From: Enterobacteria phage vB_EcoM_IME281
Sequence record: MH051913
Strand: one strand, 5' to 3'
Length of the DNA: 64,000 nucleotides
In this document: positions 1-64,000 of the stretch, piece after piece
How positions within the stretch are numbered: position 1 is the stretch's first letter
Layout of the letters: each line of letters begins with the position of its first letter
The notes under the pieces: generated by a model
What the model saw: only the letters and a program-made list of their open reading frames with translations
What the model was told of the DNA's origin: nothing
The model's database searches: none
Translations under genes and position numbers: made by a program

Positions 1-642
1 CGAGTTACTAAAGAAGATGGCTCAGAATCTGTTCTAACCGATACATTGATGGAAGCCTTCTGTATTATCCATAAGTTTAAGGTAGCTCCATGTCTGGCCA
101 CCGGTAGCTTTGAAGACCTTATTAAACTTCCTAATGATTTTGATTCAGTTGTTCCTGATTATAATTTTGCAGTGGATAACGCTGGCTTAACTATTGCAAA
201 CTCGACAGACTTTATTCCTAAGGTAGAAGGTAAAGTATTCACGGCTGAAGGCTTTGTACTGAAACCTGATGTTCCTACCTGGCTTCCTAATGGAAATCGT
301 GTAGCGATTAAATGTAAGAACTCTAAATTCAGCGAGAAGAAAAAGTCTGATAAGCCTATTAAAGTTGCAGTGGTTTTGTCCCAAGATGATATGGATTTGA
401 TGTGGCAATTCACCGATTATGTGACTGTTAACCGCATTAACAATGTCATCAGTAAGATTGGTGAAGTATCGCCGAAGGATTTCGGAAAGGTAATGGGCTT
501 GACTGTCCAGGATATCCTTGAAGAAGCCGCCCGTGAAGAATTGGAATTAACTGATGCGGAAAATCCTGTTGAAGTTAAAAAGCAACTTGTTGAGTGCGTA
601 AAAGATACCCTACGAGCAGTATGGATTGAATTAGTGTCGTAA
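1..642 (+). CDS. rnlB: RNA ligase 2 (Rnl2), C-terminal portion; reading frame is open to the window edge (5' truncated)
   Basis: Frame 1 has no stop from nt 1; protein (…[23 protein letters not shown]…[24 protein letters not shown]…WIELVS) matches recalled T4 Rnl2 C-terminus. Confidence 0.8.
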
Positions 643-650
643 AGACGACA

Positions 651-675
651 AAGGGACCGTAAGGTCCCTTTTTAG
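651..675. terminator. Bidirectional hairpin (aagggacc-gtaa-ggtccctt + T-run) between convergent rnlB and gp24 paralog
   Basis: Perfect 8-bp inverted repeat with tetraloop followed by TTTT. Confidence 0.6.
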
Positions 676-1955
676 TTTTTATCCAATGGAGGAAGTTTTA
701 CACCAAGATAAGAACTCAATTGACTTTGATTAGCCATTTTGTCCATATCCGCACCATCAATAATACGAGCTTCTTTGTCGTCTTTAGCGACGGTATAAGG
801 ATTCGCAGTCAATGCATACCGAGCCAATAAAGATATGGTAGGTTGCAATGAATCCGGGTCTACAATAACCTTGAATTCACCTACTGAAGTATCACCTTCA
901 TCATCAACCTCTTCGAGCCCTTCCGTATAAGGCGCATAATACAAAGATGCGACCGTCTGCCCTTCACCCATCTGAGCATTTACACCGACAATAACATAAT
1001 CACACGGGCTATTCATATCGGCATAAAGTGGTAGACCGTTCTTTAATACGCCATAAGCTAATTCGTCTTGGTCTTCTTTTTTCTCAACCCAACCAGATGC
1101 AGCTAAAATAGCAGCGCAGCGAGAAGAAGCTACTGCATAAGTACCTGCAAACGAAGTCTGGCGTTGAACAGCAGAATTCATTTCACACATATAGTAATAC
1201 AAGGTACGTGCTCGGTCTTGGGCGTTATCGTATTGTGGGTCTGTTAAGTTCAAGACACCTTTCTCAGAAACTCCTTGGACTTTAAAACGAGAACTTACTG
1301 TAATTAAGGACTGTAATACGTCTTTATTAATTTCTTCAGCCATTTGAATAGCCAAAATATTGTCTATAAAGTCCGGTGCATTAAACCCGTTGGATTCTAA
1401 ATCCTGGGCCAGTTCCACAGTCAAAGAAGTTTTAAGTTTACGCGATTTAACTTCAGTCTGCCACTTATCAATACGGAACCCTGCTTCAGCAATCTCAGGA
1501 TGGCCTTTTTCAAATTTATTGGTAAAGGCTGCATCAGACATCATACGAATATGGCCCGCGGCAATAGCTTCTGAAATAACTTCACTCAAATCGGTTTCAG
1601 TTGTTCCTGCAAACGGAGAAGCTTCTAATACCTTGAAAACCACACTTTCGAATTGGAACATATCGCCAACAGCATATGCTTCGTCTTTATCGGTGAACTC
1701 AGGAATGTTTTTACGTTCGAACATACCAATTTCACCCGCAAAAGTGGCTCCACCGAGATAAGTCATTTTATCGTCTGGGTTTAAAACACGGACACCATAT
1801 AATGCTGCAACAGGTTGAGTAGTTTTTTGTTCAGCAACAAGGGCTTTAAAAATTCTTTTATTAGTTGCCTGGGTATATGAAAGAAGATTAGGACGGGCGA
1901 CCTGGTTGGCCGCCGTCAAAGTTGATTCTTGTATTAATGCATTAATCTTTTTCAT
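672..1955 (-). CDS. Second, divergent copy of gp24-like head vertex protein (major-capsid fold)
   Basis: 427 aa; clearly related to the adjacent gp24 and to gp23 (…SRKLKTSLTVELAQDLESNGF…YYAPYTEGL…ANPYTVAKDDKEARIID…). Confidence 0.75.
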   Translation of the reverse strand: MKKINALIQESTLTAANQVARPNLLSYTQATNKRIFKALVAEQKTTQPVAALYGVRVLNPDDKMTYLGGATFAGEIGMFERKNIPEFTDKDEAYAVGDMFQFESVVFKVLEASPFAGTTETDLSEVISEAIAAGHIRMMSDAAFTNKFEKGHPEIAEAGFRIDKWQTEVKSRKLKTSLTVELAQDLESNGFNAPDFIDNILAIQMAEEINKDVLQSLITVSSRFKVQGVSEKGVLNLTDPQYDNAQDRARTLYYYMCEMNSAVQRQTSFAGTYAVASSRCAAILAASGWVEKKEDQDELAYGVLKNGLPLYADMNSPCDYVIVGVNAQMGEGQTVASLYYAPYTEGLEEVDDEGDTSVGEFKVIVDPDSLQPTISLLARYALTANPYTVAKDDKEARIIDGADMDKMANQSQLSSYLGVKLPPLDKN

Positions 1956-3236
1956 TTATGCCTCGTAAATAATTGGAGGAAGTTTAACACCAAGCAGATA
2001 AGACATGTTACTCTGGCCTGCCATTAAATCCATATTAGTTGCGTCTATAACACGAGCTTCTTTATCATCTTTAGCAACGGTATACGGGTTTGCTGAAAGT
2101 GCATAACGAACCATCAGAGAAATAGCCGGTTGCAAACTATCAGGGTCTACAATAACTTTATAGGCGCCAACATGTTCTTGGTCGTCTAAATCCAGACCTT
2201 CGGTATACGGAGCATAGAAAATAGAACCAACTACTTCATTACCACCGTAATCTTCTTTAACGCCTACGATAACATAATCTAAAGGACTATTAACATCACA
2301 GAATACAGGCAATCCGTTAATCAAATAACCATAAGCAGTTTCTGGGAGCCAAGCTTCATCTTCAGGTTTGTGTTTCAACCAACCTGAACCAGCGAGCATC
2401 GCAGCAACACGACTAGATGCGACAACAAACGTACCTGAATAAGAAGTGGTTTTCTGAATTTCAGAATTCATCTCACAAACCATTTCGTATAATTTACGTG
2501 CAGATTCTGGAGCACTGTCATAAGACAAATCGACAATACCGTTATCAGACACACCAGTAACTTTATAGCGTTTAGATACAGTTATTAGAGACTGCAGAAC
2601 GTCTTTATTAATTTCATCAGCCATTACAGTGGCTAAAAGGTCTTCTAAGAACGCAGGGGCGTCGAAGCCATTAGATTCCATGTCTTGGGCTAGTTCTACA
2701 GTCAAAGCGGTTTTAAGCTTACGGGACTTAACAGGGGCGTTCCATTTATTAACCTGGAATACTGCATTGCTAATTTCAACATCACCTGCTTCGAATTTTT
2801 CTGTGTGAGCCGCATCAGGAACCAGACGACATGTTAATGACACTAAACCTTCTTGAAGAGCATCAGCCAATTCTGTGGCGCTAGTGGACGCGAGTGGGCT
2901 TGCTTTAAGAGCCTTATAAACCACATTCTGGTACTTGAAATATCCACCCTGAGCAATCGCCTGGGCCTTATCTGTGAGTTCTGGGATAGTTTCACGGTCT
3001 TTAGAACCAACTTCACCACCATAAGAGGCACCTGTCTGGAAACTAAATTCATTATCAGGGGTAAGATATTTGACACCATACAGTGCAGCAATAGGCTGGC
3101 TAGTACGTTGTTCGGCGATAATATCACGGTAAATCAATTTGGTTGTAGCACGGGTCAAAGCAACAAGATTAGGGCGACCCAATGAGTTGCTGGAAGTAGT
3201 TGTTGACTCGCGCAGTAATTCGTTAATCTTTGCCAT
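1956..3236 (-). CDS. 24: gp24 head vertex protein
   Basis: 426 aa; strong match to recalled T4 gp24 (MAKINELLRESTTT…VKSRKLKT…VELAQD…NGFDAP.FLEDLLAT.MADEINKD). Confidence 0.88.
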   Translation of the reverse strand: MAKINELLRESTTTSSNSLGRPNLVALTRATTKLIYRDIIAEQRTSQPIAALYGVKYLTPDNEFSFQTGASYGGEVGSKDRETIPELTDKAQAIAQGGYFKYQNVVYKALKASPLASTSATELADALQEGLVSLTCRLVPDAAHTEKFEAGDVEISNAVFQVNKWNAPVKSRKLKTALTVELAQDMESNGFDAPAFLEDLLATVMADEINKDVLQSLITVSKRYKVTGVSDNGIVDLSYDSAPESARKLYEMVCEMNSEIQKTTSYSGTFVVASSRVAAMLAGSGWLKHKPEDEAWLPETAYGYLINGLPVFCDVNSPLDYVIVGVKEDYGGNEVVGSIFYAPYTEGLDLDDQEHVGAYKVIVDPDSLQPAISLMVRYALSANPYTVAKDDKEARVIDATNMDLMAGQSNMSYLLGVKLPPIIYEA

Positions 3237-3263
3237 TGCGCTTTCCTTATTGAGGGTATATGT

Positions 3264-3271
3264 TTATTTAT
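3264..3271 (-). promoter_or_regulatory. T4-type late promoter box TATAAATA upstream of gp24
   Basis: Plus-strand TATTTATA about 28 nt upstream of the gp24 start. Confidence 0.55.
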
Positions 3272-3278
3272 AAAAGTT

Positions 3279-3322
3279 GTTTACAGCAAGATTCTCACAT
3301 GTTACTATAGACCTATCAAAAC
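3279..3322 (+). promoter_or_regulatory. Early promoter/stem-loop cassette (PeSL-like): GTTTAC -35, TACTATAG -10, ACCTATCAA, flanking inverted repeat
   Basis: tgtttaca…catgttactatagacctatcaaaacatg; IR catgtt/aacatg around the -10. Confidence 0.6.
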
Positions 3323-3337
3323 ATGAGGAGATTAAAA

Positions 3338-3604
3338 ATGAACAAGTTAAACTTTATTCGTACTACTCTTTCCGCTCTTGATAAAGACATCAAAGCTCTG
3401 GTAGAAAAATTCGGTACCAATCCTAACGGTAATGCAGTTAATGCATTGGTTAAGAAATACGAAGCCCTGGCTTATGAAACTGATTTCTGGTGGAACGGTG
3501 AATATTCTACCCATACCAAAGACAAATCCGGTAACTGGCTGAAAATCCAAGAAAATCGTATTGACTTCCGTGATATCATAAACCGTCGAGTTAAGATTGC
3601 ATAG
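3338..3604 (+). CDS. Small hypothetical early protein inserted between gp24 and gp23 on the opposite strand
   Basis: ORF with GAGGAG SD 7 nt upstream of the ATG at 3338; preceded by PeSL-like promoter, followed by hairpin. Confidence 0.5.
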   Translation: MNKLNFIRTTLSALDKDIKALVEKFGTNPNGNAVNALVKKYEALAYETDFWWNGEYSTHTKDKSGNWLKIQENRIDFRDIINRRVKIA

Positions 3605-3618
3605 TATAGAAACAAGAA

Positions 3619-3640
3619 TGGGAGACCGAAGTCTCCCATA
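3619..3640. terminator. Hairpin gggagac-cgaa-gtctccc; probable terminator for gp23 (minus) and the small plus ORF
   Basis: 7-bp perfect stem with tetraloop; same stem sequence recurs at 40225 and 41740. Confidence 0.6.
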
Positions 3641-3653
3641 ATAAGGTTATATC

Positions 3654-5213
3654 TTAGATACCTTTAACATATACGCGACGGAAGTAACCATTCAGACCGA
3701 GGCTGTTAACGATGTCAGGCATACCGCTCTGAATACGTTTGGTAGGAGCCTGTGCAGACGGGTCAGCGAACGGGTTGATACCGATACCGTAACGAGTTTT
3801 GAAGCCCATTACCGGTTGGAAGTTCTTCGGATCGGAACCACGCAGCGGGGTCAGTGCAACGTACGGAGCATAGTAGATACCTGCGTCCATTTCGTTAGCG
3901 CCTTTATAACCGATGGTGAAGTAATCGGAACGTGCATACTGGTCGATGTAAACGCGATATTTACCACCAAGAACACCGGCAAATACTGCTTTGGTTGTGT
4001 CAACGTTGAAACCTTGACCCAGACCTTGAGCTGCATAACTTACAGAAGTATCAACTGCAGCCAGTACGTTAACTACGTTACGGGAAGCGATGATGAAGTT
4101 ACCAGCACCACGACCGGTCTGACGAGCGATTTCGGCTGCTTCTTTATCAATCTGGAACAGAAGGGCTTTAAAGCTCTCACCGGCCCAACGAGCACCACGG
4201 ATATCAATCGGGTCCTGGAAGTCAAACACACCAGCTTTAGCGCCAACGGTGTTGGTCATACCAGATTTACCAACCTGTGCAGAGTAGTTAATCCAATCGA
4301 TAACTTCACGGTTGATTTCGAGCATAATTTCGGTAGCAAGGATACCGGACAGTTCAGCATCTGCATCCATACCGTGTACTGCACGAAGGTCCTGTGCCAG
4401 TTCGATAGAGTAGCTTGCTTTCAGCTGACGGGATTTAGCTTCGATAACTTGTTTGTCGATGCGGAAGCCCATTTCGTTCCACGGGTTATCGGTAGAACCG
4501 TTAAAGCCTTCCTGAAGTTCAGCGATAGAAGTAGCCATACCTTCAGCCAATTCAGCCAACTTACCAGCTTCAATCAAAGCGGTAACAGCAGCATCCAGTT
4601 TAGCGGCATCAGTAGCAGCAGCATCAACGGTTACGGCTTCAACAGCCTGGAAGTGTGCAGCACCGGTAGCTTCGAAGAAGTGAGAATAAATTTTACCAAC
4701 TTCCAGAACTTTGCTTGCAGCCAGTGCTTCGAAAGATTCAGCAGCACCCTGACCAGAGAACATAGAGTCTGGAGAATACATCGGATGGAAAGCTTCTTTA
4801 GCGCCAGAAGCGATAGGGTCTTTACCATAAACTGCACGAAGGGCAAATACCTGGCCGGTAGGGTTATTCAGAGGCTGAACACCACAAATATCAAAAGCAA
4901 TCAGATGAGGAATAGCACGACGAACCATACCCATTACTGCCGGCCCAATCTGAGTTACAGCACCAGAAGTCTGGCCAGCTGCGATATTGGTAGCATCATA
5001 ACCGTGGTCACCACCAATTTCAGCTTCGGTCAGGAAAGAACCAAATGCTTCAGAGATTTTTTCATCACGATATTCCGGAGCAGTCAGGATGTCTTGTTCC
5101 TGGTTTTCGAAAATTTTAGCGATGATAGCTTGTTTAGAAGCACCCACGATTTCAGGAAGGGCTTCGTTTTCCAGCAGAGCGGACCATTTTTGAACTAATG
5201 CATTCTTTTTCAT
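3654..5213 (-). CDS. 23: gp23 major capsid protein
   Basis: 519 aa; long near-identical stretches to recalled T4 gp23 (…NPWNEMGFRIDKQVIEAKSRQLKA.YSIELAQDLRAVHGMDADAELSGILATEIMLEINREV…). Confidence 0.95.
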   Translation of the reverse strand: MKKNALVQKWSALLENEALPEIVGASKQAIIAKIFENQEQDILTAPEYRDEKISEAFGSFLTEAEIGGDHGYDATNIAAGQTSGAVTQIGPAVMGMVRRAIPHLIAFDICGVQPLNNPTGQVFALRAVYGKDPIASGAKEAFHPMYSPDSMFSGQGAAESFEALAASKVLEVGKIYSHFFEATGAAHFQAVEAVTVDAAATDAAKLDAAVTALIEAGKLAELAEGMATSIAELQEGFNGSTDNPWNEMGFRIDKQVIEAKSRQLKASYSIELAQDLRAVHGMDADAELSGILATEIMLEINREVIDWINYSAQVGKSGMTNTVGAKAGVFDFQDPIDIRGARWAGESFKALLFQIDKEAAEIARQTGRGAGNFIIASRNVVNVLAAVDTSVSYAAQGLGQGFNVDTTKAVFAGVLGGKYRVYIDQYARSDYFTIGYKGANEMDAGIYYAPYVALTPLRGSDPKNFQPVMGFKTRYGIGINPFADPSAQAPTKRIQSGMPDIVNSLGLNGYFRRVYVKGI

Positions 5214-5234
5214 GTGTTGTATAACCTTATTAAA

Positions 5235-6050
5235 TTAAGAAATTCGTGATGCTGCGATTGCAGACAGGTCCGCGAAGGACAGGGTAGGCTTAGCGCCTTT
5301 TTCTTCAACTGCTTCTGAAATGTAATTCAGTGCCGCAGCATCGTCTACATTTTTATTTATAGCGGCTTCGGTGATTGGGTTTCCAACGTCAGACTGACCT
5401 TTAACCATTTCAACAATAGCGCCAATTTTTTTACCGAATGCATCGGAATAATCCATGCCTTCTACCAGAGAACTGACTTTTTCTTTTTGAGATTCGGTCA
5501 GGTCTTTAGTTGCTTCCGTAACAGCAACTTCACGCTGTACGTAATTAATATACGCATCGCGCATACCAACTTCTTCGAACAGACGAGCGGTTTCATCTTT
5601 CTGCTCTTGGAGCTCTTCTTCCATTTCAGCAACAACATCTACTGCTTCTTCTGGAACAACCACATTGTGTTCAACAAACAGTTCTTTCATACCCATCAAC
5701 ATGGATTCGAACAGTTCGGCTTTAATACCTTTATCAACAGCCAGCTGGTTTTCAGCCATCCATTCTTTAGCAACGTGGTCAAGGAAACGACCGGCAGCTT
5801 CTTGGATTTTCTTATCGGCTTTTTCTTCAGCTTCTTCTTTATTTTTCTCGACTTCTTCTTCCGCTTTTTCAGCGATTTTAGCGATGTGAGATTCAGCCAG
5901 TTTCACGGCGTGTTGCTTGACGGTAGCTTCGAATACAGTGCCGAAAGTTTCTTTTGCTTCCGGAGAAATATTAACTGATTCGAAAATACTGTCAAGAGCA
6001 ACGGAAGCATCAATATTCTGTGCTTCGGCGATCAGTTGTTCTTTAAGCAT
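5235..6050 (-). CDS. 22: gp22 prohead core scaffold protein
   Basis: 271 aa, acidic/coiled-coil, position between gp21 and gp23. Confidence 0.85.
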   Translation of the reverse strand: MLKEQLIAEAQNIDASVALDSIFESVNISPEAKETFGTVFEATVKQHAVKLAESHIAKIAEKAEEEVEKNKEEAEEKADKKIQEAAGRFLDHVAKEWMAENQLAVDKGIKAELFESMLMGMKELFVEHNVVVPEEAVDVVAEMEEELQEQKDETARLFEEVGMRDAYINYVQREVAVTEATKDLTESQKEKVSSLVEGMDYSDAFGKKIGAIVEMVKGQSDVGNPITEAAINKNVDDAAALNYISEAVEEKGAKPTLSFADLSAIAASRIS

Positions 6051-6077
6051 TTTGTAGTCCTGTTGTTTAGATAATAA

Positions 6078-6085
6078 TATTTATA
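6078..6085 (-). promoter_or_regulatory. Late promoter box TATAAATA upstream of gp22 (overlaps gp21 stop)
   Basis: Plus-strand TATTTATA about 28 nt upstream of the gp22 start. Confidence 0.55.
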
Positions 6086-6716
6086 ACGCTTTTTTCATGG
6101 CCTCTGCGAGAGCCATAAAGGCGTCATCGGCACTGGTATCGGTTTCTACCGTTTGTGATTCTGTAATTTGCTTCGGAGTTACATAAGCATCAGGAGCAGA
6201 TGGTCCCCATACTGCATCAACACCGACGGTTAATTTATAACCTTCGTTTACACGCTTATATCCTTTATTGGTTTCAGTTAAAGAACCAAGACCGCGAGAA
6301 CTAACACCAGGAACCCAGCCAGCTCGGATATTTGCAGCTAGTTTATCACCCGGGCCATGGTCACCTTCGATGATACGTGCACGTCCATAAACATCATTAC
6401 CTTTCCACCACATATCTTCAATAATGATAGCAGCTTGCATAGGGTCAACGTTAGCACGAGGTGGGTGGTTTAATTCTCCTAAAGCTTGTTTAGTAGCAAC
6501 CTGTTCTGCCATATAATCGGCAACGGCTTTTTCCAAAATAGGTTTTGGGTAAAGGCGTTTATTACGGTTAACTACCTCTGCTTGCATGAAAATGCCTTCT
6601 ATATAAAGGCCGGGAGCAAGCCCAGAATTTTTTCCATCATGAGATTCCAACATAGGAACCCCATCGATAATTTCACCTGGTTGTCCCCAATGTTCGATGA
6701 GCAATTCAGGTTTCAT
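6081..6716 (-). CDS. 21: gp21 prohead core scaffold protein and protease
   Basis: 211 aa; conserved position and size versus T4 gp21. Confidence 0.88.
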   Translation of the reverse strand: MKPELLIEHWGQPGEIIDGVPMLESHDGKNSGLAPGLYIEGIFMQAEVVNRNKRLYPKPILEKAVADYMAEQVATKQALGELNHPPRANVDPMQAAIIIEDMWWKGNDVYGRARIIEGDHGPGDKLAANIRAGWVPGVSSRGLGSLTETNKGYKRVNEGYKLTVGVDAVWGPSAPDAYVTPKQITESQTVETDTSADDAFMALAEAMKKAL

Positions 6717-7144
6717 TAGTTAAGTCCAAAAGCTTTACGTTTAGAACGGGCTTTCTTACGCTTACGTTCGGCACGTACTTGAGTAGACGGATTAGCACGT
6801 TTGGTTTTAGATGCTTTACGAGCAATCTGACGGCGTTTTGCTTTAGATAAACCTGTCGTTTGGAACGCATTACGTTGACGGGTTTTAATATCTTTAGTAC
6901 GAGTAAGCTCACCTTTAGAGGAAACGTGTTTAACGATAAATTCGTTAAGAGCCATTGATTCATTTAAAGAACCAAGAGCGATAGCACATTCGATATCGCC
7001 TTCAGCAATCATGTTCTCTACAAGATTATTTATATCGCTTTTCTCGAGCGCTTCAGAAAGAGCAGCAAAACGTCCCTGTGCTTCTGGAATTTTGGCCTCT
7101 ACGCTTTCTAGAGTTAATTCGTAATCATCAGGGATAAGGAACAT
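6716..7144 (-). CDS. 68: gp68 prohead core protein
   Basis: 142 aa, basic C-terminus; synteny 20-67-68-21. Confidence 0.7.
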
Positions 7145-7389
7145 TATTCATCGTCCTCGTCATCATCCGCATCGTCAGATTCTTTTTTGTCTTTCTTATC
7201 TGCTTTATCGGATTTTTCGTCGTCTTCGTCATCTTCGTCAGCTTCTTCGCCTTCAATCATAACGGAGCGAGCAATTTCTGCTTTACGGGCTTCAATCAAA
7301 GCGGTTACTCGAGATTCGATAAGCGGGGCTGCTGCTTTACGAACTGCTACGAGGTCGTTTGATTTAATAGCTTCGATTAAATCTTCCAT
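7144..7389 (-). CDS. 67: gp67 prohead core protein
   Basis: 81 aa with poly-acidic C-terminus (…[34 protein letters not shown]); synteny. Confidence 0.75.
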
Positions 7390-8963
7390 TAGAAATCCTC
7401 TTCTTCTTCATCTGGGTTTTGGAAACGAGCCTCTTTAGACTCTTCTTCAATTTGCTTAGCTTCTTGATTAATTTCTTCGTCGGTCATTTGGAGGAAATCT
7501 TTCATAGCCGTTTGATGTGAAATATACTTACCAATAAATGGTTCAGCCATCGTTAGCATATTGATTCTGCGTTCCATGATTTCAGCATCTTTCATTTCAC
7601 TGAAATAGCTATCACGGTTAAACGTAACTTTAATATTATTTATTTCCTTTTCCCACTCATCTTCTGTAATAATCTTTTTAAGAATGAGGTTTGTTTTTAA
7701 CGGGTCTAGGAAAATTTCTTCAAATTTGTTTTGTAGTTGACGAATCCATTTAGAGAATTTTAATTCGTCACGAGTGATTGCTGTACCGGCATCAAACATA
7801 ACACCAGAATTAGACTCGCTAGGGATACGTGATTCAGGAACACGCAACGCACGGTAAAGTGCTGTGCGGAAATAAAGAACGTCATCCATATCACTCATAC
7901 CAGTAGCACCTGGCATTGTATCAACTTCTGTTACCGCTTTACCATCACGACGTTGCAACCAATAGTCTTCAGTCATGGACATATTGTGTTGTTGGTTTTT
8001 AATTTTACCTGTCGAAGCATCATACACCACACGGTTTTTCATCGTGTTCATGATATGTTGCATTTGTGCTGCAGCCTTACGTGAAGGCATATTACCTGTA
8101 TCGATATAAAACACACGACGGTCAGGAGCACGTGTAATACGGTAGATGACCATTGCGTCTTCCATCAATTTAAGCTGGTTTGCAGGCTTAATAGCACGTT
8201 GCAAATAGCCAATGATGTTTTTACCACAACAATCTAATAATCCAGAATGAGCATAAACCACTGCAGCACGAGGAATTTTAACTTTAGTCCCGGCTGAATA
8301 AATGCGTCCGTCAGCGCAATAACTTTCATGGCCTGTATCATAAACGAAAAACTCGCGATATCCGTCTACAACTTTAACGCCATCTTCCATACGTGTAACG
8401 ATTTCACGAATATATTGGACTTGGCGTGGGTCTAAGCGACGAAGCTCTTGTACGCCATCTTTCATTTTTTTAGGGTTTATAATTTTATGAAAGAAAATTC
8501 TTGAGTCTACATACCAGCGTTGGAAATGGTCAGTACCTTTACGTTGGAAATTTAAAAGGTTTAAAACTTCACTGAATTCGGCCAAGATTTTATCTTTAAT
8601 TGCTTGACTAAATTCTGTCCCGTCTAAATTCAATGCAACTACTTCTTTATCATCCTCATAGACAATAGCGTCAGACACAATTTCCTGTACGGCGTTGTCG
8701 ACTTCATAGTTGTTCATTAAATTACGGTAGGTATCAATAAGTTCCCTGGTATTTTTAACTTCAGGCTCATTACTACCAAACATCTGTTGCATAAGAGCAT
8801 TATAAGGAATATTTTGCTCTTGTGTCTCAATTTCGCGAGCGCCATCATCAAGCTTAGGTGCGGTGACAGACTCTAAATTGTTATTAATTTGTTGTTTATA
8901 TTCTTTTTCGTCTTCATTAGCCCATGGCTTAAGAAAACTTAATATTGTATTAAAGTTTGCCAT
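7389..8963 (-). CDS. 20: gp20 portal vertex protein
   Basis: 524 aa; synteny and size match T4 gp20. Confidence 0.9.
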
Positions 8964-8986
8964 TAGAGTCTCCGATGAATGGGATA

Positions 8987-9003
8987 AGGAGCCGAAGCTC
9001 CTT
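8987..9003 (-). promoter_or_regulatory. UUCG-type hairpin (aggagc-uucg-gcuccu on the minus strand) in the gp20 leader
   Basis: 6-bp stem around a CTTCGG loop, between a late promoter box and the gp20 start. Confidence 0.45.
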
Positions 9004-9011
9004 GATAATTC

Positions 9012-9019
9012 TATTTATA
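9012..9019 (-). promoter_or_regulatory. Late promoter box TATAAATA upstream of gp20
   Basis: Plus-strand TATTTATA. Confidence 0.5.
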
Positions 9020-9020
9020 C

Positions 9021-9512
9021 TCATTCCCACCAATCGATAGCGAACGTAGATTCGAAAGTTTCTACCTCGTTGTTGCTGTCCCAATCCATCTGGACTTCAC
9101 CAACGTTAGTAGGCCATAAGCCGTAAATTGTAACTTCTTTGGTCACAGTCTTGCCGTCACGATGGAACTGGCGAACTACTGCTTGTTTCTTATATTCTGC
9201 AGGTGCTGCACCGGTAATTTCATTGGTCATACCGTGACAGAGATTCTGCCAATCGACAATTGCTTGACGGGTGTCATGTGCATCATCGTTATAAATGGTA
9301 ATGGTCCAATCATCAAACGTACGGTCACCGGCTACGTTAATTTTACGGTTCATGTAGCCAACCGGTACTTTTTCTACAATGCCTGCCGGCATAGGTGCTG
9401 CTTTACATTTAAAGCTAAAGTTTTTACCTAGAAATGGAATTTCCACTTCGAAAAGGTTAGGGCGTGCAAAGTCACCTGACTCAAACGCACGAGTGATATC
9501 TGTCAACTCCAT
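9021..9512 (-). CDS. 19: gp19 tail tube protein
   Basis: 163 aa (same as T4 gp19); synteny after gp18. Confidence 0.9.
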   Translation of the reverse strand: MELTDITRAFESGDFARPNLFEVEIPFLGKNFSFKCKAAPMPAGIVEKVPVGYMNRKINVAGDRTFDDWTITIYNDDAHDTRQAIVDWQNLCHGMTNEITGAAPAEYKKQAVVRQFHRDGKTVTKEVTIYGLWPTNVGEVQMDWDSNNEVETFESTFAIDWWE

Positions 9513-9530
9513 GGGATGCCTCTTAAGTCA

Positions 9531-9551
9531 GTTCCTGGACACACCAGGAAC
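9531..9551 (-). promoter_or_regulatory. 8-bp hairpin (gttcctgg…ccaggaac) in the gp19 leader
   Basis: Perfect inverted repeat between the late promoter box and the gp19 start. Confidence 0.4.
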
Positions 9552-9564
9552 GTTCTGATTAATT

Positions 9565-9572
9565 TATTTATA
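9565..9572 (-). promoter_or_regulatory. Late promoter box TATAAATA upstream of gp19
   Basis: Plus-strand TATTTATA. Confidence 0.5.
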
Positions 9573-9697
9573 ACAGTTGATAAATCATATTCCTAAAGAA
9601 TAATCAATCCCAGGCGCAATTCTACGTGATGTACGCTGTAACCAAACTCATGGTATAATGGTTTTAGGTTCTTTATATTACAGCCTGGGATAATAGA

Positions 9698-11680
9698 TTA
9701 TACTAAAGGTCCAATCAATTCATCAAAATCAGCACCAGTGCTCGTTGCAACGAAGTTCAACGTGATGTAGTTAATAGAACGGGCCGGTTTAACGTAGATA
9801 TTAGCAATAAACTCATTACGGTCGATAACCGCAGGGGTGTTCACTGTAGTATCACAAACCACACGTCCTTCATAAATCCCACCAAGTGCCTTAATACCAT
9901 CTAAGTACTGAGAAACTTCCATACGGAAGCTTGAACGAGTGAAGTTGTCGTTCAATTCAAACAGTTTATATTTAGAGGCATCACCGATATTTTTCTTAAG
10001 CATGTTGAACAGACGGCGAACGTTAATGTGGTCCATCGGAGATGGAACTTTGGTTGCAGTCTTATCACCAAACAATACGAAACCATCGCCACCAGCAAAA
10101 CCAACAACTGGGTTAATAGCTTCTTGGTACATGCGGTCACGTTGAGCTTGGCGCGGTTCAATTGCCAATTTCAGAACGTTAAGAATCTGGCCACGGTTAT
10201 AACCTGCCGGAGACATCCAAGGCTGAGAAACATCATCAGTACGTGCACACAAACCAGCCATATCAGCGGCCAGAGGCACCCAACGGTTTACGTCATTATA
10301 TTTGTCATACTGATATTTATAGTTACCATCAATAGCAGCATAAGTGGTGCTAATGTTCATGTTGTTGGTATCGAAAGTACCTGCACCGGTACGCCAGTCG
10401 ATAAGATTATCTACTGCACGAGTCAATGGAACGTTAACCAACAGTCCTTTAGGAGGAGAAATAAATGCCAAGCAATCCTGACGTTCATCAGCAATACTAA
10501 CAACGTGTTTCTGGACGGTAGAAGCAACTTCATCACCTTCACCGGCAACGGCACCAGCAATCAAAAGGTTAATATGGAGTGCTTCACGGTCGGCAAACAA
10601 ATCCCAACCCTGCATCAAATCACTCGCAGTAACCTGATCGTTAGCAGATACACCACCCATAAGATTGATGATACCACTAAAACCGGCCGGCCAGTTCAGA
10701 GAGGTAGCGAAGATATAGTTCGAAGTGCCTTTAGCGAAATAATCATCCAGATAGATGTTATTACCGTAAACGTCTTTTTCGCCTTCTTTGGTAGAAAGTA
10801 CGACGGATTCTACGATTGCACCATCACGACGAACAATAATAGCATACTGGTTATCGGACTGAGGGCCGTAGTTGAATACCGCTTTAGCTACAGAAGCACG
10901 AGTACCACCGTTTGGATAAATATCCAACATTTTAGTAGAACCAGCATCATAAGCCGCTTTAGAAACAATTTCAACTTCCAGAGTACTACCAATTTCACCA
11001 GGATAAAGGGCGACCACACCAGGCATACCAAACTGTTTAAGAGATGCTTGGAACTCCAGGGAAGTAATAGCTTCTTCACTGTTCTCTGCTTCAGTCAACA
11101 GAATACCGGAATCGGTTACAATTTTACCGACAGTAATAGTACCAGAAACACCGGAAGAGGCAGAAGTAACTTCAGCAGTCCACGCAGGGCCTAGGTTCGG
11201 ATACTGGTTAACAGAACGAGCATAAGAAATAATCTTGCCGGTAGGAATAAACACTGATAGAATTTTACCGTCTGTATCGACCGAAGTTACACGACCTTCA
11301 GATTCAACAACAGTCTGGTTATATTTGATATTAATTTTATCGCCTACCGCATAGTTAGAACCTGCAGTAGTAATAGTGGTTTGGACGTTACCCGCTACCG
11401 GAGACGCGTTTTTAGCGAATTCACGGTTAACAACACGAACAGTACGAAGGTCGTTACCATACTGGAGGAAGTTCATACCCGACATGAAGTAATCAGCAAC
11501 TTCGTTATTAGGACCTCCAAATAAGTCGACCAGTTCAACTTCATTAGTAATCTGAGTTACCTGGAAAGCAGGGCCCCACTGGAATTTACCAACCAGCGCT
11601 GCACGACCCGTTGCGTTACGAACGACAGTACTCTGTACGGACGTTTCTTTGAGCTCAATGCCCGGTGATAATAAAGACAT
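9698..11680 (-). CDS. 18: gp18 contractile tail sheath protein
   Basis: 660 aa; N-terminus MSLLSPGIELKETSVQSTVV… and long blocks match recalled T4 gp18. Confidence 0.95.
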   Translation of the reverse strand: MSLLSPGIELKETSVQSTVVRNATGRAALVGKFQWGPAFQVTQITNEVELVDLFGGPNNEVADYFMSGMNFLQYGNDLRTVRVVNREFAKNASPVAGNVQTTITTAGSNYAVGDKINIKYNQTVVESEGRVTSVDTDGKILSVFIPTGKIISYARSVNQYPNLGPAWTAEVTSASSGVSGTITVGKIVTDSGILLTEAENSEEAITSLEFQASLKQFGMPGVVALYPGEIGSTLEVEIVSKAAYDAGSTKMLDIYPNGGTRASVAKAVFNYGPQSDNQYAIIVRRDGAIVESVVLSTKEGEKDVYGNNIYLDDYFAKGTSNYIFATSLNWPAGFSGIINLMGGVSANDQVTASDLMQGWDLFADREALHINLLIAGAVAGEGDEVASTVQKHVVSIADERQDCLAFISPPKGLLVNVPLTRAVDNLIDWRTGAGTFDTNNMNISTTYAAIDGNYKYQYDKYNDVNRWVPLAADMAGLCARTDDVSQPWMSPAGYNRGQILNVLKLAIEPRQAQRDRMYQEAINPVVGFAGGDGFVLFGDKTATKVPSPMDHINVRRLFNMLKKNIGDASKYKLFELNDNFTRSSFRMEVSQYLDGIKALGGIYEGRVVCDTTVNTPAVIDRNEFIANIYVKPARSINYITLNFVATSTGADFDELIGPLV

Positions 11681-11709
11681 TTTGAATCCTCTTGGTTATG
11701 CTTTATTGT

Positions 11710-14019
<2,310 letters not shown>

Positions 14020-14023
<4 letters not shown>

Positions 14024-14889
14024 GGGTTTCTCCTTGGTGCTGGAGGCGCTGGCTCGACAGGCACTGGAATATCTTGTGAATATGTTTGAATGGACTTACC
14101 GTCCCATTCTTTTTCTTCTACATCTCTAGGAACCACTTCGCTATCAACCGATTCGAAATTACCTTCAGGAGCGAGTTCCTTTGAGTTGGCAAAGAAATCA
14201 AGATAAATGGTTTTAATTTCGCCTTCCATTTCTTTAACTGGAGGATATAACCACCCGTTAACCTCAAACATCATGGACCATTCTAAACGACGACGTGAAG
14301 TGGTATCGCCTTCTAATTGTTCGTCCATTGCAATAGACTGGAACACAATACGAATATCACGGTCAAATTTAATCTCGTTTGTATAGAGTTCAGTGATTGT
14401 TGTATTAAAGTGAGGTTGGAAATAAGGCATAATCTGTTCCACAATTTGGAACATATCATCTTGGGTTCTAGTGTAAATACCCAGTTCGAAAATCATTTTT
14501 ACTGGAGTAGGAGAATATTGGCTAACTCGTTTTCTCGGGTCACCATTCTCAAATTGGATTTGTGTTCTGTTCTGAAGAGCTGTTTTGTATTGTGAGTTAT
14601 AAAGCATATCAACCATTTGAAGGTTCATACGTGGAAGAACCGTTTCCACTTTAGCCTTTTGTTCAGCTCGTTCTTTAGGAGACATATTAGGATTTGGAAT
14701 ATTCTGTACTGCCGTCCATTTACCCAAATTTGCCATAAATCTTTCTTTAGAAGCATACGTAATAGGAACCTTAATAAATTTAAGTCCTGTATCTTCTCTT
14801 TGACGTGCTACTTGAACATGGGAAAATAAATCACCCATCAAAACAATATAGCGACGTAGCGAACTATTATACCAATGTCCAAACATCAA
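14020..14889 (-). CDS. 15: gp15 tail sheath stabiliser/terminator
   Basis: 289 aa; synteny 13-14-15-16. Confidence 0.8.
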
Positions 14890-14899
14890 ACCTCCTAAA

Positions 14900-14918
14900 A
14901 TGGCGCACCATGCGCCAT
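14900..14918 (-). promoter_or_regulatory. Hairpin (atggcgca…tgcgccat) between gp14 and gp15, immediately 5' of the gp15 SD
   Basis: 8-bp perfect inverted repeat; AGGAGG SD follows on the minus strand. Confidence 0.4.
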
Positions 14919-14925
14919 GTATTAT

Positions 14926-15699
14926 TTAATCATCTAAAAAAGCATCATCAAATGCTGTAGGAGGAGCATCCTCTCCTCGTCCATTAATTACAACATAAGG
15001 ATGTACGAATTCCGCCGCTTCAGCATTAATCTCATTGACCTCTTCATATTGAATGTCGGAGATATCAGCCAATCCGTCGATATTCTTAACAGGCATTAAA
15101 TCAAGCTCACTAAACTCAGGGATATTAATACCTTCATTTCTCTGTAATTCAGGGCGAAGTTCTTCACCATTGTAAATGAACTTGGTAGCGGTGATGCGCC
15201 GCTGGACGTTAGCTCCTACTTGATAGAATGGGTCGTAAGGTTGTACCCAGTTAATTTCGAATAGGCTGTTGTCCATTGGGAAATAAATCAAATCACCTGA
15301 AACAGGTTCAGTGCCATTGCATTGATGTTTAAAAAGGTTAGGGTTAATTGTGATTGTTACTTCATCATTAACCATCATACCGAACTTACTGAAATAAGTA
15401 TTGTCACCGGAATAACCTTCAAAGGAATCCAAATAACCTGCAAATTTCCAGGCTTTAGTAAATTTGTTCTGAAGGTCTTCGCCAAATAGCTGGTCTGGAT
15501 TAACGTATTCACGTGGTATATAATAAAGCTCAATACCACGCATTTGAATAGACTCAGCAACTAAAGCATCAGCCAATGTTTGGGTATTCTCATGCTTGTA
15601 GAAGTTGACGAACGGATTCATTATTTCAGTTTCGTTCGTGTTAGCATAGCCAGTATTATTTTCCAGCTTGGCAAATAAACTCGAATCGAAAGTAGCCAT
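14926..15699 (-). CDS. 14: gp14 neck protein
   Basis: 257 aa; synteny. Confidence 0.8.
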
Positions 15700-15701
15700 A
15701 A

Positions 15702-16637
15702 TTATCCAATTAAAATAGGTGTTGGTGGGTCGAGTAAATCTAATTCTTCGCGAAGGCGTTCTTTTTCTAAACGAGCTTCTTCAATCAATCGAATACCATC
15801 TACAGTGGTTCCACCCGCAAGTTGCATGCCTTGGTGTTTGGCCAAAATATTACCATTGACTTCTTTAACCAATGCCGTCGCATAATCTTTGACCCAACGG
15901 TTATTATATGAACCATCTTGCAAACCAAGGTCTTCACCTGCCCTCATACCTGAAATACGACGAGCCGGGTTATCCCAAATAGCTCCAGGGCTCCATTCAT
16001 TTTCGTCGCACCCACCAGAGGCATATCCATATCCTGCAGTATTTCCTACCATAGAATCAACCCCATTAAAAGAGCGAGTATAAACTTCAATTACAATAAA
16101 ATCGCCTTTAACAAAGTTACCCATTACCTTCAACTGTTCAGTGGCATCGTTATACCAATAATCAGGCAATGGAACCAAAAGGTCCTGCATCATAGAACGA
16201 TATTGCATTAATTGTGTAAAATACCCGAGGTCAGCACCAAAGGCATTAGGCCCAAAGCTGTTACAAGAAGTTCCAAGACCGCCGTTAATACCAGCTAGGC
16301 CTAATACAAAATCAGTAAACCATGGATAAGTCGCTTGGCCATCCATAGATGTTAAAGAACCTACATTAGTTCTTAAAATTTGTGTTACTGCAAATATATT
16401 ACGGCCTTTAAGGTCAAATACGCCGTTACGGAATTTTTCTTCGTCATCATGGCCTATATAAAAAGCCTGATAACCTTTGTTATAGCCGTTATAATGATAC
16501 TCACCGTAGAGCTCCAGGGCGCGCTGGATGCAATCGTATACTTGGTCTGTAGTTACTTCAATATTCGTAATCGGTGCACCCAGGCGGCGCAGGATTGCGT
16601 CCTTGAGTTGCTTAGGGTTATATGATTCACTTGCCAT
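15702..16637 (-). CDS. 13: gp13 neck protein
   Basis: 311 aa; synteny. Confidence 0.8.
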
Positions 16638-16658
16638 GGTTTATTCCTCTAATAACCG

Positions 16659-16666
16659 TATTTATA
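16659..16666 (-). promoter_or_regulatory. Late promoter box TATAAATA upstream of gp13
   Basis: Plus-strand TATTTATA about 22 nt upstream of the start. Confidence 0.5.
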
Positions 16667-16671
16667 GCAAA

Positions 16672-16689
16672 AAAGGGCCGAAGCCCTTT
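16672..16689 (-). terminator. UUCG hairpin + T-run terminator after wac
   Basis: aaagggc-cgaa-gcccttt on plus strand (agggc-uucg-gcccu on the transcript). Confidence 0.55.
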
Positions 16690-16691
16690 TA

Positions 16692-18281
16692 TTATGGTGC
16701 TGGGTTTAAAGTCACAAAATCTGACAATAGCACCCACGCATTATCAACAAGAACATATGGAAGTCCATCAGCAACTGGAGCCACTGGTGGACGTTTAGCA
16801 AGTTCAGTTTCTAATGCAGTGATTTTATCTTCTGCTGTAGTAACTCTAGAAGTTAAAGCTGCCACATTACCATCGGTAACAACTAAATCAGCTTTAACGG
16901 TCCCTATTTCAGTAGAAACGTTAGGAACTTCGGTCCACGTAGCATTACGACGAGCATAAAGCTTACCATCGGAAGGGGCATCATTCAACTTACCTAACAT
17001 CTGGGTTTCTAAAGAAGTAACCGCGTTAATAAGACCACGTTCTTCTACAGTAGTACCGTTAGGGTTTGTCCCGTCAACCTTATTGGTGAGTTTAAGTAAA
17101 GTACCCTTAATACCGGATTGGTTATTTCCAATTTCTACTTGAATATCCTGGATAGATGAAGTAGATTGGTTTGCTTGGATAATAACGTCATTTAAACGCT
17201 TATTAATGGTCCCAGCTGCCGGAGATACTTCACTACCTAAACGGCGGTTGATATCAGTAACTTGGAAACGTAAGCCATCACTTGAACTAACACCCACTAT
17301 GGTTTTAAGGTCATTTACATCAGTACGAAGACCGCTTAAACGTCCATTAATAGAAGTAGGAGTTGATTCAGAACCTATTTGGGTTTCAATTGATGTTACA
17401 CGAGGTTTTAAATCAACGTTGACTGAATTTTCTAGGGTAAGAGTTTTGCTTTCTAAAGTAGTTACTCGGTCCTTTATAGGCATACCGGAGAAATCAATAT
17501 TAGTCTTAATTTCGTCGATAGATGTATTGAAATTAATTGCAGCCGTTTCTAATACAGAAATTCGGGTATAAGCCTGTTGTTTACCTACCGTATCGGAATG
17601 GGGCCCGAGTTCAGCACGAATTTCATTTAATTTAATACCTAGTTGCCCGACGTCAGAATCTTCATAATTCCTTTCAAGGGTATCAATGCGAAGACGATGG
17701 TCGACCAATTGAGTGGTATTATCAATGATGCGACGTTTCATACCGGTGGCTTCGCTGGTTTCACCAGGAGGCAACGGATTACCATTTATATCCTGGTTTT
17801 CATAATGACCTATTTCGGTTTTAAGAAGAACAATATTTTCACGTACAGTTAAATATGGGCCATCTTGTAAAGGGTCATGGTAACCAACGTCTTCTTTTAG
17901 GTGGTCTAAATTTATGGTTAAATTGTTTAGCCCAGTAGTGGTTTCGCCTTCTACTCTCTTAAGCTCTACGATATCAACACGGTTTTTCTCAATTTGTTGG
18001 ATGACGGAAATATCCGTAGCCATTTCTAAGGCATCATTGATATTATTAACGTTTTCTACCAGTTCGTTAACTTTATCTGCGGTTTTCAAATCATTCGCAT
18101 CAAGAGCTTCAACGTTTTTCTGAACTCCTAAAGCAGCAGCGTTCAAATTACCTTCATTGCCGTATTTTGTTTTTGCTGCAGACATACAATCACCCTCGCG
18201 TATCCATTGGATACGCTTTTGAGGAGCATCAGGTACGCCGTCAACAAATGGTAACTCACTAAGTTCCAATTTGTTAATCAT
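16692..18281 (-). CDS. wac: Fibritin (whisker/neck antigen), coiled-coil with foldon-like C-terminus
   Basis: 529 aa; heptad-rich; C-terminal …LPYVLVDNAWVLLSDFV resembles the T4 foldon. Confidence 0.8.
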   Translation of the reverse strand: MINKLELSELPFVDGVPDAPQKRIQWIREGDCMSAAKTKYGNEGNLNAAALGVQKNVEALDANDLKTADKVNELVENVNNINDALEMATDISVIQQIEKNRVDIVELKRVEGETTTGLNNLTINLDHLKEDVGYHDPLQDGPYLTVRENIVLLKTEIGHYENQDINGNPLPPGETSEATGMKRRIIDNTTQLVDHRLRIDTLERNYEDSDVGQLGIKLNEIRAELGPHSDTVGKQQAYTRISVLETAAINFNTSIDEIKTNIDFSGMPIKDRVTTLESKTLTLENSVNVDLKPRVTSIETQIGSESTPTSINGRLSGLRTDVNDLKTIVGVSSSDGLRFQVTDINRRLGSEVSPAAGTINKRLNDVIIQANQSTSSIQDIQVEIGNNQSGIKGTLLKLTNKVDGTNPNGTTVEERGLINAVTSLETQMLGKLNDAPSDGKLYARRNATWTEVPNVSTEIGTVKADLVVTDGNVAALTSRVTTAEDKITALETELAKRPPVAPVADGLPYVLVDNAWVLLSDFVTLNPAP

Positions 18282-18290
18282 TTTTTACCC

Positions 18291-19817
18291 TTATTCTACT
18301 TTAATAATAAAAAGAACGGACATTGTCCATGGACGTGTTTCGTTGGCAATAAGACCTTCACTATTCAATGTGGTATGTCCATCACGGTTCCAAGGATCGG
18401 TGGTCTCAAAACCTTCGTTGGTATAATAACTACGGTTATCCCAGTCAAGGCCTTTACGAGTACCAACATATCCGGAGTTAGCGGTGTTACCAAAAGCGCC
18501 ATAGTTATCATGTTCACCAAAACCACCAGCATGTTTATGATAACGTAATGCTTGGGCTTGAACGGAAGATTGCGGGAAAGAACCAACACCATTACCTAAA
18601 CGGGCTTTACCTTTACCGTCTTCTCCTCGGTTACCGGCAATATGCGGGTTAACTTCGCCTTCAGAATATCCACCGACCATGTTAGCGCCACGAGGATATA
18701 ATCCACGGAAATCTGGAATAGCACCCCACCATCCCCAACGCCCACCAACAGCATTTAAATATGCACCACCAGTGTAAGTCCCACCTACACAAGCACGCCA
18801 TTTACCAGGTATATTACCTTCATTGCCACCCCACATGCAAATAGTACCCACCGGAACGCTATCTGATAATTGGTCATGGGTAACAACATCAACACCATTA
18901 CGACGTAATGCTCCATTAACGTTTAAAGTACCCCATATTTCGCCGCCTGAAGTAGAAATAACGTTAGCATTATAAGCCAGCGCCGTATTACCATCGCCTT
19001 GGCCTACAGTAGTAGATAAACGAACCAACCCAATACGTCCAGTATTACCTGTACGAGCTAACAAAGAAGCCGGTGTAACTGCGGCGGTATGGTCGGTACC
19101 ATTAGATACCATATCCCAACCTGCGAGTTTAATAATACCGCTTCGTTCTTCGGTGGAAGTTAATGTGGCTAATCCTGCCGGAGAAATAGCGATACCTACC
19201 GAAAGACTTCCATTACCAACCTCTGCATTGGTCGCTAAACGAACTAAACCTTCATTTGTAGTCGTTGCTGTAGAATAAACCGGTAACGCGGCCGTCGCTG
19301 CACCAATTGCCTGAGATACTTTAAGTGGGGTCATTGCTGTGGTATCATCGGTACCAGCTAATGCGGCAGGTGTAGTTGAAATCTTGATAACGCCTGTGGC
19401 GTTCTCTGTTGATAAACGGTTCTCAAATGTATAATCCATTACCGCTTTCAAAGAAGTTGCTACGATTGCAGCCTGGGGCTCTGTGCCTGCTATAGCTTCA
19501 GCGTTAGTAGCATAACGGGTGATACCTACATAAGTTTCTGTTGCCTGAGTAGGAATATCTAAACGGGCTTTTAAAGTTGCCGGTGTCACTGCACTATAAG
19601 CATCCAGACCATCCATTACTTCTTGTGTTGTGGCAAGACGAATAATGCCTTGGGACGTTTCTGTAGCTGAAGGAACATTACCTGTGACGCCGATTAATGA
19701 AATAGTTGCCAATGCTTCTTGAACATTAGTAATATCAGGCGGGAAATTCGACCCAGTAGGGTCGAATGATTTGAATTCCGATTTATCACTAATGTGTTTT
19801 AGTGTGTTTGTTGACAT
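18291..19817 (-). CDS. 12: gp12 short tail fibre
   Basis: 508 aa; Thr/Ala-rich repeats; synteny 11-12-wac. Confidence 0.8.
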   Translation of the reverse strand: MSTNTLKHISDKSEFKSFDPTGSNFPPDITNVQEALATISLIGVTGNVPSATETSQGIIRLATTQEVMDGLDAYSAVTPATLKARLDIPTQATETYVGITRYATNAEAIAGTEPQAAIVATSLKAVMDYTFENRLSTENATGVIKISTTPAALAGTDDTTAMTPLKVSQAIGAATAALPVYSTATTTNEGLVRLATNAEVGNGSLSVGIAISPAGLATLTSTEERSGIIKLAGWDMVSNGTDHTAAVTPASLLARTGNTGRIGLVRLSTTVGQGDGNTALAYNANVISTSGGEIWGTLNVNGALRRNGVDVVTHDQLSDSVPVGTICMWGGNEGNIPGKWRACVGGTYTGGAYLNAVGGRWGWWGAIPDFRGLYPRGANMVGGYSEGEVNPHIAGNRGEDGKGKARLGNGVGSFPQSSVQAQALRYHKHAGGFGEHDNYGAFGNTANSGYVGTRKGLDWDNRSYYTNEGFETTDPWNRDGHTTLNSEGLIANETRPWTMSVLFIIKVE

Positions 19818-20482
19818 TAATATAATCTCTTATAGTAATATAAAGGAATCGTGCCGTTAACTGTACCACCTGCTAACGATTGGGTAGAGTTACCTAAGTA
19901 TTCCCACTTACCGTATCCAGCCCTTGGCTGTTGGACTATAGTATGGGAAATTGTACAACCCGATTGTTTATATGGTGAAAAAATATGATTCTGATAGTCA
20001 TTGTATTTAATATTCAAGGTAGATTGGTCTAAGGCATCAATAGCAGTTTCGGCCAAAATATAGCTATTAGCAATAGCGTCTAAAAACACATCATTTACTT
20101 TAGATGCAACCAATACAGATGAATCGCCAACTAAGACCTCTACAGGAAGCCCAAACACTTTAATAATAACCGGGTCGCCAAGTTCACCGCCTGAAGAAAT
20201 AGAACCGGTAAATGTAATTTTATCAGATTGCTGGATAAATCCAGGTGCTCTGTTTTCTGTGGTAATAATAACAGAGTTCACAGGAAGCTCTGTTCTAAAT
20301 GCAATATCATCTATTGCACTTTGGACCGTAGGAAAATAAACACCCTTCTGGGTTTGGTTTGCAGAAGGACCACCAATAGGACGTTGGTCAGCGACAGCAG
20401 TAGGCTTGTCACTAGTGTAAGATAATTCCAAATAATCGGCTAAGCGGGATTTTAACCCGCTTTTCATTTCAGTTAAAGTCAT
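19817..20482 (-). CDS. 11: gp11 baseplate wedge / short tail fibre attachment
   Basis: 221 aa; synteny. Confidence 0.8.
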   Translation of the reverse strand: MTLTEMKSGLKSRLADYLELSYTSDKPTAVADQRPIGGPSANQTQKGVYFPTVQSAIDDIAFRTELPVNSVIITTENRAPGFIQQSDKITFTGSISSGGELGDPVIIKVFGLPVEVLVGDSSVLVASKVNDVFLDAIANSYILAETAIDALDQSTLNIKYNDYQNHIFSPYKQSGCTISHTIVQQPRAGYGKWEYLGNSTQSLAGGTVNGTIPLYYYKRLY

Positions 20483-22293
20483 TATGCAATCCTCATCCAG
20501 CGATGAACAGTTAAGTATGGTGGTAGAGTATTAACCGGGATAGGAGTGGTTCCTTGAGCCTTATTAATACTGGCTTTATCTTCACGATATTTTGTATAAG
20601 CCGGTCCTTGTGAATCAGGGTCAACTAAACATCCACCTACAAAAATAGGGCCATCGTTATCAGCAATAAGGACTTTATCATCGGTATTAAGTTCAGGGAT
20701 ATTCTCATATTTCAAATTAGCCACATGAGCGCCACCAGTACCGCCAGCAGTTGACTGTGGAATACCAGCAGAATCCAGATCGTTGTTATTTGCATTAAAC
20801 AAAGAACTAGCGTCAGGAGACCAACCTACCAAGAACACATCAGATAAACGCTTCCATGAACCAAAGCCCATATAAGTTTTAGGGTTATTAGGATTCACCG
20901 TGTTCTCATAGATGGTTCCTATAGGGTAAATTAAATCAAAAAATGTCGATGCCGTATCTATTGTAATATTAGATGGGGCGACAGGTTCAACGTTAGGTGC
21001 AAAAGGATTATCTACATCAGTGATACGAACTTGACCTGTTATATCGATAGAAGGCCCTTTAGAAATATAGATGTTGTTGGTATAATCCAAAATCTCATCA
21101 ATTTCCATGGTGGTACCGATATCATTATTGTACCAAATTACTGTAAGAATATCGCCGTGTTCAAAGTTACGTCCAAATTCAATAGATTCAATCTTGTCTT
21201 CAGGAGTCAAATTAAAAATATAATCTGATTTAGATTGGGTCCATTGACCACCAGCATTAAAACACTCGGTAGCAGTACGACCATCAGCACCTTCACAATA
21301 AAACGAAGGAAGTCCTGCTGTACCCGCTTGATGAAGTAATGTGCTATTAAGCATGACTTGACAAGCATTTGGGTTGATAGGGCTGTTAACAGAAATATTC
21401 AAATCAGCGGCTGATATAACATGCGAAGTATTCAAATCTCCGACGAAAGAAGAACCAGGAACAGAAACGTTTTTAGTCAATTCTGAACTTTGGATTGTTA
21501 TATCACGGCGGTTATAAGAACTACGCCATTGGGCAAGTCCGTCATTATATGATTTGATAATAACAGTATCACCCGCTTCACAAGGATATTTTAAACGGAT
21601 GTCCTTACCATTCAAAGCTACCAATTCGCCTGGTTGAGCACCCGGAGAACCGAACTCTGCGGTAGCGGCGTCAAAAATATCATCAACACCGTAGAACAAA
21701 TTGTTACCGCGTTGTGAAACGCTTAAACTCGCTACGTTATAAGAAAGCCCTGGGAAAATGTCTAGAAAATCTGTTTGGCCTTCAGTGGCAATAAACTGCT
21801 TAGTTGCTACAGTAGCGAGGTCGTTATTTGGAATACGGTTTACTTGCTTATTTTCAACGTATTCCCATCGTCCTGGGGCACAATAAACTAATTCAAGGTC
21901 CGAGAAGTTGCGAGCAATTTCTACTTGAGTAGCTGAACCCTTAATGGTATCACCTGTAGCAGGGATTAGGGTTACTGGGTTAGCTTGCCATGAAGAATAC
22001 ACGTCACGTACACGGATAACAAAGTTATATTCTTCAGGAGAGCCTTTAGGAAGCTGAACGTTAATACGCCCACCTTGGGTATTAAGTGTATAGCTATGAC
22101 CCATTACAGCGTTCAACAAAGCACCGTCTGCAGTAGAATGTTGTTTCCAAGCGCCTGCTGCATGTGGGTTGTTGCCATCACCTAATTGGTAATAAAGCTC
22201 ATTGAAGTTGTTATTAATTTTAAGACCACCTGCGCGCAGGTAATCACCGGACCCGTCATCAACAGCGGAACCTACTTTTAAGTCTTGTTTCAT
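20482..22293 (-). CDS. 10: gp10 baseplate wedge subunit
   Basis: 603 aa; synteny. Confidence 0.85.
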   Translation of the reverse strand: MKQDLKVGSAVDDGSGDYLRAGGLKINNNFNELYYQLGDGNNPHAAGAWKQHSTADGALLNAVMGHSYTLNTQGGRINVQLPKGSPEEYNFVIRVRDVYSSWQANPVTLIPATGDTIKGSATQVEIARNFSDLELVYCAPGRWEYVENKQVNRIPNNDLATVATKQFIATEGQTDFLDIFPGLSYNVASLSVSQRGNNLFYGVDDIFDAATAEFGSPGAQPGELVALNGKDIRLKYPCEAGDTVIIKSYNDGLAQWRSSYNRRDITIQSSELTKNVSVPGSSFVGDLNTSHVISAADLNISVNSPINPNACQVMLNSTLLHQAGTAGLPSFYCEGADGRTATECFNAGGQWTQSKSDYIFNLTPEDKIESIEFGRNFEHGDILTVIWYNNDIGTTMEIDEILDYTNNIYISKGPSIDITGQVRITDVDNPFAPNVEPVAPSNITIDTASTFFDLIYPIGTIYENTVNPNNPKTYMGFGSWKRLSDVFLVGWSPDASSLFNANNNDLDSAGIPQSTAGGTGGAHVANLKYENIPELNTDDKVLIADNDGPIFVGGCLVDPDSQGPAYTKYREDKASINKAQGTTPIPVNTLPPYLTVHRWMRIA

Positions 22294-23153
22294 TATACTG
22301 GAACTCCAATAGTTTGGGTTTCTACGACCTTAATTGCAAGCCTCATAGGATTGACAGAAGAAGCAGTCGCGATAATATAGTTTGATGTATCGAATTTAAA
22401 ATCTAGAGAATAAATTTCGTCATCATCTGAAGTTTGTCCACGTTTAATAACTGCGTATTCAGTGGAATAAATCTTTTTAGCTTGGTTGTCAATAAACACA
22501 AGATATTCCGAAGCTTTGTAAATGGTTTCGTTGGCATTCACTGCAGTAACTAAAAGTTTGACCAATGAATACTGACCTGAATAAACCAGTGGGATATCAC
22601 GAGCGACAGAAGATATATTATATGTCTTATTTAATGGAACTCGTTTATCACCAAACATGCTTTCAATTGAATAATCCCATACCGCAACACCGTTTGTATC
22701 TGATACACACCATAAAAGAACTCGGGTATAAGGTGTTACAATACGCAGGGTTGAAGTAGGGTGACTTGCAAAAGTATCTAATATACGGATTTCAAGATAG
22801 TTGGTAGATGAAATACTTCCATTAGAGTTGATAATCTCAATTCCTTCACCAACTGCACCCTTTACGGTGGTTAATACGATAGAACCGCTAGAAGCATCAA
22901 TATCCACCAAAGAGCCTAAATCAACCGAGCTTGCTTGGTCCATATCACCAAATTTTTGATAATAACCTGTAGCGTGTAATTTCTGGCCGGTCAATTCGCC
23001 GGTTAAAGCAGTTTTACGTTGGTCGCCGAAAGTATTATAGATGTTGTTTAAGTCAGTGTTCAGTTTAACACCGCCGTCATAAAGAATGTCGCCGGTGCTG
23101 GCATTACCAATTTCACCGACGTCAATTAGTTCTTTACCAGTTTGCTTAATCAT
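22293..23153 (-). CDS. 9: gp9 baseplate wedge / long tail fibre connector
   Basis: 286 aa; synteny. Confidence 0.8.
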   Translation of the reverse strand: MIKQTGKELIDVGEIGNASTGDILYDGGVKLNTDLNNIYNTFGDQRKTALTGELTGQKLHATGYYQKFGDMDQASSVDLGSLVDIDASSGSIVLTTVKGAVGEGIEIINSNGSISSTNYLEIRILDTFASHPTSTLRIVTPYTRVLLWCVSDTNGVAVWDYSIESMFGDKRVPLNKTYNISSVARDIPLVYSGQYSLVKLLVTAVNANETIYKASEYLVFIDNQAKKIYSTEYAVIKRGQTSDDDEIYSLDFKFDTSNYIIATASSVNPMRLAIKVVETQTIGVPV

Positions 23154-23195
23154 AGGTATGCCTCATTATTGATATACTGTATTTATTAAACCCGA

Positions 23196-23213
23196 AAGGG
23201 CCTTGCGGCCCTT
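23196..23213 (-). terminator. Hairpin agggcc-ttgc-ggccct between gp8 and gp9
   Basis: 6-bp GC-rich stem; adjacent late-promoter-like TAATAAATA on the minus strand. Confidence 0.45.
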
Positions 23214-23214
23214 A

Positions 23215-24219
23215 TTAGAATTCGAAGACAATGTTAATTTCTTCTGTTTGGTCCATGGAACGAATAACCGGAGGACGGTTTTCCATATAAATCATTTCAC
23301 CGGAGTGGCGGGAGAGGTCTATAACATCATAATACTCTTTTTCGGCTTTAATGATCGGATCGGATGGGTGAGCTTTAGCTTCCAATGGATTAGAAATTAT
23401 CGAAAGCTGTCTAAAACCTTTGTTGCCTGGCAAACTAAATTCAGGGAAATAAACCGAATCTAAGAATGCTTTAAAGCGAATAGTATTGGCTTTAATACGG
23501 TAAATTAACCCATAATCGTCTTGTTGCCAAGTGAGATTATTCTCGTATCCCCAACGTTCCGGGTCCTCAGCAATTTCTTCTGGCCATGGAACTACAATAT
23601 ATTCATTAGTGCATCGGTTAATACTTACATCAGGTGGAATCTCATACAAATATTCCCAGAGATATCCGTCACCAGTATCCACAATACCTTCCGTATCACC
23701 TTGTCCTGCCGGGGCTTTAACTGATTGCACATTTGAAGTCCATTTGCCACCAAGTTTAATACACTCGGTTTTATTATCAAGGGACAAAATAGAACATGTA
23801 CCTGATTCAGGAATATCTACACAACGATAAACCATCCATCCAGCACCTACATCAGTACGGTTTTGTGGCTGGCTATTCGCTACCACAATTTCACCTATCT
23901 GGAAAGTAAATGGGTTAGGATAAGTTGTGTCGCCCCAGTCTTTGCGTGGGACAACACAATCCAGCATACTCTTATAAACCTTAACACAACCCATCATGTT
24001 GGTCCAGACGTCTTCTACGCCTTCAGAATCATCTACAGGATAGGGTGGTGCAAAACCAGGGTCATTTTCGTTATCGGCCCATGGTCGGGCCCTTCCGAAA
24101 GATACATACATAGTGTTCTGGTCTTCGCCATCACCTATTGTTCTGTAAAAGTTGTACATTTTTTCCGTTCTAAATTTTGAAGTAACAATAGAACGATAAA
24201 CTACTGTAGAATTAATCAT
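23215..24219 (-). CDS. 8: gp8 baseplate wedge subunit
   Basis: 334 aa (same as T4 gp8); synteny. Confidence 0.8.
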   Translation of the reverse strand: MINSTVVYRSIVTSKFRTEKMYNFYRTIGDGEDQNTMYVSFGRARPWADNENDPGFAPPYPVDDSEGVEDVWTNMMGCVKVYKSMLDCVVPRKDWGDTTYPNPFTFQIGEIVVANSQPQNRTDVGAGWMVYRCVDIPESGTCSILSLDNKTECIKLGGKWTSNVQSVKAPAGQGDTEGIVDTGDGYLWEYLYEIPPDVSINRCTNEYIVVPWPEEIAEDPERWGYENNLTWQQDDYGLIYRIKANTIRFKAFLDSVYFPEFSLPGNKGFRQLSIISNPLEAKAHPSDPIIKAEKEYYDVIDLSRHSGEMIYMENRPPVIRSMDQTEEINIVFEF

Positions 24220-27200
24220 TAATTTTTACCTGAGTTGGAACTTTAGGGTCTCTAGGATTTCCAATATCGTCTTTAAGACGCTTATCAACCAGTGCACGCC
24301 AATTGGCAAAAGTCACAGCACTTTGGTCAAACAATGGACTATGCTTTTTAATACGTTCGTGTGGTAATTGACCTTGGAATACAGAGAAATCATTTTCTGC
24401 ATCATAATCGGCAGGAATATCAAACGGTTCACCTGCTTTAGGTCCAACGTTGTACATCGGAGCACCTGTACGAGGGTCTCGTTCTATATTACCATCAAAA
24501 CCTATTACAGCAACTCTATCATACCATTCAGATGGCAAACCTGAGTCCCATTTATAGTTCTTAAGGATATTAATAATGGTTTCTGTATGTTTTAGTGTTA
24601 AACCAACGTTAACAAACATAGAAAGCAAAGTTATACCTATAAAGCCGAAACCCACCGGGTGAACAAATCTCAAAACGTCGTTGCGATAACGAGAGGTTGG
24701 GAGATTAGACTTAATAGTCATCACATAGTAAGAACGGTTACGGTTGATATAATCGATATTGTTACTCAAAAGCTCTTTGCCGCGAACACCTTGAACAATC
24801 ATACCCTTAAATGAAGTACGTTCAGATTTGATTTCCTGACCGACTATAAAACGACCTAAAAGATTATGAATGGTTAAACGCCATTGCAATTTGCCATCTT
24901 TGTAATTTCGTTCTATATAAGTAACATTACTTCTTCCTGTAGGAGTATAAATCGTTTGGCCTACGATATCTTCACTGATATTGTCGGATTCTACGATGAT
25001 ATCATATTCGATAGAGTTCTTGGACTCGATATCAATTTCGACATCTTCATTATAAAGCAATTTAAACAGGAATTTATATGAAGCTTCAGTACCTTTAGTT
25101 GACCAAAAATCAGACTGACGAGCTTGGAAAAATCTAACAACTTCGTCGCGTTTTTCTTTTGACAAATAGATATTACGTTTATAAATTTCAGACCATAGGT
25201 ATTCCCATGAGTCTTCTTCACGAGGATACTGATTACGAATAAGGTTTAACAAATTATTATAATGAGTGCCAGAACCATCACTAATAAACTGTAGATAATA
25301 TTCGCAGAATTTTTCAAAATTGGAATCTTGGAGTAAATAACTATCCGGAACCATTTTGACCAATAACGGTTTCAAATCAGGGTCTTGTTCGCCAGTCTCT
25401 TCTTTAGGGGCCCATGGAATTTCATGCTCTTGGTTTTGGAGCTCTGCCGTAAACATAATTTCTTTAGGCTTCCAAATAACACGGACTTCATCACGCACAC
25501 GATAGTCGAATTCAAAATAACCAACTAATTCACCTGTAGATTTGTGAATCATCATACCTGAGGAATATTTTTTAAAGCCATTAAATTCGATATTAGGGGA
25601 CGTAACTTTGCAAAATCCTTTATTCCAAATCTCATGAACAATACGTTCTGGCGATGAACCACTATTAAGGTCGATTATTTTCTGATACAAAGCATCGTTA
25701 TAAACAACCATCGCATGGTCACCTGTAGTAATCCAAGAACGGGTTCCATCACGACGTGACCAACTGAAGAATGGTTCAGCATAATAAGCCATACGACCCG
25801 GTTTAAATTCTTTAAAATCTGATTTAGAGTTAGACCTAAAGCTCATCATCAAATAATGCTTATTATGAATCCACTGTTCGTCTTTAACGTATTTAACGGC
25901 GGAAGTAACAATTTCAGGATATTTCCAAGGAAGTTCAGAATCAACCTCTACTTCATATCTAAAGTTGCTTGAACTGAAAAATAATTCTTCACCATCTGTA
26001 GACATGCTAGTATATCCATGCTCTATACGACGACGTTCTTCTTCAGTATTTCCGAATACACGAGTCCAAGTATCTGTTTCTACATCCAACCAATAGACAC
26101 CTTTAGATTCAGAATCAATTACGTTAGCCTCTACTGTAGGGTCCATTTTTTCTTCTTTAACTTCGCCTGTAATTAAAGCAAACGTATGTCCTTGGATAGA
26201 ATCTAATTTATAACAAACAGCTTTAGGGTTCCCTGTGATAGTTGAATATCCGCTTTCAAATATCTTCTCGCCGTAAGTTGGTGAGCTAGGGTCAGTGTCT
26301 ATAGGGGCCTCGGATGTTTTTGCTTTATAAACTCTGTCTCTACCCGCAACATAAATGAAATCGTCAGAAGCACACATAGCTTCGGCAATAGTGGAAATAG
26401 GCAATGGGAGTTTTGCGTATGACCCAAATATTTCTATTTCAAACGGAAGGTCGATATCACTACCGATTTTAGCAAAAGTTACATCCTGAGAACTAAAGCG
26501 AACGTCATCAGCAGACCATCTAATATCACTTGATTTACGCCCGTAAAATATTTGGTCATAACCTAGTACGTATGTAGTAGTTTCTGTTTGGTAATGAGCC
26601 GTTCTAGATACCGGATTACCCACTCTATCGTTAAACAATCTAATATAGTGCCAGTTTTGTCCTTTATCATTAGAAACTTTAGCTGTGCTTTGGAATCTTT
26701 CTAAAAGATACAGAACTCCACCAAGTTCCATTAAAATAGAACGTCTAGGGTCTTTACAAACTGCTTGAATGCTTCCTTGGATTTCATGGAATCGGTCGGC
26801 TTTTAAAACATAATTTGATATAGATGACAAATGTGAATACGCCGGCGTAAAGTTAAAATCTTCCGTCATTAAGGAAGCCATAATGGCATCAGTATTAAAG
26901 TTCACATAATTCTGATTATTTTTTGTGAATTTTTCTTCAATAAATTTATTAGACAATGTGAATTCACGCATATGCTCAAATGTATATGCGTTGGTAGAGA
27001 AAGTTTCAAATTCTTCAGTGTAAACCCACTCAGACTGCTCAAACCCCTGAGCAGCGACCGCAACTCGCATTTTATAAAATGAATTAGGAGAAATGAATGC
27101 CTCTTCAAACCATTCGTTATTAGGGGTGTAACCTAAATTTCTCCAAAATAATCTATCGTCGGGAATTTCTACACCCGCATCCTTCGTTTGGGCCAGTTCT

Positions 27201-27307
27201 ACGAAATAATAGAAGTTGGCGCCTACGTCATCCCAAAGAATGCTCACATGGTTAGCCGAGAGCTTATCAATTCTCAGACTAGTAACATAAGGCGCTTGTA
27301 CAGACAT
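24212..27307 (-). CDS. 7: gp7 baseplate wedge initiator
   Basis: 1031 aa; synteny and size. Confidence 0.85.
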   Translation of the reverse strand: MSVQAPYVTSLRIDKLSANHVSILWDDVGANFYYFVELAQTKDAGVEIPDDRLFWRNLGYTPNNEWFEEAFISPNSFYKMRVAVAAQGFEQSEWVYTEEFETFSTNAYTFEHMREFTLSNKFIEEKFTKNNQNYVNFNTDAIMASLMTEDFNFTPAYSHLSSISNYVLKADRFHEIQGSIQAVCKDPRRSILMELGGVLYLLERFQSTAKVSNDKGQNWHYIRLFNDRVGNPVSRTAHYQTETTTYVLGYDQIFYGRKSSDIRWSADDVRFSSQDVTFAKIGSDIDLPFEIEIFGSYAKLPLPISTIAEAMCASDDFIYVAGRDRVYKAKTSEAPIDTDPSSPTYGEKIFESGYSTITGNPKAVCYKLDSIQGHTFALITGEVKEEKMDPTVEANVIDSESKGVYWLDVETDTWTRVFGNTEEERRRIEHGYTSMSTDGEELFFSSSNFRYEVEVDSELPWKYPEIVTSAVKYVKDEQWIHNKHYLMMSFRSNSKSDFKEFKPGRMAYYAEPFFSWSRRDGTRSWITTGDHAMVVYNDALYQKIIDLNSGSSPERIVHEIWNKGFCKVTSPNIEFNGFKKYSSGMMIHKSTGELVGYFEFDYRVRDEVRVIWKPKEIMFTAELQNQEHEIPWAPKEETGEQDPDLKPLLVKMVPDSYLLQDSNFEKFCEYYLQFISDGSGTHYNNLLNLIRNQYPREEDSWEYLWSEIYKRNIYLSKEKRDEVVRFFQARQSDFWSTKGTEASYKFLFKLLYNEDVEIDIESKNSIEYDIIVESDNISEDIVGQTIYTPTGRSNVTYIERNYKDGKLQWRLTIHNLLGRFIVGQEIKSERTSFKGMIVQGVRGKELLSNNIDYINRNRSYYVMTIKSNLPTSRYRNDVLRFVHPVGFGFIGITLLSMFVNVGLTLKHTETIINILKNYKWDSGLPSEWYDRVAVIGFDGNIERDPRTGAPMYNVGPKAGEPFDIPADYDAENDFSVFQGQLPHERIKKHSPLFDQSAVTFANWRALVDKRLKDDIGNPRDPKVPTQVKIND

Positions 27308-27321
27308 TAAATCTCCTTAAA

Positions 27322-27333
27322 CCTCCGAAGAGG
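27322..27333 (-). promoter_or_regulatory. UUCG tetraloop hairpin (ccuc-uucg-gagg on the transcript) between gp6 and gp7, just 5' of the gp7 SD
   Basis: Seen in sequence; AAGGAG SD follows on the minus strand. Confidence 0.4.
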
Positions 27334-27334
27334 C

Positions 27335-29293
27335 TTATATTGTAATTGGTTCCAACTCTATAGTTGTGTACTGAGGACGAAGGTCATCTTCAAATACAAT
27401 TAAAGAGCCGTCTTTGGTAAAGATGTTGTCTTGGTCTGGTCCTGCATAAAGTTCAATAGACTGGACTTCAAAACGGTCGGAAGTAAGGCCTATTGCGGCG
27501 ATATCCCAGAAAATAAAGTCTGAGTAATAATCAATTTCGCCAATAACATAGTAGACCGATTGGTCTGCAGGAGCTGTCATTTTATCGAAGTCATCTCCGG
27601 TATAAGGTTGGATGTATTGGTTTTCAATTACATCACCTGGTCGGAAAGGACCTATAACCATTTTACCATCGCCTCGTTCGTCTTTATCTGTAGCAACAAT
27701 ACGTACGTTATAAGATTTAATATCGTCCGATACGTTTGTTGGGACGAACTCAAATTCACTAGAAGTTACAGAACGGTTGGTGTATTGATTATAGTATTTA
27801 ATACCCGCTTCAGGTGTTTTGAAGAAGTTTAATACCTCGCGAACCATTGTTACCGTAGCCGAAGAGCCAAGGATACTGTGGTCTGCATTATCAATATAAG
27901 TCAGCATTTTAGACTTGGCAAATCCATGGTTGAATATTTCAACTTCGTTAATATAATAACGGTCTATTTGGGAAAGGATTTGAGCCGTTAGCCATTGTTC
28001 GGATTCCTGTAATTTGTTCAGTGCATATGAAACCTTAATTTTATGCTTTAAGAACAAGTAGTCCGGAGAAATAACCGAAGGAGTAATAGGCGCCAAGTTA
28101 AATTCTGAAAGATAATTTTGGATATCTTCACGTTGAACCGCTGTCAAATACAATCCTGATTTAGGTTTAATAGTAACAAAGGCGTAACCCGGTTTATTTG
28201 GGTCTGTAAAGGTTTGTACTGCTTGTACAATAGAACCAAATCGTTCTGAAACGAATGTATCATAATCTGTACCGGTTACAGCACGCATCTGGGCTTCACG
28301 TTTAACTACAGCCAGTTCACGAATACGTTCGATATCTTCAGGGTCACCGCCGCCATCAGCACCTACATAATCAGGGTTCCCATCATAGTTTTCTGTAATT
28401 TTTTCAACCGTAATATATGCCAAAGAATCCGCATAACTAAAGTCCACGGCTCCGTTAGCAACTTCACCATCGGTACGAAGATATTCTATAACAATGGTAG
28501 CATCTTTAACAGGTTTTAAACCACCAATATAGTTAGCTTCTAATACACCGCCCGCAACTGATTTTTCGGCAACGCCTTCACCAAAGAAGAATTCAGTATT
28601 ACCATCTACGGTTTCACGCATATAGTAAATGGTTGATGTACTACCAGCATGAACCATGGATTTATTAGTCCAGTTAGTCCATTCTGCACCATCGACATAA
28701 AGTTTAACTTCTTGTCTATCAATATCCGGGTCACGAATAAGAATAGGGGTTTTAGGGTCATACTTAAGTTCGGTACGAATAATACGACCTTGTGCTAAAG
28801 ATACAATAGGGAGATATTGGTTATTAACATCACGTACGGCAATAACGTTTTCCGTGGTAACAAAAGCATACGGGTCTGCCGAAGTATCACGAGCATAGGC
28901 CAAGAATTTAGTACCACGTGGGATACGAATATTCTTTTCATTCAGGGCCTGAGTACAGGTCAACATAATACTTGTTTTTGCCGCCGATTTAGAACTAGGA
29001 AGATATCCGTTATCTTGTGCAGCCTGGACAACCGAAGAACGAAGGTTTGCCGTTCCTATAAAAGACTCGTATAAAGCTGTGTTAGCAAATTGCTGTATAT
29101 AAAGAGTATTATAAGCAAGCATATCAATAAGGATATTCATTCGAGAACCAACGAAATCATAATCCTTAAATTCTTCCTGGCTGGAAAGCCAATCGATAAT
29201 ATTCTTTTTAATTTCTTCAAACGTAGCTCCCACAAATACTTTTGGGATAGCGTTAACGGTTCTTGTTAATTGGTAATTCGTAGGAGTAGCCAT
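27335..29293 (-). CDS. 6: gp6 baseplate wedge subunit
   Basis: 652 aa; synteny. Confidence 0.85.
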   Translation of the reverse strand: MATPTNYQLTRTVNAIPKVFVGATFEEIKKNIIDWLSSQEEFKDYDFVGSRMNILIDMLAYNTLYIQQFANTALYESFIGTANLRSSVVQAAQDNGYLPSSKSAAKTSIMLTCTQALNEKNIRIPRGTKFLAYARDTSADPYAFVTTENVIAVRDVNNQYLPIVSLAQGRIIRTELKYDPKTPILIRDPDIDRQEVKLYVDGAEWTNWTNKSMVHAGSTSTIYYMRETVDGNTEFFFGEGVAEKSVAGGVLEANYIGGLKPVKDATIVIEYLRTDGEVANGAVDFSYADSLAYITVEKITENYDGNPDYVGADGGGDPEDIERIRELAVVKREAQMRAVTGTDYDTFVSERFGSIVQAVQTFTDPNKPGYAFVTIKPKSGLYLTAVQREDIQNYLSEFNLAPITPSVISPDYLFLKHKIKVSYALNKLQESEQWLTAQILSQIDRYYINEVEIFNHGFAKSKMLTYIDNADHSILGSSATVTMVREVLNFFKTPEAGIKYYNQYTNRSVTSSEFEFVPTNVSDDIKSYNVRIVATDKDERGDGKMVIGPFRPGDVIENQYIQPYTGDDFDKMTAPADQSVYYVIGEIDYYSDFIFWDIAAIGLTSDRFEVQSIELYAGPDQDNIFTKDGSLIVFEDDLRPQYTTIELEPITI

Positions 29294-29301
29294 TTTAATT
29301 C

Positions 29302-29595
29302 CTATTTTATGAATACTTTAGATGAGGCTTGTGCGACTGTATCTCCGCACGAAATAGGGTCTGCCATTTGGACAGCCTTTTTGCCTGTAACATATACCTT
29401 TGATGTTCTAGGTTGGGTTACCCCACCGTGGGTTTCATATGGTTTTTTAATTTCTGTATGAGGAGTTATTGGGTCCCCATCGACTAATACAGGAATGCCG
29501 CCTGTAAATACTTTACCCTGGGTGGCATTTATTACTGTAGGAGGCCATGCTTCATGACCTGCTGTTACGCATTGGTTATAACTTAAGCCCGACAT
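29302..29595 (-). CDS. 5.4: gp5.4 PAAR-repeat tail-spike tip protein
   Basis: 97 aa; size, position and PAAR-like composition. Confidence 0.75.
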
Positions 29596-30116
29596 TATGG
29601 CCTCGCATATACATATTCTCTAAGTTGATTAGCCCATTTGCTCCAATTACCCACTATAACCTTGGTATAAACCTTAGTAAGAGTTTTTCTTACCGGTGCT
29701 GGAGGAGGGTCTGTTTCGTTACCGGCTCTAGAATTACTTCCTCCTGAGCTCCCTGTATCACCTCCTGATGACTCTTCCTGAAAGTCATAGATTAATGTGA
29801 CGGTATAGGAAAAAGTCTTCTTAAGATTACCAGGGGCTTTCCAGAGGTATAATTGAGTGCTCTTGTCCTCTGGTAAATCTTTCCACGAACCTGCTGTTTT
29901 AAATTCATCACCTAATCGATATTTTAACGCATCTTCAGAAAATCCGAATACCGATTCATAGGTTCCGTATAAACGAGCCCCATCGACAATAATGCCTTCT
30001 GTTGGCTCATATTCTGTTATATTTATTTCAACTAATGTTTCGTTTGTTTCTAATTGAGCGGTAAACGTAACATCGATTGAGGCTCCTTCCATGGAGTCTC
30101 CTAAATCTGTGCTCAT
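29595..30116 (-). CDS. Hypothetical baseplate-region protein (5.1-like position); start ambiguous (30116, 30152 or 30176)
   Basis: ORF between gp5 and gp5.4; the longest form overlaps gp5 by 50 nt, so a downstream ATG is preferred. Confidence 0.5.
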
Positions 30117-30126
30117 AGGTAAAATA

Positions 30127-31869
30127 TTAGCCAATGTCAATCCTCGAACCATCAATAGTATATTGACCGGACGCAATAGAACTCATAGTCGACATAGTTT
30201 CAGACCAATTACCGGCAACAGTCATATCGACGTTTCCGTTTACCGACCACTTAACATTTCCATTTACTGTATAATCGTGGTTGCCTTCGACTAAGGTTTT
30301 TGCATCACCTTTAACAGTTATATCAGCATTGCCTTCAACAATAACCGTAACATTTCCTTTAACAATAAGGGTTCCGTCACCTTCTACCGTTTTGGTTTCA
30401 TTACCACGAATATGAATGCTTTCAGAACCGTCAGTTTGACGTCGAACGTTTGCCATATTATAATAGGTTTCATCACCACCTATATTGACTTTATTATTAC
30501 CGCCAACATAAGTATTAGAATCGCCTTGGGTCATATAATACCCGTCGGCTACGGTCTTAGAAGTTTTACGTCCGTCAGGAGCGACTTCTTCATAACTACC
30601 TGTAGGGTGGATTAATCGGTAACGTTCTTGCCCTGGGGTGTTATCGAATTCTTGGATATGCCCACCTTCAGTTTGCATGGTTTGGACATACGGGTATTCG
30701 CCTTTATAACTAGAATCAGGCTCTTTAAAAAGAATCCTTGTATCTTCCGGAGTCCATGGGTCGGCTGGGTCGGAATTTTTAGGGGCCGCAAAGGTTTGAA
30801 TCATTCTATAAGAACGACCTTTAAATTTCCTTTCTTTAGGTGCCATAATACCATATGATTCCATATTACCTGTAAGGATAATCATTGACACCCTTGAGGC
30901 GCGACCTTTAGTTTGGTTAAACCATACAGAATCACGAGCGGCATCAAATGCTTTCTTATAATCTCCAGCTAACATTGCAGAGAGCATCGTTTTAAATTTA
31001 GCAAGCCCACCTAAACCCATTTGGAAAGCCATGTTTTCAAGAGCCATTTGTCTTGAACGGTTTTCTTTATTGTAAACTGGACCCACAACACTGTGCCGGC
31101 CTATATCACTCTGGACTTTTTTAAGGTCTTCTTGGAATAATTTAGAAGCCTCGTCCATTGATATTGCACCCGGGTTTCCTTTAACTTCACGACCTATTTG
31201 ATTAGATAATATTTTGTTTATTTGATTCATATCTCTAATAGGTTGTGGAGTAATAAGGTGACCTATACCTATGGTAGGATATCCTTCAGTGTCCCAATAT
31301 ACCTTAAGACGAAGACCCTCATCACGATGAAGCATGTTTTCTATTGTGAAATTAGGATTATCATCAGGCTTAACCTGGCTTAAATCTAATCCATCAGGAT
31401 TAATACCTACGTCAGTGTTTGCATCTTGTATTACGTTAGAAGTGGCGTCATATCCAACTTCACCACCTCGGTTTAGTGCAGCAGCGTCATTACCTAAATA
31501 AAGTGGGTATTGTCCTGTAGGGTCACTAAAACCTTCGTTTGGATTGGCCTTTTGTTTTGAAGCCGAACCGTATGTACCAAGGACAAGACCGTTTAATTTC
31601 CACTTATCAAGAAAGTGCCCGTAAACTTGTGTACCCGGGACCATACCTGTCATGGCGGTTTGGATACCGGAAACAGAGGCAGAAGATGTGGGCATTAATA
31701 CCGACATCCATGGTAAATCTTCTGTACGAAGGCCTTTTACAGGACCCTGTACTTTTTCATACGGATGCATACCCCATACGCGTACGCGTACTCGGCCTTG
31801 TTTGAGTGGGTCCATTCGGTCTTCAACTACGCCGACGAACCAACTTAAATTATCAGACATGTTAATCAT
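30127..31869 (-). CDS. 5: gp5 baseplate hub + tail lysozyme with C-terminal beta-helix
   Basis: 580 aa; lysozyme block YWDTEGYPTIGIGHLI; C-terminal VxGN repeat. Confidence 0.9.
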   Translation of the reverse strand: MINMSDNLSWFVGVVEDRMDPLKQGRVRVRVWGMHPYEKVQGPVKGLRTEDLPWMSVLMPTSSASVSGIQTAMTGMVPGTQVYGHFLDKWKLNGLVLGTYGSASKQKANPNEGFSDPTGQYPLYLGNDAAALNRGGEVGYDATSNVIQDANTDVGINPDGLDLSQVKPDDNPNFTIENMLHRDEGLRLKVYWDTEGYPTIGIGHLITPQPIRDMNQINKILSNQIGREVKGNPGAISMDEASKLFQEDLKKVQSDIGRHSVVGPVYNKENRSRQMALENMAFQMGLGGLAKFKTMLSAMLAGDYKKAFDAARDSVWFNQTKGRASRVSMIILTGNMESYGIMAPKERKFKGRSYRMIQTFAAPKNSDPADPWTPEDTRILFKEPDSSYKGEYPYVQTMQTEGGHIQEFDNTPGQERYRLIHPTGSYEEVAPDGRKTSKTVADGYYMTQGDSNTYVGGNNKVNIGGDETYYNMANVRRQTDGSESIHIRGNETKTVEGDGTLIVKGNVTVIVEGNADITVKGDAKTLVEGNHDYTVNGNVKWSVNGNVDMTVAGNWSETMSTMSSIASGQYTIDGSRIDIG

Positions 31870-32471
31870 TAGAGGGCTTTCTCCATTTCACGAATAAGAG
31901 CAGAAATAAAAGACTCAATATCATTAGGGTCTATAATTTTTATTTCACGCTTATATTCATTTTTGCGAATAGCATCCTCGTAAATATCTACTGCGGCCAA
32001 TGGGCCTTCGTATTGAGGATAACGTTTTTCTGTATCGCCTTTATCATACCAAGTATACGGATTTTCCGGTGTGTTGACAAGATTCCAGAATTTCTCGCCT
32101 TTTTCGTTTACATGGTAAAGGACCTGGTTTCCACCAGCAGTAGAATATCTTTGGATGGCTGCTTGGTAGGCGGCTTCTTGGCCGGTAATCCATCCATAAT
32201 ACGGGTCGTATATATTATTACACATCAGTAGAACCCAATATAATTGGACATTGCCATAAAGAAGATGGGCTAATTCTTCCGGACGCGGGGCTCCATTGAT
32301 ATAATAAGTTTTTAGTGTATAATTTTTAGCCACTCTATCAAAATATTCTTTATAATTTCTAAATATATCAGTCATCGGCACGCTCAATACATCGGCATTT
32401 GTTAATGAGCCAGATTCTGGCTTGACTGTTTTTGATTCGTAATCGATAGGATCGAAAAATGAGAAGAGCAT
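31869..32471 (-). CDS. 53: gp53 baseplate wedge subunit
   Basis: 200 aa; synteny, divergent from gp4. Confidence 0.8.
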   Translation of the reverse strand: MLFSFFDPIDYESKTVKPESGSLTNADVLSVPMTDIFRNYKEYFDRVAKNYTLKTYYINGAPRPEELAHLLYGNVQLYWVLLMCNNIYDPYYGWITGQEAAYQAAIQRYSTAGGNQVLYHVNEKGEKFWNLVNTPENPYTWYDKGDTEKRYPQYEGPLAAVDIYEDAIRKNEYKREIKIIDPNDIESFISALIREMEKAL

Positions 32472-32483
32472 AGGGCCTCCGAG

Positions 32484-32491
32484 TATAAATA
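32484..32491 (+). promoter_or_regulatory. Late promoter box TATAAATA for gp4 (plus strand)
   Basis: 26 nt upstream of the gp4 ATG. Confidence 0.55.
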
Positions 32492-32498
32492 ATATTAA

Positions 32499-32506
32499 TA
32501 TTTATA
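32499..32506 (-). promoter_or_regulatory. Late promoter box TATAAATA for gp53 (minus strand)
   Basis: Plus-strand TATTTATA 28 nt upstream of the gp53 start; interleaved with the gp4 promoter. Confidence 0.55.
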
Positions 32507-32517
32507 AGGAGGCAACT

Positions 32518-32967
32518 ATGGCTTACTCAGGGAAATTTAAACCTACCAACTTACAAAAATATAAAGGTGACTGGAAGAAAATCCAATATCGTTCCTCATG
32601 GGAAGCATGGCTCATGCGTTGGCTTGACAATCATCCTAACGTAGTCCAATGGAACTCTGAAGAGGTAGTTATTCCGTATTTTAGTAATGCTGATGGAAAG
32701 AAACGTCGATATTTTATGGACTTCTGGGTTAAGTTTGATAATGGCCAACAATTCTTTTTTGAAGTCAAACCTTTTAAAGAAACCCATCCTCCAGCGGCTC
32801 CTGCTAAAATGACTACAGCCGCTAAAAAGAGATATATCAACGAACATTATACATGGAGTGTAAATAAAGATAAATGGAAAGCTGCTAAAGCTACAGCAGA
32901 TAAAATGGGAATCAATTTTAGATTGATAACTGAAAACTCACTGAAAAAATTAGGATGGAAAGGATGA
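32518..32967 (+). CDS. 4: gp4 head completion protein
   Basis: 149 aa; synteny 53|4-2-3-1-57A-57B. Confidence 0.8.
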
Positions 32968-33791
32968 GTATATTTTCCTACATCAATGAGGCCACTGAAA
33001 CCACAAAAGGTTCCAAGCCTACTCGTTCAGAGCAACAATGGATAGCTTTAGGTGTTGAATATGCCAAAGCTAAGGCCAAAGGTGTCTCGGCTAAGAAATT
33101 CGCTGAAGATAAAGGCATTAAGTATTCTAGCTTTACATCTGCGATGTCTCGATACTCGAGTCGAATTAAAACTGCTGTACAGGTCGAAAAACTCCAGAAG
33201 AAACCTGGCAATAAATTAACCAAAGCTGAACGTCAATTAATTTTGGTTAATAGTTTTAGAAAGAGTATTCGTGATAAGATTGCTAACGAAGGCGCTGCTG
33301 TAAACAATAAATCAGCTAAATGGTTTACAGAAACATTAAAGAAAGGAATTCGTGGACACCAGGTATCTAAACCATCTCCTGGTAAGCTTTATGCTTATAT
33401 CTATGACGCCAAACATAAGGATACCCTACCATACTGGGACAAATATCCATTAATCATTTATCTTGGGTTAGGTAAGCATAATCTGATGTACGGGTTGAAC
33501 TTACACTATATTCCACCTAAAGCACGTCAACAATTTCTAGAAGAATTGCTGAAGCAATACGCGAGTACGCCTACCATTACGAACTCGACTAAATTAAAAA
33601 TCGATTGGAGTAAGGTAAAAGGATTCGCTGGCACTGACGTGATGATTAAAGCTTATATCCCTGGAAATATCAAAGGACCTTTAGTAGAGATAAAACCTTC
33701 TGATTGGGCTAATGTCGTAATGATGCCTCTCCAGCAGTTCATGTCTAAAGGTAAGCGTTACTCAGCTCAGACAGTATGGAAGAACGCATAA
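32955..33791 (+). CDS. 2: gp2 DNA end protector protein
   Basis: 278 aa; synteny. Confidence 0.75.
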
Positions 33792-33876
33792 TAATCTATT
33801 ATCCCAGCCAGTTATTGAATGGAACAGACCTAGGACCATTATACACTGGCTAGGACTTAAGCAATATAGGAATCCT

Positions 33877-34467
33877 ATGAACGGTTTATTTAACCAAACT
33901 AACACTACCAACTTTATCTTAGAGGTTAGTGACTCAGGAATGACGCAGGCATTCAAATTGAACGTACAAGATGTAACACTACCGGGCATCCATATTCCGG
34001 TCTCAGACGTCCCAGGATCGACCCAAGGTATAAACCGTGCTAAACTGCCAGGTTCTACTGTAGAATTCGACCCTTTGATTGTGAACTTTCTTGTAGACCG
34101 CGAGTTGAAATCATGGCTGGACGTTTATAAATGGATGCTATCATTAAACAACTATGTAACACATGAATCTGAAGCCTGGCATCCTAAAGGTCAGCCTGAG
34201 GCTATCACCCTCCACATTCTTGATAACAACAAACAGAAAATCGTAATGAGCATTCATTACTACGGTGGTTGGCCATCCGACCTTTCCGAGATTCAGTACT
34301 CTTATAAAGAAGATTCCGACCCTGCGATAATCGCTACAGCAACATTCAACTTCAAATCGTTTGCTGTAGAAATAGATGGTACAATAGTTACAGGTCGTCC
34401 ACAAATTGATTCGTATGCCGAACAACGTGTGGCTCGTATGTCTATGCATCCATCTATGAGAAAATAA
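33877..34467 (+). CDS. 3: gp3 tail completion / tube terminator protein
   Basis: 196 aa; synteny. Confidence 0.7.
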   Translation: MNGLFNQTNTTNFILEVSDSGMTQAFKLNVQDVTLPGIHIPVSDVPGSTQGINRAKLPGSTVEFDPLIVNFLVDRELKSWLDVYKWMLSLNNYVTHESEAWHPKGQPEAITLHILDNNKQKIVMSIHYYGGWPSDLSEIQYSYKEDSDPAIIATATFNFKSFAVEIDGTIVTGRPQIDSYAEQRVARMSMHPSMRK

Positions 34468-35220
34468 TGAAACTAATATCAATTGTAGGAATCAAACGTA
34501 GCGGTAAGGATACCGTTGCTAACTATGTAATTGAGAATATGGATTCCGTAAAATTCCAACTCGCTGGTCCTATTAAAAAGTATCTGGCTGAAGCTTATGA
34601 ATACATATCTGATGACCCTGTATTCGACCGTAGCTATATGCCTAAACTTGATTTTAACTGTTTTGAAGGTATCGGTTACGACCGTGAAGAAATCATTCCT
34701 TTAAAACCATATGATGTGGTTGATATTTTTGAAAATGCTATTGTTAAGCTGAATAATATCCTTCCTATTCCCGGAATTGATGTTCGTACCGCATATCATT
34801 ATGGTCTTACCCCGGTCCAATATCTGTCTGAAGAAACAAAAGACCAGCTATTTGAAGTAATAAATAAAAATAACAATTGGTCAGTACGTCGTCTCATGCA
34901 GACCCTTGGGACTGATATTATTGTTAACCAATTTGATAAGATGTATTGGGTTAAGTTGTTCGCTTTAGACTATTTTGATAAAATATACTCTGATGCGAAA
35001 TACTATGTCGTACCTGATGTTCGTCAAACACATGAAATTGATTCGCTCAGAGCGATGGGTGCTACGATTATTCATGTAGTTCGCGCTGAAACCGGTCAAG
35101 TACAAGACTCGCACATCACTGAAGCGGGTCTACCAATTTTACCTGGTGACGTTGTTGTTGAAAATAACGGCACTCTTTCTGAACTATACACTACTATTGA
35201 TAAATTATTAGGAAATAAAA

Positions 35221-35228
<8 letters not shown>
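34467..35228 (+). CDS. 1: gp1 deoxynucleoside monophosphate kinase
   Basis: 253 aa; P-loop-like N-terminus GIKRSGKDT; synteny. Confidence 0.85.
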
Positions 35229-36112
<884 letters not shown>

Positions 36113-36124
36113 TTTAAAAAAGGT

Positions 36125-36166
36125 GTTTACAAGGTCTATAGACATGATACTATAGGCCTATCAAAC
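36125..36166 (+). promoter_or_regulatory. PeSL-like early promoter cassette
   Basis: gtttacaaggtctatagacatgatactataggcctatcaa. Confidence 0.6.
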
Positions 36167-36190
36167 CAAACCAACCACATGGAAATCAAA

Positions 36191-36415
36191 ATGAAAACTT
36201 ATCAAGAATTTATTACAGAAGCTAAAAAACACGAAGACCAACTGCCGGTTGTTACAAAAACCTTTGACGGTACATTGGCCGATTTTAAAAAAGTCCCTAG
36301 TGATAGGCTCGCTAAATTGACCGGGAGTATCGGTGAAAAAGATGGCAAGGTCACGTTTTCTGCTCAAGGTACAGCCAATCTTAAAAAACTTTTGAAAGCC
36401 GCTGGCGCAGAATAA
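36191..36415 (+). CDS. CTS-bearing small protein (MKTYQEFITEAKK…)
   Basis: Start chosen at the MKTY methionine (alternative ATG at 36179). Confidence 0.55.
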   Translation: MKTYQEFITEAKKHEDQLPVVTKTFDGTLADFKKVPSDRLAKLTGSIGEKDGKVTFSAQGTANLKKLLKAAGAE

Positions 36416-36416
36416 A

Positions 36417-36689
36417 ATGAAAACTTATCAAGAATTTATCGCTGAATCTATTCTTAATGAGGAAGTAAAAATTAACAAATCTGTTAAGACTATGATTGAT
36501 GATATAAATCATCTCTATAACATTGATTTGACTAATCATGTAACTTTAGGCAATAAGCGAAACTTTTTTGTATTTGATACTTCAGAACTTGACCAGAATC
36601 AAATTAACAATATTGAACGTTTTGCTAATGAAAAAGGGTTGCGCCACGAGACGGCTGGTTATAAAAAGTATGCAATTTATTTAAAATAA
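36417..36689 (+). CDS. CTS-bearing small protein (MKTYQEFIAESIL…)
   Basis: 90 aa; conserved N-terminus. Confidence 0.55.
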   Translation: MKTYQEFIAESILNEEVKINKSVKTMIDDINHLYNIDLTNHVTLGNKRNFFVFDTSELDQNQINNIERFANEKGLRHETAGYKKYAIYLK

Positions 36690-36691
36690 TT

Positions 36692-36733
36692 GTTTACAAT
36701 GGGCTTTAGTGATGATACTATAGCCCTATCAAA
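36692..36733 (+). promoter_or_regulatory. PeSL-like early promoter cassette
   Basis: gtttacaatgggctttagtgatgatactatagccctatcaa. Confidence 0.6.
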
Positions 36734-36757
36734 ACAAATGAGTGATTGGAGAATAAA

Positions 36758-36943
36758 ATGAAACGTTGTGAATTAATTAGAAATGTTACTGCACTGACCG
36801 CCGTTACTGCTTTTGGCTTTAGTATGTTTGCAGGATTCATGTTGGATTTGCTTACAACTTCCGAGAATACAATCTCTTTAGTAGTGGCATTCTTAATTGG
36901 TTCAATCTCTTTCGTTATGGATAAAATCTCTAAAGGTGAATAA
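36758..36943 (+). CDS. Small hydrophobic (membrane) protein
   Basis: 61 aa; GGAG SD 6 nt upstream; two hydrophobic segments. Confidence 0.5.
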   Translation: MKRCELIRNVTALTAVTAFGFSMFAGFMLDLLTTSENTISLVVAFLIGSISFVMDKISKGE

Positions 36944-37344
36944 TGAACGTTGAATATTATGTATATGCGGATTACGAAAATAATCCGTCTAAAGATGAAG
37001 ATAACCGTTTAGGTGTAGATGCTTTTGAATCCCCTGCAGCGGCATGGCAATGGGTTGAAAGAACTGATATTCCTTACCGTTATATTGAAGTTGTCGACCA
37101 CGCAGGAAACAAGTATCCTAAGGAAGCATATGTTCCTTCCGGAAAGGTAAATTTCCTTTTGTTTGCGGGTGATAATTATTATCCACGCGGCGGGTATACT
37201 GATTTAATCGCTAAAGCCTTCTCTGAAGATGAACTGCGCGATATCATTAAAGAAAACGAGAATAAGCCTCTTTACGGTTCTAATCGTTTTGGCTGGTGGC
37301 AGATTGTTAATGCCAATACCCACACTATTGTAGACGAGGGTTAA
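36943..37344 (+). CDS. Hypothetical protein
   Basis: 133 aa ORF, translationally coupled. Confidence 0.5.
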   Translation: MNVEYYVYADYENNPSKDEDNRLGVDAFESPAAAWQWVERTDIPYRYIEVVDHAGNKYPKEAYVPSGKVNFLLFAGDNYYPRGGYTDLIAKAFSEDELRDIIKENENKPLYGSNRFGWWQIVNANTHTIVDEG

Positions 37345-37635
37345 ATGTTATACGTTAAGGTTACTAATCCAGAGAATGGCTATAAATCCGATCAGGTTGC
37401 AGCTGAGTTGTTGATTCGAAATTACGGCAAAGATGCTGTGCTTGATGTTCAACAGGTTAATATTGGCCGTAGTTCAAGCGATGTTAAACTCAAAGTTAAC
37501 AGCCAACGCTATAATTCTGTTAACTTTACTTTTTATACGGCAAATGAAAATGGGTTGGTCGAATATGACATCTTTAAAAATCCTTTGAAAATTGCTTCTA
37601 TTAAACTTGATTATATTAATATGTGGCCACAATGA
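37345..37635 (+). CDS. Hypothetical protein
   Basis: 96 aa ORF. Confidence 0.5.
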   Translation: MLYVKVTNPENGYKSDQVAAELLIRNYGKDAVLDVQQVNIGRSSSDVKLKVNSQRYNSVNFTFYTANENGLVEYDIFKNPLKIASIKLDYINMWPQ

Positions 37636-38108
37636 ATATTAAATTCGGACAAATTATCCCTAAAGGTTATGCAATTGAAATTGAAACCTGGGAAAATGAT
37701 GGCGATAACTATAAAACCCAGACTGTATTTGGCGTAGAAGAACATGAAATCCAACAGTACAAATATATCCTAGAACTTTTCCATGGTTCTCATTGCAACA
37801 ACCCGGATAAATGTGGTAATTCGGAATGGGACGTAGTTAAGCATCTGGTTATTGCCCACATTGAATCGGGTGTAAAATCAGGCCAGTTGACCCCTGAATT
37901 TTTAGATAAGGCCCTCGGTATCCAAGACTTAGAAGCCTTGCTGAATGACGACGAGGAAGAATACTACTTGAATGAAGCCCTTACTGAGCTCCTTGGTATG
38001 GCTTGTGAATATGATGGTGATTTCATCCGTGTAATTTCTTACGTTAAGCTGTATATTATTGAAGAAGAAATTAAAATCCCTGATGTGAAAGCACTTGATA
38101 TGCTTTAA
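37632..38108 (+). CDS. Hypothetical acidic protein
   Basis: ATGA overlap with upstream stop; 158 aa. Confidence 0.5.
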   Translation: MNIKFGQIIPKGYAIEIETWENDGDNYKTQTVFGVEEHEIQQYKYILELFHGSHCNNPDKCGNSEWDVVKHLVIAHIESGVKSGQLTPEFLDKALGIQDLEALLNDDEEEYYLNEALTELLGMACEYDGDFIRVISYVKLYIIEEEIKIPDVKALDML

Positions 38109-38237
38109 GAATTATGTGATATTATTACTCTATCATTAATACCCTCTATTACCAAAGGTTCTTCCCTCAAAGAGCCTTTCATAATAGACAAGGTCTATTA
38201 ATCAAACTTACTTTACTTAATTTTATTTGAGGTGTTT

Positions 38238-38504
38238 ATGTTAGTATTAAAATTAGCTTTTTATGACCCAGAAACCAAGACAACAACTACTAAACGTTGT
38301 TCTATTTCATATGAATGCCAATTTGGCGAAGTTGAGACCGACGGCGAGCCCTTTATGGCAATTGCCGATAGCACATTCGCTAAACCAAAAATAATTCCAC
38401 TAGTTAATGCTGCGGCTTATCTGGTTGCTCCTGAAGAAATGACTTATCATACAATTCAGCACATGGCTAAAGATGATAATGCTCCTGCTGGATTTGTAAT
38501 TTAA
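38238..38504 (+). CDS. Hypothetical protein immediately upstream of the tRNA cluster
   Basis: ATG with GAGGTG SD; 88 aa. Confidence 0.45.
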   Translation: MLVLKLAFYDPETKTTTTKRCSISYECQFGEVETDGEPFMAIADSTFAKPKIIPLVNAAAYLVAPEEMTYHTIQHMAKDDNAPAGFVI

Positions 38505-38509
38505 ATTAA

Positions 38510-38583
38510 GGCCCTGTAGCTGGACGGTCAAGCGAGCGACTCATAATCGCTGGATGGTGGTTCGATTCCACCCAGGGCCACCA
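38510..38583 (+). tRNA. tRNA with CAT anticodon (Met or Ile2-type), CCA encoded
   Basis: Hand-folded cloverleaf: acceptor GGCCCTG/CAGGGCC, anticodon stem AGCGA/TCGCT, loop CTCATAA, T-arm GGTGG-TTCGATT-CCACC. Confidence 0.7.
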
Positions 38584-38587
38584 ATTT

Positions 38588-38662
38588 GGATGTGTAGCTC
38601 AGCGGTAGAGCAGTTGACTGTTAATCAATTGGTCCATGGTTCGAATCCATGCATGTCCGCCA
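38588..38662 (+). tRNA. tRNA-Asn (GTT anticodon), CCA encoded
   Basis: D-stem GCTC/GAGC, anticodon loop CTGTTAA, T-arm CATGG-TTCGAAT-CCATG, acceptor with two G-U pairs. Confidence 0.7.
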
Positions 38663-38666
38663 AATA

Positions 38667-38742
38667 CGAGGCATAGCTCAGAAGGAAGAGCAACGGTCTT
38701 CTAAACCGTAGGTCGTAGGTTCGATCCCTACTGTCTCGACCA
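38667..38742 (+). tRNA. tRNA-Arg (TCT anticodon), CCA encoded
   Basis: D-stem GCTC/GAGC, anticodon stem ACGGT/ACCGT, loop CTTCTAA, T-arm GTAGG-TTCGATC-CCTAC. Confidence 0.75.
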
Positions 38743-38910
38743 AACAAGAAACCGGGTCGCTACCGGTAAGTCGTCGGACTGAAGCTCCCTGAATAAGACC
38801 CGACTTTAAGGCGTACATGAGTTGACCTCTTAAAGTCCCTTATCTCACAGCTGAAACGGCGCACCGAACACTTGCCTAGCAGGTGGAACCCCGACAAGGT
38901 TACCCTAGGT
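38743..38910 (+). ncRNA. Candidate small stable RNA downstream of the tRNAs (analogous in position to T4 RNA C/D)
   Basis: About 170 nt non-coding, GC-richer, several internal inverted repeats, ends at a strong terminator. Confidence 0.3.
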
Positions 38911-38913
38911 GAA

Positions 38914-38943
38914 AGGCCCTTCCGAAAGGTTGGGCCTTTTTTT
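38914..38943 (+). terminator. Intrinsic terminator (aggccc…gggcct + TTTTTTT); copy 1 of a duplicated module
   Basis: Stem followed by T-run; near-identical copy at 39538. Confidence 0.7.
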
Positions 38944-38944
38944 G

Positions 38945-38952
38945 TATAAATA
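38945..38952 (+). promoter_or_regulatory. Late promoter box TATAAATA
   Basis: 27 nt upstream of the ATG at 38979. Confidence 0.55.
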
Positions 38953-38978
38953 TACAGTAAACTAACTTAGGAAATAAT

Positions 38979-39533
38979 ATGAAACTTTTAAAATATTTGA
39001 GTTGGATTCTGTTGGTCCCACTAGATTTTATCTCTATGGTTCTAGCCGTTATCCTTGCGCCTTTTGTGGTTCCTTTTCATAATAAAAAGACTGGTAAATT
39101 GCCATACGGTTTTGATTGGATGATGACATACGATAATCCAATTGACGGCGATAAAGGTCATATTAAACGTTGGGCTAAAATCAGGAAAATGCCTGGTGGT
39201 GTTTATCTCCAGAGAGTAGCTTGGCTATGGCGAAATAAAGCTTATAACTTTGCTTATCATAAACTAGGCCGTGATTGTAGCTCGGAATTCCATTATCGTG
39301 GTAATCCTGACGTAGAATCAGGTTCTCCTGATAAAGCTCACCATGGTTGGTTGTGGATGTGGAATGATGACGCCTGGGGTGTATTTGCTTCAGTTCCTTA
39401 TCTTAAGGTCGGCGGAATCACATTTTACCTTCGCGTGTACTGTGGCTGGAAGCTTAAGAGTCTTTTGTCTCGTAAAATCCCTAAAGCTATGTTGGCCTTC
39501 CACGTGAACCCGTTCCGGTTCTACAAGAACTGA
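38979..39533 (+). CDS. Late-promoter-driven protein with N-terminal transmembrane anchor, Trp-rich C-terminal domain
   Basis: 184 aa; N-terminal hydrophobic helix LSWILLVPLDFISMVLAVILAPFVVPF. Confidence 0.5.
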   Translation: MKLLKYLSWILLVPLDFISMVLAVILAPFVVPFHNKKTGKLPYGFDWMMTYDNPIDGDKGHIKRWAKIRKMPGGVYLQRVAWLWRNKAYNFAYHKLGRDCSSEFHYRGNPDVESGSPDKAHHGWLWMWNDDAWGVFASVPYLKVGGITFYLRVYCGWKLKSLLSRKIPKAMLAFHVNPFRFYKN

Positions 39534-39537
39534 TTTA

Positions 39538-39565
39538 CGGCCCTTCCGAAAGGTTGGGCCTTTTT
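39538..39565 (+). terminator. Intrinsic terminator, copy 2 (ggccc-ttccgaaaggtt-gggcc + TTTTT)
   Basis: Same sequence as the 38914 terminator. Confidence 0.7.
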
Positions 39566-39566
39566 G

Positions 39567-39574
39567 TATAAATA
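39567..39574 (+). promoter_or_regulatory. Late promoter box TATAAATA
   Basis: 29 nt upstream of the ATG at 39603. Confidence 0.55.
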
Positions 39575-39602
39575 GATAAGTTAATTAACACAGGAAACAA
39601 TA

Positions 39603-40220
39603 ATGAAAACTTACAATGAATTTTTGAACGAAAGCGTTCTGAATGAAGCCGGCGTGCGCATGACTAAAGATATGTGGCAAGCTGCTTATGATAAAATTTC
39701 CGGGACTAAAACCACTACCGAGTTCTTTAAAAACGTTTATGATATGTATGGTTTTGATACTAGTAGCCAGAAAGAATATTACAAAGCTTCCAAAGCTTTT
39801 AAAGATATCGTAGCCGGTGGCTCTACTAAGCCTGCTAAACCTGCTAAAGCTCCTGTTGCTAAACCTGCGGCTCAGCCCAAAGTTGCAGCACCGAAACCTA
39901 CACCTAAACCAGAACCTGTAAAAGAAGCTCCTAAATCTAAAATCAAGTTTGACACCAGCACTATAGTTAAAAAATATAACCAACTGGCTTCTTTAGTTTC
40001 TGAAATCGAATCTGAAACTAAACACCTTGTTCGTGAATTCAACGCTCTTCGTAACGGTCAACACATTAACAACCTGGATACCCCAGACCTGTATCGTCTC
40101 TATCTGACGGTTGAAGGCCTTAAGTATACCCAGCCTATGCGCGAAGAAATCAATAACAAACTTCGCCAAGCGGGCCGCATTGCTGGTGACGCAGCACAGT
40201 TCGAAAAGACTCGTAAATAA
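39603..40220 (+). CDS. CTS-bearing lysine-rich protein with Pro/Ala/Lys linker (IPIII-like candidate internal protein)
   Basis: 205 aa; N-terminal MKTYNEFLNESVL; KPAKPAKAPVAKPAAQPKVAAPKPTPKPEP linker; late promoter upstream. Confidence 0.55.
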   Translation: MKTYNEFLNESVLNEAGVRMTKDMWQAAYDKISGTKTTTEFFKNVYDMYGFDTSSQKEYYKASKAFKDIVAGGSTKPAKPAKAPVAKPAAQPKVAAPKPTPKPEPVKEAPKSKIKFDTSTIVKKYNQLASLVSEIESETKHLVREFNALRNGQHINNLDTPDLYRLYLTVEGLKYTQPMREEINNKLRQAGRIAGDAAQFEKTRK

Positions 40221-40224
40221 TGAA

Positions 40225-40245
40225 AGGAGACTTCGGTCTCCTTTT
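40225..40245 (+). terminator. UUCG hairpin terminator (aggagac-ttcg-gtctcct + TTT)
   Basis: 7-bp stem with CTTCGG loop. Confidence 0.6.
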
Positions 40246-40279
40246 AGGGGGTTTAATCTAAAAATAATTTCACAAAGTT

Positions 40280-40322
40280 GTTTACACCTCCTTTAAACAT
40301 GATACTATAGACCTATCAAAAC
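40280..40322 (+). promoter_or_regulatory. PeSL-like early promoter cassette
   Basis: gtttacacctcctttaaacatgatactatagacctatcaaaac. Confidence 0.6.
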
Positions 40323-40343
40323 AACAGAGTGAAGGAGAGTAAA

Positions 40344-40607
40344 ATGGATAATTATGGTGAATTGTTTAATTTCTTTATGAAATGCGTTCCTGAAGAATTT
40401 GGTGCTACTGTTAACGATATTAAAGTTATCGGTCCTGAACACCCAGTGTATGAAACCTATGCAGTAATGGGTAATGAAGATGGACAGTGGTATACAATTA
40501 AAGTTGTGATTAGTATGTTCTCAGCTGAAGGCTACGCCAAATCGTCTACCAAAGTTTATCATGATAACGATTTTGATGCGGAAGAGTATTTCAATAATAT
40601 GAAATAA
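40344..40607 (+). CDS. Hypothetical protein
   Basis: AAGGAGAG SD upstream of ATG; 87 aa. Confidence 0.5.
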   Translation: MDNYGELFNFFMKCVPEEFGATVNDIKVIGPEHPVYETYAVMGNEDGQWYTIKVVISMFSAEGYAKSSTKVYHDNDFDAEEYFNNMK

Positions 40608-40609
40608 TT

Positions 40610-40650
40610 GTTTACATGGGCTCATGATTAAGATATTATGAGCCCATAAT
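40610..40650 (+). promoter_or_regulatory. PeSL-like early promoter (variant stem tgggctcat…atgagccca)
   Basis: gtttacatgggctcatgattaagatattatgagccca. Confidence 0.55.
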
Positions 40651-40664
40651 TTGAGGAGAACATA

Positions 40665-41063
40665 ATGAATATCGAAGATAAAGAAATGCAAGAGTTGTAT
40701 AATTCATTAACGCCTGAACAACAAAAAGCTGCCAAAGAATTAGAGAAAGCTCTTGCTTTCAACTTGGCAAAAACTGATTGGGCTGCCATGTATGAAGAAA
40801 AAACTAGATTAGAACTTGAAGCTGCTGAGAGAAATGAATGGATTGTCGAAACCAAGATTTCTGATGGTGGTTGCTCTGTTGAGGTGTCAGCTGTAGTTAA
40901 AGGCACTCATGGCGAAAAATCATGGGGTTGGCATAATGAAGCAAACAAACATATTGTTCTCTCAACGTCAAAAACTTATGGCCAAAGGGCTCCTGTATCC
41001 AAAGCTATTATTAAGCAAGCTCAATGGGAAGCCAATGAAATCTGCCTCGCAAAAATGAAATAA
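40665..41063 (+). CDS. Hypothetical protein
   Basis: 132 aa; GAGGAG SD. Confidence 0.5.
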   Translation: MNIEDKEMQELYNSLTPEQQKAAKELEKALAFNLAKTDWAAMYEEKTRLELEAAERNEWIVETKISDGGCSVEVSAVVKGTHGEKSWGWHNEANKHIVLSTSKTYGQRAPVSKAIIKQAQWEANEICLAKMK

Positions 41064-41066
41064 AAT

Positions 41067-41103
41067 GTTTACATCCCTCAGAGGACAGGGTATAATGTCC
41101 TCA
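41067..41103 (+). promoter_or_regulatory. PeSL-like early promoter (GTTTAC -35, TATAAT inside gaggaca…tgtcctc stem)
   Basis: gtttacatccctcagaggacagggtataatgtcctc. Confidence 0.55.
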
Positions 41104-41138
41104 TGGATTATAAATCTTAATCAACTGAAGGAAATACT

Positions 41139-41732
41139 ATGAACACTTTAAAGAAAATCGTTGAATTCATCCGTTCTAAACTGGGTACTGCAATGGCTCA
41201 GAACCTGTCAATCGAAGACCAATACACCAAAGCTGCTTCTACCCTGATTGATAAGATTACTGAACTCCAGACTGCTCATGTTAAGTCCGTGAATGAAGAA
41301 AAACGTATTCGTGCGTTGGCTAATGAAAAAGACCAGCTTGCTGCTTCTAAAGAACGTGAAATTCGTAAACTGATTGCCGAAGGCGCTGATGTCCAGGTAC
41401 ATGCTAAACTTGGCCTCCTTTATCGTCGTACAGCTACTCAGCTTCGTAAGAAAGCCGATGATTATATCGAAATGCGTAATGAAATTAAACTGAAGGTCAA
41501 GGAACTTGATGACTCTCGTCAAGAACTGGCTGTTAAGCTCGAGTACATCCGTGAAACTCGTAATATGGCTGCCCTTGGTATTGCTACTGCCGATGATGTT
41601 GTTGAAATCGCTGCACTGACTAAGATTGATATTGAAGATACCCTGCTGCGTGTAGAAACGTTTAAAGGCCCACAAGTTGGAATGGATACGACTTCTGCCG
41701 ATATCGACGACTACATTAATTCACTTAAGTAA
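41139..41732 (+). CDS. Coiled-coil protein (possible PspA/IM30-like fold; weak)
   Basis: 197 aa, almost entirely heptad-like helical sequence. Confidence 0.45.
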
Positions 41733-41739
41733 TGTTACT

Positions 41740-41762
41740 GGGAGACTTCGGTCTCCCTATTT
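41740..41762 (+). terminator. UUCG hairpin terminator (gggagac-ttcg-gtctccc)
   Basis: Same stem as at 3619 and 40225. Confidence 0.6.
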
Positions 41763-41780
41763 GGAGGAGAGGAGAATATT

Positions 41781-42323
41781 ATGAGTTTATATGACGACCT
41801 GATATCAAATATTGATTGGTTTAAGCATAGTGGTCTTTCACATGAAACTAATTCAGTTCTTTATAGAATTCGCCAAGACTTAGGTTATTCCAATGATTTC
41901 TTAAGTCGAACAAATAGCCGTGGATACACTAGCAAATTACCTTTTATCTTTGCTTTAGCTGAGGACCTTTCTTTTGCAGAAGCTTTAGAAATTATTGACT
42001 TAAATCTGGGTATTCAACGAGTGGAATTCGCTGGATTATGCTATTCAGTATACGCTTTAAATGAACCGAGTGATTGTAAACAGCTTGTTGATGCTGACGA
42101 TGATTACCATTTAGTATGCTATTTGATGTTAGAAAATGGTGACCACTTTGGTATGGTCGACCGCCGCCCGAGTTATTCGGATATTAAAAATTACGATAAA
42201 GATGAGCTTATTATTTTGGCTAATGAGTATACATCAGAGATTCGAAAACAACAACGGAAGCTTAATCGTTTTATTGCTGAATGTCGCGAATACGCTAAAG
42301 AGGTTCAAAATGGAGCGGCCTAG
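41781..42323 (+). CDS. Hypothetical protein (C-terminal …NRFIAECRE motif)
   Basis: 180 aa ORF. Confidence 0.5.
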   Translation: MSLYDDLISNIDWFKHSGLSHETNSVLYRIRQDLGYSNDFLSRTNSRGYTSKLPFIFALAEDLSFAEALEIIDLNLGIQRVEFAGLCYSVYALNEPSDCKQLVDADDDYHLVCYLMLENGDHFGMVDRRPSYSDIKNYDKDELIILANEYTSEIRKQQRKLNRFIAECREYAKEVQNGAA

Positions 42324-42663
42324 TCTTTCATCACATGTTTATCAATTGACTGAATATGATATTGGTGCCAATTTATTATTAGGGATTGTTACAGCCATGC
42401 TTGGTGGCTTAATTGGCCTGGTAATGACCGTGGTTATGGCTGTAATCGAAGGAGTCACACCTATTGAGATGGGGTTCTATATGATAATCGCTCCGGCAGT
42501 TGTGGCCTATTTTATCCCTGTTGTGTATGATATTTGCCATACAAACGCTTTGAATGCTCCAATCCGTAAGAGATATGCTTTAGAGATGGCTAATTATAAT
42601 GAGTATGTAAATCAAACTAAACGTAATGACCTTGAAATCTTTATTAAGGAATGTAAATCATGA
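42310..42663 (+). CDS. Membrane protein with C-terminal …FIKECKS motif
   Basis: Start at MERPSLSS with AAAGAGG SD; two hydrophobic helices. Confidence 0.45.
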   Translation: MERPSLSSHVYQLTEYDIGANLLLGIVTAMLGGLIGLVMTVVMAVIEGVTPIEMGFYMIIAPAVVAYFIPVVYDICHTNALNAPIRKRYALEMANYNEYVNQTKRNDLEIFIKECKS

Positions 42664-42950
42664 ATAAAATTGAAATTGAAATCCCAGAACACAACGACGA
42701 GAAATCTGCAGAAAAGGCTATCTATGCTCTTCTGAATAAAGTGAATACCATCGAACATGAATGTGAAGCTATTGCCGATAAGTATGGTATCCAATTCGGT
42801 ACCGGTGATTATGGTTCAGGCCGTACATATTATCCTGTCGGTTATGAATGCTCCCAGTGGTTTAAAGATGAAATTGAAAACAACGGCGGTGAAGTTGAAA
42901 ATGGTGTCGTTACAGTTGGTGCTTGGGTCTCCTCTTCGGCAATGTGCTAA
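42660..42950 (+). CDS. Array member 1: small acidic protein ending …AWVSSSAMC
   Basis: ATGA-coupled start; 96 aa. Confidence 0.55.
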   Translation: MNKIEIEIPEHNDEKSAEKAIYALLNKVNTIEHECEAIADKYGIQFGTGDYGSGRTYYPVGYECSQWFKDEIENNGGEVENGVVTVGAWVSSSAMC

Positions 42951-42959
42951 GGAAACGCT

Positions 42960-43241
42960 ATGATGAATGATTACCGTAAAAATAAAGAGCTGGCTGAAGC
43001 AGTAAATGATATTCATAAAGCTATTCGTCGTGCTGAGGAAATTGCAGACAAATATGAGACTCATTTTAATATATACCCTGCTCGCGGTATGGGCGGTGAC
43101 TATTATTCTCCTGGCGCCCTGAAAGCCGACCTTGCTCACTGGGAAGAATACGGTGAAGCTCAGTACGCTATTGTAAACCAACATGATTACACTACCAGCC
43201 TAGAAAATGGTGGATGGGTATCCTCTTCTTCTGAATGTTAA
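42960..43241 (+). CDS. Array member 2: small acidic protein ending …GWVSSSSEC
   Basis: 93 aa; TAAGGA SD overlapping upstream stop. Confidence 0.55.
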   Translation: MMNDYRKNKELAEAVNDIHKAIRRAEEIADKYETHFNIYPARGMGGDYYSPGALKADLAHWEEYGEAQYAIVNQHDYTTSLENGGWVSSSSEC

Positions 43242-43250
43242 GGAATTATT

Positions 43251-43448
43251 ATGTCTCGTGAACTAGATTGTGCAATCCGTACTGCCGCGGCGGCTATTGA
43301 AAACGTTATCCAGATTTGCAAAGAAGAACGTGAAGAAGCTGATATCTATATCGATGGTCAACGTGACCTGGAACGTCATATCACGCTTTATAACGGTTGT
43401 ATTACTATTAGTGGTACCTCTTGGGTGTCCTCCTCTTACGAATGCTAA
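43251..43448 (+). CDS. Array member 3: small acidic protein ending …SWVSSSYEC
   Basis: 65 aa. Confidence 0.55.
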   Translation: MSRELDCAIRTAAAAIENVIQICKEEREEADIYIDGQRDLERHITLYNGCITISGTSWVSSSYEC

Positions 43449-43457
43449 GGAAATAAA

Positions 43458-43667
43458 ATGACTATTGATGAAATTGAAAAACAAATCCGTGAATTAGTAC
43501 GTAAAGGTCAGTCCGTGGCTGACGAAACAGGTCAGCACTTCCACGCCGGCGGCGAAGAATATATTCCAGCTTCTAGTCCGGAATATGGCGATTACGAATG
43601 GGCCCGTGATGATTACGGTATTCCTGAAGGTGAAGGTTTCTGGTTTAGCTCCTCTATGTCTTGCTAA
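43458..43667 (+). CDS. Array member 4: small acidic protein ending …FWFSSSMSC
   Basis: 69 aa. Confidence 0.55.
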   Translation: MTIDEIEKQIRELVRKGQSVADETGQHFHAGGEEYIPASSPEYGDYEWARDDYGIPEGEGFWFSSSMSC

Positions 43668-43677
43668 GGTGATAAAA

Positions 43678-43902
43678 ATGACTGATATTAATGAATTAGA
43701 AAAAGCGGCACTTGAACTGGCTGCACTGTATAAGAAAGTAAAAGATATGGCTTCTGCTCAGGATTTTGGTGTTGAGCTCGACGATTATGACGGTGAAGTT
43801 CGTCTCGAAGATTGGCTGAATAGTTCTTGTTATGGTGAAGAAGCTGGTCGTACCTTCGTTGCTCGTGCCGATGGTAAAATCTGGTACCCAAGCTCATGCT
43901 AA
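43678..43902 (+). CDS. Array member 5: small acidic protein ending …IWYPSSC
   Basis: Start at MTDINEL (the ORF-track upstream start lies in another gene); 74 aa. Confidence 0.5.
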   Translation: MTDINELEKAALELAALYKKVKDMASAQDFGVELDDYDGEVRLEDWLNSSCYGEEAGRTFVARADGKIWYPSSC

Positions 43903-44123
43903 AATTGAAAAAACGATACATTCGTAAAATAAATGGTCTTCGCGATTATGCCAAAGGTTGGCCACTAAGTATTATTATGGCTGATAGACACCCACGTTAT
44001 AATACTGAGATGACTTATTACAAAAAGTACGATTCATATTGTCGGTCTAAAGCGGGTCGTTTAGATGGTTCTTATGAGGACTATTTTGGTAAAAAACCTA
44101 CTCGTGTTTCGTTAGGAAAATAA
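43896..44123 (+). CDS. Small basic hypothetical protein
   Basis: 75 aa ORF. Confidence 0.4.
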   Translation: MLKLKKRYIRKINGLRDYAKGWPLSIIMADRHPRYNTEMTYYKKYDSYCRSKAGRLDGSYEDYFGKKPTRVSLGK

Positions 44124-44153
44124 TTTAACCACATGGATGTGATAGGAGGACTT

Positions 44154-44483
44154 ATGCATAAAGATTCAGTATTCAAATATCTTTTGAAAACAGATAAAGA
44201 ATTCTATATGAATGGGCAAGCTTTCTTGTTCGTTCGTGGTAAACGTGAGATGTTTTACAAATGCGACCTCTCAATGCACCATCATATGTATCACACCCAT
44301 GGCGAGCCTATACTGGGGTTCTCTGGTGACGAAACTAGACGTATAGCTATGTACTACGACCATTTTAAGCTCAATGATTGTGGTGACAACGCTTTGGTCT
44401 GGAATCCATCTTGGCGTCGTTGGGATACGGTAGACAACGATAAATTATTTTTAGAATATTGCAGAAGTGATGTACAGCTCTAA
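44154..44483 (+). CDS. Hypothetical His-rich protein
   Basis: AGGAGG SD; 109 aa. Confidence 0.45.
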   Translation: MHKDSVFKYLLKTDKEFYMNGQAFLFVRGKREMFYKCDLSMHHHMYHTHGEPILGFSGDETRRIAMYYDHFKLNDCGDNALVWNPSWRRWDTVDNDKLFLEYCRSDVQL

Positions 44484-44526
44484 AAATACGTGTTACTATT
44501 ACCCTACACAAACATGAGGAGAACAT

Positions 44527-44766
44527 ATGTGGTATTACGCTCCGATGTCCGATAAGTCTAATGAACCGGTACGCATTACTCGTGCCAAGTTTAAAAAGAT
44601 TTATGGCTTTGCTTATAAGAAGTCTGATTACGGTGTTCGTTTTGAAGATGCTCACTGTATCAATGATCCTTATGCAGAAGAAATCTCTAATGAGATAATT
44701 CCTATCGTTGAGAGTAATTCCAATGATATGTGGGAATTACATAATACTTACGTTGCCGAAATTTAA
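44527..44766 (+). CDS. Hypothetical protein
   Basis: 79 aa; GAGGAG SD. Confidence 0.45.
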   Translation: MWYYAPMSDKSNEPVRITRAKFKKIYGFAYKKSDYGVRFEDAHCINDPYAEEISNEIIPIVESNSNDMWELHNTYVAEI

Positions 44767-44785
44767 GTTTACTGAGGAAAATATT

Positions 44786-45745
44786 ATGATGCTAGTTATT
44801 GGTTCTCGTGCACTGCACCACGCAGGTCTGATTGAAAATAAGTATATCGAAAATTCTGATTGGGATTTCATTGCCGACCAAGGCTCATGGAACCACTTTA
44901 AAGCTCGGATGTTCGGCGCCCATGTACACGTTGACAATCCTGATGTTCAGGCTTTCAAATGTATGCATAATGGTAAAGAAACCTATTTCGAAGCTTATAT
45001 CGTCCGTGCCCTGACTAATGTACGAGAAATTACCGGTGAGCTCCAAGATGAAGACTACACCTCAAGCTATCGTCTCCTGAAATATGCTGAAAATCATATT
45101 AAAAAGGACCGTCTTACAGGTTTCTATTGGGCGACGCCTGATATCTGTCTGGCTATCAAAACCTCTCATCGTTTCCTGAAGAATAATCCGTTCTTCTTGA
45201 AAACTATGTCCCACATCAAATACCTTCGTAATAAAGGTATCACCCTGAATGAAGAACTCCGGGAAATTATGCTGCAACGTCAAAAAGAAACGTTGAGCTA
45301 TTCCCATCCTAAATTGGATGTAAACAAATCATCGTTCTTTAATGATACCATTTATACGCTAGACCATGACTCCATCCATGAAGCAGTAGCATTGGCAGGG
45401 CGTCCTGCATATACCTTTTATATGAAGGAAGGTTCTGAAGTCATGACCTCTCGTGAGAAGTTCGAGGCTTTGCCTGAAGCTATTAAATTGGCTGGTGTGT
45501 ATGAAGAAACTTGTGTCCTGGCACTAGAACGTTCACAGGTTCCTAATGACTTCAATATTTCACCATCATTAAGTTTCTATATGGCTCTTGAGAAAGTGTG
45601 TACCTCAATCACTTCAGGTTGGTTCCGTGAGTACGCCTGGGAAAACTACCAAGCTGTGGTTAATATGTACAAGACTTTAGGTGAAAACGACTACATCAAA
45701 CGATTCCAAGACAACCATCATTTAATTCGTCCTTTCGAAAAATAA
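44786..45745 (+). CDS. Hypothetical protein, possible nucleotidyltransferase fold
   Basis: 319 aa; N-terminal LVIGSRALHHAG…SDWDF resembles a G[SG]…D-x-D motif with a long spacer. Confidence 0.4.
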   Translation: MMLVIGSRALHHAGLIENKYIENSDWDFIADQGSWNHFKARMFGAHVHVDNPDVQAFKCMHNGKETYFEAYIVRALTNVREITGELQDEDYTSSYRLLKYAENHIKKDRLTGFYWATPDICLAIKTSHRFLKNNPFFLKTMSHIKYLRNKGITLNEELREIMLQRQKETLSYSHPKLDVNKSSFFNDTIYTLDHDSIHEAVALAGRPAYTFYMKEGSEVMTSREKFEALPEAIKLAGVYEETCVLALERSQVPNDFNISPSLSFYMALEKVCTSITSGWFREYAWENYQAVVNMYKTLGENDYIKRFQDNHHLIRPFEK

Positions 45746-45757
45746 TTGCACAAAACA

Positions 45758-45799
45758 GTGTACAAGGTCTATAGGTGTGATACTATAGACCTATCAAAA
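45758..45799 (+). promoter_or_regulatory. PeSL-like early promoter cassette (GTGTAC -35 variant)
   Basis: gtgtacaaggtctataggtgtgatactatagacctatcaa; stem ggtctatag/ctatagacc. Confidence 0.55.
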
Positions 45800-45823
45800 C
45801 AACAGAGTGAAATGGAGAATAAA

Positions 45824-46039
45824 ATGAAACTTTCTAACCAAGCAATCAACATGTTAAACGAAGTTCGTGCAGCTGGTGCTAAATGCCTGATGGTTAACAC
45901 TCGTGACGGTGACCTTCGTCAAGCATTTGGTGAATTGAAATCTGCTGACCTGGTTAAATGTTCAGTTGGTATTGGTAACGCACTTCGTGTATCCTTATCC
46001 CCTAAAGGTAAAATGTACTTTTCAACAAAAAGTAAGTGA
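45824..46039 (+). CDS. Small hypothetical protein
   Basis: GGAG SD; 71 aa. Confidence 0.45.
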   Translation: MKLSNQAINMLNEVRAAGAKCLMVNTRDGDLRQAFGELKSADLVKCSVGIGNALRVSLSPKGKMYFSTKSK

Positions 46040-46049
46040 GGAAAATATT

Positions 46050-46739
46050 ATGAACGGCCCGAAAACTTTTAATTCTCAAGCTCGTGCAGTCGGTGGTTTT
46101 GCTCAAGATATCAGTAATGATATGATTAAAAATGAGCCTATGTTCTTTAATTGTGATGCTTATTTTGCTCATAAACACGGCGGTCCTATTACTCGTAGCT
46201 TTATTGAAAACCTGCCTGAAGATTGGCAATGTGGCCCTGATATTGTATTTGATTCCCGTGTACACATGTTAATGCCTGGCTGGTACCCTGCAATTCCAGG
46301 CTTCCACCATGATGATGTACCACGCCCGGATATTCCGGTCGGTCAACACTTTATTACCGCAGGGCAACCTGATTATGATAATCCTCGTTACCATTCTGAA
46401 CATATTCTTGGTCTTGTTAACGCTGATGTGTGTCCTACCCATTTTGCAACCGGAACTGCACAGTTCAGTCGGATTCCTGAAGGCGAACTTATCTATCGCC
46501 AGTGGCATAAAGAAGTTCTGGAAAAAATTGAGTCCAATGAATTAACCAAGTGGGATGCTCCTGACCGCACGTTACTCCAGTTTGATTGGCAGACATGGCA
46601 TACAGGTTCTCGTGCAGTAAGTAATGGGTGGCGCTGGTTTGGTCGTGTGTCTCGTAATACAGACCGTGTTAAAAAGATTACAAATGAAATCCGCGTTAAT
46701 GCTCAAGTATATCTGGAATTCCCTATGGAGGGCTGGTAA
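46050..46739 (+). CDS. Hypothetical protein with His/Asp clusters (possible metal-dependent enzyme)
   Basis: 229 aa; FHHDD…HSEH. Confidence 0.45.
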   Translation: MNGPKTFNSQARAVGGFAQDISNDMIKNEPMFFNCDAYFAHKHGGPITRSFIENLPEDWQCGPDIVFDSRVHMLMPGWYPAIPGFHHDDVPRPDIPVGQHFITAGQPDYDNPRYHSEHILGLVNADVCPTHFATGTAQFSRIPEGELIYRQWHKEVLEKIESNELTKWDAPDRTLLQFDWQTWHTGSRAVSNGWRWFGRVSRNTDRVKKITNEIRVNAQVYLEFPMEGW

Positions 46740-47326
46740 TGGCCCTTTATGAACCTGGTTGTATGGGTATTGATACAAACTTCATCCGTCGGTCGGAAAA
46801 TGCTGGAATTATTATCCCAAGTGGTGAGACTATGATTATTAAAAAGTCCTGGCGAAATATAGATGACGGTGATGAAGGAATTTCAGCCAGTACAATAGAT
46901 TGGTCAGGTTGTACTGCCGAAATGAAACAGCTTTTAATTGAGGAATATAAAATGGGCTATATCGTAAACGGCTGGCAAGCGGAACCACATAAAGAACAGA
47001 CTCCAGACCCATTGATTTGTTATAGCAAAAAATACGGCTTCCGTGCATGGAGTGATGAATACGACAAATTGGTGAGTTCTAGATTCTATGTTTGGATGGG
47101 TATATTATTTTTCCCACTCCTAGGGTTTTTCCTGACAACAGATAATGACCTGCCTATTTGTGTATTCGCTTCAGCGATGTCTGCTGCTATCTTAGGTCTT
47201 ATCGCATCATTTTTATGGACATCGGTTATCGAAGTACCTTTTCGTATTTCTAAAGTTAAAAAGGTATATGATGATATCACTAAGAAAAATACATTAAACT
47301 CTTTTATTAAGGAATGTCGTAAATGA
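46739..47326 (+). CDS. Membrane protein with C-terminal …FIKECRK motif
   Basis: 195 aa; two C-terminal hydrophobic helices. Confidence 0.5.
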   Translation: MALYEPGCMGIDTNFIRRSENAGIIIPSGETMIIKKSWRNIDDGDEGISASTIDWSGCTAEMKQLLIEEYKMGYIVNGWQAEPHKEQTPDPLICYSKKYGFRAWSDEYDKLVSSRFYVWMGILFFPLLGFFLTTDNDLPICVFASAMSAAILGLIASFLWTSVIEVPFRISKVKKVYDDITKKNTLNSFIKECRK

Positions 47327-47559
47327 GCATTGCAATTTATATTAAATCTGAGTCATGTGATTCATATCTATATTCCTATGATACCGGAACATCAGAAGAG
47401 AAAATTAAAGAAGACTTAGAAAGCGATATGGATATGTTCTGTCCTATTGGTGACTATATGCTTCAAGTGTCTGATAGTGAAAGTCCATCATCAGAAAATA
47501 GACTTCAAATTATTATGCAAGATATTTTTAAACAATCATGGGAACGAGACGATGGGTAA
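47323..47559 (+). CDS. Small acidic hypothetical protein
   Basis: 78 aa; ATGA coupling. Confidence 0.45.
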   Translation: MSIAIYIKSESCDSYLYSYDTGTSEEKIKEDLESDMDMFCPIGDYMLQVSDSESPSSENRLQIIMQDIFKQSWERDDG

Positions 47560-48001
47560 GAAAGCTAAGGAATTATCGGCAGGTATTTTATTCATGACCG
47601 TTGATAAAGAACTGGTCATGGGCCGTGTAACAGGCTCTCGTAATCCAGAGAACATGCGTCATAAATGGGACATTCCTAAAGGTCATGTCGAACCAGGCGA
47701 AGAGCCTATTCAAGCGGCAATGCGTGAAACCGAAGAAGAGATTGGATTCACAGCATACGATCCTGCATTCCTGAAAGACCTAGGTGAGTTCAAATATTCA
47801 AGCAATAAGAATCTACATCTGTTCTTATATACAGTGCCTGTGGAACACGAGCAGTTCAAGGATTGCAAATGTACGGCTTACCATACGTTCCCTGATGGTC
47901 GTACTATTCCTGAATTCGATGCGTTCGCCTTGATTAAACGTCCGCAATGGGAATATGTCATGGGTAAGTCGATGTTTAAGGTTTTAGATTCGCTCTTTTG
48001 A
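47552..48001 (+). CDS. nudE: Nudix hydrolase
   Basis: Nudix box GHVEPGEEPIQAAMRETEEEIG; adjacent to e as in T4. Confidence 0.85.
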   Translation: MGKKAKELSAGILFMTVDKELVMGRVTGSRNPENMRHKWDIPKGHVEPGEEPIQAAMRETEEEIGFTAYDPAFLKDLGEFKYSSNKNLHLFLYTVPVEHEQFKDCKCTAYHTFPDGRTIPEFDAFALIKRPQWEYVMGKSMFKVLDSLF

Positions 48002-48031
48002 TATAAATACCTCCTATACTCAGGAGGTATT

Positions 48032-48526
48032 ATGGATATTTTTGATATGTTACGTCAAGACGAAGGTCTTGATTTAAATCTTTATAAAGACACTGAAGGT
48101 TATTGGACTATTGGTATTGGCCAGTTAGTTACCAAGAACCCATCTAAAGATGTTGCTCGTGCTGAACTTGATAAGCTTATGGGCCGAGTTTGTAATGGTC
48201 GTATTACTATGGCTGAAGCCGAACAACTCTTTAACCGATCGGTTGAAAATGCTCGTAGAGCTATTCTGCGTAATCCTAAATTGAAACCTGTTTACGATGT
48301 ATTGGACGAAGTTCGTCGTTGTGCTTTAATTAACATGGTCTTCCAAATGGGTGAAGCAGGTGTAGCAGGGTTCACTAACTCTTTACGTATGCTCCAACAG
48401 AAACGTTGGAACGATGCGGCAGTTAACCTGGCTCAATCCCGTTGGTATAAACAAACCCCTAATCGTGCTAAGCGCGTGATTTCAACATTTAAAACAGGTA
48501 CTTGGAAAGCATATGAAAACTTATAA
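48032..48526 (+). CDS. e: Endolysin (T4 lysozyme family)
   Basis: 164 aa; about 75% identical to recalled T4 lysozyme; Glu11, Asp20, Thr26 present. Confidence 0.95.
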
Positions 48527-48911
48527 TGAATTTATCGCAGAGAATGTAGTTCCTGCATCTAAAGAACTTCTGGCGATGTTTGAATCAGAAGAATTCACCG
48601 AAGAACTGAACGAGAACCTGACCCAGGCCACTCCTCAGGTTATTCGCGTTCGTAATGCCCTTCAGACTGGCATGCAGGCTCGTGTATCTAAGACTATGAA
48701 GCTGGCATTCACTACTTCTAAGAACGAAGACTATGGCGATGGTATCGCTATGAACACCGGACAGTATTATGTTGAGTGGAATGGCGAAACCGGTACTGCT
48801 AAGATTCGTCAGACACGTGCCGCTGGTGGCAAAATGCTGGACGTTAAATTGAACGTTAAAGAGAAAGACGTCGCAGCTTTGTTTAAGAATTGGATGAAAA
48901 CTTACAAATAA
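48513..48911 (+). CDS. CTS-bearing protein ([13 protein letters not shown]…), candidate internal protein
   Basis: 132 aa; adjacent to e as T4 ip genes are. Confidence 0.6.
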
Positions 48912-48960
48912 GTTTACTTCTCCTGTAGGCATGATACTATAGACCTATCAACTACAGGAG
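48912..48960 (+). promoter_or_regulatory. PeSL-like early promoter cassette with 9-bp stem ctcctgtag/ctacaggag
   Basis: gtttacttctcctgtaggcatgatactatagacctatcaactacaggag. Confidence 0.65.
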
Positions 48961-48969
48961 ATTAAAAAA

Positions 48970-49386
48970 ATGACTCGTATCAACCTTACCTTAGTATCTG
49001 AATTGGCTGACCAACACTTAATGGCTGAATATCGTGAATTACCACGTGTTTTCGGTGCAGTTCGTAAGCATGTTGCTAACGGTAAACGTGTTCGTGATTT
49101 TAAAATCAGTCCTACTTTTATCCTTGGCACAGGCCATGTTACATTCTTTTACGATAAGCTCGAATTTTTACGTAAGCGACAAATTGAGCTTATAGCCGAA
49201 TGTTTAAAACGTGGTTTTAATATCAAGGATACTACGGTCCAGGACATTAGTGATATTCCTCAGGAATTCCGTGGTGATTATGTTCCTCACGAAGCTTCTA
49301 TCGCTATTTCACAAGCCCGTTTAGACGAAAAAATTGCACAGCGCCCTACCTGGTACAAACATTATGGTAAGGCTATTTACGCTTAA
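48970..49386 (+). CDS. denV: Endonuclease V (pyrimidine-dimer DNA glycosylase)
   Basis: 138 aa; N-terminus [28 protein letters not shown]… matches recalled T4 DenV. Confidence 0.9.
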
Positions 49387-49428
49387 TTAAATCCGTGATA
49401 GAATACTTCTATCAACTTAAGGAATAAT

Positions 49429-49728
49429 ATGAAAACTTATCAAGAATTTATTACAGAAGCCAAAGCCCCTAAAGCATTTCAAATTGGAGTCCAAGGCACT
49501 TTAGACCAAGAATATGTTGACGCTATTGTAGCAAGCCTCGGTAAACAAGGTGTACAAGTGGATTTGGTTGATTTTACTAAAGGCAACACTTTTAATATTG
49601 TTACATCTAAAGGCTCTTTAGCTAAAGTTAAAAAGGCCTTTGGTGTAGCCCAAGCATACGAAATCGACCACTCTGAATTAGAAAATAAAGGTCGCCAGAA
49701 TACAATTAAAGGTTCTGGTTCTTTCTAA
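49429..49728 (+). CDS. CTS-bearing protein (MKTYQEFITEAKAP…), candidate internal protein
   Basis: 99 aa. Confidence 0.6.
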   Translation: MKTYQEFITEAKAPKAFQIGVQGTLDQEYVDAIVASLGKQGVQVDLVDFTKGNTFNIVTSKGSLAKVKKAFGVAQAYEIDHSELENKGRQNTIKGSGSF

Positions 49729-49887
49729 TAAAGGCAAGCCGACCCTCTCCTCATGAACGTCGCGTCCTCTGAGTGATGGACCTTTCCCTACCTGTAATAA
49801 GGTCGAGCCCAAGTGCGGTAAAGGGTTTACATACGGATACATGGATGAATTATGTGCCAAGGAACGGCCCCTCTACTGGAAACCACT

Positions 49888-50415
49888 ATGAAATTTTTAA
49901 CTCCCATTTATCTAACCTTAATGCACGCCTTCGCTGAACGCGCCATTGAACGTTTAGACTCGGACCAATATACCTGGTACGAACCCACTTCAAGAATGCA
50001 AGAGTTTGGTACTCTTCGACTTGACGGCGGGCGTCAAACAGGTAAAACAAGTGCCCTTGCCCAGTTCGCAGCTGATTGGGTTTCCAAGGGTAATGATGTG
50101 ATTGTTATGTCAAGTTCTTCGCATCGCTCACGAGAAATCTGTAATATAATAAAAAGGGTTTCTAAGGCCCAACCGCACCTTCAAGTAGAAGGTCCTGGGT
50201 TTGTTGTATATGATACCGTGCGTTCATTTTTAGACGAAGACAACTTCCATAAGTATCGTGGTCTATCAGTTACTCGATTATTGATTATTATCGAAGAGCC
50301 AATGCGCCTTCCATCGATGGATAAGTTCTATGAAGCTTACCAGGTAATGATTAACAAATTTATGTGCCAGGGTTCTAAACCTCTGCCACTGTTCTTTGTG
50401 ATAGGAATGCAATGA
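49888..50415 (+). CDS. Small P-loop NTPase (Walker A GGRQTGKTS, Walker B LLIIIEEP); alternative start 49852
   Basis: Motifs seen in translation. Confidence 0.5.
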   Translation: MKFLTPIYLTLMHAFAERAIERLDSDQYTWYEPTSRMQEFGTLRLDGGRQTGKTSALAQFAADWVSKGNDVIVMSSSSHRSREICNIIKRVSKAQPHLQVEGPGFVVYDTVRSFLDEDNFHKYRGLSVTRLLIIIEEPMRLPSMDKFYEAYQVMINKFMCQGSKPLPLFFVIGMQ

Positions 50416-50708
50416 TGACTGATGAAGAGCTTTTTGAGTTCTGCTATTTCTCACGTAAGGTTCGAAGAGAGGACCTTACTGCAAATTTCGAATATGCTTA
50501 TTTCTATCCATTAGAGTATGTATTCATGTCAGGGCCCTTTAAGGGCTCTCGTTTTAGATGTCATGCCCCAAGCATCCGATTAATGAAACAGGTTCCTTAC
50601 TTCACTCTCGAGTTCATCTCTGGGCCGTGTAAGGGTATTATTACTCGCAGTCTCTTGACGTATGACCAAGAGATTCATATGATTTCTGACTGGAAAAAAT
50701 ATGTCTAA
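50412..50708 (+). CDS. Hypothetical protein
   Basis: 98 aa. Confidence 0.45.
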   Translation: MMTDEELFEFCYFSRKVRREDLTANFEYAYFYPLEYVFMSGPFKGSRFRCHAPSIRLMKQVPYFTLEFISGPCKGIITRSLLTYDQEIHMISDWKKYV

Positions 50709-50919
50709 ATTGACTATTGAAGGTTCTGAAGAAGTTCTGAAGATGTTTGTTGACTGGTTCCACGAGCAAGGCGAACAAGGCTTTATGGAATGTTGGGGCG
50801 GCGGCCAATGGAATGGTAAAGAAATTGTTTACCCGACCACGTATATCTCTGTTAGTGGTGGATATGATGGCCTTCGTTTTGTAGAATATGATATTGCATC
50901 TGATGAGGAAGTAAAATGA
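50701..50919 (+). CDS. Hypothetical acidic protein
   Basis: 72 aa. Confidence 0.45.
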   Translation: MSKLTIEGSEEVLKMFVDWFHEQGEQGFMECWGGGQWNGKEIVYPTTYISVSGGYDGLRFVEYDIASDEEVK

Positions 50920-51194
50920 TTGAAGATATCAAAGGTTACAAGCCGCATACCGACGATAAAATCGGTAAAGTGAATGCCATTAAAGATGCTGAAGTTCGAT
51001 TAGGCTTAATCTTTAAAGCATTAGAAGAAGAATACGTTGAAGCCTTTACATGCTCAGGTGTCGATAAAATGAGTGATGAAGAATTCGACCTCACTCATGA
51101 ACGTCTCGCCCAGATTCGTACGGCAATCGAACGCTTGAAAGAAGCATCCATGTGGGCCTGTCGTTCCGTTTTCCAACCTGAAGAAAAATACTAA
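50916..51194 (+). CDS. Hypothetical protein
   Basis: 92 aa. Confidence 0.45.
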   Translation: MIEDIKGYKPHTDDKIGKVNAIKDAEVRLGLIFKALEEEYVEAFTCSGVDKMSDEEFDLTHERLAQIRTAIERLKEASMWACRSVFQPEEKY

Positions 51195-51199
51195 AAGCA

Positions 51200-51247
51200 G
51201 TTTACATCTCCTGTAGACGTGGTACTATAGACCTATCAACTACAGGA
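51200..51247 (+). promoter_or_regulatory. PeSL-like early promoter cassette (stem ctcctgtag/ctacaggag)
   Basis: gtttacatctcctgtagacgtggtactatagacctatcaactacaggag. Confidence 0.65.
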
Positions 51248-51256
51248 GATTACAAA

Positions 51257-51715
51257 ATGTCAGAAATTAATTCAGAAGTATTCATCCGCCGCAACAAATT
51301 ACGTCGTCAGTTCGAAACCGAATTTCGTGAACTTAACGCGTCCATCAAAAAAGCCGCCATTAAGAGCGGTGTCCCAGCTTTCTTTATTAAGTACTCTAAT
51401 CACTTGTTGGACCGTGCTATCCAACGTGAAATTGACGAAAAATATGTTTTCTCTTTGTTCAAGAAGCTCCATAACCATGTTAAAGAAATCCATGAATTTT
51501 TAATCCAGGAGCCTCTTCCTGACATAGAATCTGAAATTGTCCCAGGTAAAGTGTATCGTCCACTGCGTCTCGAGATTACTGATAAAACCTTATGGTTGGG
51601 TATGACCGTAGATCGTAAACATCCTGATAAAGGATATTCATTAAAATGTCGTATGGCATTTGTTAACTCTAAACGTTTAGAAGGTAAAACCAGCACGAAA
51701 GTAATCTATCTTTAA
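51257..51715 (+). CDS. regB: RegB-like endoribonuclease
   Basis: 152 aa; EVFIRRNKLRR.FE.EFR…LLDRAIQREIDE.YVF…RLEITD…LWLG…CRMA matches recalled T4 RegB. Confidence 0.75.
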   Translation: MSEINSEVFIRRNKLRRQFETEFRELNASIKKAAIKSGVPAFFIKYSNHLLDRAIQREIDEKYVFSLFKKLHNHVKEIHEFLIQEPLPDIESEIVPGKVYRPLRLEITDKTLWLGMTVDRKHPDKGYSLKCRMAFVNSKRLEGKTSTKVIYL

Positions 51716-51727
51716 TAATGAGGTCTC

Positions 51728-52267
51728 ATGAAAAAAGTATTAGCCACTTTACTATTGACAGTTAGTATGTCTGCCTATAGCGTAGAGCCTACTTTCAGTA
51801 ATGAACAACTCGATAATTTACATTATGCGTATGCTTTCGGTGAACAATACCAAAAGTCGGGAAAGTTCAAAGAAAACCCTAATCAAAAAGGATTAGGATA
51901 TATAATGGCCGGATTATTATGGCAGGAATCATCTGCTGGAATTAATCAAGGTTTAAATAAAGATAAGCACCATGCTTATGGCATGTTCCAAAATTACTTG
52001 CCTACGTTAAGAAGTCGTGTTAAACAGGTAGGTTGGAAGATGTCAGACAAAGAAATAATCCGTATGGTCCAAAAACGACAGAACAGTGCCTCTTGGGCCT
52101 ACATTGAGCTGTCTTATTGGATTGATGTTCACAAAGGTGACCTGAGAAAAGCGATTGCTTCTTATAATGCGGGCTGGAATGTCAAAGCAGGCAGTAAATA
52201 TGCTTCCGAAGTTCTAGAAAAGGCCAATTACCTAAAATCTAAAAAGATGTTTGAGGCGGTGTATTAA
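51728..52267 (+). CDS. Secreted protein with lytic-transglycosylase-like motifs
   Basis: Signal peptide MKKVLATLLLTVSMSAYS; ES…GMFQ…AYNAG motif order. Confidence 0.5.
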   Translation: MKKVLATLLLTVSMSAYSVEPTFSNEQLDNLHYAYAFGEQYQKSGKFKENPNQKGLGYIMAGLLWQESSAGINQGLNKDKHHAYGMFQNYLPTLRSRVKQVGWKMSDKEIIRMVQKRQNSASWAYIELSYWIDVHKGDLRKAIASYNAGWNVKAGSKYASEVLEKANYLKSKKMFEAVY

Positions 52268-52624
52268 ATGATTAAGCAGATGACTATAGCGCTTATGTTG
52301 ATTGCTCCGGGAGTATTAGCGTCACAAGTTGATGATAGTAATAATTCAATTGTCGAGTATGCTACCCGTACAGCAAAAGATTATTGTCATCCGAGTAATA
52401 CTGAATGCATTATCGAATTCAGTTCAAAAATCACAGCTGCTTTTAAAGATGGCCAGAATGACGTAGAGCATCGCCGAATGAAAGAGAAAACTCTTTCTAA
52501 AAGATACGAGCAACGTCTAAACGTTACTGAATGTATTCCATCTGATAAAAAGTACAAAGAAATGTGCGCGTCTATGGTAGACAGACTCGTTGATTCATAC
52601 AATCGAGGATTAAATTCTAAATGA
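52268..52624 (+). CDS. Secreted Cys-containing small protein
   Basis: Signal-peptide-like MIKQMTIALMLIAPGVLAS; four Cys. Confidence 0.45.
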   Translation: MIKQMTIALMLIAPGVLASQVDDSNNSIVEYATRTAKDYCHPSNTECIIEFSSKITAAFKDGQNDVEHRRMKEKTLSKRYEQRLNVTECIPSDKKYKEMCASMVDRLVDSYNRGLNSK

Positions 52625-53100
52625 TTATTGATTATATTAAGGGCGATATTGTCGCCCTATTTCTCCAAGGTAATATTATTGCACACGGGTGCAACTGTTT
52701 CCACACAATGGGTTCTGGCGTAGCCGGACAGTTGGCAAAGGCTTATCCAAAAGTTTTAGAAATAGATAAAACCTCTACTGAATATGGTTCTCGTGATAAA
52801 TTAGGCAATATGTCTATTGTTTTTAAACATAAGCCTACAGGTTTTGGCATGTGCTATAACTTGTATACGCAATACGAACCAGGCCCTAATCTTGATTATG
52901 GCGCTTTAGTAAATTGTATGATAGAATTAAATCTACAAGCAGAAACCCTTTTGTTTAAACCAAGAATTTATATCCCTCGCATTGGTTGTGGTATTGCAGG
53001 TGGAGATTGGGAAAAGGTTTCTAAATTAATCAACATGTTTACTCCTGACATTGATCTGATAGTGGTGGATTATGAAAGCCCATTACCCGCATCCGTTTGA
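52621..53100 (+). CDS. Macro-domain protein, Poa1p-like (candidate ADP-ribose / ADP-ribose-1''-phosphate processing enzyme)
   Basis: 159 aa; IIAHGCNCFHTMGSGVAGQLAKAYPK resembles the Poa1p signature [21 protein letters not shown]..YPKA (from memory). Confidence 0.55.
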   Translation: MIIDYIKGDIVALFLQGNIIAHGCNCFHTMGSGVAGQLAKAYPKVLEIDKTSTEYGSRDKLGNMSIVFKHKPTGFGMCYNLYTQYEPGPNLDYGALVNCMIELNLQAETLLFKPRIYIPRIGCGIAGGDWEKVSKLINMFTPDIDLIVVDYESPLPASV

Positions 53101-53284
53101 CCCTAAAAACAAAGCGGAAATTATTCGACGCTGGACCGAAACTCGAGTAACTAAATGTCCTATAAAAAGTCAACACAACACCGATAAATGGTATATTGGC
53201 GAATATGTTGAATATACTTTTATAGATAAAAATAAACGTAAACAGCACGTAGAAGAATATTGCTTAAAGGTACAATGGTTATGA
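53072..53284 (+). CDS. Hypothetical protein (overlaps 3' end of the macro-domain gene)
   Basis: 70 aa. Confidence 0.35.
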   Translation: MKAHYPHPFDPKNKAEIIRRWTETRVTKCPIKSQHNTDKWYIGEYVEYTFIDKNKRKQHVEEYCLKVQWL

Positions 53285-53487
53285 GCCAAGCCCGAATTCT
53301 TAAAACGGCTAAATGTGAAAAATGCGAATGGCCAGTAATCGCAGCTTTATGCAACGATGAAATGGAATGTGAATTTGATTACTGGTGGTACTGTTCTAAT
53401 AAAGGATGTTCTAATCATAAGGGTGAAGGTTTTCATTCTGGTTATTGTGAACATCCTAAATTTGTGCGATATGGTGAACCTAAATGA
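53275..53487 (+). CDS. Cys-rich (zinc-finger-like) small protein
   Basis: CEKCEW…CNDEMEC…CSNKGC…CEH. Confidence 0.45.
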   Translation: MVMSQARILKTAKCEKCEWPVIAALCNDEMECEFDYWWYCSNKGCSNHKGEGFHSGYCEHPKFVRYGEPK

Positions 53488-53657
53488 GTTTGAGTAAAGA
53501 ACAAAAAGATAAATTGTTTGAGCTTATCCATGAGCTCATGGAACTTAATACAGAATGTGAATTTGATAACTCTCTAGACTGGGATTGGCATGCTGGTGAA
53601 GAAGATGAGTTTTCTAAAAAGGAAAATGAATTAATTGCTTATGTAAATAGTCTTTAA
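53484..53657 (+). CDS. Small acidic hypothetical protein (57 aa, below ORF-track cutoff)
   Basis: ATGA-coupled ORF filling the gap before tk. Confidence 0.35.
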   Translation: MSLSKEQKDKLFELIHELMELNTECEFDNSLDWDWHAGEEDEFSKKENELIAYVNSL

Positions 53658-53666
53658 GAAGGTAAT

Positions 53667-54239
53667 ATGGCTCAACTTTATTTTCACTATGCTGCAATGA
53701 ATTCTGGGAAAACTGCTTCATTGCTAACAGCCGCTCATAACTACAAAGAACGCGGTATGGGCGTACTCCTTTTAAAGCCTGCGATAGACAATAGAGAATC
53801 AAGCCATAGCATTTCATCTCGTATAGGGATTAGCCAGGAGGCTAATGCAGTGACTCCGGATATGGACCTATACGAGTTCTATCGTTGGGCTGAATCTCAA
53901 AAAGATATCCACTGTGTATTTGTGGATGAAGCACAGTTCTTAGAACCGGCACAGATAAAACAACTGGCGAAGATAGTAGACAATTATAATGTTCCAGTTA
54001 TGTGCTATGGGCTAAGAACTGATTTTCAGGGTAAACTGTTTCCTGGCTCTGCTGAATTACTCGCTACAGCAGATAAACTCGTTGAGTACAAAGGTGTGTG
54101 CCACTGTGGCCGTAAAGCTACTATGACTGCTAGGGTCCAAGATGGTATCGCAATTAAGGACGGCGCCCAAGTTTCTATAGGTGGCAACGATTCTTACGTG
54201 TCATTGTGCAGGAAGCACTGGATAGAAATAACGAGTTGA
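53667..54239 (+). CDS. tk: Thymidine kinase
   Basis: 190 aa; P-loop AAMNSGKTASLL; VDEAQF; C-terminal CHCGRKA…SLCRKHW zinc site; matches recalled T4 Tk. Confidence 0.92.
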   Translation: MAQLYFHYAAMNSGKTASLLTAAHNYKERGMGVLLLKPAIDNRESSHSISSRIGISQEANAVTPDMDLYEFYRWAESQKDIHCVFVDEAQFLEPAQIKQLAKIVDNYNVPVMCYGLRTDFQGKLFPGSAELLATADKLVEYKGVCHCGRKATMTARVQDGIAIKDGAQVSIGGNDSYVSLCRKHWIEITS

Positions 54240-54246
54240 GGGTACT

Positions 54247-54525
54247 ATGGACCTAAATTCAAAGATTTTAATTCTAGCGTTCGCTGTGGCTATTTCTTAC
54301 ATTGTTCTTTCGCCTATCATGGATGATGCGGCTTACAAAAGAGAGATAGAAGTTGTAGCAGCGACGTATAATGCTAATAATAAAGAATGCCCTAATAAAA
54401 ATGGAATGGATTTAATTAAAGCACATTATATGCTTTCCATTACCTCGCCTATACAGAGGAATTGGGTTGAATATAATTTTAACGACGTGTTCTATTCTTA
54501 TTGTCGTAAGCTTAAAAAGCTATAA
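54247..54525 (+). CDS. Small protein with N-terminal transmembrane segment
   Basis: 92 aa; ILILAFAVAISYIVLSPI. Confidence 0.45.
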   Translation: MDLNSKILILAFAVAISYIVLSPIMDDAAYKREIEVVAATYNANNKECPNKNGMDLIKAHYMLSITSPIQRNWVEYNFNDVFYSYCRKLKKL

Positions 54526-54618
54526 ATAGTAATACTAACCGTAGAGCTTTAGCTTTTGGTAATCGCTATCGGTTAAGGCCGAAAGGCAAATTCGTATAAA
54601 ATAACAAAGGACTTTTGT

Positions 54619-54912
54619 ATGGGTATTTTCCGTACAGTGGCTTGTATCCTTATGATTGGATGTTTAAGCCCAACATCTTCACTAGCAAACAAATCCGACC
54701 CTAAATTGATGGACGCCTTTGCTAGTAGTGCGATGCCAGTTTATGCGCAAATGAGTAAACCTAGTGTAAAGGCCTCCGAAGACTACTGGGCTTATGTAAC
54801 TGCTTCTTGGAAAATTTCAAATTGCAATACAATAGAGTCTTGCTCGATTGAAGGTCGGGCTATCGGAGAACGATACGCTAAACTAATGAAGGTAGATGAT
54901 GAAATTCAATGA
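54619..54912 (+). CDS. Secreted protein or lipoprotein
   Basis: 97 aa; N-terminal MGIFRTVACILMIGC|LSPTSS signal/lipobox-like. Confidence 0.45.
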   Translation: MGIFRTVACILMIGCLSPTSSLANKSDPKLMDAFASSAMPVYAQMSKPSVKASEDYWAYVTASWKISNCNTIESCSIEGRAIGERYAKLMKVDDEIQ

Positions 54913-55282
54913 TTTCGTACTTAGTCGAGGGACTGAAGTAGATTCTTATATTGGTTGGCTGTTGGTTTCTTTAGCCTATTTTAAGTCAGCCCATTTGGAA
55001 ACCAAAAGCTATGCAAGACACAAAGCATATGACTTCTATTATACAGAAGTTCAAGGACCACTAGACCAGTTCAGTGAACAGTATTTAGGATTTAGTGGCA
55101 AAGAATATAAAGCATCACTACCATCTGCTTCAGAACTGCCTAAAGACCCCATAGATTTTCTTGATGAACTTATTAAAGCGTCTGATAAAATCTACAAAAA
55201 TCTTCCTAAGGCCATCCAATCGACTTTGGACGACATCACTGGTGTCTTTTACCAGACTAAGTATTTGTTAACGTTAGAATAA
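54896..55282 (+). CDS. Hypothetical protein
   Basis: 128 aa. Confidence 0.45.
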   Translation: MMKFNDFVLSRGTEVDSYIGWLLVSLAYFKSAHLETKSYARHKAYDFYYTEVQGPLDQFSEQYLGFSGKEYKASLPSASELPKDPIDFLDELIKASDKIYKNLPKAIQSTLDDITGVFYQTKYLLTLE

Positions 55283-55286
55283 TCAA

Positions 55287-55314
55287 AGGTCTCACTTCGG
55301 TGGGACCTTTTTTC
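55287..55314 (+). terminator. UUCG hairpin terminator (aggtctcac-ttcg-gtgggacct + TTTTTT)
   Basis: 9-bp stem, T-run. Confidence 0.7.
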
Positions 55315-55322
55315 GTTTAGGT

Positions 55323-55362
55323 GTTTACTTCCTCTAGGAACGTGATACTATAGACCTATCAA
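55323..55362 (+). promoter_or_regulatory. PeSL-like early promoter cassette
   Basis: gtttacttcctctaggaacgtgatactatagacctatcaac. Confidence 0.6.
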
Positions 55363-55379
55363 CTAATGAGGAGAACAGT

Positions 55380-55616
55380 ATGAAACTTACAAGTACTACG
55401 GTTTCATTGGAATATGAAATCAATAACCGCCTCCTTGAGATTAAGATATTCGACGACCGAAGTATCTTTGCTGACTACCGAGGGTACAGAATTCGCCTAG
55501 AAAAGGACGAGCTCAAGGAACCACGGCTCCTTAAAGACACATTAAAGGGATGTGGGTGTAAGCTGAAGACCACTCAAGCCCAAGAATTAATTTCTACTAT
55601 CAACAAATACTGGTGA
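55380..55616 (+). CDS. Small hypothetical protein
   Basis: 78 aa; GAGGAG SD. Confidence 0.45.
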   Translation: MKLTSTTVSLEYEINNRLLEIKIFDDRSIFADYRGYRIRLEKDELKEPRLLKDTLKGCGCKLKTTQAQELISTINKYW

Positions 55617-55620
55617 TATT

Positions 55621-55803
55621 ATGTTAACTACTGAACAGATTGAGAAAATTATTAAACTCGCCCAGCATATTGAAAACGCATCCAATGACCTAGCTGTTGA
55701 ATATTGCGAAGGTTATTCATATTCTGGAATAGAGCAGTGTAAACGAGATTTGGCTAATTCTAAAGCGGCCTTGGTTGAGTATCTTAATGAGTTGAAAGCA
55801 TAA
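55621..55803 (+). CDS. Small hypothetical protein
   Basis: 60 aa. Confidence 0.4.
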   Translation: MLTTEQIEKIIKLAQHIENASNDLAVEYCEGYSYSGIEQCKRDLANSKAALVEYLNELKA

Positions 55804-55828
55804 TGGCTGATGGCACAGGAGCCTGAAG

Positions 55829-55924
55829 ATGATTTACTATCTTGAACCTTGGGCTTGGTCAACAATGATTATAGGCCCTATTTTAATCGGTTTATTCTTT
55901 TCATGGTTAGTGAGGAAATTGTAA
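55829..55924 (+). CDS. Candidate 31-aa hydrophobic micro-protein (MIYYLEPWAWSTMIIGPILIGLFFSWLVRKL)
   Basis: AGGAG SD 7 nt upstream; stop overlaps next ATG (TAAATG). Confidence 0.35.
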   Translation: MIYYLEPWAWSTMIIGPILIGLFFSWLVRKL

Positions 55925-56122
55925 ATGTTATACGATCCAAATGGTTGTTCTGAAGATGGTGTGATTGCCCTTTTAGCAGATGTTGAAGAATCTGACGATG
56001 ACGTCTTTGTTAAAGATTGGGAAGAAAAAGGTGGAATCACGCTCCAACAAGAAAATGATATGATTTGTCTGAATGCAGACCAAGTCGAAGAGCTTTATAG
56101 TATTTTAAAACATAACCGTTGA
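55925..56122 (+). CDS. Small acidic hypothetical protein
   Basis: 65 aa. Confidence 0.45.
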   Translation: MLYDPNGCSEDGVIALLADVEESDDDVFVKDWEEKGGITLQQENDMICLNADQVEELYSILKHNR

Positions 56123-56132
56123 GGAATAGAAA

Positions 56133-56693
56133 ATGATTATTGAAACAACTGAATTGTTTGGCGAACTGTCCGCTGAAGTAGTTAATAACGCAATTGAGCT
56201 TTCACAAGAAGACGATAAAATCGTACTGACTATCGCTGATATTAAACCGCTTTATGATTTAATGGTTTTAGATAGACACGATTATCTTAACGGTCGGGCT
56301 AGTGCTCCTATCGATATCAATGATGATATGTTTGCCTATATCTATAAAAATGAAACCGGGTTTAATCTGGAAAATGGTATTGAATGTCTGAGCATCAGCG
56401 ATTCTGATAAATTCTTTGATTGTATTTTCAAACTGTTCCAGGAAGAATGCAAGCCGGAAGTTGAATGGAAAGTCCCTGGCCAAGATGCCGTGATTCGTTC
56501 TAGTGAAACCTTTGAAGGTGATGAAGAAGAACTGAATTATGATACTGAATTAACCGTGTATCAACATCAGGGCCGTGATTTGTTATCCTTGACCCAAAGA
56601 CACGATGGTGAAAGTGAAGTGGTATTTACTAAAGACGAACTAAAAGTTTTAGTCTCTTATCTGAACTCTGTTATCCCAACTATGAACTCTTAA
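56133..56693 (+). CDS. Highly acidic hypothetical protein
   Basis: 186 aa; high Asp/Glu content. Confidence 0.5.
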   Translation: MIIETTELFGELSAEVVNNAIELSQEDDKIVLTIADIKPLYDLMVLDRHDYLNGRASAPIDINDDMFAYIYKNETGFNLENGIECLSISDSDKFFDCIFKLFQEECKPEVEWKVPGQDAVIRSSETFEGDEEELNYDTELTVYQHQGRDLLSLTQRHDGESEVVFTKDELKVLVSYLNSVIPTMNS

Positions 56694-56703
56694 GGAAAAT
56701 ATT

Positions 56704-57162
56704 ATGATTATGATTATCAATGCAAACTCTTGGCACGCTAAACTTCATGACCGTTTTTATGACAGTCATTCTCGACCGCACTCTTTATGTGCTTACTTCT
56801 GGAAAATGGTTTGGGCTTGTTTTGCTTGTGCTGTTGTTGCAGGTAGTACGCTTTTTGGATTAACTGTTGCAGGTGTTGGTGTATTAGAGCATTTCTTTGT
56901 ATTAAGTACCCCTGTTCTGTTGAGTCTAGGGTTTGTTTTAGGATTGGTTGCAATAGCTCTTATTATTGCGCTATCCATTGGTTTGGCATTCGGTGCGATG
57001 AATTTACACGCATGGTATGATGCCCGTAGAGAAGAAAAGGAATGGCAACGTATTCAAGCTGAGCGTGAAGGCCGAGAAACTAAAGAAAACATCGTTATTC
57101 AATACATTAAAGCTCGTAAATCTAAGGTCTGTCCGGTAATCCACTTCGAGGACAAAGAATGA
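56704..57162 (+). CDS. Membrane protein (about three TM helices)
   Basis: 152 aa; ATGA-coupled to the downstream NTase gene. Confidence 0.5.
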   Translation: MIMIINANSWHAKLHDRFYDSHSRPHSLCAYFWKMVWACFACAVVAGSTLFGLTVAGVGVLEHFFVLSTPVLLSLGFVLGLVAIALIIALSIGLAFGAMNLHAWYDARREEKEWQRIQAEREGRETKENIVIQYIKARKSKVCPVIHFEDKE

Positions 57163-58169
57163 GAACAGTTATGAAAGGCTACTTCGGTAGTCACCTTTAT
57201 GGAACAAGTACTCCAGAATCTGATGTTGATTTTAAAGAAATCTTTGTTCCACATCCGCGTGATATTCTGTTAGGTACGGCTATGAACCATACCAACCTGA
57301 ATACGAATAACACTGCTTCCAAAAACACTAAAGATGATGTTGACCACGAGCTTTACAGCCTGAAATATTTCTTTAAACTGGCGGCAGATGGCGAAACCGT
57401 TGCTCTGGATATGCTCCACACTCCACCTGAAATGGTGGTTAAATCTGATTTACCTGGTGTATGGAAATTTATCCAAGACAATCGTTCTCGGTTCTATACG
57501 ACTAACATGAAAGCCTATTTAGGGTACGTCCGTAAGCAAGCTTCTAAATATGGTGTTAAGGGTTCTCGACTAGCTGCACTGCGTGGTGTACTGGCTATTG
57601 TTAACCAGATTCCTGAACAGTGGGTCGATTATCAAGAAGGAATCCCTGATAGACTTCGTCGTACTAAGGTAGAAGATATCAAACACAGACTCCCTGAAAA
57701 TGAGTTCTGTGAATGGGTATTCCATAACCATGAGAAAACAGGTCCGCAAACGTTCTATACTGTTCTAGGACGTAAGTACCAAACTACTTTGTCTTTAATC
57801 GAGCTCAAGCAATCTCTGAATAAGCTCGATGCTGAATATGGTGAACGTGCCCGTAAAGCTGAAGCTAACGAAGGTATTGACTGGAAAGCTCTGAGCCATG
57901 CTTATCGGGCTGGGTATCAATTGTTGGAAATCTACCAAACAGGCGACCTGGTATTCCCATTGCGCGAAGCCTCTATCATTAAGCTGATTAAGGCCGGTGA
58001 ACTTCCATTTAAAGAGGTCCAAGAACTTCTTGAAGACACTGTTGATTTAGTCGAAGTACTGGCTATCCAGGCTCATAAGAACGGTATGCCTGCTAAGGTA
58101 GATATGAAGTTCTGGGACAAGTTTGTTGAAGAGGTATACCTTGACAACCACAACTCTTATTATCGATAA
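57159..58169 (+). CDS. Polymerase-beta-superfamily nucleotidyltransferase-fold protein
   Basis: 336 aa; N-terminal GSHLYGTSTPESDVDF. Confidence 0.55.
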   Translation: MRTVMKGYFGSHLYGTSTPESDVDFKEIFVPHPRDILLGTAMNHTNLNTNNTASKNTKDDVDHELYSLKYFFKLAADGETVALDMLHTPPEMVVKSDLPGVWKFIQDNRSRFYTTNMKAYLGYVRKQASKYGVKGSRLAALRGVLAIVNQIPEQWVDYQEGIPDRLRRTKVEDIKHRLPENEFCEWVFHNHEKTGPQTFYTVLGRKYQTTLSLIELKQSLNKLDAEYGERARKAEANEGIDWKALSHAYRAGYQLLEIYQTGDLVFPLREASIIKLIKAGELPFKEVQELLEDTVDLVEVLAIQAHKNGMPAKVDMKFWDKFVEEVYLDNHNSYYR

Positions 58170-58176
58170 CGAAGAA

Positions 58177-58365
58177 ATGAAGGTCTTTTTATCATATGGA
58201 AGACCCCATAAAACCCGACGTTGGTATCTTGAAGCTGTCTGTAAAGAAACCGGACGTCGAGTCAATATCAAGTACGTGTGCAAACCTACGCCTAAACAGA
58301 CAAGACAATTTGTTAACTGGGCTATAAATGATATACGCTTCCATAATTTTTGGAGCGCAATTTAG
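58177..58365 (+). CDS. Small basic hypothetical protein (start ambiguous; alternative 58123)
   Basis: ORF between the NTase gene and a terminator. Confidence 0.4.
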   Translation: MKVFLSYGRPHKTRRWYLEAVCKETGRRVNIKYVCKPTPKQTRQFVNWAINDIRFHNFWSAI

Positions 58366-58386
58366 GAACCTTCGGGTTCCTTTTTT
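58365..58386 (+). terminator. UUCG hairpin terminator (ggaacc-ttcg-ggttcc + TTTTTT)
   Basis: 6-bp stem, T-run. Confidence 0.7.
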
Positions 58387-58405
58387 GGGTTTAGTGCAAA
58401 AAAGA

Positions 58406-58448
58406 GTTTACACCCTCGTAGAGCATGTTATTATGGACCTATCAAATC
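58406..58448 (+). promoter_or_regulatory. PeSL-like early promoter cassette (TATTATGG -10 variant)
   Basis: gtttacaccctcgtagagcatgttattatggacctatcaaatc. Confidence 0.55.
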
Positions 58449-58471
58449 TACTGAGTGAAATGGAGAATATA

Positions 58472-59452
58472 ATGTTAACTATCAAAATCAACAAAGGTAT
58501 CTATCGCGGTAATGTAATCTCCGGTACGTTCATGAGTTCAGGTAAAACCTGGTTCCCTAATAAAATTCATGAATCCGAAGCTCACCTCGGTGATGGTAAG
58601 GTATTTGTACAGATTGATGGTGTTGAACGTGGTGTATGGGTGTTCAAATGTGACGTTGAAATGGAAGGTGCTGAAGCTCCTGCAATGGTTACTGAATCCG
58701 CTGAAGAAATGAAACATCGCATCAACAAACGTTTTAAAGTAATGAACATGATGACTAACGGAATCATCGATGGTAAAATTCGTTCCCTTATCATCTCTGG
58801 TGCCGCAGGTATTGGTAAAACTTATTCTTTGGATAAAGCATTACAGAATGCCCACGAAAATGAAACTATCGAATATAAATCAATCAACGGAAAGATTAGT
58901 GGAATCGGTCTTTACGAGCAGCTTTGGAATAACCGCGGCCCTAATAGTGTTCTTCTTATCGATGATGTTGATGTATTCTCTGATATGGATATCCTGAACC
59001 TGTTAAAAGCAGCATTGGATACCGGTGAAAAACGTAAGGTGTGCTGGAGCACTTCAAGTTCTTATCTCGATGATAAAAATATCGATAAAGAATTCGAATA
59101 CGAAGGCACCATCGTGTTCATCACCAACGTTGATATTGACCGTGAATTAGAGCGTGGAACTAAACTTGCTCCGCACCTCCAGGCTTTAGTATCTCGTTCA
59201 GTTTACTTAGACCTCGGAGTTCACTCTAACGAAGAGATTATGGTTCGTGTTGAAGACGTTATCCTGTCCACTGATATGATGCAAAATCGAGGTCTGACCG
59301 ATGCTGAGACTTATCAAGCACTGGCATGGATGAAGGCTAATGTATCTCGTCTTCGTAACGTATCATTACGTACAGCTCTTTATCTGGCGGACTTCATTGC
59401 CACCGATAAAAATGACTGGAACGAAATTGCTGAAGTTACACTTCTGAAATAA
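58472..59452 (+). CDS. P-loop ATPase with about 80-aa N-terminal domain
   Basis: Start at ATG after GGAG SD; Walker A GAAGIGKTY, Walker B VLLIDDVD. Confidence 0.55.
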   Translation: MLTIKINKGIYRGNVISGTFMSSGKTWFPNKIHESEAHLGDGKVFVQIDGVERGVWVFKCDVEMEGAEAPAMVTESAEEMKHRINKRFKVMNMMTNGIIDGKIRSLIISGAAGIGKTYSLDKALQNAHENETIEYKSINGKISGIGLYEQLWNNRGPNSVLLIDDVDVFSDMDILNLLKAALDTGEKRKVCWSTSSSYLDDKNIDKEFEYEGTIVFITNVDIDRELERGTKLAPHLQALVSRSVYLDLGVHSNEEIMVRVEDVILSTDMMQNRGLTDAETYQALAWMKANVSRLRNVSLRTALYLADFIATDKNDWNEIAEVTLLK

Positions 59453-59461
59453 AGGTGAATT

Positions 59462-59803
59462 ATGTTTGAACAATTTATTTACAATCTTTATAAAGCAGGT
59501 TTGGCCCATCGTGATGCCATGAAACAGTCCGTCGAGGACTATGATAAAGAAGTTATCGACGGATATACTAATAGAGTTTATAAAACAGATTGTGAAGAAG
59601 GAGATTACAAGAGACTGCTCTTGGCTGCGAAGACCCAGGCCTTAATAAATCTAGACCGTAAGCAGGTAAAGTTGGCAGGCGACTTCCGAGGTGAACTCTG
59701 CGCCATCAGGAATGAATATCGCATTCGTATTGAACATCAACGGAAACCTAATACCCAATCAGCGTGGTTTAGTGGACATGCCGGTGAAAAAAGTTTCTAT
59801 TAG
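59462..59803 (+). CDS. Hypothetical protein
   Basis: 113 aa. Confidence 0.45.
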   Translation: MFEQFIYNLYKAGLAHRDAMKQSVEDYDKEVIDGYTNRVYKTDCEEGDYKRLLLAAKTQALINLDRKQVKLAGDFRGELCAIRNEYRIRIEHQRKPNTQSAWFSGHAGEKSFY

Positions 59804-59805
59804 TT

Positions 59806-59853
59806 GTTTACATCTCCAGTAGAAATGATACTATAGACCTATCAACTACTGGA
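59806..59853 (+). promoter_or_regulatory. PeSL-like early promoter cassette (stem ctccagtag/ctactggag)
   Basis: gtttacatctccagtagaaatgatactatagacctatcaactactggag. Confidence 0.65.
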
Positions 59854-59860
59854 GGTTATC

Positions 59861-60385
59861 ATGAACGCTAAAGATATTTTTTCACTGATTAATTTTAACA
59901 ATGGTAATTTCAAATCTGAAAAACAAAGCAAGTTCTTTAACGACGTTGCTTGTGGTAATGAGATTACCGTATCTGGAGGAGAGATTTACAAAAGCCGTTG
60001 GAACTGGATTGTTGTCATTGATTCAGTTGGTATTGTAGAGCTCTATAAAAACACTAACAAAAAACGTACTCTTCACTGGAGTCGTGAAACCAATCAAGCT
60101 TATCAAGCTGAACGTAACAAACGTTTAATGCCTACCGAATCTGACCTGGCAAACGTTAAATCTGATATCGCTTATTTCGATAATCTGATTGCCGAGGAAC
60201 AAGCGGTTATTGATAAGTTTGATGAAATCAAAGCTTGTAAAGAGATTCCTGAATTCATGCGGGAATCAGTAAATGAACAGTACGCCCTCACTTCAGGTCG
60301 TATCGAGCAGTACAAATCACAACGAGCTGAACGCCAAGCTCTGCTTCAGAAATTTGAAGAGCGTTTAAAGACGGTTCTCGCATAA
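59861..60385 (+). CDS. Hypothetical protein
   Basis: 174 aa. Confidence 0.45.
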   Translation: MNAKDIFSLINFNNGNFKSEKQSKFFNDVACGNEITVSGGEIYKSRWNWIVVIDSVGIVELYKNTNKKRTLHWSRETNQAYQAERNKRLMPTESDLANVKSDIAYFDNLIAEEQAVIDKFDEIKACKEIPEFMRESVNEQYALTSGRIEQYKSQRAERQALLQKFEERLKTVLA

Positions 60386-60448
60386 ACGCTTTATACCAAG
60401 GATGGTATAATGGTTCTAGGTTCTTAATTACTTACTGAGGAAATTATT

Positions 60449-61294
60449 ATGTCACAGGCAATTAATCAAATTCGTTCTGAAGTTAAAAAAGTTGTTAAAT
60501 TTGGTCGTATTCCTAGTTCTAAAGAAGTGGTTGAAAAGGTCCTATATATGATGTGGGACAAGTTCAATGTTTGTACTGTTAAAGATGACTTCACTAAAAT
60601 CTTTGACAAGACTAAAGGTTCGTTTACGTTAGAAGACCGAGTCATGAAAACCCTTCGTAAAACGGGTATGTTGTCTCGTGCTAATGCCAAAATTATTCTT
60701 AAAAATTATAACAAAGGCTACGACCTCTATGGTCGTTTAATCCCGGCGATGTCATTTGATGAAGTTGTTCAAGACCTTCATGCCAACCAACGACGTCTAC
60801 TGGCGCTTGGCGCTCGACTTGCAAAAGGTCAAGATAAGCAAATGCCATTTAAGACTAATGGTTCGGGTGATTGGATTATCTTTAATATTGTTAACCACCC
60901 TGGAAATGAAAATGAGTACACCATTTCAACTTTTAGTGGTTGCCAATATGACAACTGGAAGTTCCATCTGCGCTTGGCCCTATCTGAATTAGAACAACAC
61001 AGTGTTCTTAGTTTTGGTGATGCTGAAACTGGAGTAGGTCAACGTATTAAACTTTATAAAATTAAAGACCTGGCTGAAGAGCATTCAGAACAAGCTCCTA
61101 AAATGGAACCTGTACCAGTGCGAAGCAATGAGAAACATCAAGCCCAGATTGAGTATTTTAGCAATTTGCTTACTTGCTTGAATGTTACAATCCAACAACA
61201 AGATGATGAGATTTTCCGACTCTCTGGTCTGAATGCCAAAGCTAAGGCTGAACGCCAGAAATATATCGATATCCTAAATCTTCTTAAGGATTAA
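60449..61294 (+). CDS. Hypothetical protein
   Basis: 281 aa; GAGGA SD. Confidence 0.5.
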   Translation: MSQAINQIRSEVKKVVKFGRIPSSKEVVEKVLYMMWDKFNVCTVKDDFTKIFDKTKGSFTLEDRVMKTLRKTGMLSRANAKIILKNYNKGYDLYGRLIPAMSFDEVVQDLHANQRRLLALGARLAKGQDKQMPFKTNGSGDWIIFNIVNHPGNENEYTISTFSGCQYDNWKFHLRLALSELEQHSVLSFGDAETGVGQRIKLYKIKDLAEEHSEQAPKMEPVPVRSNEKHQAQIEYFSNLLTCLNVTIQQQDDEIFRLSGLNAKAKAERQKYIDILNLLKD

Positions 61295-61296
61295 TT

Positions 61297-61377
61297 ATGG
61301 AATGGCTCGCTGTTCTTGGATATGTAATCGTAGCCACGGGTGTTCTGAGGCTAATTTTCTCAAACATTGTAGGTTAA
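61297..61377 (+). CDS. Candidate 26-aa hydrophobic micro-protein (MEWLAVLGYVIVATGVLRLIFSNIVG)
   Basis: AAGGA SD 6 nt upstream; tightly packed between neighbouring genes. Confidence 0.3.
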   Translation: MEWLAVLGYVIVATGVLRLIFSNIVG

Positions 61378-61378
61378 T

Positions 61379-61594
61379 ATGGAAATCTTAGGTTTTATTC
61401 TCCTTTACTTTGTGCTAGGATTTATGACGACCTTTATCATTCATAAATCAGGTGATTGGAATCCAATCGAAATTGAATCAAGCTATGATGCAGTATTCAT
61501 TACACTAGTATGGCCCCTACTTTGGGTTGTTTTGGTCATTATGATGGTGTTTTGGCCTATTGCTAAATTCTATGAAAAATTATTTGGACTTTAA
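61379..61594 (+). CDS. Small membrane protein (two TM helices)
   Basis: 71 aa. Confidence 0.45.
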   Translation: MEILGFILLYFVLGFMTTFIIHKSGDWNPIEIESSYDAVFITLVWPLLWVVLVIMMVFWPIAKFYEKLFGL

Positions 61595-61595
61595 T

Positions 61596-62477
61596 ATGAA
61601 CATTAAAACACGTAAAGAATACTCTATATACGACCATGACACTACTCGTCGTATCGCTATTGACCGGTTAGCAGACTTTGGTTATATTTGTAATGGTAAT
61701 TATACTTATGGCGTAGGACGTAAAGGAACTTATATCGGTTCTTTGAACGATTATTGCCGTTGCCCAGCCCACCTGTTTGGTGCAACATTGCGGGCTAATA
61801 TCAAAGACCTCTTGGCTACCGCAGGACGTATTTCTACGGTTCCTGTTAATATCAAAAGTATTAATTTTACGGCTCGTAACCTAGTCATTAATATTCTGCC
61901 TGATGGTATTCAAGTTCGTTTCCGTCCCACCTCAAAAGGCAATAAAGCCCTTCGTGAAGCATTCGAAACCTTATTCAGGGAAGCAATGACTCGTATTAAG
62001 GCAGTAGAATCATATAAAGTTACAACCGATGAATATGCCGATTGTTCTGGGCGAGCAGATGCAGTTTATTTTAATGTTAAACTAGCTCGCGAATATCTTT
62101 TATCTTATGCCCCTTATCAACCCCAACAAAAGGACCCACAAATGGAACGTCGTATATCTATCGCTACCTCTACAGTATCATGTGACAGTGTAGGCCAGTA
62201 TGCAGCCTATGACAAATTCAAAACCACTGCTGTGCCTAGTCCATTCAATTCCGAACCATATCATTGGAAAATTAAACCTGATAATTCTTTGGTTGTTACT
62301 AACCCTACGATGAAACCTATTGAGACCTATTATGCAGATAGCATTCAGGAATCAATCCACCGTTTAAATGGTCAGATTGAAGATGAGAAAAAGAGCATTC
62401 AAGACGTATTGACCCGCATCAAGAATATGGAAAACCAGCGTGACAAGCTCAGCGCGGCACTATTAGCTCTAAAATAG
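61596..62477 (+). CDS. Hypothetical protein with C-terminal coiled coil
   Basis: Start at MNIKTRKEY; 293 aa. Confidence 0.5.
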   Translation: MNIKTRKEYSIYDHDTTRRIAIDRLADFGYICNGNYTYGVGRKGTYIGSLNDYCRCPAHLFGATLRANIKDLLATAGRISTVPVNIKSINFTARNLVINILPDGIQVRFRPTSKGNKALREAFETLFREAMTRIKAVESYKVTTDEYADCSGRADAVYFNVKLAREYLLSYAPYQPQQKDPQMERRISIATSTVSCDSVGQYAAYDKFKTTAVPSPFNSEPYHWKIKPDNSLVVTNPTMKPIETYYADSIQESIHRLNGQIEDEKKSIQDVLTRIKNMENQRDKLSAALLALK

Positions 62478-62478
62478 T

Positions 62479-62520
62479 GTTTACATCCAAGGACGGATGG
62501 AGTATAATCCTTTTATCAAC
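62479..62520 (+). promoter_or_regulatory. Early promoter (GTTTAC -35, TATAAT -10 in aagga…tcctt stem)
   Basis: gtttacatccaaggacggatggagtataatcctt. Confidence 0.55.
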
Positions 62521-62536
62521 TACTGAGGAGAATATC

Positions 62537-63547
62537 ATGACCCGTACTGAATACATCAATGCCTTTACTAAGTATATCACTGACAATACCCCTCCATTAA
62601 CACCGTATGAGGTGATAGTTTCTAATATCAATAAATGGGTAGACCAAATTGATAAAGCATTATCCAATTGTTTCAAAGATGAAATCGAAAAGATTGCAGG
62701 CCGTTTGTTTATTTCTGATATCGTAGATACATTTAAAGGTTCTCGACTGCTTTCACGGTTGGTCAATAAGGATATCCTTTCAGAGTTTGGCAAAGAGAAA
62801 CACCCAGGTTCCAGCCACGTTGTTAGCTACCAATGGTTTGGTGATGTTTTAAAAAGCTATATCAAAATGAAAGGTACCGACCCTAAGGGCTTATTTCCTT
62901 TACGTTGGGCCGGTGAATTTAAGGCTAACTCCGCATTAATTCTAAAAGCAGCAACCAAAACCTTTGTAAAGGGTGATTGTCGTACTATCCACCCTATGGC
63001 TGATGGCATGATTAAAACAAACAACTATAAAGGGAAGGTGCTTATTTCTATTATTTGGTCGCCTAGTTGGAAACCTAAAGAAGTTGAAGTTTCGAAATAC
63101 CAAGATATTTCCTACAATACCCTGAATATTGTAGAACAAGCTTTAGCTTTGATGGATACAGTAGAGAAATATGAGATTCAAGAAATCAACCACCACTTAG
63201 GCTGGAAAGGATATGAAGTTTTAGTAACAGTTCGCGAAATCAAATGCCCTGTTCCAAAAACCGACGCTGAAATTTACCAAGAAAAATGTGAGGAAATTGT
63301 GAACACTGATAAAGAGCCTGCAACCTTAGAAGACTTGATTGATGAGCTGAATGGCCCAAGGCTACTGGCCTGTGCACCAATTACTAAATCCAAGCCGCCA
63401 GAAGTAGTTGCTCTGGAAAAAGCATATAAAGATGCCCTTGCTATCAACAAAAAACTGACCGGACAATATACTGCTGCCAAGAAACTTTGGGAAGAGTCTA
63501 CCAATCGTCTGGATAAACTGGAACAAGCCCTGGAGCTGTTGAAATGA
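62537..63547 (+). CDS. Hypothetical protein
   Basis: 336 aa; GAGGAG SD. Confidence 0.5.
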   Translation: MTRTEYINAFTKYITDNTPPLTPYEVIVSNINKWVDQIDKALSNCFKDEIEKIAGRLFISDIVDTFKGSRLLSRLVNKDILSEFGKEKHPGSSHVVSYQWFGDVLKSYIKMKGTDPKGLFPLRWAGEFKANSALILKAATKTFVKGDCRTIHPMADGMIKTNNYKGKVLISIIWSPSWKPKEVEVSKYQDISYNTLNIVEQALALMDTVEKYEIQEINHHLGWKGYEVLVTVREIKCPVPKTDAEIYQEKCEEIVNTDKEPATLEDLIDELNGPRLLACAPITKSKPPEVVALEKAYKDALAINKKLTGQYTAAKKLWEESTNRLDKLEQALELLK

Positions 63548-63765
63548 AATACCAATTAGCTGACGATATTGACCAAACTATTCCTGATTGGAATGCTGTT
63601 ATTAAAATTGTCGAACGTCGTGAAAAAGCTTCTAAGAATGTTCCAAACTGTCCTATGTGTGGAACTGAACAGGTCCAGTTGGTTCAATGGCGCCATAATC
63701 CGCTTCAGTATAAATGCCGCCATTGTAAACACCGATTTGAGCGAGACGAAAATGGCAAAGCGTAA
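63544..63765 (+). CDS. Small zinc-ribbon protein
   Basis: CPMCG…x…CRHC. Confidence 0.45.
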
Positions 63766-63988
63766 AGAATATGTAGAGGCCGCCGATAAGGCGGTTCGTG
63801 AACTTACTCTGGCTTATTATAAAGAGCATGGTAAATTCCCGGACAGTTATTCAGTATTGAAATCTGCTTTAACTCGTTCATATAATAATATGCGTTCAGA
63901 AGTTTATGATATTATGGACAAACATAAAGAACAAACCGGTCAATACCCGGATTATACTGAGACCTTCAAACAAGTATTAGGAATTTAA
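63752..63988 (+). CDS. Small hypothetical protein
   Basis: 78 aa. Confidence 0.4.
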
Positions 63989-64000
63989 AATGTTTAAAAT

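What the first reader, a model, noticed from the sequence alone, without database searches (positions are those of the whole stretch)
672..3236. Tandem duplication of the gp24 vertex-protein gene
Two adjacent minus-strand genes (427 and 426 aa) are both gp24-like. The copy at 1956-3236 is close to T4 gp24; the copy at 672-1955 is markedly more divergent. T4 has a single gp24 that occupies the eleven non-portal vertices. Two vertex paralogs could imply heterogeneous vertices, a specialised vertex, or a decoration role.
Basis: seen in the sequence. Interest (0 to 1): 0.55.

Follow-up and report, generated by a model that had tools for sequence, protein, structure and literature searches.

The report
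Two old capsid vertex genes, JS98-type phage
This T4-like phage carries two back-to-back genes for the protein that caps the corners of its head; the pair is real, ancient, conserved and already annotated in relatives such as phage JS98, but nobody has shown why two are needed.

Summary
ORFs 1956-3236 (426 aa, "24a") and 672-1955 (427 aa, "24b") on the minus strand are both full-length gp24 vertex-protein homologues. They are 56% identical to each other. 24a is 70% identical to T4 gp24 and 24b is 56%.

The window is a Dhakavirus. Its 24b is 100% identical to JS98 24b, and GenBank already annotates the pair as 24a/24b, so the feature is not new.

It is not a recent tandem duplication. 24b belongs to a monophyletic paralogue lineage (100% bootstrap) that branched off before the gp24 of T4, RB69-type, Karam-, Moon- and Dhakaviruses diverged from one another. 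In all 29 loci examined, 24b sits directly behind a 24a-type gene with stop and start abutting or overlapping. These loci come from Dhaka-, Gapriver-, Gelderland- and Marfavirus, Erwinia FBB1 and metagenome contigs.

Both copies are under equally strong purifying selection (dN/dS about 0.03-0.08) and both keep the prohead-protease motif. They share one late promoter and one terminator. Neither is a pseudogene.

Most likely both are processed shell subunits at the fivefold vertices. How they divide the vertices is unknown. Shigella phage SP18 has a 98%-identical gp23 and only one gp24, so one gene can suffice.

Interest is modest: known feature, open function.

The parts
3618..3639 (-). Intrinsic terminator hairpin just after the gene 23 stop; it separates the gene 23 transcript from the 24a-24b unit
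   Evidence: ATGGGAGAC-TTCG-GTCTCCCAT followed by TCTTGTTTCT
3265..3272 (-). T4-type late promoter TATAAATA, 29 nt upstream of the 24a ATG. It is the only one serving 24a and 24b.
   Evidence: Exact match. The window has 16 such motifs against 7.1 expected from shuffles. No motif with 1 mismatch or fewer lies inside 24a.
3244..3248 (-). Ribosome-binding site AAGGA of 24a
   Evidence: Read from the sequence
1956..3236 (-). Gene 24a: canonical gp24-type capsid vertex protein precursor, 426 aa, 69.8% identical to T4 gp24; propeptide MAKINELLRE|S
1961..1964 (-). GAGG ribosome-binding site of 24b, embedded in the last codons of 24a (tac GAG Gca TAA ATG); a translational-coupling junction
   Evidence: The same arrangement (Shine-Dalgarno sequence inside the 3' end of 24a, stop/start abutting or overlapping) is seen in 18 further loci.
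672..1955 (-). Gene 24b: second, anciently diverged gp24-family paralogue, 427 aa, 55.7% identical to T4 gp24, 56% to 24a, 100% identical to JS98 24b; propeptide MKKINALIQE|S
650..671 (.). Bidirectional terminator hairpin between 24b and the convergent rnlB gene
   Evidence: AAAGGGACC-TTAC-GGTCCCTTT with a T-rich tail on both strands

Best explanation
24a and 24b are two anciently separated paralogues of the T4 gp24 capsid vertex protein, kept as one late transcription unit: late promoter at 3265-3272, then 24a, then 24b, then the terminator at 650-671. 24b has no promoter of its own. It is translated from a Shine-Dalgarno sequence inside the end of 24a, with the 24a stop touching the 24b start (translational coupling). 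The two proteins are therefore made together, late, in a fixed ratio. Both are made as precursors with the 10-residue N-terminal piece ending in (L/I)-x-E, the site cut by the prohead protease gp21. From this I infer that both are built into the prohead shell from inside and trimmed like T4 gp24. Both have the complete gp24 (not gp23) architecture, so the most likely place for both is the pentameric, non-portal vertices. The class-specific substitutions of 24b cluster in the N-arm and I-domain linker 1. In T4 these two elements pair with each other between neighbouring subunits of one pentamer. I therefore infer, more weakly, that 24b prefers 24b neighbours, giving separate a5 and b5 pentamers and so two kinds of vertex. 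Shown here: gene anatomy, expression signals, age, co-inheritance, purifying selection, and fold. Inferred: incorporation into the shell and cleavage. Speculative: homopentamers and which vertices each occupies. My confidence is about 0.7 that both are functional, co-expressed, processed shell subunits at the fivefold vertices, and only about 0.3 for the sub-claim of separate a5 and b5 pentamers.
For: Anatomy and signals. Family and fold: both reach PF07068 at about 330 bits. Both align full length to T4 gp24. The AF2 model of 24b (pLDDT 76) matches gp24* in the mature T4 capsid (5vf3_a) at TM 0.83-0.85, against about 0.6 for gp23. Protease motif: L(L/I)xE|S at residues 7-11 in every a and b copy of 13 genomes. 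Selection: within Dhakavirus, Nei-Gojobori dN/dS is 0.04-0.08 for 24a and 0.03-0.07 for 24b at dS 0.1-1.2. Age and co-inheritance: the b clade has 100% bootstrap, and the clade of all a-types plus T4, Mosig, Karam, Moon, EcS1, 4S, SP18, PM2 and PEi20 excludes b at 100%. The branching inside the b clade mirrors that of the a copies. 29 of 29 loci with a b gene have an a gene immediately upstream, including lineages only 65-70% identical to this 24b. No recent foreign origin: GC3 is 0.311 in both and RSCU r=0.84. Interface signal: 13 class-specific sites, 7 of them within T4 residues 26-68 (binomial p=1e-4). Residues 26-29 pair with the I-domain linker of the adjacent gp24* in the expanded T4 head (PMC9546572). 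Divergence between a and b is greatest in I-linker 1 (39% identity) and the I domain (38%), while within-class conservation is the same for a and b.
Against: I found no direct protein evidence (virion mass spectrometry, structure or genetics) for any two-copy phage. All ten literature searches of the held library returned nothing on 24b. One vertex gene is enough for T4. It is also enough for Shigella phage SP18, whose gp23 is 98% identical to that of the two-copy phage VR7, so 24b is not structurally indispensable for this lattice. In T4 all 55 gp24* subunits are conformationally alike (PMC9546572), so no obvious geometric need for two vertex types exists. The homopentamer inference rests on 13 sites and on T4 contacts taken from the literature, not on a model of this phage.
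Confidence: 0.7

Rival explanations
1. Interchangeable subunits. 24b is a second vertex subunit that mixes freely with 24a in the same pentamers. It is kept for dosage or for assembly robustness, for example at different temperatures or hosts, without any positional specialisation.
For: Co-transcription and translational coupling fit a simple co-supply. T4 and SP18 manage with one gene. 118 of 433 alignment columns are near-invariant in both classes, including the core motifs.
Against: Plain redundancy is rarely kept for this long in a phage genome. The pair has persisted through divergence to 62-70% identity, with equal and strong purifying selection on both copies. 24b also has its own fixed residues at positions invariant in all other gp24s: T32N, L34R, Y57V, E335Q.
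Confidence: 0.2
2. Not a vertex subunit. 24b has moved to another role, such as a minor shell position (for example next to the portal or within particular hexamers), an assembly factor that is not retained, or an outer decoration.
For: No direct evidence was found. The surface-exposed I domain and its linkers are the most diverged parts between a and b, which would also fit new partners.
Against: 24b has the complete gp24 architecture and length, and its best structural match is in-capsid gp24*. It lacks the 65-residue N-terminal piece of gp23. It keeps the gp21 cleavage motif, which makes sense only for a protein facing the prohead interior. Decoration proteins such as Hoc and Soc bind from outside after expansion and are not processed (PMC3012670, PMC9546572).
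Confidence: 0.07
3. Recent tandem duplicate drifting towards loss. This is the first reader's implicit model together with its stated refuter (a pseudogene or non-structural copy).
For: Tandem position, equal length and lower identity to T4. One related phage, SP18, has no 24b.
Against: a and b as sisters have 0% bootstrap, and 24a groups with T4 gp24 to the exclusion of 24b at 100%. Relative-rate tests are mostly non-significant. dN/dS of 24b is 0.03-0.07. The ORF is intact in 29 of 29 loci. There are no gene-conversion tracts; the best direct repeat is 186 nt at 73%.
Confidence: 0.02

Closest known systems
Phage JS98 genes 24a/24b (GenBank EF469154 / NC_010105) and the equivalent pairs in JS10, IME08, VR5 ('capsid vertex protein I/II') and VR7 (24(1)/24(2))
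   Same: It is the same locus. The order gp23 - small opposite-strand ORF - 24a - 24b - rnlB is identical. The region is 96.6-96.7% identical in nucleotides to JS98, LHE83 and MN04. The 24b protein is 100% identical to JS98 24b and 24a is 97.9% identical.
   Different: Nothing essential differs. 24a is more diverged from JS98 (dS 0.23) than 24b is (dS 0.025), which indicates a recombination mosaic.
T4 gp24 head vertex protein (PDB 1yue, 5vf3, 7vs5)
   Same: Both copies share its length, HK97-type fold with I domain, 10-residue propeptide with a gp21 site, late expression downstream of gene 23, and position next to rnlB.
   Different: T4 has one gene that fills all 11 vertices. Here there are two, and 24b carries fixed replacements at positions invariant in all single-copy and 24a-type proteins.
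The gp23/gp24 pair itself (an older duplication of the T4 capsid gene into a hexamer-former and a pentamer-former)
   Same: Capsid-gene duplication followed by specialisation of shell position; the genes are adjacent and expressed late (PMC10580926, PMC3012670).
   Different: gp23 and gp24 share about 21-28% identity and differ in length and propeptide. 24a and 24b share 56% identity and the same architecture, so any division of labour would be between vertices, not between hexamers and pentamers.

Membership tests
T4 gp24 capsid vertex protein family (Pfam PF07068, PHROG 138) | Full-length sequence homology to T4 gp24 | tested here: met
   24a: E=1.8e-196, residues 1-424 aligned to 1-425 of 1yue. 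24b: E=4.3e-150, residues 1-424 aligned to 1-423. PF07068 at about 330 bits against a cut-off of 24.4. phrog_138.
T4 gp24 capsid vertex protein family (Pfam PF07068, PHROG 138) | gp24-type rather than gp23-type architecture (about 427 aa, no 65-residue N-terminal delta piece) | tested here: met
   426 and 427 aa. Only 28% identity over about 300 residues to the window's own gp23 (519 aa). The 24b model has TM 0.83-0.85 to gp24* (5vf3_a) against about 0.6 to gp23* chains.
T4 gp24 capsid vertex protein family (Pfam PF07068, PHROG 138) | HK97-like fold with inserted I domain | tested here: met
   AF2 model of 24b: mean pLDDT 76, pTM 0.71. Foldseek top hits are T4 gp24 chains, and HK97-fold capsid proteins follow further down. 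24a was not modelled, but it is 70% identical to 1yue.
T4 gp24 capsid vertex protein family (Pfam PF07068, PHROG 138) | 10-residue N-terminal propeptide removed by prohead protease gp21 at (L/I)-x-E | tested here: inconclusive
   The motif is present and conserved: LLRE|S in 24a, and LIQE|S, LIHE|S, LIRE|S, LIKE|S or LLRE|S in 24b across 13 genomes. E10 and S11 are invariant in a 52-sequence alignment. Actual cleavage cannot be tested with these tools.
T4 gp24 capsid vertex protein family (Pfam PF07068, PHROG 138) | Late-gene expression immediately downstream of gene 23 | tested here: met
   TATAAATA at 3265-3272 with a terminator on each side. 24b is coupled to 24a. These are sequence signals only; no transcript data were available.
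T4 gp24 capsid vertex protein family (Pfam PF07068, PHROG 138) | Forms the pentamers at the 11 non-portal vertices of the virion | not testable with these tools
   This needs virion proteomics or cryo-EM. No solved structure of a two-paralogue vertex exists in the PDB copy.
Recent in-genome tandem duplicate (in-paralogue) | The two copies are each other's closest relatives | tested here: not met
   Bootstrap support for a+b as sisters is 0%. 24a groups with single-copy gp24s, T4 included, to the exclusion of 24b at 100%.
Pseudogene / decaying duplicate | Frame disruptions or relaxed selection (dN/dS approaching 1) in relatives | tested here: not met
   The 24b ORF is intact in 29 of 29 loci. 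dN/dS is 0.03-0.07 within Dhakavirus, the same as for 24a.

The most novel reading that the evidence does not exclude
24a and 24b form separate homopentamers that occupy geometrically different vertex classes of the prolate head. One possible split is the five portal-proximal vertices against the six distal ones; another is ten ring vertices against the single apical vertex. The 'eleven equivalent vertices' of the T4 model would then be chemically non-equivalent in a large natural group of T4-like phages, which would give a handle on how cap and midsection are distinguished during head-length determination.
Probability: 0.2. Interest if true: 0.7.

Novelty: already known. Interest (0 to 1): 0.3.

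Why it matters
The T4 head is the reference model for prolate capsid assembly, and it is described as having one vertex protein at eleven equivalent corners. About a tenth of the Tevenvirinae-level phage records searched carry a conserved second vertex paralogue (about 116 of 1131). These include therapeutic-candidate coliphages (JS98 group) and Salmonella phages (Gelderlandvirus). The second copy has been maintained under strong selection for a long time, yet no function was found for it in the literature I could search. If the two proteins mark different vertices, that would be a natural case of symmetry-breaking in an HK97-fold capsid and would bear on head-length control. If they simply mix, it is a curiosity. 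For this scan the practical message is that the locus is a correctly recognised, already annotated feature of JS98-like phages.

Tried and rejected
1. Literature. All 10 full-text searches and several targeted reads found no statement on the function, virion presence or stoichiometry of 24b. The JS98 genome paper (PMC2168658 / PMID 17693496) is not held.

2. Accelerated-evolution model for 24b. Tajima relative-rate tests against nine reference sequences were mostly non-significant. WIN_a against WIN_b gave 45 vs 41, 41 vs 41 and 63 vs 63 unique changes.

3. Recent lateral acquisition of 24b. This is rejected by identical GC3 and similar codon usage and by co-divergence with 24a.

4. SP18's single gp24 as an a/b chimera made by unequal crossover. 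Rejected. It is a-class along its whole length, and in its C-terminal half it is closer to Kanagawavirus PEi20 than to VR7 24(1). This is module replacement, not fusion.

5. Gene conversion between a and b. None found. The best shared tract is 186 nt at 73%.

6. A separate late promoter for 24b. No TATAAATA with 1 mismatch or fewer lies within 24a.

7. Jiaodavirus single gp24 (63% identical to both a and b) as an a/b recombinant. The sliding window shows no clean switch; it looks like a short-branch, near-basal sequence.

8. A phage with 24b but no 24a. None among the 29 b-containing loci.
Full report
**Observation**

The window holds two abutting minus-strand ORFs, 1956..3236 (426 aa) and 672..1955 (427 aa). 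I call them 24a and 24b, following the GenBank names in phage JS98.
- Both match Pfam PF07068 (Gp23/gp24 capsid family) at about 330 bits against a cut-off of 24.4. Both match PHROG 138.
- They are 56% identical to each other (E=7e-180).
- They are only about 28% identical over about 300 residues to the gp23 gene that lies upstream at 3654..5213.
- Against solved structures, both align from end to end with T4 gp24 (1yue): E=1.8e-196 for 24a and 4.3e-150 for 24b.
- By tblastn, 24a is 69.8% identical to T4 gp24 and 24b is 55.7%.
- T4 has a single gp24 between gene 23/segD and rnlB.

**Identity of the window and prior knowledge**

- The 3.1-kb region is 96.6-96.7% identical in nucleotides to Escherichia phages LHE83, MN04 and JS98 (genus Dhakavirus).
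- The 24b protein is 100% identical to JS98 24b.
- The JS98 record annotates the two genes as 24a and 24b. VR7 uses 24(1)/24(2), and VR5 uses 'capsid vertex protein I/II'.
- At E<1e-100, 1131 phage records match 24b at 1247 places. About 116 records therefore carry two gp24 genes.

The feature is already in the databases. I could not find any discussion of its function. All ten full-text searches and several targeted reads returned nothing relevant. The JS98 genome paper is not in the held library.

**Anatomy and expression signals**

- A terminator hairpin follows gene 23 at 3639-3618.
- A perfect T4 late promoter, TATAAATA, lies at 3265-3272, 29 nt before the 24a ATG. An AAGGA ribosome-binding site lies at 3244-3248.
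- Inside 24a there is no late-promoter motif, even allowing one mismatch.
- The junction reads tac-GAG-Gca-TAA-ATG. A GAGG Shine-Dalgarno sequence lies in the last codons of 24a, and the 24a stop touches the 24b start.
- A bidirectional terminator at 650-671 closes the unit against the convergent rnlB gene.
- The same junction design is found in 18 further loci from distant lineages: a Shine-Dalgarno sequence within the 3' end of 24a, with stop and start abutting, overlapping (TAATG, ATGA) or 1-2 nt apart.

From this I infer one late mRNA and translational coupling. The two proteins are co-produced in a fixed ratio.

**Distribution**

Tandem a-b pairs occur in:
- Dhakavirus (JS98, JS10, VR5, Bp7, ESCO10, dhaeg);
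- Gaprivervirus VR7;
- Gelderlandvirus (Salmonella phage AKM_NP4);
- Marfavirus (Klebsiella phage P545);
- Erwinia phage FBB1;
- uncultivated contigs whose b copy is only 65-70% identical to this one.

In a census of every locus fetched, 29 of 29 loci with a b-type gene have an a-type gene immediately upstream on the same strand. No locus has b alone.

Single-copy lineages include T4, Mosigvirus, Karamvirus, Winklervirus, Jiaodavirus, Kagamiyamavirus, Acinetobacter phages, Krischvirus, Pseudotevenvirus, Slopekvirus and Tulanevirus.

**Age of the pair**

I built a neighbour-joining tree of 43 gp24 sequences. It used 409 columns, Kimura or gamma distances, 300 bootstraps, and was rooted with Krisch-, Pseudoteven-, Slopek- and Tulanevirus.
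- The b clade has 100% support.
- A clade containing all a-types plus the single gp24 of T4, Mosig, Karam, Moon, EcS1, Serratia 4S, SP18, PM2 and PEi20 excludes b, also at 100%.
- Support for a and b as sisters is 0%.
- Inside the b clade the branching is an FBB1-like group against Marfa, then Gelderland, then Dhaka/VR7. This mirrors the branching of the accompanying a copies, so the two genes have travelled together.
- Depths are similar. Window against FBB1 is 64% identity for a and 70% for b. Window against P545 is 73% and 80%. Window against AKM_NP4 is 86% and 84%.
- Tajima relative-rate tests of a against b with nine reference sequences are mostly non-significant, for example 45 vs 41, 41 vs 41 and 63 vs 63 unique changes.
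- GC3 is 0.311 in both genes, and their codon usage correlates at r=0.84.
- No gene-conversion tract exists between them.

So 24b is not a fast-evolving recent copy of 24a. It is an old paralogue that split off before the gp24 of the core Tevenvirinae diversified.

Single-copy phages are nested between the two groups of two-copy phages in the a tree (80-82% support). The present distribution therefore needs either several losses of b or transfers of the a-b module. The similar a-a and b-b depths mildly favour an ancestral pair with losses. I could not run the maximum-likelihood reconciliation that would settle this.

**Selection and conserved features**

- Nei-Gojobori dN/dS within Dhakavirus (dS 0.1-1.2) is 0.04-0.08 for 24a and 0.03-0.07 for 24b.
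- In a matched set of ten genomes, within-class conservation by region is essentially the same for a and b. The b copy is slightly higher in I-linker 1, the I domain and the A domain.
- Every a and b copy keeps the N-terminal L-(L/I)-x-E|S motif at residues 7-11. E10 and S11 are invariant in a 52-sequence alignment.
- In T4, the prohead protease gp21 removes the first 10 residues of gp24 (PMC9546572).
- An AlphaFold2 model of 24b (pLDDT 76, pTM 0.71) matches gp24* in the mature T4 capsid best (5vf3_a, TM 0.83-0.85). It matches gp23* chains only at about 0.6.

These results reject the pseudogene alternative. They argue that 24b is a processed shell subunit of the gp24 kind.

**Where a and b differ**

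- Thirteen alignment positions are at least 85% conserved within the b class and at least 85% conserved in all other gp24s, but with different residues. In T4 numbering they are 26, 32, 34, 36, 56, 57, 68, 204, 261, 267, 328, 335 and 415.
- Seven of the thirteen lie within residues 26-68 (binomial p=1e-4).
- By region, a-versus-b identity within a genome is lowest in I-domain linker 1 (39%), the I domain (38%) and the 348-359 loop (44%).
- In the expanded T4 head, residues 26-29 of gp24* form a parallel beta interaction with an I-domain linker of the neighbouring subunit of the same pentamer. I-linker 2 and the AP loop contact the neighbouring gp23 hexamers (PMC9546572).

Class-specific change on both sides of an intra-pentamer contact is what one would expect if b prefers b neighbours. 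This is an inference from T4 contacts, not a test.

**A natural swap**

Shigella phage SP18 is in the same genus as VR7. Its gp23 is 98% identical to VR7's and 97% identical to the window's. It has a single gp24 between the same flanking genes. That gene is a-class along its whole length. In its C-terminal half it is closer to Kanagawavirus PEi20 than to VR7 24(1). It is therefore a module replacement, not an a/b fusion.

Conversely, the VR7 a/b pair nests within Dhakavirus diversity. Its b copy is 95% identical to the window's, closer than JS10's at 91%.

The vertex module therefore moves by recombination, and essentially the same gp23 lattice can be closed by one gene or by the pair. This limits how indispensable 24b can be.

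**Mechanism and rivals**

*Best-supported reading (about 0.7 for the general claim).* Both genes encode functional, co-expressed, gp21-processed shell subunits that serve at the fivefold vertices. Within that reading I give about 0.3 to separate a5 and b5 pentamers, which would make two vertex kinds.

*Rivals:*
- Free mixing or dosage: about 0.2. It is disfavoured by long retention with fixed class-specific residues.
- A non-vertex role: about 0.07. It is disfavoured by the fold and the protease motif.
- A decaying recent duplicate: about 0.02. It is refuted.

No computational tool available here can locate the two proteins in the capsid.

**Verdict**

The feature is already annotated in JS98 and in about 116 phage records, so novelty for the scan is low.

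The open question of why about one tenth of Tevenvirinae-level records in this collection keep two vertex proteins is real. It can be tested directly by quantitative virion proteomics, asymmetric cryo-EM and single-gene knockouts.

Noticed in passing
window 3323-3604 (+): A 93-aa ORF lies on the opposite strand between gene 23 and 24a. It matches phrog_6003 (unknown function, E=3e-49) and has no Pfam hit. It is conserved at this spot in JS98 (orf173), JS10, VR5, VR7, SP18, Bp7 and a Mosigvirus. T4, IME08 and IME341 carry the segD homing endonuclease gene in this same gene 23-gene 24 interval. A sigma-70-like motif lies at 3280-3308 (+).
   Followed up: partly
window 672-3236 compared with L001 (JS98): Against JS98, 24a has dS 0.228 and 2% amino-acid difference, but 24b has dS 0.025 and is identical in protein. 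A recombination mosaic boundary therefore lies near the a/b junction.
   Followed up: partly
L018 (SP18) compared with L002 (VR7): Two members of Gaprivervirus share 98%-identical gp23 but differ in the vertex module. VR7 has a Dhakavirus-like 24a+24b pair. SP18 has one gp24 whose C-terminal half resembles Kanagawavirus PEi20. This is evidence for exchange of the vertex module between genera.
   Followed up: yes
L023 4890-6427; L025 2634-4140; L026 6326-7841; L027 2676-4506: In the FBB1-like metagenome lineage, two extra same-strand ORFs follow 24b directly, before the convergent genes that lead to rnlB. One is 332-352 aa. The other is about 165 aa, or 279 aa in L027. Neither has a Pfam family, apart from one faint collagen hit. 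They could be additional late or head proteins. VR7 likewise has a collagen-repeat protein at the hoc position.
   Followed up: no
window 46-642 (+): This is the C-terminal part of RNA ligase 2 (rnlB; PF18043, E=2e-19). The gene converges on 24b and shares the bidirectional terminator at 650-671. Its 5' end is cut off by the window start.
   Followed up: partly
L006 (Klebsiella phage Metamorpho, Jiaodavirus), gp24 at 3001-4281: The single Jiaodavirus gp24 is equally distant (63-64% identity) from 24a and 24b. It is the closest non-b relative of 24b and behaves as a short-branch, near-basal sequence. It would be useful for rooting any future a/b analysis.
   Followed up: partly

What the first reader, a model, noticed from the sequence alone, without database searches (positions are those of the whole stretch)
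3237..3653. Early-promoter cassette plus small ORF inserted antisense between gp24 and gp23
Within the conserved late capsid cluster, the gp24-gp23 intergenic region carries a PeSL-like promoter on the plus strand, an 89-aa ORF with a strong SD, and a shared hairpin terminator. T4 carries the homing endonuclease gene segD at this position, so it is a known insertion hotspot. The ORF here has no GIY-YIG or HNH motif and no function I can assign.
Basis: partly seen in the sequence, partly recalled or inferred. Interest (0 to 1): 0.45.

Follow-up and report, generated by a model that had tools for sequence, protein, structure and literature searches.

The report
Early orphan gene between capsid genes
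The spacer between the two capsid genes of this T4-like (JS98-type) coliphage holds a small backwards-facing gene with its own early-type promoter; it is a real but dispensable gene of unknown function, already annotated as "hypothetical" in dozens of relatives, at a site where other phages carry a selfish nuclease gene.

Summary
Window 3237-3653 is exactly the gene 24a / gene 23 spacer of a Dhakavirus (JS98/Bp7/IME08-like, 98% to phage LHE83). On the strand opposite the late capsid genes it holds a T4-type early promoter (GTTTACA-17-TACTAT with TGn), a GAGGAG Shine-Dalgarno and an ORF at 3338-3604. The ORF is 88 aa, not 89. A 9-bp hairpin follows at 3618-3639.

The ORF is a genuine gene: dN/dS is 0.04-0.09, the AlphaFold model has pLDDT 94, and it matches PHROG 6003 (JS98 orf173, VR7ORF190c, RB69ORF188c/189c). 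It has no Pfam, PDB, PADLOC or structural relative and no homologue in T4.

It is not a recent insertion. It sits at this site in Dhaka-, Gapriver- and Mosigviruses. It is absent from T2 and T4 and frameshifted in RB69. In IME08 and about 38 database phages a segD-like GIY-YIG homing endonuclease lies 3 nt downstream of it. ORF plus endonuclease has moved as one block into Mosigviruses.

The promoter has no PeSL stem-loop. The hairpin has a U-tract only in the gene 23 sense.

Verdict: an ordinary, already annotated moron-like early ORFan cassette at a known plastic site, function unknown. Low interest.

The parts
3241..3248 (-). Shine-Dalgarno of gene 24a (AAGGAAAG on the minus strand), 5 nt before the gene 24a ATG at 3236-3234. 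This is context, not part of the cassette.
   Evidence: Read directly from the sequence. Conserved in all relatives aligned.
3265..3272 (-). T4-type late promoter TATAAATA for gene 24a. It lies back-to-back with the early promoter, 6 nt from the GTTTACA element.
   Evidence: Exact match: 16 matches in the window against 7.1 expected. Those in the first 32 kb are on the minus (late-gene) strand, apart from one + strand match at 32484. Present at the same place in T2, T4, JS98, VR7, JS09, L010 and L012.
3279..3308 (+). T4-type early (sigma-70) promoter: -35 GTTTACA at 3279-3285, 17-nt spacer, TGn at 3300-3302, -10 TACTAT at 3303-3308. An A/T-rich UP-like stretch lies upstream at 3262-3278. The transcription start near 3315 is inferred.
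   Evidence: (5 matches against 0.32 expected, all + strand). Hexamers and spacing are conserved over four genera with a divergent spacer. No stem-loop (z +1.37).
3325..3330 (+). Shine-Dalgarno GAGGAG, 7 nt upstream of the ATG.
   Evidence: Sequence. GGAG is conserved in all homologous loci.
3338..3604 (+). 88-aa ORF with a TAG stop at 3602-3604. It is a member of PHROG 6003 (JS98 orf173, VR7ORF190c, RB69ORF188c/189c). The protein is 10.3 kDa, pI 9.5, soluble, with a helix-helix-beta-hairpin-helix architecture.
   Evidence: phrog_6003 at E 2.3e-49. dN/dS 0.04-0.09. AF2 pLDDT 94.2 and pTM 0.80. No Pfam, NCBIfam, PADLOC or PDB match. No structural neighbour. pI and GRAVY.
3618..3639 (-). Stem-loop AUGGGAGAC-UUCG-GUCUCCCAU followed by UCUUGUUUCU in the minus sense. 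This is the intrinsic terminator / 3' stabiliser of the gene 23 late mRNA. In the + sense it marks the end of the ORF unit but lacks a U-tract.
   Evidence: The stem covaries between genera: GGGAGAC/GTCTCCC here, GGGAACC/GGTTCCC in T4, GGGACC/GGTCCC in T2 and VR7.
3590..3617 (+). Empty docking site of the segD-like homing endonuclease gene. In IME08 and LF82-5 a 660-672-bp GIY-YIG gene sits between the last codons of the ORF (KIA* becomes KAA*) and TATAGAAACAAGAATGGGAG.
   Evidence: DNA alignment. Annotations of IME08 and LF82-5.

Best explanation
The spacer holds an autonomous, moron-like early transcription unit.

How it is expressed (inferred). A T4-type sigma-70 early promoter fires right after infection on the strand opposite the late capsid genes. 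Its short leader carries a strong SD and an 88-aa ORF. The unit ends at the hairpin that terminates gene 23 mRNA from the other side.

The product. It is a small, basic (pI 9.5), soluble protein that is confidently predicted to fold as helix-helix-beta-hairpin-helix. It has an invariant N-G-N loop and no catalytic motif.

What it most likely does (inferred). It acts stoichiometrically, binding a nucleic acid or an acidic host or phage protein. It is probably a non-essential host-takeover or competition accessory factor, like most small T-even early ORFans.

Role of the locus in relatives (inferred). The same promoter and ORF serve as the expression platform and landing pad for a segD-type homing endonuclease. 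That endonuclease sits 3 nt after the ORF stop, with no SD of its own. The ORF is then carried along when the endonuclease block moves between phages.

Shown: the sequence features, that the ORF is a real gene, its distribution, its dispensability and its linkage to the endonuclease. Inferred: expression timing, the binding mode of action, and co-conversion as the transfer mechanism.
For: - Promoter, SD, ORF and hairpin are at the stated coordinates.
- The promoter class is enriched and strand-specific: 5 matches against 0.32 expected, all on the + strand, each followed by SD + ORF.
- The hexamers, spacing, SD and hairpin are phylogenetically footprinted across Dhaka-, Gapriver-, Mosigvirus and two metagenomic relatives.
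- Purifying selection: dN/dS 0.04-0.09 in close pairs and 0.16-0.37 in distant pairs.
- The AF2 model has pLDDT 94.
- Outside T-evens, family members lie in long same-strand arrays of small ORFs in Vequintavirinae-like phages, a typical early-region context.
- Dispensable: absent from T2 and T4 and carrying two frameshifts in RB69.
- Basic pI of 9.5-9.6 in all clades, with no transmembrane segment.
- Endonuclease linkage: IME08 and LF82-5 have ORF + GIY-YIG gene. Of 85 database records with the Dhaka-type ORF, 38 also carry the endonuclease.
- LF82-5 (Mosigvirus) is 90-100% JS09-like in genes 24 and 23 but 93-100% IME08-like over most of the ORF + endonuclease segment (identity falls at the endonuclease 3' end). 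There is a clean left breakpoint at the SD.
Against: - No expression data. 'Early' rests only on the promoter type and the strand.
- The -10 hexamer TACTAT matches the TATAAT consensus at only 4 of 6 positions (9 of 12 for both hexamers).
- The generic promoter scan is not above chance on its own.
- No homology or fold match supports any molecular function. The 'binder' idea rests only on size, charge and the absence of motifs.
- The + strand has no canonical terminator, so the transcript's 3' end is undefined.
- Transfer of the ORF + endonuclease block could come from ordinary homologous recombination at conserved flanks rather than endonuclease-driven co-conversion.
Confidence: 0.75

Rival explanations
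1. The ORF is a decayed remnant of a homing endonuclease (segD-like or HNH) left behind at the hotspot.
For: Same site, strand and promoter position as T4 segD. Endonuclease genes do decay at such sites (T4 mobA and I-TevIII are annotated as defective).
Against: - No GIY-YIG or HNH signal in Pfam for any of 19 family members.
- It does not align with segD; in IME08 both genes are present side by side.
- Strong purifying selection.
- A compact, confident fold unrelated to nuclease folds.
Confidence: 0.02
2. The important element is the promoter, not the protein. Because there is no + strand terminator, early transcription runs antisense into gene 23 and makes 'anti-late' RNA that delays or tunes major capsid protein expression. 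On this view the ORF is secondary.
For: - The + strand tail after the hairpin is U-poor, so read-through into antisense gene 23 is plausible.
- The promoter is kept even in T4, where the ORF is missing (TTTACA-17-TATTAT with TG).
- Early anti-late RNA in T4 is established knowledge (recalled, not checked here).
Against: - dN/dS of 0.04-0.09 shows that the protein sequence itself is selected.
- T2 and most Tequatroviruses have no such promoter, so it is not a general requirement for controlling gene 23.
- In VR7 the hairpin has T-runs on both sides, which would stop read-through.
- Untranslated antisense RNA downstream of the stop codon would be a Rho substrate (inference).
Confidence: 0.12
3. 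ORF and segD-like endonuclease form one composite mobile element. The ORF is its cargo or helper (for example it holds the cleavage site or modulates the nuclease), and the window phage is a derivative that lost the endonuclease.
For: - The endonuclease follows 3 nt after the ORF stop with no SD of its own.
- ORF + endonuclease moved as one block into Mosigviruses, replacing a 33%-identical resident allele, with the left breakpoint at the SD.
- 38 of 85 Dhaka-type ORFs are linked to the endonuclease.
Against: - Most carriers of the family have no endonuclease: 47 of 85 Dhaka-type records, and all the Gapriver- and native Mosigvirus alleles and Vequintavirinae-like copies inspected here.
- T4 segD lives without the ORF.
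- The empty site in the window and in JS98 looks intact and shows no deletion scar.
- Co-conversion of flanking markers is the expected by-product of homing and needs no functional link.
Confidence: 0.1
4. The ORF is a late or structural head-assembly accessory, placed with the capsid genes because it functions with them.
For: Its location inside the head gene cluster, which is conserved across three genera.
Against: - It is on the opposite strand to all late genes.
- There is no TATAAATA on its strand upstream.
- It has a sigma-70 early-type promoter.
- Homologues in Vequintavirinae-like phages lie among small early-type ORFs, not head genes.
- It is absent from T4 and T2 and broken in RB69, all of which build the same capsid.
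Confidence: 0.03

Closest known systems
PHROG 6003 / JS98 orf173, VR7ORF190c, RB69ORF188c+189c (annotated hypothetical proteins of Tevenvirinae)
   Same: Full-length HMM match (E 2.3e-49). 95% identical to JS98 orf173, 64% to VR7ORF190c and 32-33% to the Mosigvirus allele. Same position and orientation between genes 23 and 24.
   Different: Nothing of substance; this is the same gene. No member has a known function.
T4 segD locus (free-standing GIY-YIG homing endonuclease, antisense between genes 23 and 24; Edgell et al. 2010, PMC2988022)
   Same: Same intergenic site, the same antisense orientation, a positionally homologous TTTACA-17-TAnnAT promoter next to the gene 24 late promoter, and the same downstream UUCG hairpin.
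   Different: The window has no endonuclease gene. The 88-aa ORF is unrelated to SegD. T4 lacks the ORF, while IME08 and LF82-5 have both genes.
PeSL (promoter-early stem-loop) ORFan cassettes of RB49/phi1 (Arbiol et al. 2010, PMC2839356)
   Same: A/T-rich stretch, strong sigma-70-like early promoter, SD and a small ORFan. Presence or absence differs between related phages. The breakpoint of the cross-genus exchange falls between the -10 and the ATG, as in PeSL-mediated exchanges.
   Different: There is no stem-loop in or next to this promoter. It lies inside the conserved late head module rather than a hyperplastic region. The flanks hold no second PeSL copy for mini-circle formation.
Morons of lambdoid phages (the Hendrix/Juhala concept, as discussed in PMC2839356)
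   Same: A single extra gene with its own promoter, placed between two genes of a conserved late operon and transcribed against it. Absent from some relatives.
   Different: A lytic T-even context. Its own terminator is doubtful. It is expressed (presumably) early in lytic growth rather than from a prophage.

Membership tests
PHROG 6003 (JS98 orf173 / RB69ORF188c family) | Significant full-length match to the family HMM | tested here: met
   E 2.3e-49, residues 1-88 against profile positions 1-88 of 90.
PHROG 6003 (JS98 orf173 / RB69ORF188c family) | Synteny: antisense between gene 23 and gene 24 in Tevenvirinae | tested here: met
   Same arrangement in JS98, IME08, VR7, JS09, O157tp3, LF82-5, L010 and L012.
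PeSL regulatory cassette (Arbiol et al. 2010) | Strong sigma-70-like early promoter with an A/T-rich upstream region, followed by SD and ATG | tested here: met
   GTTTACA-17-TACTAT with TGn, A/T-rich upstream, GAGGAG SD. Promoter activity itself was not tested.
PeSL regulatory cassette (Arbiol et al. 2010) | Stable stem-loop within or overlapping the promoter | tested here: not met
   Window 3272-3322 folds at -0.5 kcal/mol, z +1.37. Promoters at 36692 and 40610 in the same window fold with z -3.1 and -4.0.
PeSL regulatory cassette (Arbiol et al. 2010) | Location in a hyperplastic region, flanked by further PeSLs that allow excision as a mini-circle | tested here: not met
   It lies in the conserved head module. 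No second promoter copy or direct repeat flanks the ORF.
Moron | Extra gene with its own promoter between conserved genes, absent from some relatives | tested here: met
   T2 has an 83-bp spacer with only the late promoter and the hairpin. T4 lacks the ORF.
Moron | Own transcription terminator | tested here: inconclusive
   A hairpin is present, but the U-tract is only on the opposite strand.
GIY-YIG (SegD-like) or HNH homing endonuclease | GIY-YIG or HNH catalytic domain | tested here: not met
   No such Pfam hit for any of 19 family members at E up to 5. The fold is a helical bundle plus a beta-hairpin.
T4-type early promoter | GTTTAC-type -35, 17-nt spacing, TAnnAT -10, A/T-rich upstream, on the early strand | tested here: met
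   Conserved across genera.
T4-type early promoter | Transcription by unmodified host RNA polymerase in the first minutes of infection | not testable with these tools
   Needs RNA-seq or primer extension on infected cells.
Intrinsic terminator serving the + strand ORF ('shared' terminator) | G+C-rich hairpin followed by a U-tract on the + strand | tested here: not met
   The terminator scan called only the minus strand. The + strand tail is AAUAAGGUUAUAUC. VR7 alone has T-runs on both sides.

The most novel reading that the evidence does not exclude
The 88-aa protein is the founding member of a new small fold that acts as an early inhibitor of a host function or defence system. Alternatively, or in addition, it is functionally tied to the segD-like endonuclease that docks behind it, for example by carrying the cleavage site or by coupling the nuclease's translation. 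In that case ORF + endonuclease would be a composite mobile unit able to overwrite 33%-identical alleles across phage genera.
Probability: 0.15. Interest if true: 0.5.

Novelty: already known. Interest (0 to 1): 0.2.

Why it matters
It matters little for this window. The gene is already annotated as 'hypothetical' in JS98, Bp7, IME08, LHE83 and many other genomes, and it is catalogued as PHROG 6003.

The useful by-products are comparative:
- The 23/24 spacer is a clean four-state example of T-even plasticity: empty, endonuclease only, ORF only, and ORF plus endonuclease.
- There is clear cross-genus replacement of an allele together with a homing endonuclease.
- T4 segD does have a plausible sigma-70 promoter, although a review reported that none had been found.
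- The protein is a confidently folded, strongly conserved orphan. It would be a reasonable low-cost candidate in screens for phage early proteins that are toxic to the host or counter host defences.

Tried and rejected
- Pfam: only DUF5380 at E 0.12, and only in the near-identical Dhaka members, so noise.
- NCBIfam, PADLOC and a PDB sequence-profile search gave nothing meaningful.
- An exhaustive HMM search of 1.84 billion representative proteins gave 9 hits. Seven are the family itself, as small phage proteins or short fragments (one a probable chimera). Two are long repeat proteins matching through low-complexity stretches.
- Foldseek against the PDB: nothing at E below 1.
- BFVD returned only the family's own member.
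- The afdb50 library was unavailable.
- A profile search of six-frame ORFs of T4 and of the window found no paralogue or T4 homologue; best non-self E 0.04.
- Rfam on 2500-4500 found nothing.
- A repeat search found no flanking direct or inverted repeats that would mark a transposon-like element.
- Scans of IMG/VR viral contigs returned only 6 near relatives with the window protein, and nothing with the distant clade member.
- A possible SD-sequestering pairing (ACATGTT with AACATGA) is no better than shuffled sequence, and its 5' arm lies upstream of the predicted transcription start.
- tblastn's apparent '1-72 only' coverage suggested a variable C-terminus. The protein alignment shows this was an artefact.
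- Literature searches for the ORF names returned no paper. Sokolov et al. 2018 on SegD is not held in the library.

Full report
**Identity of the window.** The region belongs to a T-even phage of the genus Dhakavirus. Window 3100-3800 is 98.0% identical to Escherichia phage LHE83 and 93-97.6% identical to PSD2002, Bp7, QL01, JS98, JS10 and IME08. The ORF map shows the canonical head module on the minus strand: gene 20 (7389-8963), 67, 68, 21, 22 (5235-6050), 23 (3654-5213), then two tandem gene 24 paralogues, 24a (1956-3236) and 24b (672-1955). The finding's coordinates, 3237-3653, are exactly the 23/24a spacer.

**Checking the observation.**
- On the minus strand, next to gene 24a, are its SD (AAGGAAAG) and a late promoter TATAAATA at 3265-3272.
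- Six bases away on the + strand starts GTTTACA (3279-3285). It is followed by 17 nt, a TGn, and TACTAT (3303-3308).
- A single sigma-70 consensus hit is not significant in the generic scan: 2 found, 2.2 expected.
- The T4-style pattern GTTTAC-N18-TAnnAT is significant. It occurs 5 times in the window against 0.32 expected, always on the + strand. Each match is followed within 30-45 nt by a GGAG-type SD and an ORF.
- The hexamers, the 17-nt spacing, the SD and the late promoter are kept in JS98, IME08, VR7, JS09, O157tp3, LF82-5 and two metagenomic relatives, while the spacer sequences differ. This is a phylogenetic footprint.
- The SD GAGGAG (3325-3330) lies 7 nt before the ATG at 3338.
- The ORF runs to the TAG at 3602-3604 and is 88 aa, not 89. 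The upstream in-frame ATG at 3323, used in the IME08 annotation, overlaps the SD and is not conserved.
- The hairpin at 3618-3639 is stable: -15 to -16 kcal/mol, z -3.0 to -3.75.

- PeSL elements are defined as an early promoter plus a stem-loop (Arbiol et al. 2010, PMC2839356). The early promoters at 36692 and 40610 in this window do have such stem-loops (z -3.1 and -4.0). The one at 3279 has none (z +1.37), although it aligns with them outside the stem.
- The hairpin is a terminator only in the gene 23 sense. There it reads C(UUCG)G followed by UCUUGUUUCU. The + strand tail is U-poor and was not called as a terminator.
- The stem covaries among genera: GGGAGAC/GTCTCCC here, GGGAACC/GGTTCCC in T4, GGGACC/GGTCCC in T2 and VR7. 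It is also present in T2, which has no antisense gene. So it belongs to gene 23. Only VR7 has T-runs on both sides.

**The ORF is a real gene.**
- It matches PHROG 6003 end to end (E 2.3e-49).
- Pairwise Nei-Gojobori dN/dS is 0.09 against JS98, 0.09 against VR5, 0.04 against LF82-5 and 0.16-0.37 for distant pairs.
- With a 19-sequence alignment, AlphaFold2 gives pLDDT 94.2 and pTM 0.80. The model has helix 3-25, a loop with the invariant N30-G31-N32, helix 31-48, a beta-hairpin at 52-61 and 67-71, and helix 77-87.
- The protein is 10.3 kDa, hydrophilic, and has no transmembrane segment. Its pI is 9.5, and the basic pI is kept (9.5-9.6) in all clades.

**No function can be transferred from known families.**
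- Pfam gives only noise: DUF5380 at E 0.12, restricted to near-identical members.
- NCBIfam, PADLOC and PDB profile searches are empty.
- An exhaustive HMM search of 1.84 billion cluster representatives finds 9 proteins. Seven are the family itself, as small phage proteins or short fragments (one a probable chimera), and two are repeat proteins matching through low complexity.
- Foldseek against the PDB finds nothing at E below 1. BFVD returns only the family's own member.
- A profile search against six-frame ORFs of T4 and of this window finds no homologue or paralogue.

**Distribution.**
- tblastn finds the gene in 222 phage records.
- In every locus inspected from Dhakavirus, Gaprivervirus (VR7ORF190c, 64% identity), Mosigvirus (JS09, O157tp3; 32-33% identity) and the metagenomic T-even relatives, it lies antisense between genes 23 and 24.
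- A further clade (39-41% identity) occurs in Vequintavirinae-like phages such as Acinetobacter phage ABPH49. There it sits in long same-strand arrays of small ORFs typical of early regions.
- It is dispensable. T2 has an 83-bp spacer with only the late promoter and the hairpin. Most Tequatroviruses look the same. T4 has segD instead. The RB69 reference copy carries two frameshifts and is annotated as two mini-ORFs.

**The hotspot and the endonuclease link.**
- In IME08 (Dhakavirus) and LF82-5 (Mosigvirus), a 660-672-bp GIY-YIG gene follows the ORF after 3 nt and has no SD of its own. It is inserted between the last codons of the ORF and TATAGAAACAAGAATGGGAG.
- Of 85 records with the Dhaka-type ORF, 38 have this ORF + endonuclease arrangement.
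- LF82-5 is 90-100% identical to the Mosigvirus JS09 through gene 24 and the promoter, up to the SD.
- It is then 93-100% identical to IME08 across the ORF and most of the endonuclease gene.
- It becomes JS09-like again within the last roughly 20 codons of gene 23.
- So the resident 33%-identical allele was overwritten by a Dhaka-type ORF + endonuclease block. Co-conversion during homing would produce this pattern, but the mechanism is inferred.
- T4's segD has, at the homologous place, TTTACA-17-TATTAT with TG. This is the best sigma-70 match in that region. The review by Edgell et al. (PMC2988022) states that no segD promoter had been identified.

**Interpretation.**
- Best supported: a moron-like early accessory gene cassette that is old in this lineage, non-essential, and encodes a small basic protein acting by binding rather than catalysis.
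- In some relatives the cassette doubles as the expression platform and landing pad for a segD-type endonuclease.
- Rivals: endonuclease remnant (rejected); a promoter whose main product is anti-late antisense RNA (possible as a side effect, but it cannot explain selection on the protein); a composite ORF + endonuclease element (not excluded, but most carriers lack the endonuclease); a late head accessory (rejected on strand, promoter and distribution).

**Novelty and score.** The gene and its position are already in public annotations (JS98 orf173, RB69ORF188c/189c, VR7ORF190c, PHROG 6003). The site's plasticity is textbook T4 biology. What remains unknown is the protein's function. Interest is low (0.2).

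Noticed in passing
window 672-1955 (-) and 1956-3236 (-): Two tandem gene 24 (capsid vertex) paralogues, 56% identical over their full length. The same duplication is annotated in JS98, IME08 and VR7 but not in T4 or in Mosigviruses.
   Followed up: partly
window 36692-36721, 40610-40639, 41067-41096, 62479-62508 (+): Four more GTTTAC-N18-TAnnAT early-type promoters, each followed by SD + ORF. Those at 36692 and 40610 carry true PeSL-style stem-loops spanning the spacer and -10 (z -3.1 and -4.0).
   Followed up: partly
L022 (RB69 AY303349) 1479-1719: The RB69 reference copy of this ORF has a +1 and a -1 indel relative to JS09. It is therefore annotated as two mini-ORFs (RB69ORF189c, 29 aa, and RB69ORF188c, 41 aa). 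This is either a pseudogene or sequencing errors in the 2003 record.
   Followed up: partly
L003 (T4 NC_000866) 3282-3254 (-): T4 has TTTACA-17-TATTAT preceded by TG directly upstream of segD on the segD strand, positionally homologous to the window's promoter. The 2010 review (PMC2988022) says no segD-specific promoter could be identified.
   Followed up: partly
L004 (LF82-5, Mosigvirus) 3490-~4500: A Dhakavirus-type ORF + segD-like endonuclease block (93-100% identical to IME08 over most of its length) replaces the resident Mosigvirus allele (33% aa identity). The left breakpoint is at the Shine-Dalgarno and the right one is inside the last roughly 20 codons of gene 23. About 38 database phages share the block.
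   Followed up: yes
P0023 (ENA, 701-bp contig): A 160-aa predicted protein whose last roughly 35 residues contain a 32-aa stretch of this ORF's family fused to unrelated sequence. Probably a chimeric metagenome assembly.
   Followed up: no
P0019 / L010 4001-4273: A 90-aa family member lying between gp23 and gp24 on a 173-kb T-even contig is named 'NADPH-dependent curcumin reductase CurA' by JGI. This is an evident mis-annotation.
   Followed up: no
L007 (VR7) downstream of VR7ORF190c: In Gaprivervirus the 23/ORF hairpin (GGGACC/GGTCCC) has T-runs on both sides. There it could be a genuinely bidirectional terminator, unlike in the window.
   Followed up: no

What the first reader, a model, noticed from the sequence alone, without database searches (positions are those of the whole stretch)
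38510..38944. Three-tRNA cluster followed by a structured non-coding segment ending at a terminator
tRNAs with CAT, GTT and TCT anticodons are packed 4 nt apart, all with encoded CCA. The following 170 nt have no ORF, several internal inverted repeats and a strong terminator. T4 encodes two small stable RNAs of unknown function next to its tRNA cluster, so this may be an analogous stable RNA. The anticodons (Arg AGA, Asn, and CAT possibly reading AUA as Ile2) fit AT-rich phage codon usage.
Basis: partly seen in the sequence, partly recalled or inferred. Interest (0 to 1): 0.5.

Follow-up and report, generated by a model that had tools for sequence, protein, structure and literature searches.

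The report
Phage tRNA trio plus rnaD RNA

Summary
Three tRNA genes (CAT, GTT, TCT; + strand, 4-nt spacers, CCA encoded) are confirmed by ARAGORN and Rfam. The window is a JS98-like T-even phage (Dhakavirus). The non-coding stretch has two modules. (1) 38744-38865 is the ortholog of T4 rnaD ("species 2 RNA"), as annotated in NC_000866. A covariance model built without this phage scores it 101.8 bits (E about 2e-23); the next hit in the window is 8.6 bits. (2) 38866-38944 is the trailer and intrinsic terminator that in T4 follow rnaC. rnaC ("species 1") is missing here, an arrangement seen in about 30 of about 700 records. rnaD has a covariation-supported fold: hairpin P1, a long-range helix P2 joining the two ends, stem P3 and a replaceable apical hairpin. 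Relatives occur in T4-like phages of Klebsiella, Enterobacter, Citrobacter, Cronobacter and Salmonella and in some Vequintavirinae, always inside tRNA arrays. No Rfam family covers it. The CAT tRNA is most likely tRNA-Ile2 reading AUA. The function of rnaD is unknown. Most likely it is cut out of the tRNA transcript by host tRNA-processing nucleases and persists as a stable RNA recognised by a host factor. Verdict: real, correctly interpreted, a new member of a known kind, of modest interest.

The parts
38510..38583 (+). tRNA with CAT anticodon, CCA encoded; most likely tRNA-Ile2 (C34 modified to lysidine, reads AUA) rather than tRNA-Met
   Evidence: ARAGORN. Rfam tRNA 62.6 bits. Best E. coli matches (80.5% over the full length) are annotated tRNA-Ile. 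It shares GGCCCTGTAGCT with the T4 gene annotated isoleucyl-tRNA, which also has CAT. C4:G69 and C5:G68 are read from the sequence.
38588..38662 (+). tRNA-Asn (GTT), CCA encoded
   Evidence: ARAGORN. Rfam tRNA 71.0 bits.
38667..38742 (+). tRNA-Arg (TCT, reads AGA), CCA encoded
   Evidence: ARAGORN. Rfam tRNA 69.2 bits. Same tRNA species and position as T4 tRNA-Arg, upstream of rnaD.
38744..38865 (+). Ortholog of T4 rnaD (species 2 stable RNA), 122 nt; boundaries by homology to the T4 annotation
   Evidence: BLAST to T4. T4 reference annotation. Covariance model R1, built without the window or JS98, scores 101.8 bits, E 1.7e-23, full length. Covariation. Fold.
38751..38767 (+). P1 hairpin: ACCGG, loop GUCGCUA, CCGGU
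   Evidence: 100% paired in 19 sequences, with compensatory A:U>G:C and C:G>U:A changes. Replaced by unrelated hairpins in the deeper branch.
38770..38776 (+). P2 5' strand, GUCGUCG; pairs with 38857-38864
   Evidence: RNAalifold. Core 5 bp paired in 28/28 sequences with an invariant U.G wobble. G:C>C:G compensatory change in Merlin and CR9.
38777..38782 (+). Internal loop, 5' side: GACUGA (opposite GAAA at 38853-38856)
   Evidence: Invariant in T-even and E. coli Vequintavirinae copies but not conserved in the deeper branch.
38783..38797 (+). P3a (AGCU), CCC bulge (38787-38789) and P3b/c (UGAAUAAG): 5' strands of the long arm
   Evidence: Covarying pairs 44:116, 45:114, 46:113, 54:106, 56:104 and 57:103 in A2. 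CCCUG is nearly invariant across the family: C45 is 90% or more, the flanking bases are invariant.
38798..38838 (+). Apical hairpin P4, 'type A' (shared with JS98, VR25/L006 and KMB38); the replaceable module
   Evidence: At least 5 unrelated apical sequences sit on the same scaffold, and each folds as a hairpin.
38839..38852 (+). 3' strands of P3c, P3b and P3a
38857..38864 (+). P2 3' strand, CGGCG-C-AC (C38862 bulged)
   Evidence: The T4 annotated 3' end lies one base past the equivalent of 38864.
38866..38913 (+). Conserved 3' trailer: hairpin T1 (CACUUGC/GCAGGUG, 38869-38885), the conserved stretch GGAACCCCGACAAGGUU, and small hairpin T3 (ACC/GGU)
   Evidence: 82% identical to the T4 sequence that follows rnaC. 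T1 has a G:C>A:U compensatory change. T3 alternates ACC/GGU with GCC/GGC or is absent.
38914..38944 (+). Intrinsic terminator: interrupted G+C stem (GGCCC..CC GAAA GG..GGGCC) plus U7
   Evidence: Folds. Conserved in 14/14 sequences with a C:G>G:C compensatory change. Annotated 'terminator' in some relatives.

Best explanation
The locus is the 3' end of the phage's tRNA transcription unit. Three tRNAs (Ile2-type CAU, Asn GUU, Arg UCU) are followed by the ortholog of T4 rnaD (species 2 RNA, 38744-38865), a conserved structured trailer and an intrinsic terminator. T4's second stable RNA, rnaC, is absent. Shown here: homology and synteny with T4 rnaD; a strand-specific, covariation-supported fold in which helix P2 joins the 5' and 3' regions into a closed rod carrying a 5' hairpin (P1) and a replaceable apical hairpin; membership of a family spread through tRNA arrays of Enterobacterales phages. 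Inferred: the whole unit is transcribed from an upstream promoter as one precursor. Host tRNA-processing nucleases that free the tRNAs also free rnaD. These would be RNase E plus 3' exonucleases after the tRNA-Arg CCA, and RNase P where a tRNA follows, as in Moonvirus. The sealed ends make rnaD nuclease-resistant, so it accumulates, as RNAD does in T4. Most speculative: the family-wide invariant parts are a sequence-specific docking site for a host (Enterobacterales) factor. These parts are the AA linker, the P2 helix with its U.G wobble and the CCCUG bulge. On this reading the RNA acts in trans as a decoy or modulator that affects success on particular hosts.
For: Identity: 92% and 87% identity to the T4 rnaD interval, which the T4 reference annotates as 'rnaD, small stable RNA; species 2 RNA', 2 nt after tRNA-Arg. 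Gene order in JS98 and T4 is the same: trna.4-trna.3-trna.2 ... tRNAs ... e.8-e.6. Model R1, built without the window, scores 101.8 bits, E 1.7e-23; the next hit is 8.6 bits. Structure, T-even set: 96.5% of cells paired, 8 pairs with double changes, 0/500 shuffles reach this, slid registers give 32-51%. Structure, family-wide set: 92.2% paired, covariation score 0.32 against 0.11, 0/500. 17 of 19 single-sequence MFE folds give the same architecture. Strand: invariant U.G in P2; z = -2.0 on + and -0.03 on -. Biogenesis context: the element directly follows a tRNA CCA (window, T4, Providencia, Karam-, Jiaoda- and Moonvirus, A7_1). In KM16 and CR9 it ends 5-7 nt before the next tRNA. Expression in T4: RNAC and RNAD are classed as late RNAs from RNA-seq, with a Northern blot using an RNAC probe (PMC9697503). 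Trans function: a single T>C SNP in the rnaD region was the only mutation shared by three lines of T4-like phage BW1 whose virulence on ECOR34 rose from 0.17 to 0.98 (PMC12685909). rnaD is kept where rnaC has been lost. The same cassette occurs in Vequintavirinae, which argues for a host rather than a phage partner.
Against: There are no expression data for this phage. The mature ends are transferred from the T4 annotation. In the context of the whole 202-nt segment, the MFE fold replaces P2 with a local GUCG/GGAC hairpin. P2 has only one covarying pair, in 2 of 28 sequences; otherwise it is invariant, which neither supports nor refutes pairing. The function of RNAC and RNAD is stated to be unknown (PMC3014915). 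From memory, T4 deletions of the tRNA region are viable on laboratory hosts. The BW1 SNP could not be placed on the structure, and the authors call their own analysis exploratory. No partner protein or target RNA was identified, and no similar sequence exists in 5,426 E. coli genomes.
Confidence: 0.85

Rival explanations
1. The element works only in cis, as a processing or stability module of the tRNA precursor, like a structured external or internal transcribed spacer. On this view it protects the tRNA-Arg 3' end or organises nuclease entry, its accumulation is a by-product, and it has no function of its own.
For: It is always embedded in tRNA arrays and usually abuts a tRNA CCA or the 5' end of the next tRNA. 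No function has been found in 50 years (PMC3014915). The tRNA partner varies: Arg, Asn, Ile2 or Lys.
Against: In Mosigvirus and some Tequatrovirus phages it follows an ORF stop codon, not a tRNA. A generic protective hairpin would not need an invariant helix sequence, an invariant U.G wobble and a near-invariant CCCUG bulge across genera while other parts are freely replaced. The BW1 adaptive SNP maps to the rnaD region.
Confidence: 0.3
2. The conservation reflects a DNA-level element, such as a homing-endonuclease or recombination target in the mobile tRNA region, and not an RNA.
For: Homing endonuclease genes lie in or next to this region in T4 (segB) and in AnYang, IME540, LHE83 and PSTCR6. 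Modules (rnaC, the apical hairpin, tRNAs) are gained and lost as cassettes.
Against: Compensatory changes preserve pairing. Invariant or frequent G.U pairs would be A.C on the other strand. Only the + strand shows fold stability above shuffles. T4 RNAD is reported as an RNA accumulating late in infection.
Confidence: 0.04
3. The segment encodes a small protein, as many GenBank records imply with 'hypothetical protein' CDSs over it.
For: ORFs of 45-46 aa exist on the - strand and of 25 aa on the + strand. Some records annotate CDSs there.
Against: JS98, 99% identical overall, differs by a 2-nt indel inside these ORFs. Other relatives differ by 5- and about 20-nt indels and by unrelated central sequence. 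The substitution pattern is paired-column covariation, not codon-like.
Confidence: 0.01
4. The element is a self-cleaving ribozyme of hammerhead type, because CUGAUG ... hairpin ... GAAAC resembles the hammerhead core.
For: T4-type copies read GGA-CUGAUGU-[hairpin]-GAAAC.
Against: Rfam finds no hammerhead or other ribozyme hit even at E<=10 or E<=1 on T4. The nucleotide at hammerhead position 7 covaries with the base before GAAA, so it is paired, and 'A9' is a pyrimidine. The flanking arms pair with each other to form P2. CUGA and GAAA are not conserved in the deeper branch.
Confidence: 0.01

Closest known systems
Bacteriophage T4 rnaD (species 2 RNA; misc_RNA T4s002 in NC_000866)
   Same: It is homologous in sequence: 92% over the 5' 59 nt and 87% over the 3' 30 nt. 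It has the same position directly after tRNA-Arg(UCU), the same strand, the same P1/P2/P3 scaffold, and about the same length (122 against 119 nt). Function is unknown in both.
   Different: The apical hairpin is unrelated in sequence (type A here, type C in T4). P3a has A:U and C:G where T4 has U:A and U.G. The 3' tail reads CACCG, not CACCA. It is followed directly by the trailer, not by rnaC. It is not annotated in JS98-type records.
Bacteriophage T4 rnaC (species 1 RNA)
   Same: It belongs to the same T4 locus and is likewise a stable RNA of unknown function released from the tRNA transcript. The trailer and terminator that follow rnaC in T4 are present here.
   Different: There is no counterpart in the window. 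The rnaD 3' end is fused to the trailer (GGCGCACCGAA|CACTTGCC). rnaC is tRNA-like (T-arm; weak tRNA-Sec hit), and rnaD is not.
3' external transcribed spacer of the E. coli glyW-cysT-leuZ tRNA operon (3'ETS-leuZ), an sRNA sponge (recalled from the literature, Lalaouna et al. 2015; not checked here)
   Same: It is a non-tRNA piece of a polycistronic tRNA transcript. It is released by the nucleases that mature the tRNAs and persists to act in trans.
   Different: There is no sequence or structural similarity. 3'ETS-leuZ includes the terminator and acts by base pairing with sRNAs on Hfq. Neither is shown for rnaD, which ends upstream of the terminator.
tRNA-Ile2 (ileX/ileY of E. coli, ileZ of Stx phages, T4 tRNA-Ile)
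   Same: It has a CAT anticodon and a G1:C72 acceptor beginning GGCCC with C4:G69 and C5:G68. It is about 80% identical to E. coli genes annotated tRNA-Ile. It sits together with tRNA-Arg(UCU), as in Stx phages and T4.
   Different: The lysidine modification is not demonstrable from sequence. ARAGORN and most phage records label it tRNA-Met.

Membership tests
T4 rnaD / species 2 RNA family | Sequence homology to the interval annotated rnaD in the T4 reference genome | tested here: met
   54/59 and 26/30 identities to T4. That interval is misc_RNA rnaD, 'species 2 RNA', in NC_000866.
T4 rnaD / species 2 RNA family | Location in the phage tRNA cluster, same strand, directly downstream of tRNA-Arg(UCU), in conserved gene order | tested here: met
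   It starts 2 nt after the tRNA-Arg CCA in both phages. Flanking genes are trna.4/3/2 and e.8/e.6.
T4 rnaD / species 2 RNA family | Shared secondary structure (P1, long-range P2, P3, apical hairpin) scored by a model that did not see this sequence | tested here: met
   R1 was built from 13 other members. The window scores 101.8 bits, E 1.7e-23, model positions 1-121/121.
T4 rnaD / species 2 RNA family | Accumulates as a discrete stable RNA of about 120 nt in infected cells | not testable with these tools
   Reported for T4 only: RNAC and RNAD classed as late RNAs by RNA-seq, with a Northern blot using an RNAC probe (PMC9697503). No data exist for JS98-type phages.
T4 rnaC / species 1 RNA | Sequence homologous to T4 rnaC between rnaD and the trailer | tested here: not met
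   No alignment to T4 L001 2622-2760. The direct rnaD-trailer junction is shared with about 30 records, while rnaC is present in 740 records.
tRNA (Rfam RF00005) | Cloverleaf scoring above the gathering threshold; anticodon assigned | tested here: met
   62.6, 71.0 and 69.2 bits against 29. ARAGORN assigns CAT, GTT and TCT.
tRNA-Ile2 (lysidine-modified CAU) | CAT anticodon with a body related to known tRNA-Ile2 genes rather than to tRNA-Met or fMet | tested here: met
   Best E. coli matches, 80.5% over the full length, are annotated tRNA-Ile by PGAP. Relatives are annotated tRNA-Ile or ileZ. The T4 gene annotated isoleucyl-tRNA also has CAT.
tRNA-Ile2 (lysidine-modified CAU) | TilS determinants C4:G69 and C5:G68 (recalled from the literature) | tested here: met
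   Acceptor GGCCCUG/CAGGGCC, read from the sequence. That these pairs are the determinants is from memory.
tRNA-Ile2 (lysidine-modified CAU) | C34 actually converted to lysidine and the tRNA charged with Ile | not testable with these tools
   Needs mass spectrometry or tRNA-seq.
Intrinsic (Rho-independent) terminator | G+C-rich hairpin immediately followed by a U-tract, conserved | tested here: met
   38915-38936 hairpin plus U7. 14/14 conserved with one compensatory pair. Missed by the simple scan because of the interrupted stem.
Hammerhead ribozyme | Unpaired CUGANGA and GAA core at a three-way junction | tested here: not met
   No Rfam hit. Core positions 7-9 are base-paired and covary. The arms pair with each other. 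The core is not conserved in the deeper branch.
Any Rfam 15 family | Match at or near the gathering score over 38743-38944 | tested here: not met
   The best hit is BjrC68 at 22.8 bits against a gathering score of 39, over the terminator. Nothing matches T4 rnaD.

The most novel reading that the evidence does not exclude
rnaD is not a T4 curiosity. It may be one member of a widespread, structurally defined RNA class carried in the tRNA arrays of Enterobacterales phages from two subfamilies (about 740 T-even-type plus about 180 deeper-branch records). Its invariant P2 helix (with a U.G wobble) and near-invariant CCCUG bulge would dock a host factor. The RNA would then act as a decoy or modulator that sets infection success on particular hosts, for example by counter-defence or by interfering with host RNA processing. 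The convergent rnaD-region SNP that rescued growth of phage BW1 on ECOR34 hints at this.
Probability: 0.2. Interest if true: 0.7.

Novelty: new member of a known kind. Interest (0 to 1): 0.35.

Why it matters
For this window, the result gives a correct annotation. JS98-type genomes list the three tRNAs but not the rnaD ortholog, and many related records place spurious 'hypothetical protein' CDSs over it. More broadly, RNAC and RNAD have been known since the 1970s and still have no function. This work supplies a covariation-supported fold and a list of invariant against replaceable parts. It shows that rnaD is kept where rnaC is lost. It also shows that the family reaches Klebsiella, Enterobacter, Citrobacter, Cronobacter and Salmonella T4-like phages and some Vequintavirinae. 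Together with the published adaptive SNP, this turns a vague 'stable RNA of unknown function' into a set of specific mutants and pull-down baits to test. The family is also a candidate for a new Rfam entry.

Tried and rejected
(1) Rfam at gathering and at permissive E-values, on the window and on T4, found only tRNAs and chance-level hits (YrlA, Plastid-ycf2 and BjrC68 all overlap tRNAs or the terminator).
(2) The hammerhead reading of CUGAUG...GAAAC was rejected.
(3) A tRNA-like 3' CCA end was rejected. T4 (CACCA) and the Providencia phage (GCCACCA) have it, but the window (CACCG), JS98 (CACAG), JS09 (CAAAG) and others do not.
(4) IMG/VR and metagenome pattern scans were run. A short gapped pattern gave 70 loci, of which only 2 new ones were real by nhmmer. 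A pattern leaving P2 free found only T-even-like copies with identical P2.
(5) A host homolog or prophage copy was sought in E. coli genomes; none was found at E<=1.
(6) A second copy in the window was sought with nhmmer and with the unfiltered covariance model; none was found.
(7) Mapping the BW1 adaptive SNP onto the structure failed. The paper's coordinates are ambiguous and the data are on Zenodo only.
(8) Older primary literature (Miller 2003, p2Sp1 processing papers) is not held. Statements about RNase P/E processing of the T4 precursor are therefore from memory.
(9) Sigma-70 promoter scan: hits are at chance level (6 against 6.9 expected). No promoter could be assigned to the tRNA unit.
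Full report
OBSERVATION. ARAGORN finds exactly three tRNA genes in the 64-kb window: CAT 38510-38583, GTT 38588-38662 and TCT 38667-38742, all on the + strand. Rfam's tRNA model scores them 62.6, 71.0 and 69.2 bits against a gathering score of 29. The sequence shows 4-nt spacers and an encoded CCA on each. The stretch 38743-38944 has only short ORFs and matches no Rfam family, even at E<=10.

WHAT GENOME. The region 38200-39300 is 99.7% identical to Escherichia phage UP19 and 99.3% identical to JS98 (Straboviridae, Tevenvirinae, Dhakavirus). JS98 annotates the three tRNAs but nothing between tRNA-Arg and the next ORF.

IDENTITY OF THE NON-CODING SEGMENT. A sensitive BLAST of 38743-38944 finds 738 phage records. 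In T4 it lands on the interval around 'rnaC', as two pieces spread over about 340 bp. Pairwise comparison with T4 resolves this:
- Window 38739-38797 matches the sequence directly after T4 tRNA-Arg (54/59 identities).
- Window 38839-38868 matches the sequence just before rnaC (26/30 identities).
- Window 38867-38941 matches the sequence after rnaC, up to the terminator (62/76 identities).
The T4 reference record annotates the first interval as misc_RNA rnaD, 'small, stable RNA; species 2 RNA'. It starts 2 nt after the tRNA-Arg CCA and ends at ...GGCGCACC. By homology the window's rnaD is 38744-38865. T4's rnaC ('species 1 RNA') has no counterpart, and the rnaD 3' end is joined directly to the trailer. 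That junction occurs in about 28-30 of about 700 records, mostly Dhakavirus, whereas rnaC is present in 740 records.

STRUCTURE OF rnaD. Nineteen distinct copies were aligned: T-even types, a Providencia phage and the Vequintavirinae phage A7_1. RNAalifold predicts four elements:
- A 5' hairpin, P1.
- A long-range helix, P2, pairing GUCGUCG (38770-38776) with CGGCG-C-AC (38857-38864).
- A stem, P3a/b/c.
- A central region that does not align.
For that structure, 96.5% of cells are standard pairs and 8 pairs carry compensatory double changes. None of 500 column shuffles reaches this, and sliding the partners by 1-3 columns drops pairing to 32-51%. An example visible by eye: CUGA-A-G...CAGC-U-G in the window type against CUGA-U-G...CAGC-A-G in the T4 type. 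The central region comes in at least five unrelated sequence types, each of which folds as a hairpin on the same scaffold. Seventeen of 19 single-sequence MFE folds reproduce the whole architecture. For the window copy, the MFE equals the centroid and equals the comparative model (-35.0 kcal/mol, 26% of the ensemble, z = -2.0). The reverse strand gives z = -0.03.

A DEEPER BRANCH. Using the divergent A7_1 and then the KM16 copy as queries uncovered relatives in 179 further records. They occur in Moonvirus (KM16, Merlin), Karamvirus (PG7, KaAlpha, Pet-CM3-4, CkP1, myPSH1140), Jiaodavirus (KP182, RCIP0032, JD18) and Vequintavirinae (W70, CR9). In most of them the element lies between tRNA-Asn and tRNA-Asp. 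In KM16 and CR9 it ends only 5-7 nt before the next tRNA. In this branch:
- P1 is a different hairpin (for example AUCAGAAG-ACG-UUCUGAU).
- P3a covaries (UAAU/AUUA, AAUU/AAUU, UGUU/AACA).
- P2 shows a compensatory G:C>C:G change in Merlin and CR9.
On the 28-sequence alignment, 92.2% of cells pair and the covariation score is 0.32 against 0.11 in shuffles (0/500). The five core pairs of P2 hold in 28/28 sequences, with an invariant U.G wobble. The AA linker, GUCGUC and GGCG are invariant or nearly so across the family, and the CCCUG bulge is nearly invariant (its middle C is 90% or more). P1, the P2/P3 internal loop (GACUGA/GAAA in T-evens) and the apical hairpin are not conserved.

FORMAL MEMBERSHIP. 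A covariance model was built from 13 members, excluding the window and JS98. It scores window 38744-38866 (+) at 101.8 bits, E 1.7e-23, full length. The next hit in 64 kb, both strands and unfiltered, is 8.6 bits. The same model recovers the Certre-, Moon- and Karamvirus copies at E 1e-13 to 3e-5 and the Jiaodavirus copies weakly.

TRAILER AND TERMINATOR. The stretch 38866-38944 is conserved whether or not rnaC precedes it. It contains:
- Hairpin T1 (CACUUGC/GCAGGUG), with one G:C>A:U compensatory change.
- A conserved stretch, GGAACCCCGACAAGGUU.
- An optional small hairpin (ACC/GGU against GCC/GGC).
- An interrupted G+C stem followed by U5-7, with GGCCC/GGGCC against GCCCC/GGGGC.
The trailer folds at -31.1 kcal/mol, z = -2.9. 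A T4-type late-promoter motif, TATAAATA, starts one base after the terminator's U-tract, so the terminator closes the tRNA unit and the next gene has its own promoter. Sigma-70-like hits upstream are at chance level. The promoter of the tRNA unit was not identified.

THE tRNAs. The closest relatives of the CAT tRNA in 5,426 E. coli genomes (80.5% identity, full length) are annotated tRNA-Ile. The T4 gene annotated isoleucyl-tRNA likewise has a CAT anticodon and the same acceptor start, GGCCCTGTAGCT. Relatives include ileZ of Stx phages. The acceptor has G1:C72, C4:G69 and C5:G68, and the anticodon stem lacks the three G:C pairs typical of initiators (sequence; their significance is from memory). 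So tRNA-Ile2 reading AUA is the best assignment. In the window's ORFs of 150 aa or more, AGA is 11.8% of Arg codons and ATA 12.8% of Ile codons, and G+C is 39.9%. From memory this is roughly twice the E. coli frequencies, which gives mild support for the codon-supply argument.

HOW IT MOST LIKELY WORKS. Three things are shown here: homology with an RNA reported to accumulate in T4 infection, a strand-specific conserved fold, and constant embedding in tRNA arrays. Two further steps are inferred. First, one precursor is transcribed through the tRNAs, rnaD and the trailer to the terminator. Second, the nucleases that mature the tRNAs also release rnaD, whose ends are sealed by P2 and P1 and which therefore persists. 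In T4, RNAC and RNAD are classed as late-accumulating RNAs from RNA-seq, with a Northern blot using an RNAC probe (PMC9697503), and their roles are stated to be unknown (PMC3014915). The pattern of an invariant helix sequence with a U.G wobble and a near-invariant CCCUG bulge, next to freely replaceable parts, argues for sequence-specific recognition. The presence of the same cassette in two phage subfamilies that share only their hosts, together with the absence of any host homolog, points to a host factor as the partner. One genetic hint of a trans role exists: a single T>C SNP in the rnaD region was the only change shared by three lines of T4-like phage BW1 whose virulence on ECOR34 rose from 0.17 to 0.98 (PMC12685909). 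Its position on the fold could not be determined.

RIVALS. A purely cis-acting spacer role remains possible (about 0.3). It fits poorly with copies that follow ORFs rather than tRNAs, and with the sequence invariance. DNA-level, coding and ribozyme readings are rejected by covariation with G.U pairs, by indel patterns, and by Rfam together with the pairing of the would-be hammerhead core.

VERDICT. It is a new, unannotated member of a known kind, of modest interest. The added value is a family-wide structural model for an RNA whose function has been open for decades.

Noticed in passing
window 38945-38952: A T4-type late promoter motif, TATAAATA, starts one base after the terminator's U-tract and 27 nt before the ORF at 38979-39533. 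The window has 16 such motifs against 7.1 expected by chance.
   Followed up: partly
L009 324-391, L008 1039-1105 (-), L010 248-314: A 'mini-rnaD' of about 66 nt lies between tRNA-Arg and the full rnaD in some phages. It keeps a P1-like hairpin, AAGCCGUCG, GACUGA and CGGCGCAAC but lacks the long arm (covariance model 13 bits, E about 0.15). It may be a decaying tandem duplicate or a minimal version.
   Followed up: partly
L061 980-1073 (-); L001 2622-2760: ARAGORN calls the rnaC position of one phage a 94-nt 'tRNA-Stop (tta)', and T4 rnaC gives a weak tRNA-Sec hit (17.5 bits). rnaC therefore looks like a degenerate or expanded tRNA, unlike rnaD.
   Followed up: partly
L094 417-557, L097 419-543, L091 830-955: In Karamvirus and Jiaodavirus a further 125-140-nt spacer lies between the rnaD-like element and tRNA-Asp. 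In Karamvirus its ends can pair (UUUACUUUCG ... CGAAAGUAAA). It has no Rfam hit and may be a second stable RNA at the position where T4 has rnaC.
   Followed up: partly
L016 1418-1593 (phage A7_1), L099 (W70): Vequintavirinae phages carry a CAT tRNA 93% identical to the window's, directly followed by an rnaD copy. This suggests lateral transfer of a tRNA+rnaD cassette between phage subfamilies.
   Followed up: partly
L103 (T4 NC_000866) vs L001 (T4 GT7), rnaD P3a region: The T4 reference reads CUGAUGGUUCCC where T4 GT7 and all other copies read CUGAUGUUCCC. This is a one-base difference inside P3a of rnaD.
   Followed up: no
window 38785: Among the 28 aligned family members, this window alone has C at the third position of P3a, giving C:G instead of U.G. 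This is a T>C difference of the same kind as the adaptive SNP reported in phage BW1, but no link could be established.
   Followed up: partly
related GenBank records (e.g. RB51ncORF141c): Many deposited T-even genomes annotate 'hypothetical protein' CDSs across rnaD and rnaC. Several (T4 GT7, ATK47) annotate rnaC but not rnaD.
   Followed up: no
L001 1751-2416; L015 751-1416; hits H7, H9, H25: GIY-YIG or other homing endonuclease genes are inserted at varying places in the tRNA/rnaD region of related phages (segB in T4). This fits the cassette-like gain and loss of tRNAs, rnaC and apical hairpins.
   Followed up: no

What the first reader, a model, noticed from the sequence alone, without database searches (positions are those of the whole stretch)
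38914..39603. Duplicated terminator + late-promoter module flanking a late membrane-anchored gene in the early region
The sequence GGCCCTTCCGAAAGGTTGGGCC-T(5-7)-GTATAAATA occurs twice (38914-38952 and 39538-39574), each time about 27-29 nt before an ATG. It combines an intrinsic terminator and a T4 late promoter box, so it insulates the downstream genes from early read-through and puts them under late control. The first gene (38979-39533) has an N-terminal TM anchor and a Trp-rich domain, so it may be a lysis or virion-associated protein; the second is a CTS-bearing internal protein.
Basis: seen in the sequence. Interest (0 to 1): 0.5.

Follow-up and report, generated by a model that had tools for sequence, protein, structure and literature searches.

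The report
Repeated terminator–late-promoter junction bounding a swappable gene
A 37-39-base unit (terminator hairpin plus T4-type late-promoter box) sits on both sides of one accessory gene in a JS98-like T4-type phage; related phages show these units are the exact points where late-gene cassettes are gained, lost or swapped, a late-promoter version of a known shuffling mechanism.

Summary
GGCCCTTCCGAAAGGTTGGGCC occurs exactly twice (38915-38936, 39539-39560; 0.01 expected). Each copy is followed by T7 or T5, a G and TATAAATA, 26 and 28 nt before an ATG. The window is a JS98-like Dhakavirus.

Copy 1 is the conserved terminator of the tRNA/rnaD operon. T4 has the homologous hairpin, with one compensatory stem change and no late box.

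The unit marks a cassette boundary:
- CLB_P2-type phages lack the 184-aa gene precisely. They keep one unit whose left flank matches copy 1 (59/60) and whose right flank matches copy 2 (60/60).
- JS10 has the same hairpin fused to an early promoter.
- QL01-type phages have another gene order.
- In Gaprivervirus, VR20 and two relatives show the same gain/loss, bounded by a 13-nt repeat.

The best reading is two self-contained late transcription units (promoter, gene, terminator), whose shared junctions also serve as substrates for homologous recombination. This resembles PeSL cassettes, but with a gp55-type late promoter.

Terminator and promoter activity are inferred from sequence only. The 184-aa protein is DUF7338: a membrane-anchor-like, Trp-rich protein with a confident model and no known fold match. 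Lysis or virion roles are unsupported. The second gene carries an internal-protein-type N-terminus. This is a moderately interesting new variant of a known kind.

The parts
38510..38742 (+). tRNA-Met(CAT), tRNA-Asn(GTT) and tRNA-Arg(TCT) cluster; the upstream transcription unit that copy 1 terminates
   Evidence: ARAGORN; Rfam tRNA hits of 62-71 bits
38743..38914 (+). Homologue of T4 rnaD (species 2 RNA), plus a ~45-nt trailer that is nearly invariant in T4, Dhakavirus and Gaprivervirus. The T4 rnaC segment is absent here.
   Evidence: Alignment with T4 and VR20; T4 annotation; T4 sequence
38915..38936 (+). Hairpin copy 1: GGCCC-UU-CC-GAAA-GG-UU-GGGCC, the stem of the tRNA-operon intrinsic terminator
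   Evidence: Exact repeat; fold -19.1 kcal/mol, z -3.4; homologous hairpin after the T4 tRNA cluster; one compensatory pair, G-C to C-G
38937..38943 (+). T7 run of terminator copy 1
   Evidence: Sequence
38945..38952 (+). Late-promoter box TATAAATA, copy 1. The start site is predicted near 38958, because the box occupies -13 to -6.
   Evidence: box position relative to the start site from PMC1524935
38979..39533 (+). 184-aa DUF7338 gene, the cassette cargo. It has an N-terminal hydrophobic helix and is Trp-rich and basic.
   Evidence: Pfam PF24027, E 4.6e-63; phrog_2143; AF2 model pLDDT 95; composition
39539..39560 (+). Hairpin copy 2, identical over 22 nt; terminator of the DUF7338 unit
   Evidence: fold -15.3 kcal/mol, z -3.3
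39561..39565 (+). T5 run of terminator copy 2
   Evidence: Sequence
39567..39574 (+). Late-promoter box TATAAATA, copy 2; start site predicted near 39580
39603..40220 (+). 205-aa gene with an internal-protein-type N-terminus (MKTYNEFLNE/SVLNE) and a Pro/Lys/Ala-rich linker
   Evidence: phrog_2280; N-terminal match to T4 IPIII; three further MKTY-type genes at 35903-36689
40226..40245 (+). Stem-loop GGAGACTTCGGTCTCC plus TTTT, ending the 205-aa gene unit. The same 16-mer recurs at 41741.
   Evidence: Repeat D11; fold -15.5 kcal/mol
40261..40324 (+). Sigma-70-type early promoter (TTTACA-16-TACTAT with TG) for e.8. Together with the stem-loop before it, this forms a classical PeSL-type element. 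It belongs to a 3-copy promoter repeat family.
   Evidence: Repeat D1; promoter scan

Best explanation
The two repeats are composite regulatory junctions. Each is an intrinsic terminator (a GC-rich hairpin with a GAAA loop, followed by a T-run), followed within one base by a gp55-type late promoter box.

Copy 1 is the ancestral terminator of the tRNA/rnaD operon. In many T4-like phages that terminator carries a late promoter for whatever late gene sits next to it. Copy 2 is the same unit repeated downstream of the DUF7338 gene.

The result is two monocistronic late transcription units:
- about 38958 to 39565, encoding DUF7338;
- about 39580 to 40245, encoding a CTS-type internal protein.

Both units lie in a region otherwise run by early promoters.

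The duplication is not a dedicated regulatory invention. It is the footprint of general homologous recombination between short conserved regulatory sequences. An unequal exchange inside the hairpin/T-run could produce it. The partners would be a JS10-type genome (H.PL-DUF7338-H.Pe) and a CLB_P2-type genome (H.PL-IP205). That exchange gives exactly the window's arrangement. Exchange between the two direct repeats removes the DUF7338 cassette again, possibly as a circle.

Shown here: the repeat, its anatomy, the homology of copy 1 to the T4 terminator, and breakpoints at the unit in natural relatives.

Inferred: termination, late timing, and the direction and mechanism of the exchanges.
For: 1. 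The repeat is exact and non-random.

2. The hairpin folds stably and is followed by T5-T7.
- Homologous hairpins follow the tRNA cluster in T4, Gaprivervirus and other T4-like contigs.
- They show one compensatory G-C to C-G change.

3. TATAAATA is enriched in the window (16 found against 7.1 expected).
- The two boxes lie 26 and 28 nt before their ATGs. Other boxes lie 21-27 nt before their ORFs, for example the gp13-like gene at 16637.
- The box behind this terminator is conserved in front of at least six different genes across relatives.

4. Empty site. In CLB_P2 (L001) a single unit remains.
- Its left 60 nt match the copy-1 flank at 59/60, and the copy-2 flank at only 12/60.
- Its right 60 nt match the copy-2 flank at 60/60, and the copy-1 flank at only 24/60.
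- The same junction is present at 98-100% identity in IME08, SHP1, dhaeg, dhabil, C6 and ESCO10.

5. In JS10 (L002) the second hairpin is joined to an early promoter, and the IP gene and e.8 are missing.

6. Other arrangements exist.
- QL01 and vB_EcoM_005 have H.PL-IP'-DUF7338-H.Pe.
- Another genome keeps only a remnant of DUF7338 before H.Pe.
- Leaders are mosaic.

7. An independent event is seen in Gaprivervirus.
- In VR20 the late box, DUF7338 and a different hairpin are bounded by the 13-nt repeat GGGCTTTTTTATA.
- Two relatives have the exact empty site.

8. The topology matches the published PeSL model, in which RB49 ORF192 is flanked by two elements and phi1 has a single one.

9. The window's own arrangement occurs in 8 sequenced phages.
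Against: - No transcript data exist for this phage. Termination efficiency and late timing are untested.
- The hairpin has a 2x2 U.U internal loop in Dhakavirus, and the simple terminator scan did not list it.
- Covariation rests on one pair in six distinct sequences; 28 of 500 shuffles do as well.
- A late box in front of DUF7338 is not universal. QL01-type and RB43/RB16-type homologues have only a hairpin and T-run upstream.
- The VR5 deletion breakpoint lies a few bases outside the unit, so not all rearrangements use it.
- The direction of each event (insertion or deletion) cannot be told from the comparisons.
- 22-38 nt is short for efficient homologous recombination.
Confidence: 0.75

Rival explanations
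1. Purely regulatory duplication. The unit was selected twice only because each gene needs insulation from early read-through and its own late promoter. It has no role in gene exchange.
For: Terminator-plus-late-box composites also occur at a core late gene: AAAGGGCTTCGGCCC-T6-GC-TATAAATA lies before the gp13-like gene at 16666 on the minus strand. The design therefore has regulatory value of its own.
Against: - Convergent selection would not give 22 identical bases that include a destabilising U.U/U.U internal loop.
- Breakpoints in at least four natural arrangements fall exactly at the unit.
- The same hairpin is joined to an early promoter in JS10 and QL01.
Confidence: 0.15
2. The repeats are the ends or target-site duplication of a dedicated mobile element, moved by a transposase, a site-specific recombinase or a homing endonuclease.
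For: Direct repeats flank a gene that is precisely present or absent among relatives. Homing endonuclease genes are annotated near this locus in AnYang, IME540 and LHE83, and T4 carries segB in its tRNA region.
Against: - The only ORF between the repeats is DUF7338, which has no nuclease or recombinase signature.
- The repeat consists of functional host-genome regulatory sequence, and copy 1 predates the cassette, since T4 has it without the gene.
- The independent Gaprivervirus event uses a different right-hand hairpin and only 13 nt of shared sequence.
Confidence: 0.04
3. The hairpin acts mainly at the RNA level, as a processing site or 3' stabiliser of the tRNA/rnaD precursor and of the mRNAs, rather than as a transcription terminator.
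For: Copy 1 ends a stable-RNA operon with a highly conserved trailer. GNRA-capped hairpins commonly protect 3' ends (general knowledge).
Against: - A T-run follows directly in every copy and every homologue, which is the terminator signature.
- A third copy in Dhakavirus genomes sits between convergent genes, a typical terminator position.
- The two roles are not exclusive.
Confidence: 0.05

Closest known systems
PeSL (promoter-early stem-loop) mobile regulatory cassettes of T4-type phages (Arbiol et al. 2010, PMC2839356; Comeau et al. 2014, PMC4122927)
   Same: - Both are compact composites of a stem-loop terminator and a promoter.
- Both are intergenic, lie in a hyperplastic region and sit directly upstream of accessory ORFs.
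- In both, an ORF flanked by two elements in one phage corresponds to a single chimeric element in a close relative.
- The window also holds classical PeSL-type elements next door (40226-40324), and in JS10 the same hairpin is part of one.
   Different: - The promoter here is the gp55-type late box TATAAATA, not a sigma-70 early promoter. Neither PeSL paper mentions late promoters.
- The stem-loop lies upstream of the promoter, separated from it by the T-run.
- There are 2-3 copies per genome rather than about 50.
- Mini-circles have not been tested.
Morons of tailed phages: an extra gene with its own promoter and terminator inserted between genes that are adjacent in relatives (Hendrix and colleagues; from my own knowledge)
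   Same: The unit TATAAATA-leader-DUF7338-hairpin-T-run is a self-contained transcription unit. It is present or absent between the same neighbours in close relatives, in two genera.
   Different: The phage is virulent and the promoter is a late one. Expression is tied to the lytic late phase rather than to a prophage, and the boundaries coincide with resident regulatory sequences.
Terminator of the phage T4 tRNA/rnaD/rnaC operon
   Same: Copy 1 is its positional and sequence homologue. The same conserved trailer precedes it, and it has the same CCGAAAGG core and a T-run.
   Different: T4 has GCCCC/GGGGC outer pairs and a fully paired stem. It has no TATAAATA (GGTATCTAAG instead) and no gene before the e.8 early promoter.
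Polymorphic internal-protein loci of T-even phages, with a conserved N-terminal capsid-targeting sequence and variable bodies (Repoila et al. 1994; Comeau et al. 2007; from my own knowledge, not read here)
   Same: Different MKTY/MKSY-type genes replace one another behind the same terminator and late box in different phages. Exchange points lie in the leader, RBS and first codons.
   Different: Here a non-IP membrane protein gene (DUF7338) takes part in the same exchange system, and the junction includes a terminator hairpin.

Membership tests
PeSL (promoter-early stem-loop) cassette | Contains a strong sigma-70-like early promoter (-35 and -10 boxes, with an AT-rich upstream region) | tested here: not met
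   Only a 9/12 chance-level match overlaps the leader at 38951-38978, and the region's promoter-like count equals the shuffle expectation. The promoter element in both copies is TATAAATA. In JS10 and QL01 the same hairpin is followed by a GTTTAC...TACTAT early promoter.
PeSL (promoter-early stem-loop) cassette | Contains a stable stem-loop able to terminate or attenuate upstream transcription | tested here: met
   Folds at -15.3 and -19.1 kcal/mol, z about -3.3, followed by T5-T7. Function was not assayed.
PeSL (promoter-early stem-loop) cassette | Flanks ORFs that are differentially present in close relatives, with a single chimeric element at the empty site | tested here: met
   CLB_P2-type genomes: flanks match 59/60 and 60/60. 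The junction is present in about 8 phages. A parallel case exists in Gaprivervirus.
PeSL (promoter-early stem-loop) cassette | Forms excised mini-circles by exchange between neighbouring elements | not testable with these tools
   This needs inverse PCR on infected cells or virion DNA, as in PMC2839356.
T4-type late promoter | TATAAATA at -13 to -6, with no -35 element | tested here: met
   Perfect boxes at 38945-38952 and 39567-39574. Consensus as given in PMC1524935 and PMC2988020.
T4-type late promoter | Intergenic, at a short fixed distance 5' of a gene, and conserved in relatives | tested here: met
   The boxes lie 26 and 28 nt before their ATGs, against 21-27 nt for other boxed genes in the window. 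The box is kept behind the homologous terminator in Dhakavirus, Gaprivervirus and other contigs, with AATAAATA and CATAAATA variants.
T4-type late promoter | gp55/gp33/gp45-dependent initiation late in infection | not testable with these tools
   No transcript data for this phage or close relatives were found.
Rho-independent (intrinsic) terminator | GC-rich hairpin immediately followed by a U-run | tested here: met
   The simple scan missed it because of the U.U/U.U internal loop.
Rho-independent (intrinsic) terminator | Stem maintained by compensatory change | tested here: inconclusive
   One pair changes G-C to C-G between Dhakavirus and T4/Gaprivervirus. There are 6 distinct sequences, and 28 of 500 shuffles reach the score.
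T4-type internal protein (capsid-targeted) | N-terminal MKTYxEF(I/L)xE-type targeting sequence with (L/I)-x-E protease sites | tested here: met
   The protein starts MKTYNEFLNESVLNEA and matches T4 IPIII MKTYQEFIAEASV at 13/26. Paralogous MKTY genes in the window hit PHROGs 'internal virion/head protein' families. The 205-aa protein itself hits only phrog_2280, of unknown function.
T4-type internal protein (capsid-targeted) | Packaged in the capsid and cleaved by the prohead protease | not testable with these tools
   Needs virion mass spectrometry.
DUF7338 (PF24027) | Full-length match above the Pfam gathering score | tested here: met
   212.6 bits against a cut-off of 27; residues 1-183 match profile positions 1-179 of 180.
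Holin / lysis protein (label on some homologues) | Similarity to an experimentally characterised holin, or linkage to endolysin/spanin genes | tested here: not met
   There is no Pfam or PHROGs lysis family hit. The neighbours are tRNAs and an IP gene. The 'holin' label in vB_CbrM_HP1 is similarity-based and stated to be unverified.

The most novel reading that the evidence does not exclude
A late-promoter class of mobile regulatory cassette ('promoter-late stem-loop') exists alongside PeSLs. Under this reading, the conserved tRNA-operon terminator plus TATAAATA acts as a docking site. Late-expressed accessory genes (internal proteins and the DUF7338 membrane protein) are exchanged there among T4-like genera, possibly through excised circles. 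DUF7338 itself has a confident fold with no solved relative and occurs in Straboviridae, Felixounavirus and Pseudomonas phages. It would then be a widely traded late-phase envelope-acting protein with a function not yet described.
Probability: 0.35. Interest if true: 0.55.

Novelty: new variant of a known kind. Interest (0 to 1): 0.4.

Why it matters
Accessory genes of T4-like phages have been described as riding on early-promoter/stem-loop cassettes. An earlier five-genome survey found late promoters only in front of T4 late-gene orthologues (PMC1524935).

This locus shows the same shuffling logic applied to late transcription units. A terminator conserved from T4 to Dhakavirus carries a late promoter, and at least six different genes are plugged in behind it. 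In JS98-type phages it is duplicated around a non-T4 gene.

This gives a concrete, testable case for three questions:
- how virulent phages add late-expressed functions without disturbing neighbouring operons;
- how short a homology suffices for such exchange;
- what the widespread DUF7338 protein does.

It is also useful for annotation, because the unit, the rnaD homologue and its trailer are not annotated in the JS98 and JS10 records read here.

Tried and rejected
- Rfam (E up to 1) over 38300-39700 found only the three tRNAs. A sub-threshold BjrC68 hit overlapped the trailer and hairpin (22.8 bits against a cut-off of 39). I treated it as chance.
- The simple terminator scan did not report the hairpin because of its internal loop. 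Direct folding was used instead.
- PADLOC gave no defence-system match for either protein.
- A full-text search for 'DUF7338' found no paper.
- A search for JS98 with late-promoter and internal-protein terms found nothing on this locus.
- The 'holin' label on homologues traced back to unverified similarity.
- I considered a transposon-like or homing-endonuclease origin and rejected it. The cassette has no enzyme gene, and the independent Gaprivervirus event uses different flanking hairpins.
- The exact 22-mer also occurs in two unrelated GC-rich viral contigs (L005, L012). I did not pursue this and cannot say whether it is chance.
It is cited from memory only.
Full report
**What is there.**

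The window is a T4-like phage of the genus Dhakavirus. Region 38400-40320 is 98.0% identical to Escherichia phage UP19 and 97.7% to JS98.

The gene order around the finding follows T4:
- 57B;
- several MKTY-type internal-protein genes;
- trna.4, trna.3 and trna.2;
- tRNA genes;
- then e.8 and e.6.

The 22-mer GGCCCTTCCGAAAGGTTGGGCC occurs exactly twice, at 38915-38936 and 39539-39560. No further copy appears with up to three mismatches. The chance expectation is 0.01.

Copy 1 continues with T7-G-TATAAATA and copy 2 with T5-G-TATAAATA. Sequence identity stops immediately on both sides. The repeat is therefore 36-38 nt, with a start-to-start spacing of 624 nt.

**Anatomy of one unit.**

As RNA the 22-mer folds into a 5-bp GC stem, a 2x2 U.U internal loop and a 2-bp stem capped by GAAA.
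- Copy 2 folds at -15.3 kcal/mol.
- Copy 1 folds at -19.1 kcal/mol, because an A-run extends the stem.
- Both have z about -3.3.

A T-run follows directly, which is the intrinsic-terminator layout.

One base later comes TATAAATA. In T4 this box occupies -13 to -6 of late promoters (PMC1524935). It is matched perfectly at 32 of 50 T4 sites (PMC2988020).

The window holds 16 such boxes against 7.1 expected. The two boxes here lie 26 and 28 nt before their ATGs. Other boxes lie 21-27 nt before ORFs, including a gp13-like gene.

That gp13-like gene (box at 16666, minus strand) is also preceded by a hairpin, T6, GC and TATAAATA. The terminator-plus-late-promoter composite is therefore a normal design element of this genome, not something peculiar to this locus.

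**Copy 1 is an old, conserved terminator.**

Downstream of tRNA-Arg lies a homologue of T4 rnaD, joined directly to a ~45-nt trailer (GAACACTTGCCTAGCAGGTGGAACCCCGACAAGGTTACC). The trailer is nearly invariant in T4, Gaprivervirus and Dhakavirus.

In T4 the trailer is followed by AGCCCCGACCGAAAGGTTGGGGC-T5. This has the same core, is fully paired, and differs in one outer pair by a compensatory G-C to C-G change. T4 has no late box after it (GGTATCTAAG) and no gene before the e.8 early promoter.

A scan of viral contigs for the trailer found the same terminator in many T4-like genomes. It is usually followed by TATAAATA (or AATAAATA) and then by different genes. These include DUF7338 and at least five different MKTY/MKSY-type internal-protein genes.

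In Karamvirus (Pet-CM3-4 group), DUF7338 again follows a tRNA, a hairpin, T5 and CATAAATA.

**The unit is a cassette boundary.**

Relatives show at least eight arrangements between the trailer and e.8/e.6.

1. CLB_P2, IME08, dhaeg, dhabil, C6, SHP1 and ESCO10: one unit, directly followed by the 205-aa gene, with no DUF7338.
   - The left 60 nt match the copy-1 flank at 59/60.
   - The right 60 nt match the copy-2 flank at 60/60.
   - The cross-comparisons give only 12/60 and 24/60.
2. The window, JS98, UP19, MN04, EcWhh-1, Esco_phi_B-01, AnYang, KIT01 and NC-G: two units.
3. JS10: H.PL-DUF7338, then the same hairpin plus T6 joined to a sigma-70 early promoter. The 205-aa gene and e.8 are absent.
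4. QL01 and vB_EcoM_005: H.PL-another IP gene-a different hairpin-DUF7338-H.Pe.
5. A 172-kb genome (L011): only the first ~17 and last 52 nt of DUF7338 remain before H.Pe.
6. VR5: DUF7338 is joined to the last ~30 nt of the 205-aa gene.
7. VR20 (Gaprivervirus): H'-T5-TATAAATA-DUF7338 (81% nt identity)-CAGCCCGCATTGCGGGC-T6.
8. Two relatives of VR20 have the exact empty site. The 13-nt repeat GGGCTTTTTTATA bounds the cassette.

Leaders are also mosaic. In QL01 the DUF7338-type leader is fused to an IP start codon.

The window's arrangement equals the left part of a JS10-type genome joined, inside the hairpin/T-run, to the right part of a CLB_P2-type genome.

**Mechanism.**

The best-supported reading has two parts.

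Regulatory part (inferred):
- Copy 1 stops the tRNA/rnaD transcripts.
- Each box starts a gp55-dependent late transcript.
- Copy 2 and the GGAGACTTCGGTCTCC stem-loop at 40226 end these transcripts.
- This gives two monocistronic late units among early-promoter units.

Evolutionary part (supported by natural variants):
- The conserved regulatory sequences are the homology on which the phage's general recombination system exchanges, deletes and duplicates cassettes.
- Arbiol et al. proposed this for PeSLs. In their example, RB49 ORF192 is flanked by two elements and phi1 has a single one, with excised mini-circles.

Direction cannot be decided from the comparisons. DUF7338 follows the tRNA terminator in three genera, so presence may be ancestral and the CLB_P2 state a deletion between the direct repeats. 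This is inference.

**Comparison with PeSLs.**

The unit fails one defining feature of a PeSL, the sigma-70 early promoter. Neither PeSL paper mentions late promoters.

It meets the others that can be tested: a stem-loop, a position in a hyperplastic region, and flanking of differential ORFs.

I therefore file it as something that works like a PeSL but is a late-promoter variant, not a member. It also fits the moron concept of promoter, gene and terminator present or absent between the same neighbours.

[quoted passage not shown] DUF7338, a non-T4 gene with a perfect late box, is an exception to that generalisation.

**The two genes.**

The 184-aa protein:
- It matches DUF7338 over its full length (E 4.6e-63) and phrog_2143, of unknown function.
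- It has one strongly hydrophobic segment (residues ~9-33) and is 5.4% Trp and basic.
- Invariant residues include T50, D52, G57, W82, W84, R85, N86, R152, G156, W157 and K158.
- The AlphaFold model is confident (pLDDT 95, pTM 0.84) but has no significant solved relative.
- Homologues occur in 591 phage records. These span several Straboviridae genera, Felixounavirus, Pseudomonas phages and jumbo phages. A few come from bacterial records.
- 'Holin' and 'structural protein' labels on homologues are unverified.
- A late box is not universal in front of homologues.
- A lysis or virion role is therefore unsupported. The function is unknown.

The 205-aa protein:
- It begins MKTYNEFLNE/SVLNE, like T4 IPIII.
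- The window contains three further MKTY genes at the ipI locus, two of which hit internal-protein PHROGs.
- A capsid-targeted internal protein is a reasonable reading, though untested.

**Further copies.**

An exact scan of IMG/VR found a third copy of the 22-mer in Dhakavirus genomes. It lies between convergent genes, is followed by T5-T7 and GTTT, and has no late box. It lies outside this window. Only the two copies here carry the late box.

**Verdict.**

The regulatory reading is plausible but unproven. The functional guess for the first gene is unsupported.

This is a new variant of a known kind, of moderate interest.

Noticed in passing
window 38743-38914: An rnaD (T4 species 2 RNA) homologue is joined directly to a ~45-nt trailer that is nearly invariant in T4, Dhakavirus and Gaprivervirus. 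T4 rnaC is absent here. In VR20 the same junction holds a ~500-nt insert with its own TATAAATA and a CTS-like ORF (MLTYAEFLN...). The fold pairs the 5' end of rnaD (AACCGGGTCG) with the trailer (CGACAAGGTT), which suggests one larger structured RNA. The JS98 and JS10 records list no feature here, and no Rfam family matches.
   Followed up: partly
window 16645-16690, minus strand: A second kind of hairpin-plus-late-box composite (AAAGGGCTTCGGCCC-T6-GC-TATAAATA) lies 21 nt before a gp13-like head-tail adaptor gene.
   Followed up: partly
window 32484-32506: Two TATAAATA boxes on opposite strands lie in a near-palindrome (TATAAATAATATTAATATTTATA). Each is 26-27 nt before a divergent ORF of 149 or 200 aa, apparently a divergent late-promoter pair.
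   Followed up: no
window 36106-36169, 36674-36737, 40261-40324; 40226-40241 and 41741-41756: There is a three-copy family of 64-nt sigma-70 early promoters (70-83% identical). An exact 16-nt UUCG stem-loop (GGAGACTTCGGTCTCC) is repeated twice. These are classical PeSL-type elements framing e.8, orf132 and e.6.
   Followed up: partly
window 35903-36689 and 39603-40220: The window holds four genes with MKTY(S/Q/N)EF(L/I) N-termini. Three are in tandem at the ipI position, and their start regions form a repeat family (D2 and D3).
   Followed up: partly
window 38979-39533 (protein): DUF7338 gives a very confident AlphaFold model (pLDDT 95) with no significant match to any solved structure. It has a set of invariant polar and aromatic residues (TxDNPxDGDxGH, AWLWRNKAYNF, RxYxGWK), which suggests a binding or catalytic site.
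   Followed up: partly
L005 4085-4106 and L012 547-568 (IMG/VR contigs): The identical 22-mer hairpin also occurs in two unrelated GC-rich viral contigs, followed by CCTTCTTTTT. It is unknown whether this is chance, convergence on a GNRA terminator, or transfer.
   Followed up: no
L006, L008, L009, L014, L015 (Dhakavirus genomes, outside this window): A third exact copy of the hairpin, followed by T5-T7 and GTTT, sits between convergent genes. The same hairpin-T-run-GTTT follows DUF7338 in JS10 and QL01.
   Followed up: partly
window 38510-38583: The tRNA called Met(CAT) may be a lysidine-modified tRNA-Ile, as proposed for the CAU tRNAs shared by T4-like phages (PMC1524935). This was not tested here.
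   Followed up: no
records AnYang, IME540, LHE83: Homing endonuclease genes are annotated inside the homologous region of some relatives. Double-strand-break repair could add to the plasticity of this locus.
   Followed up: no
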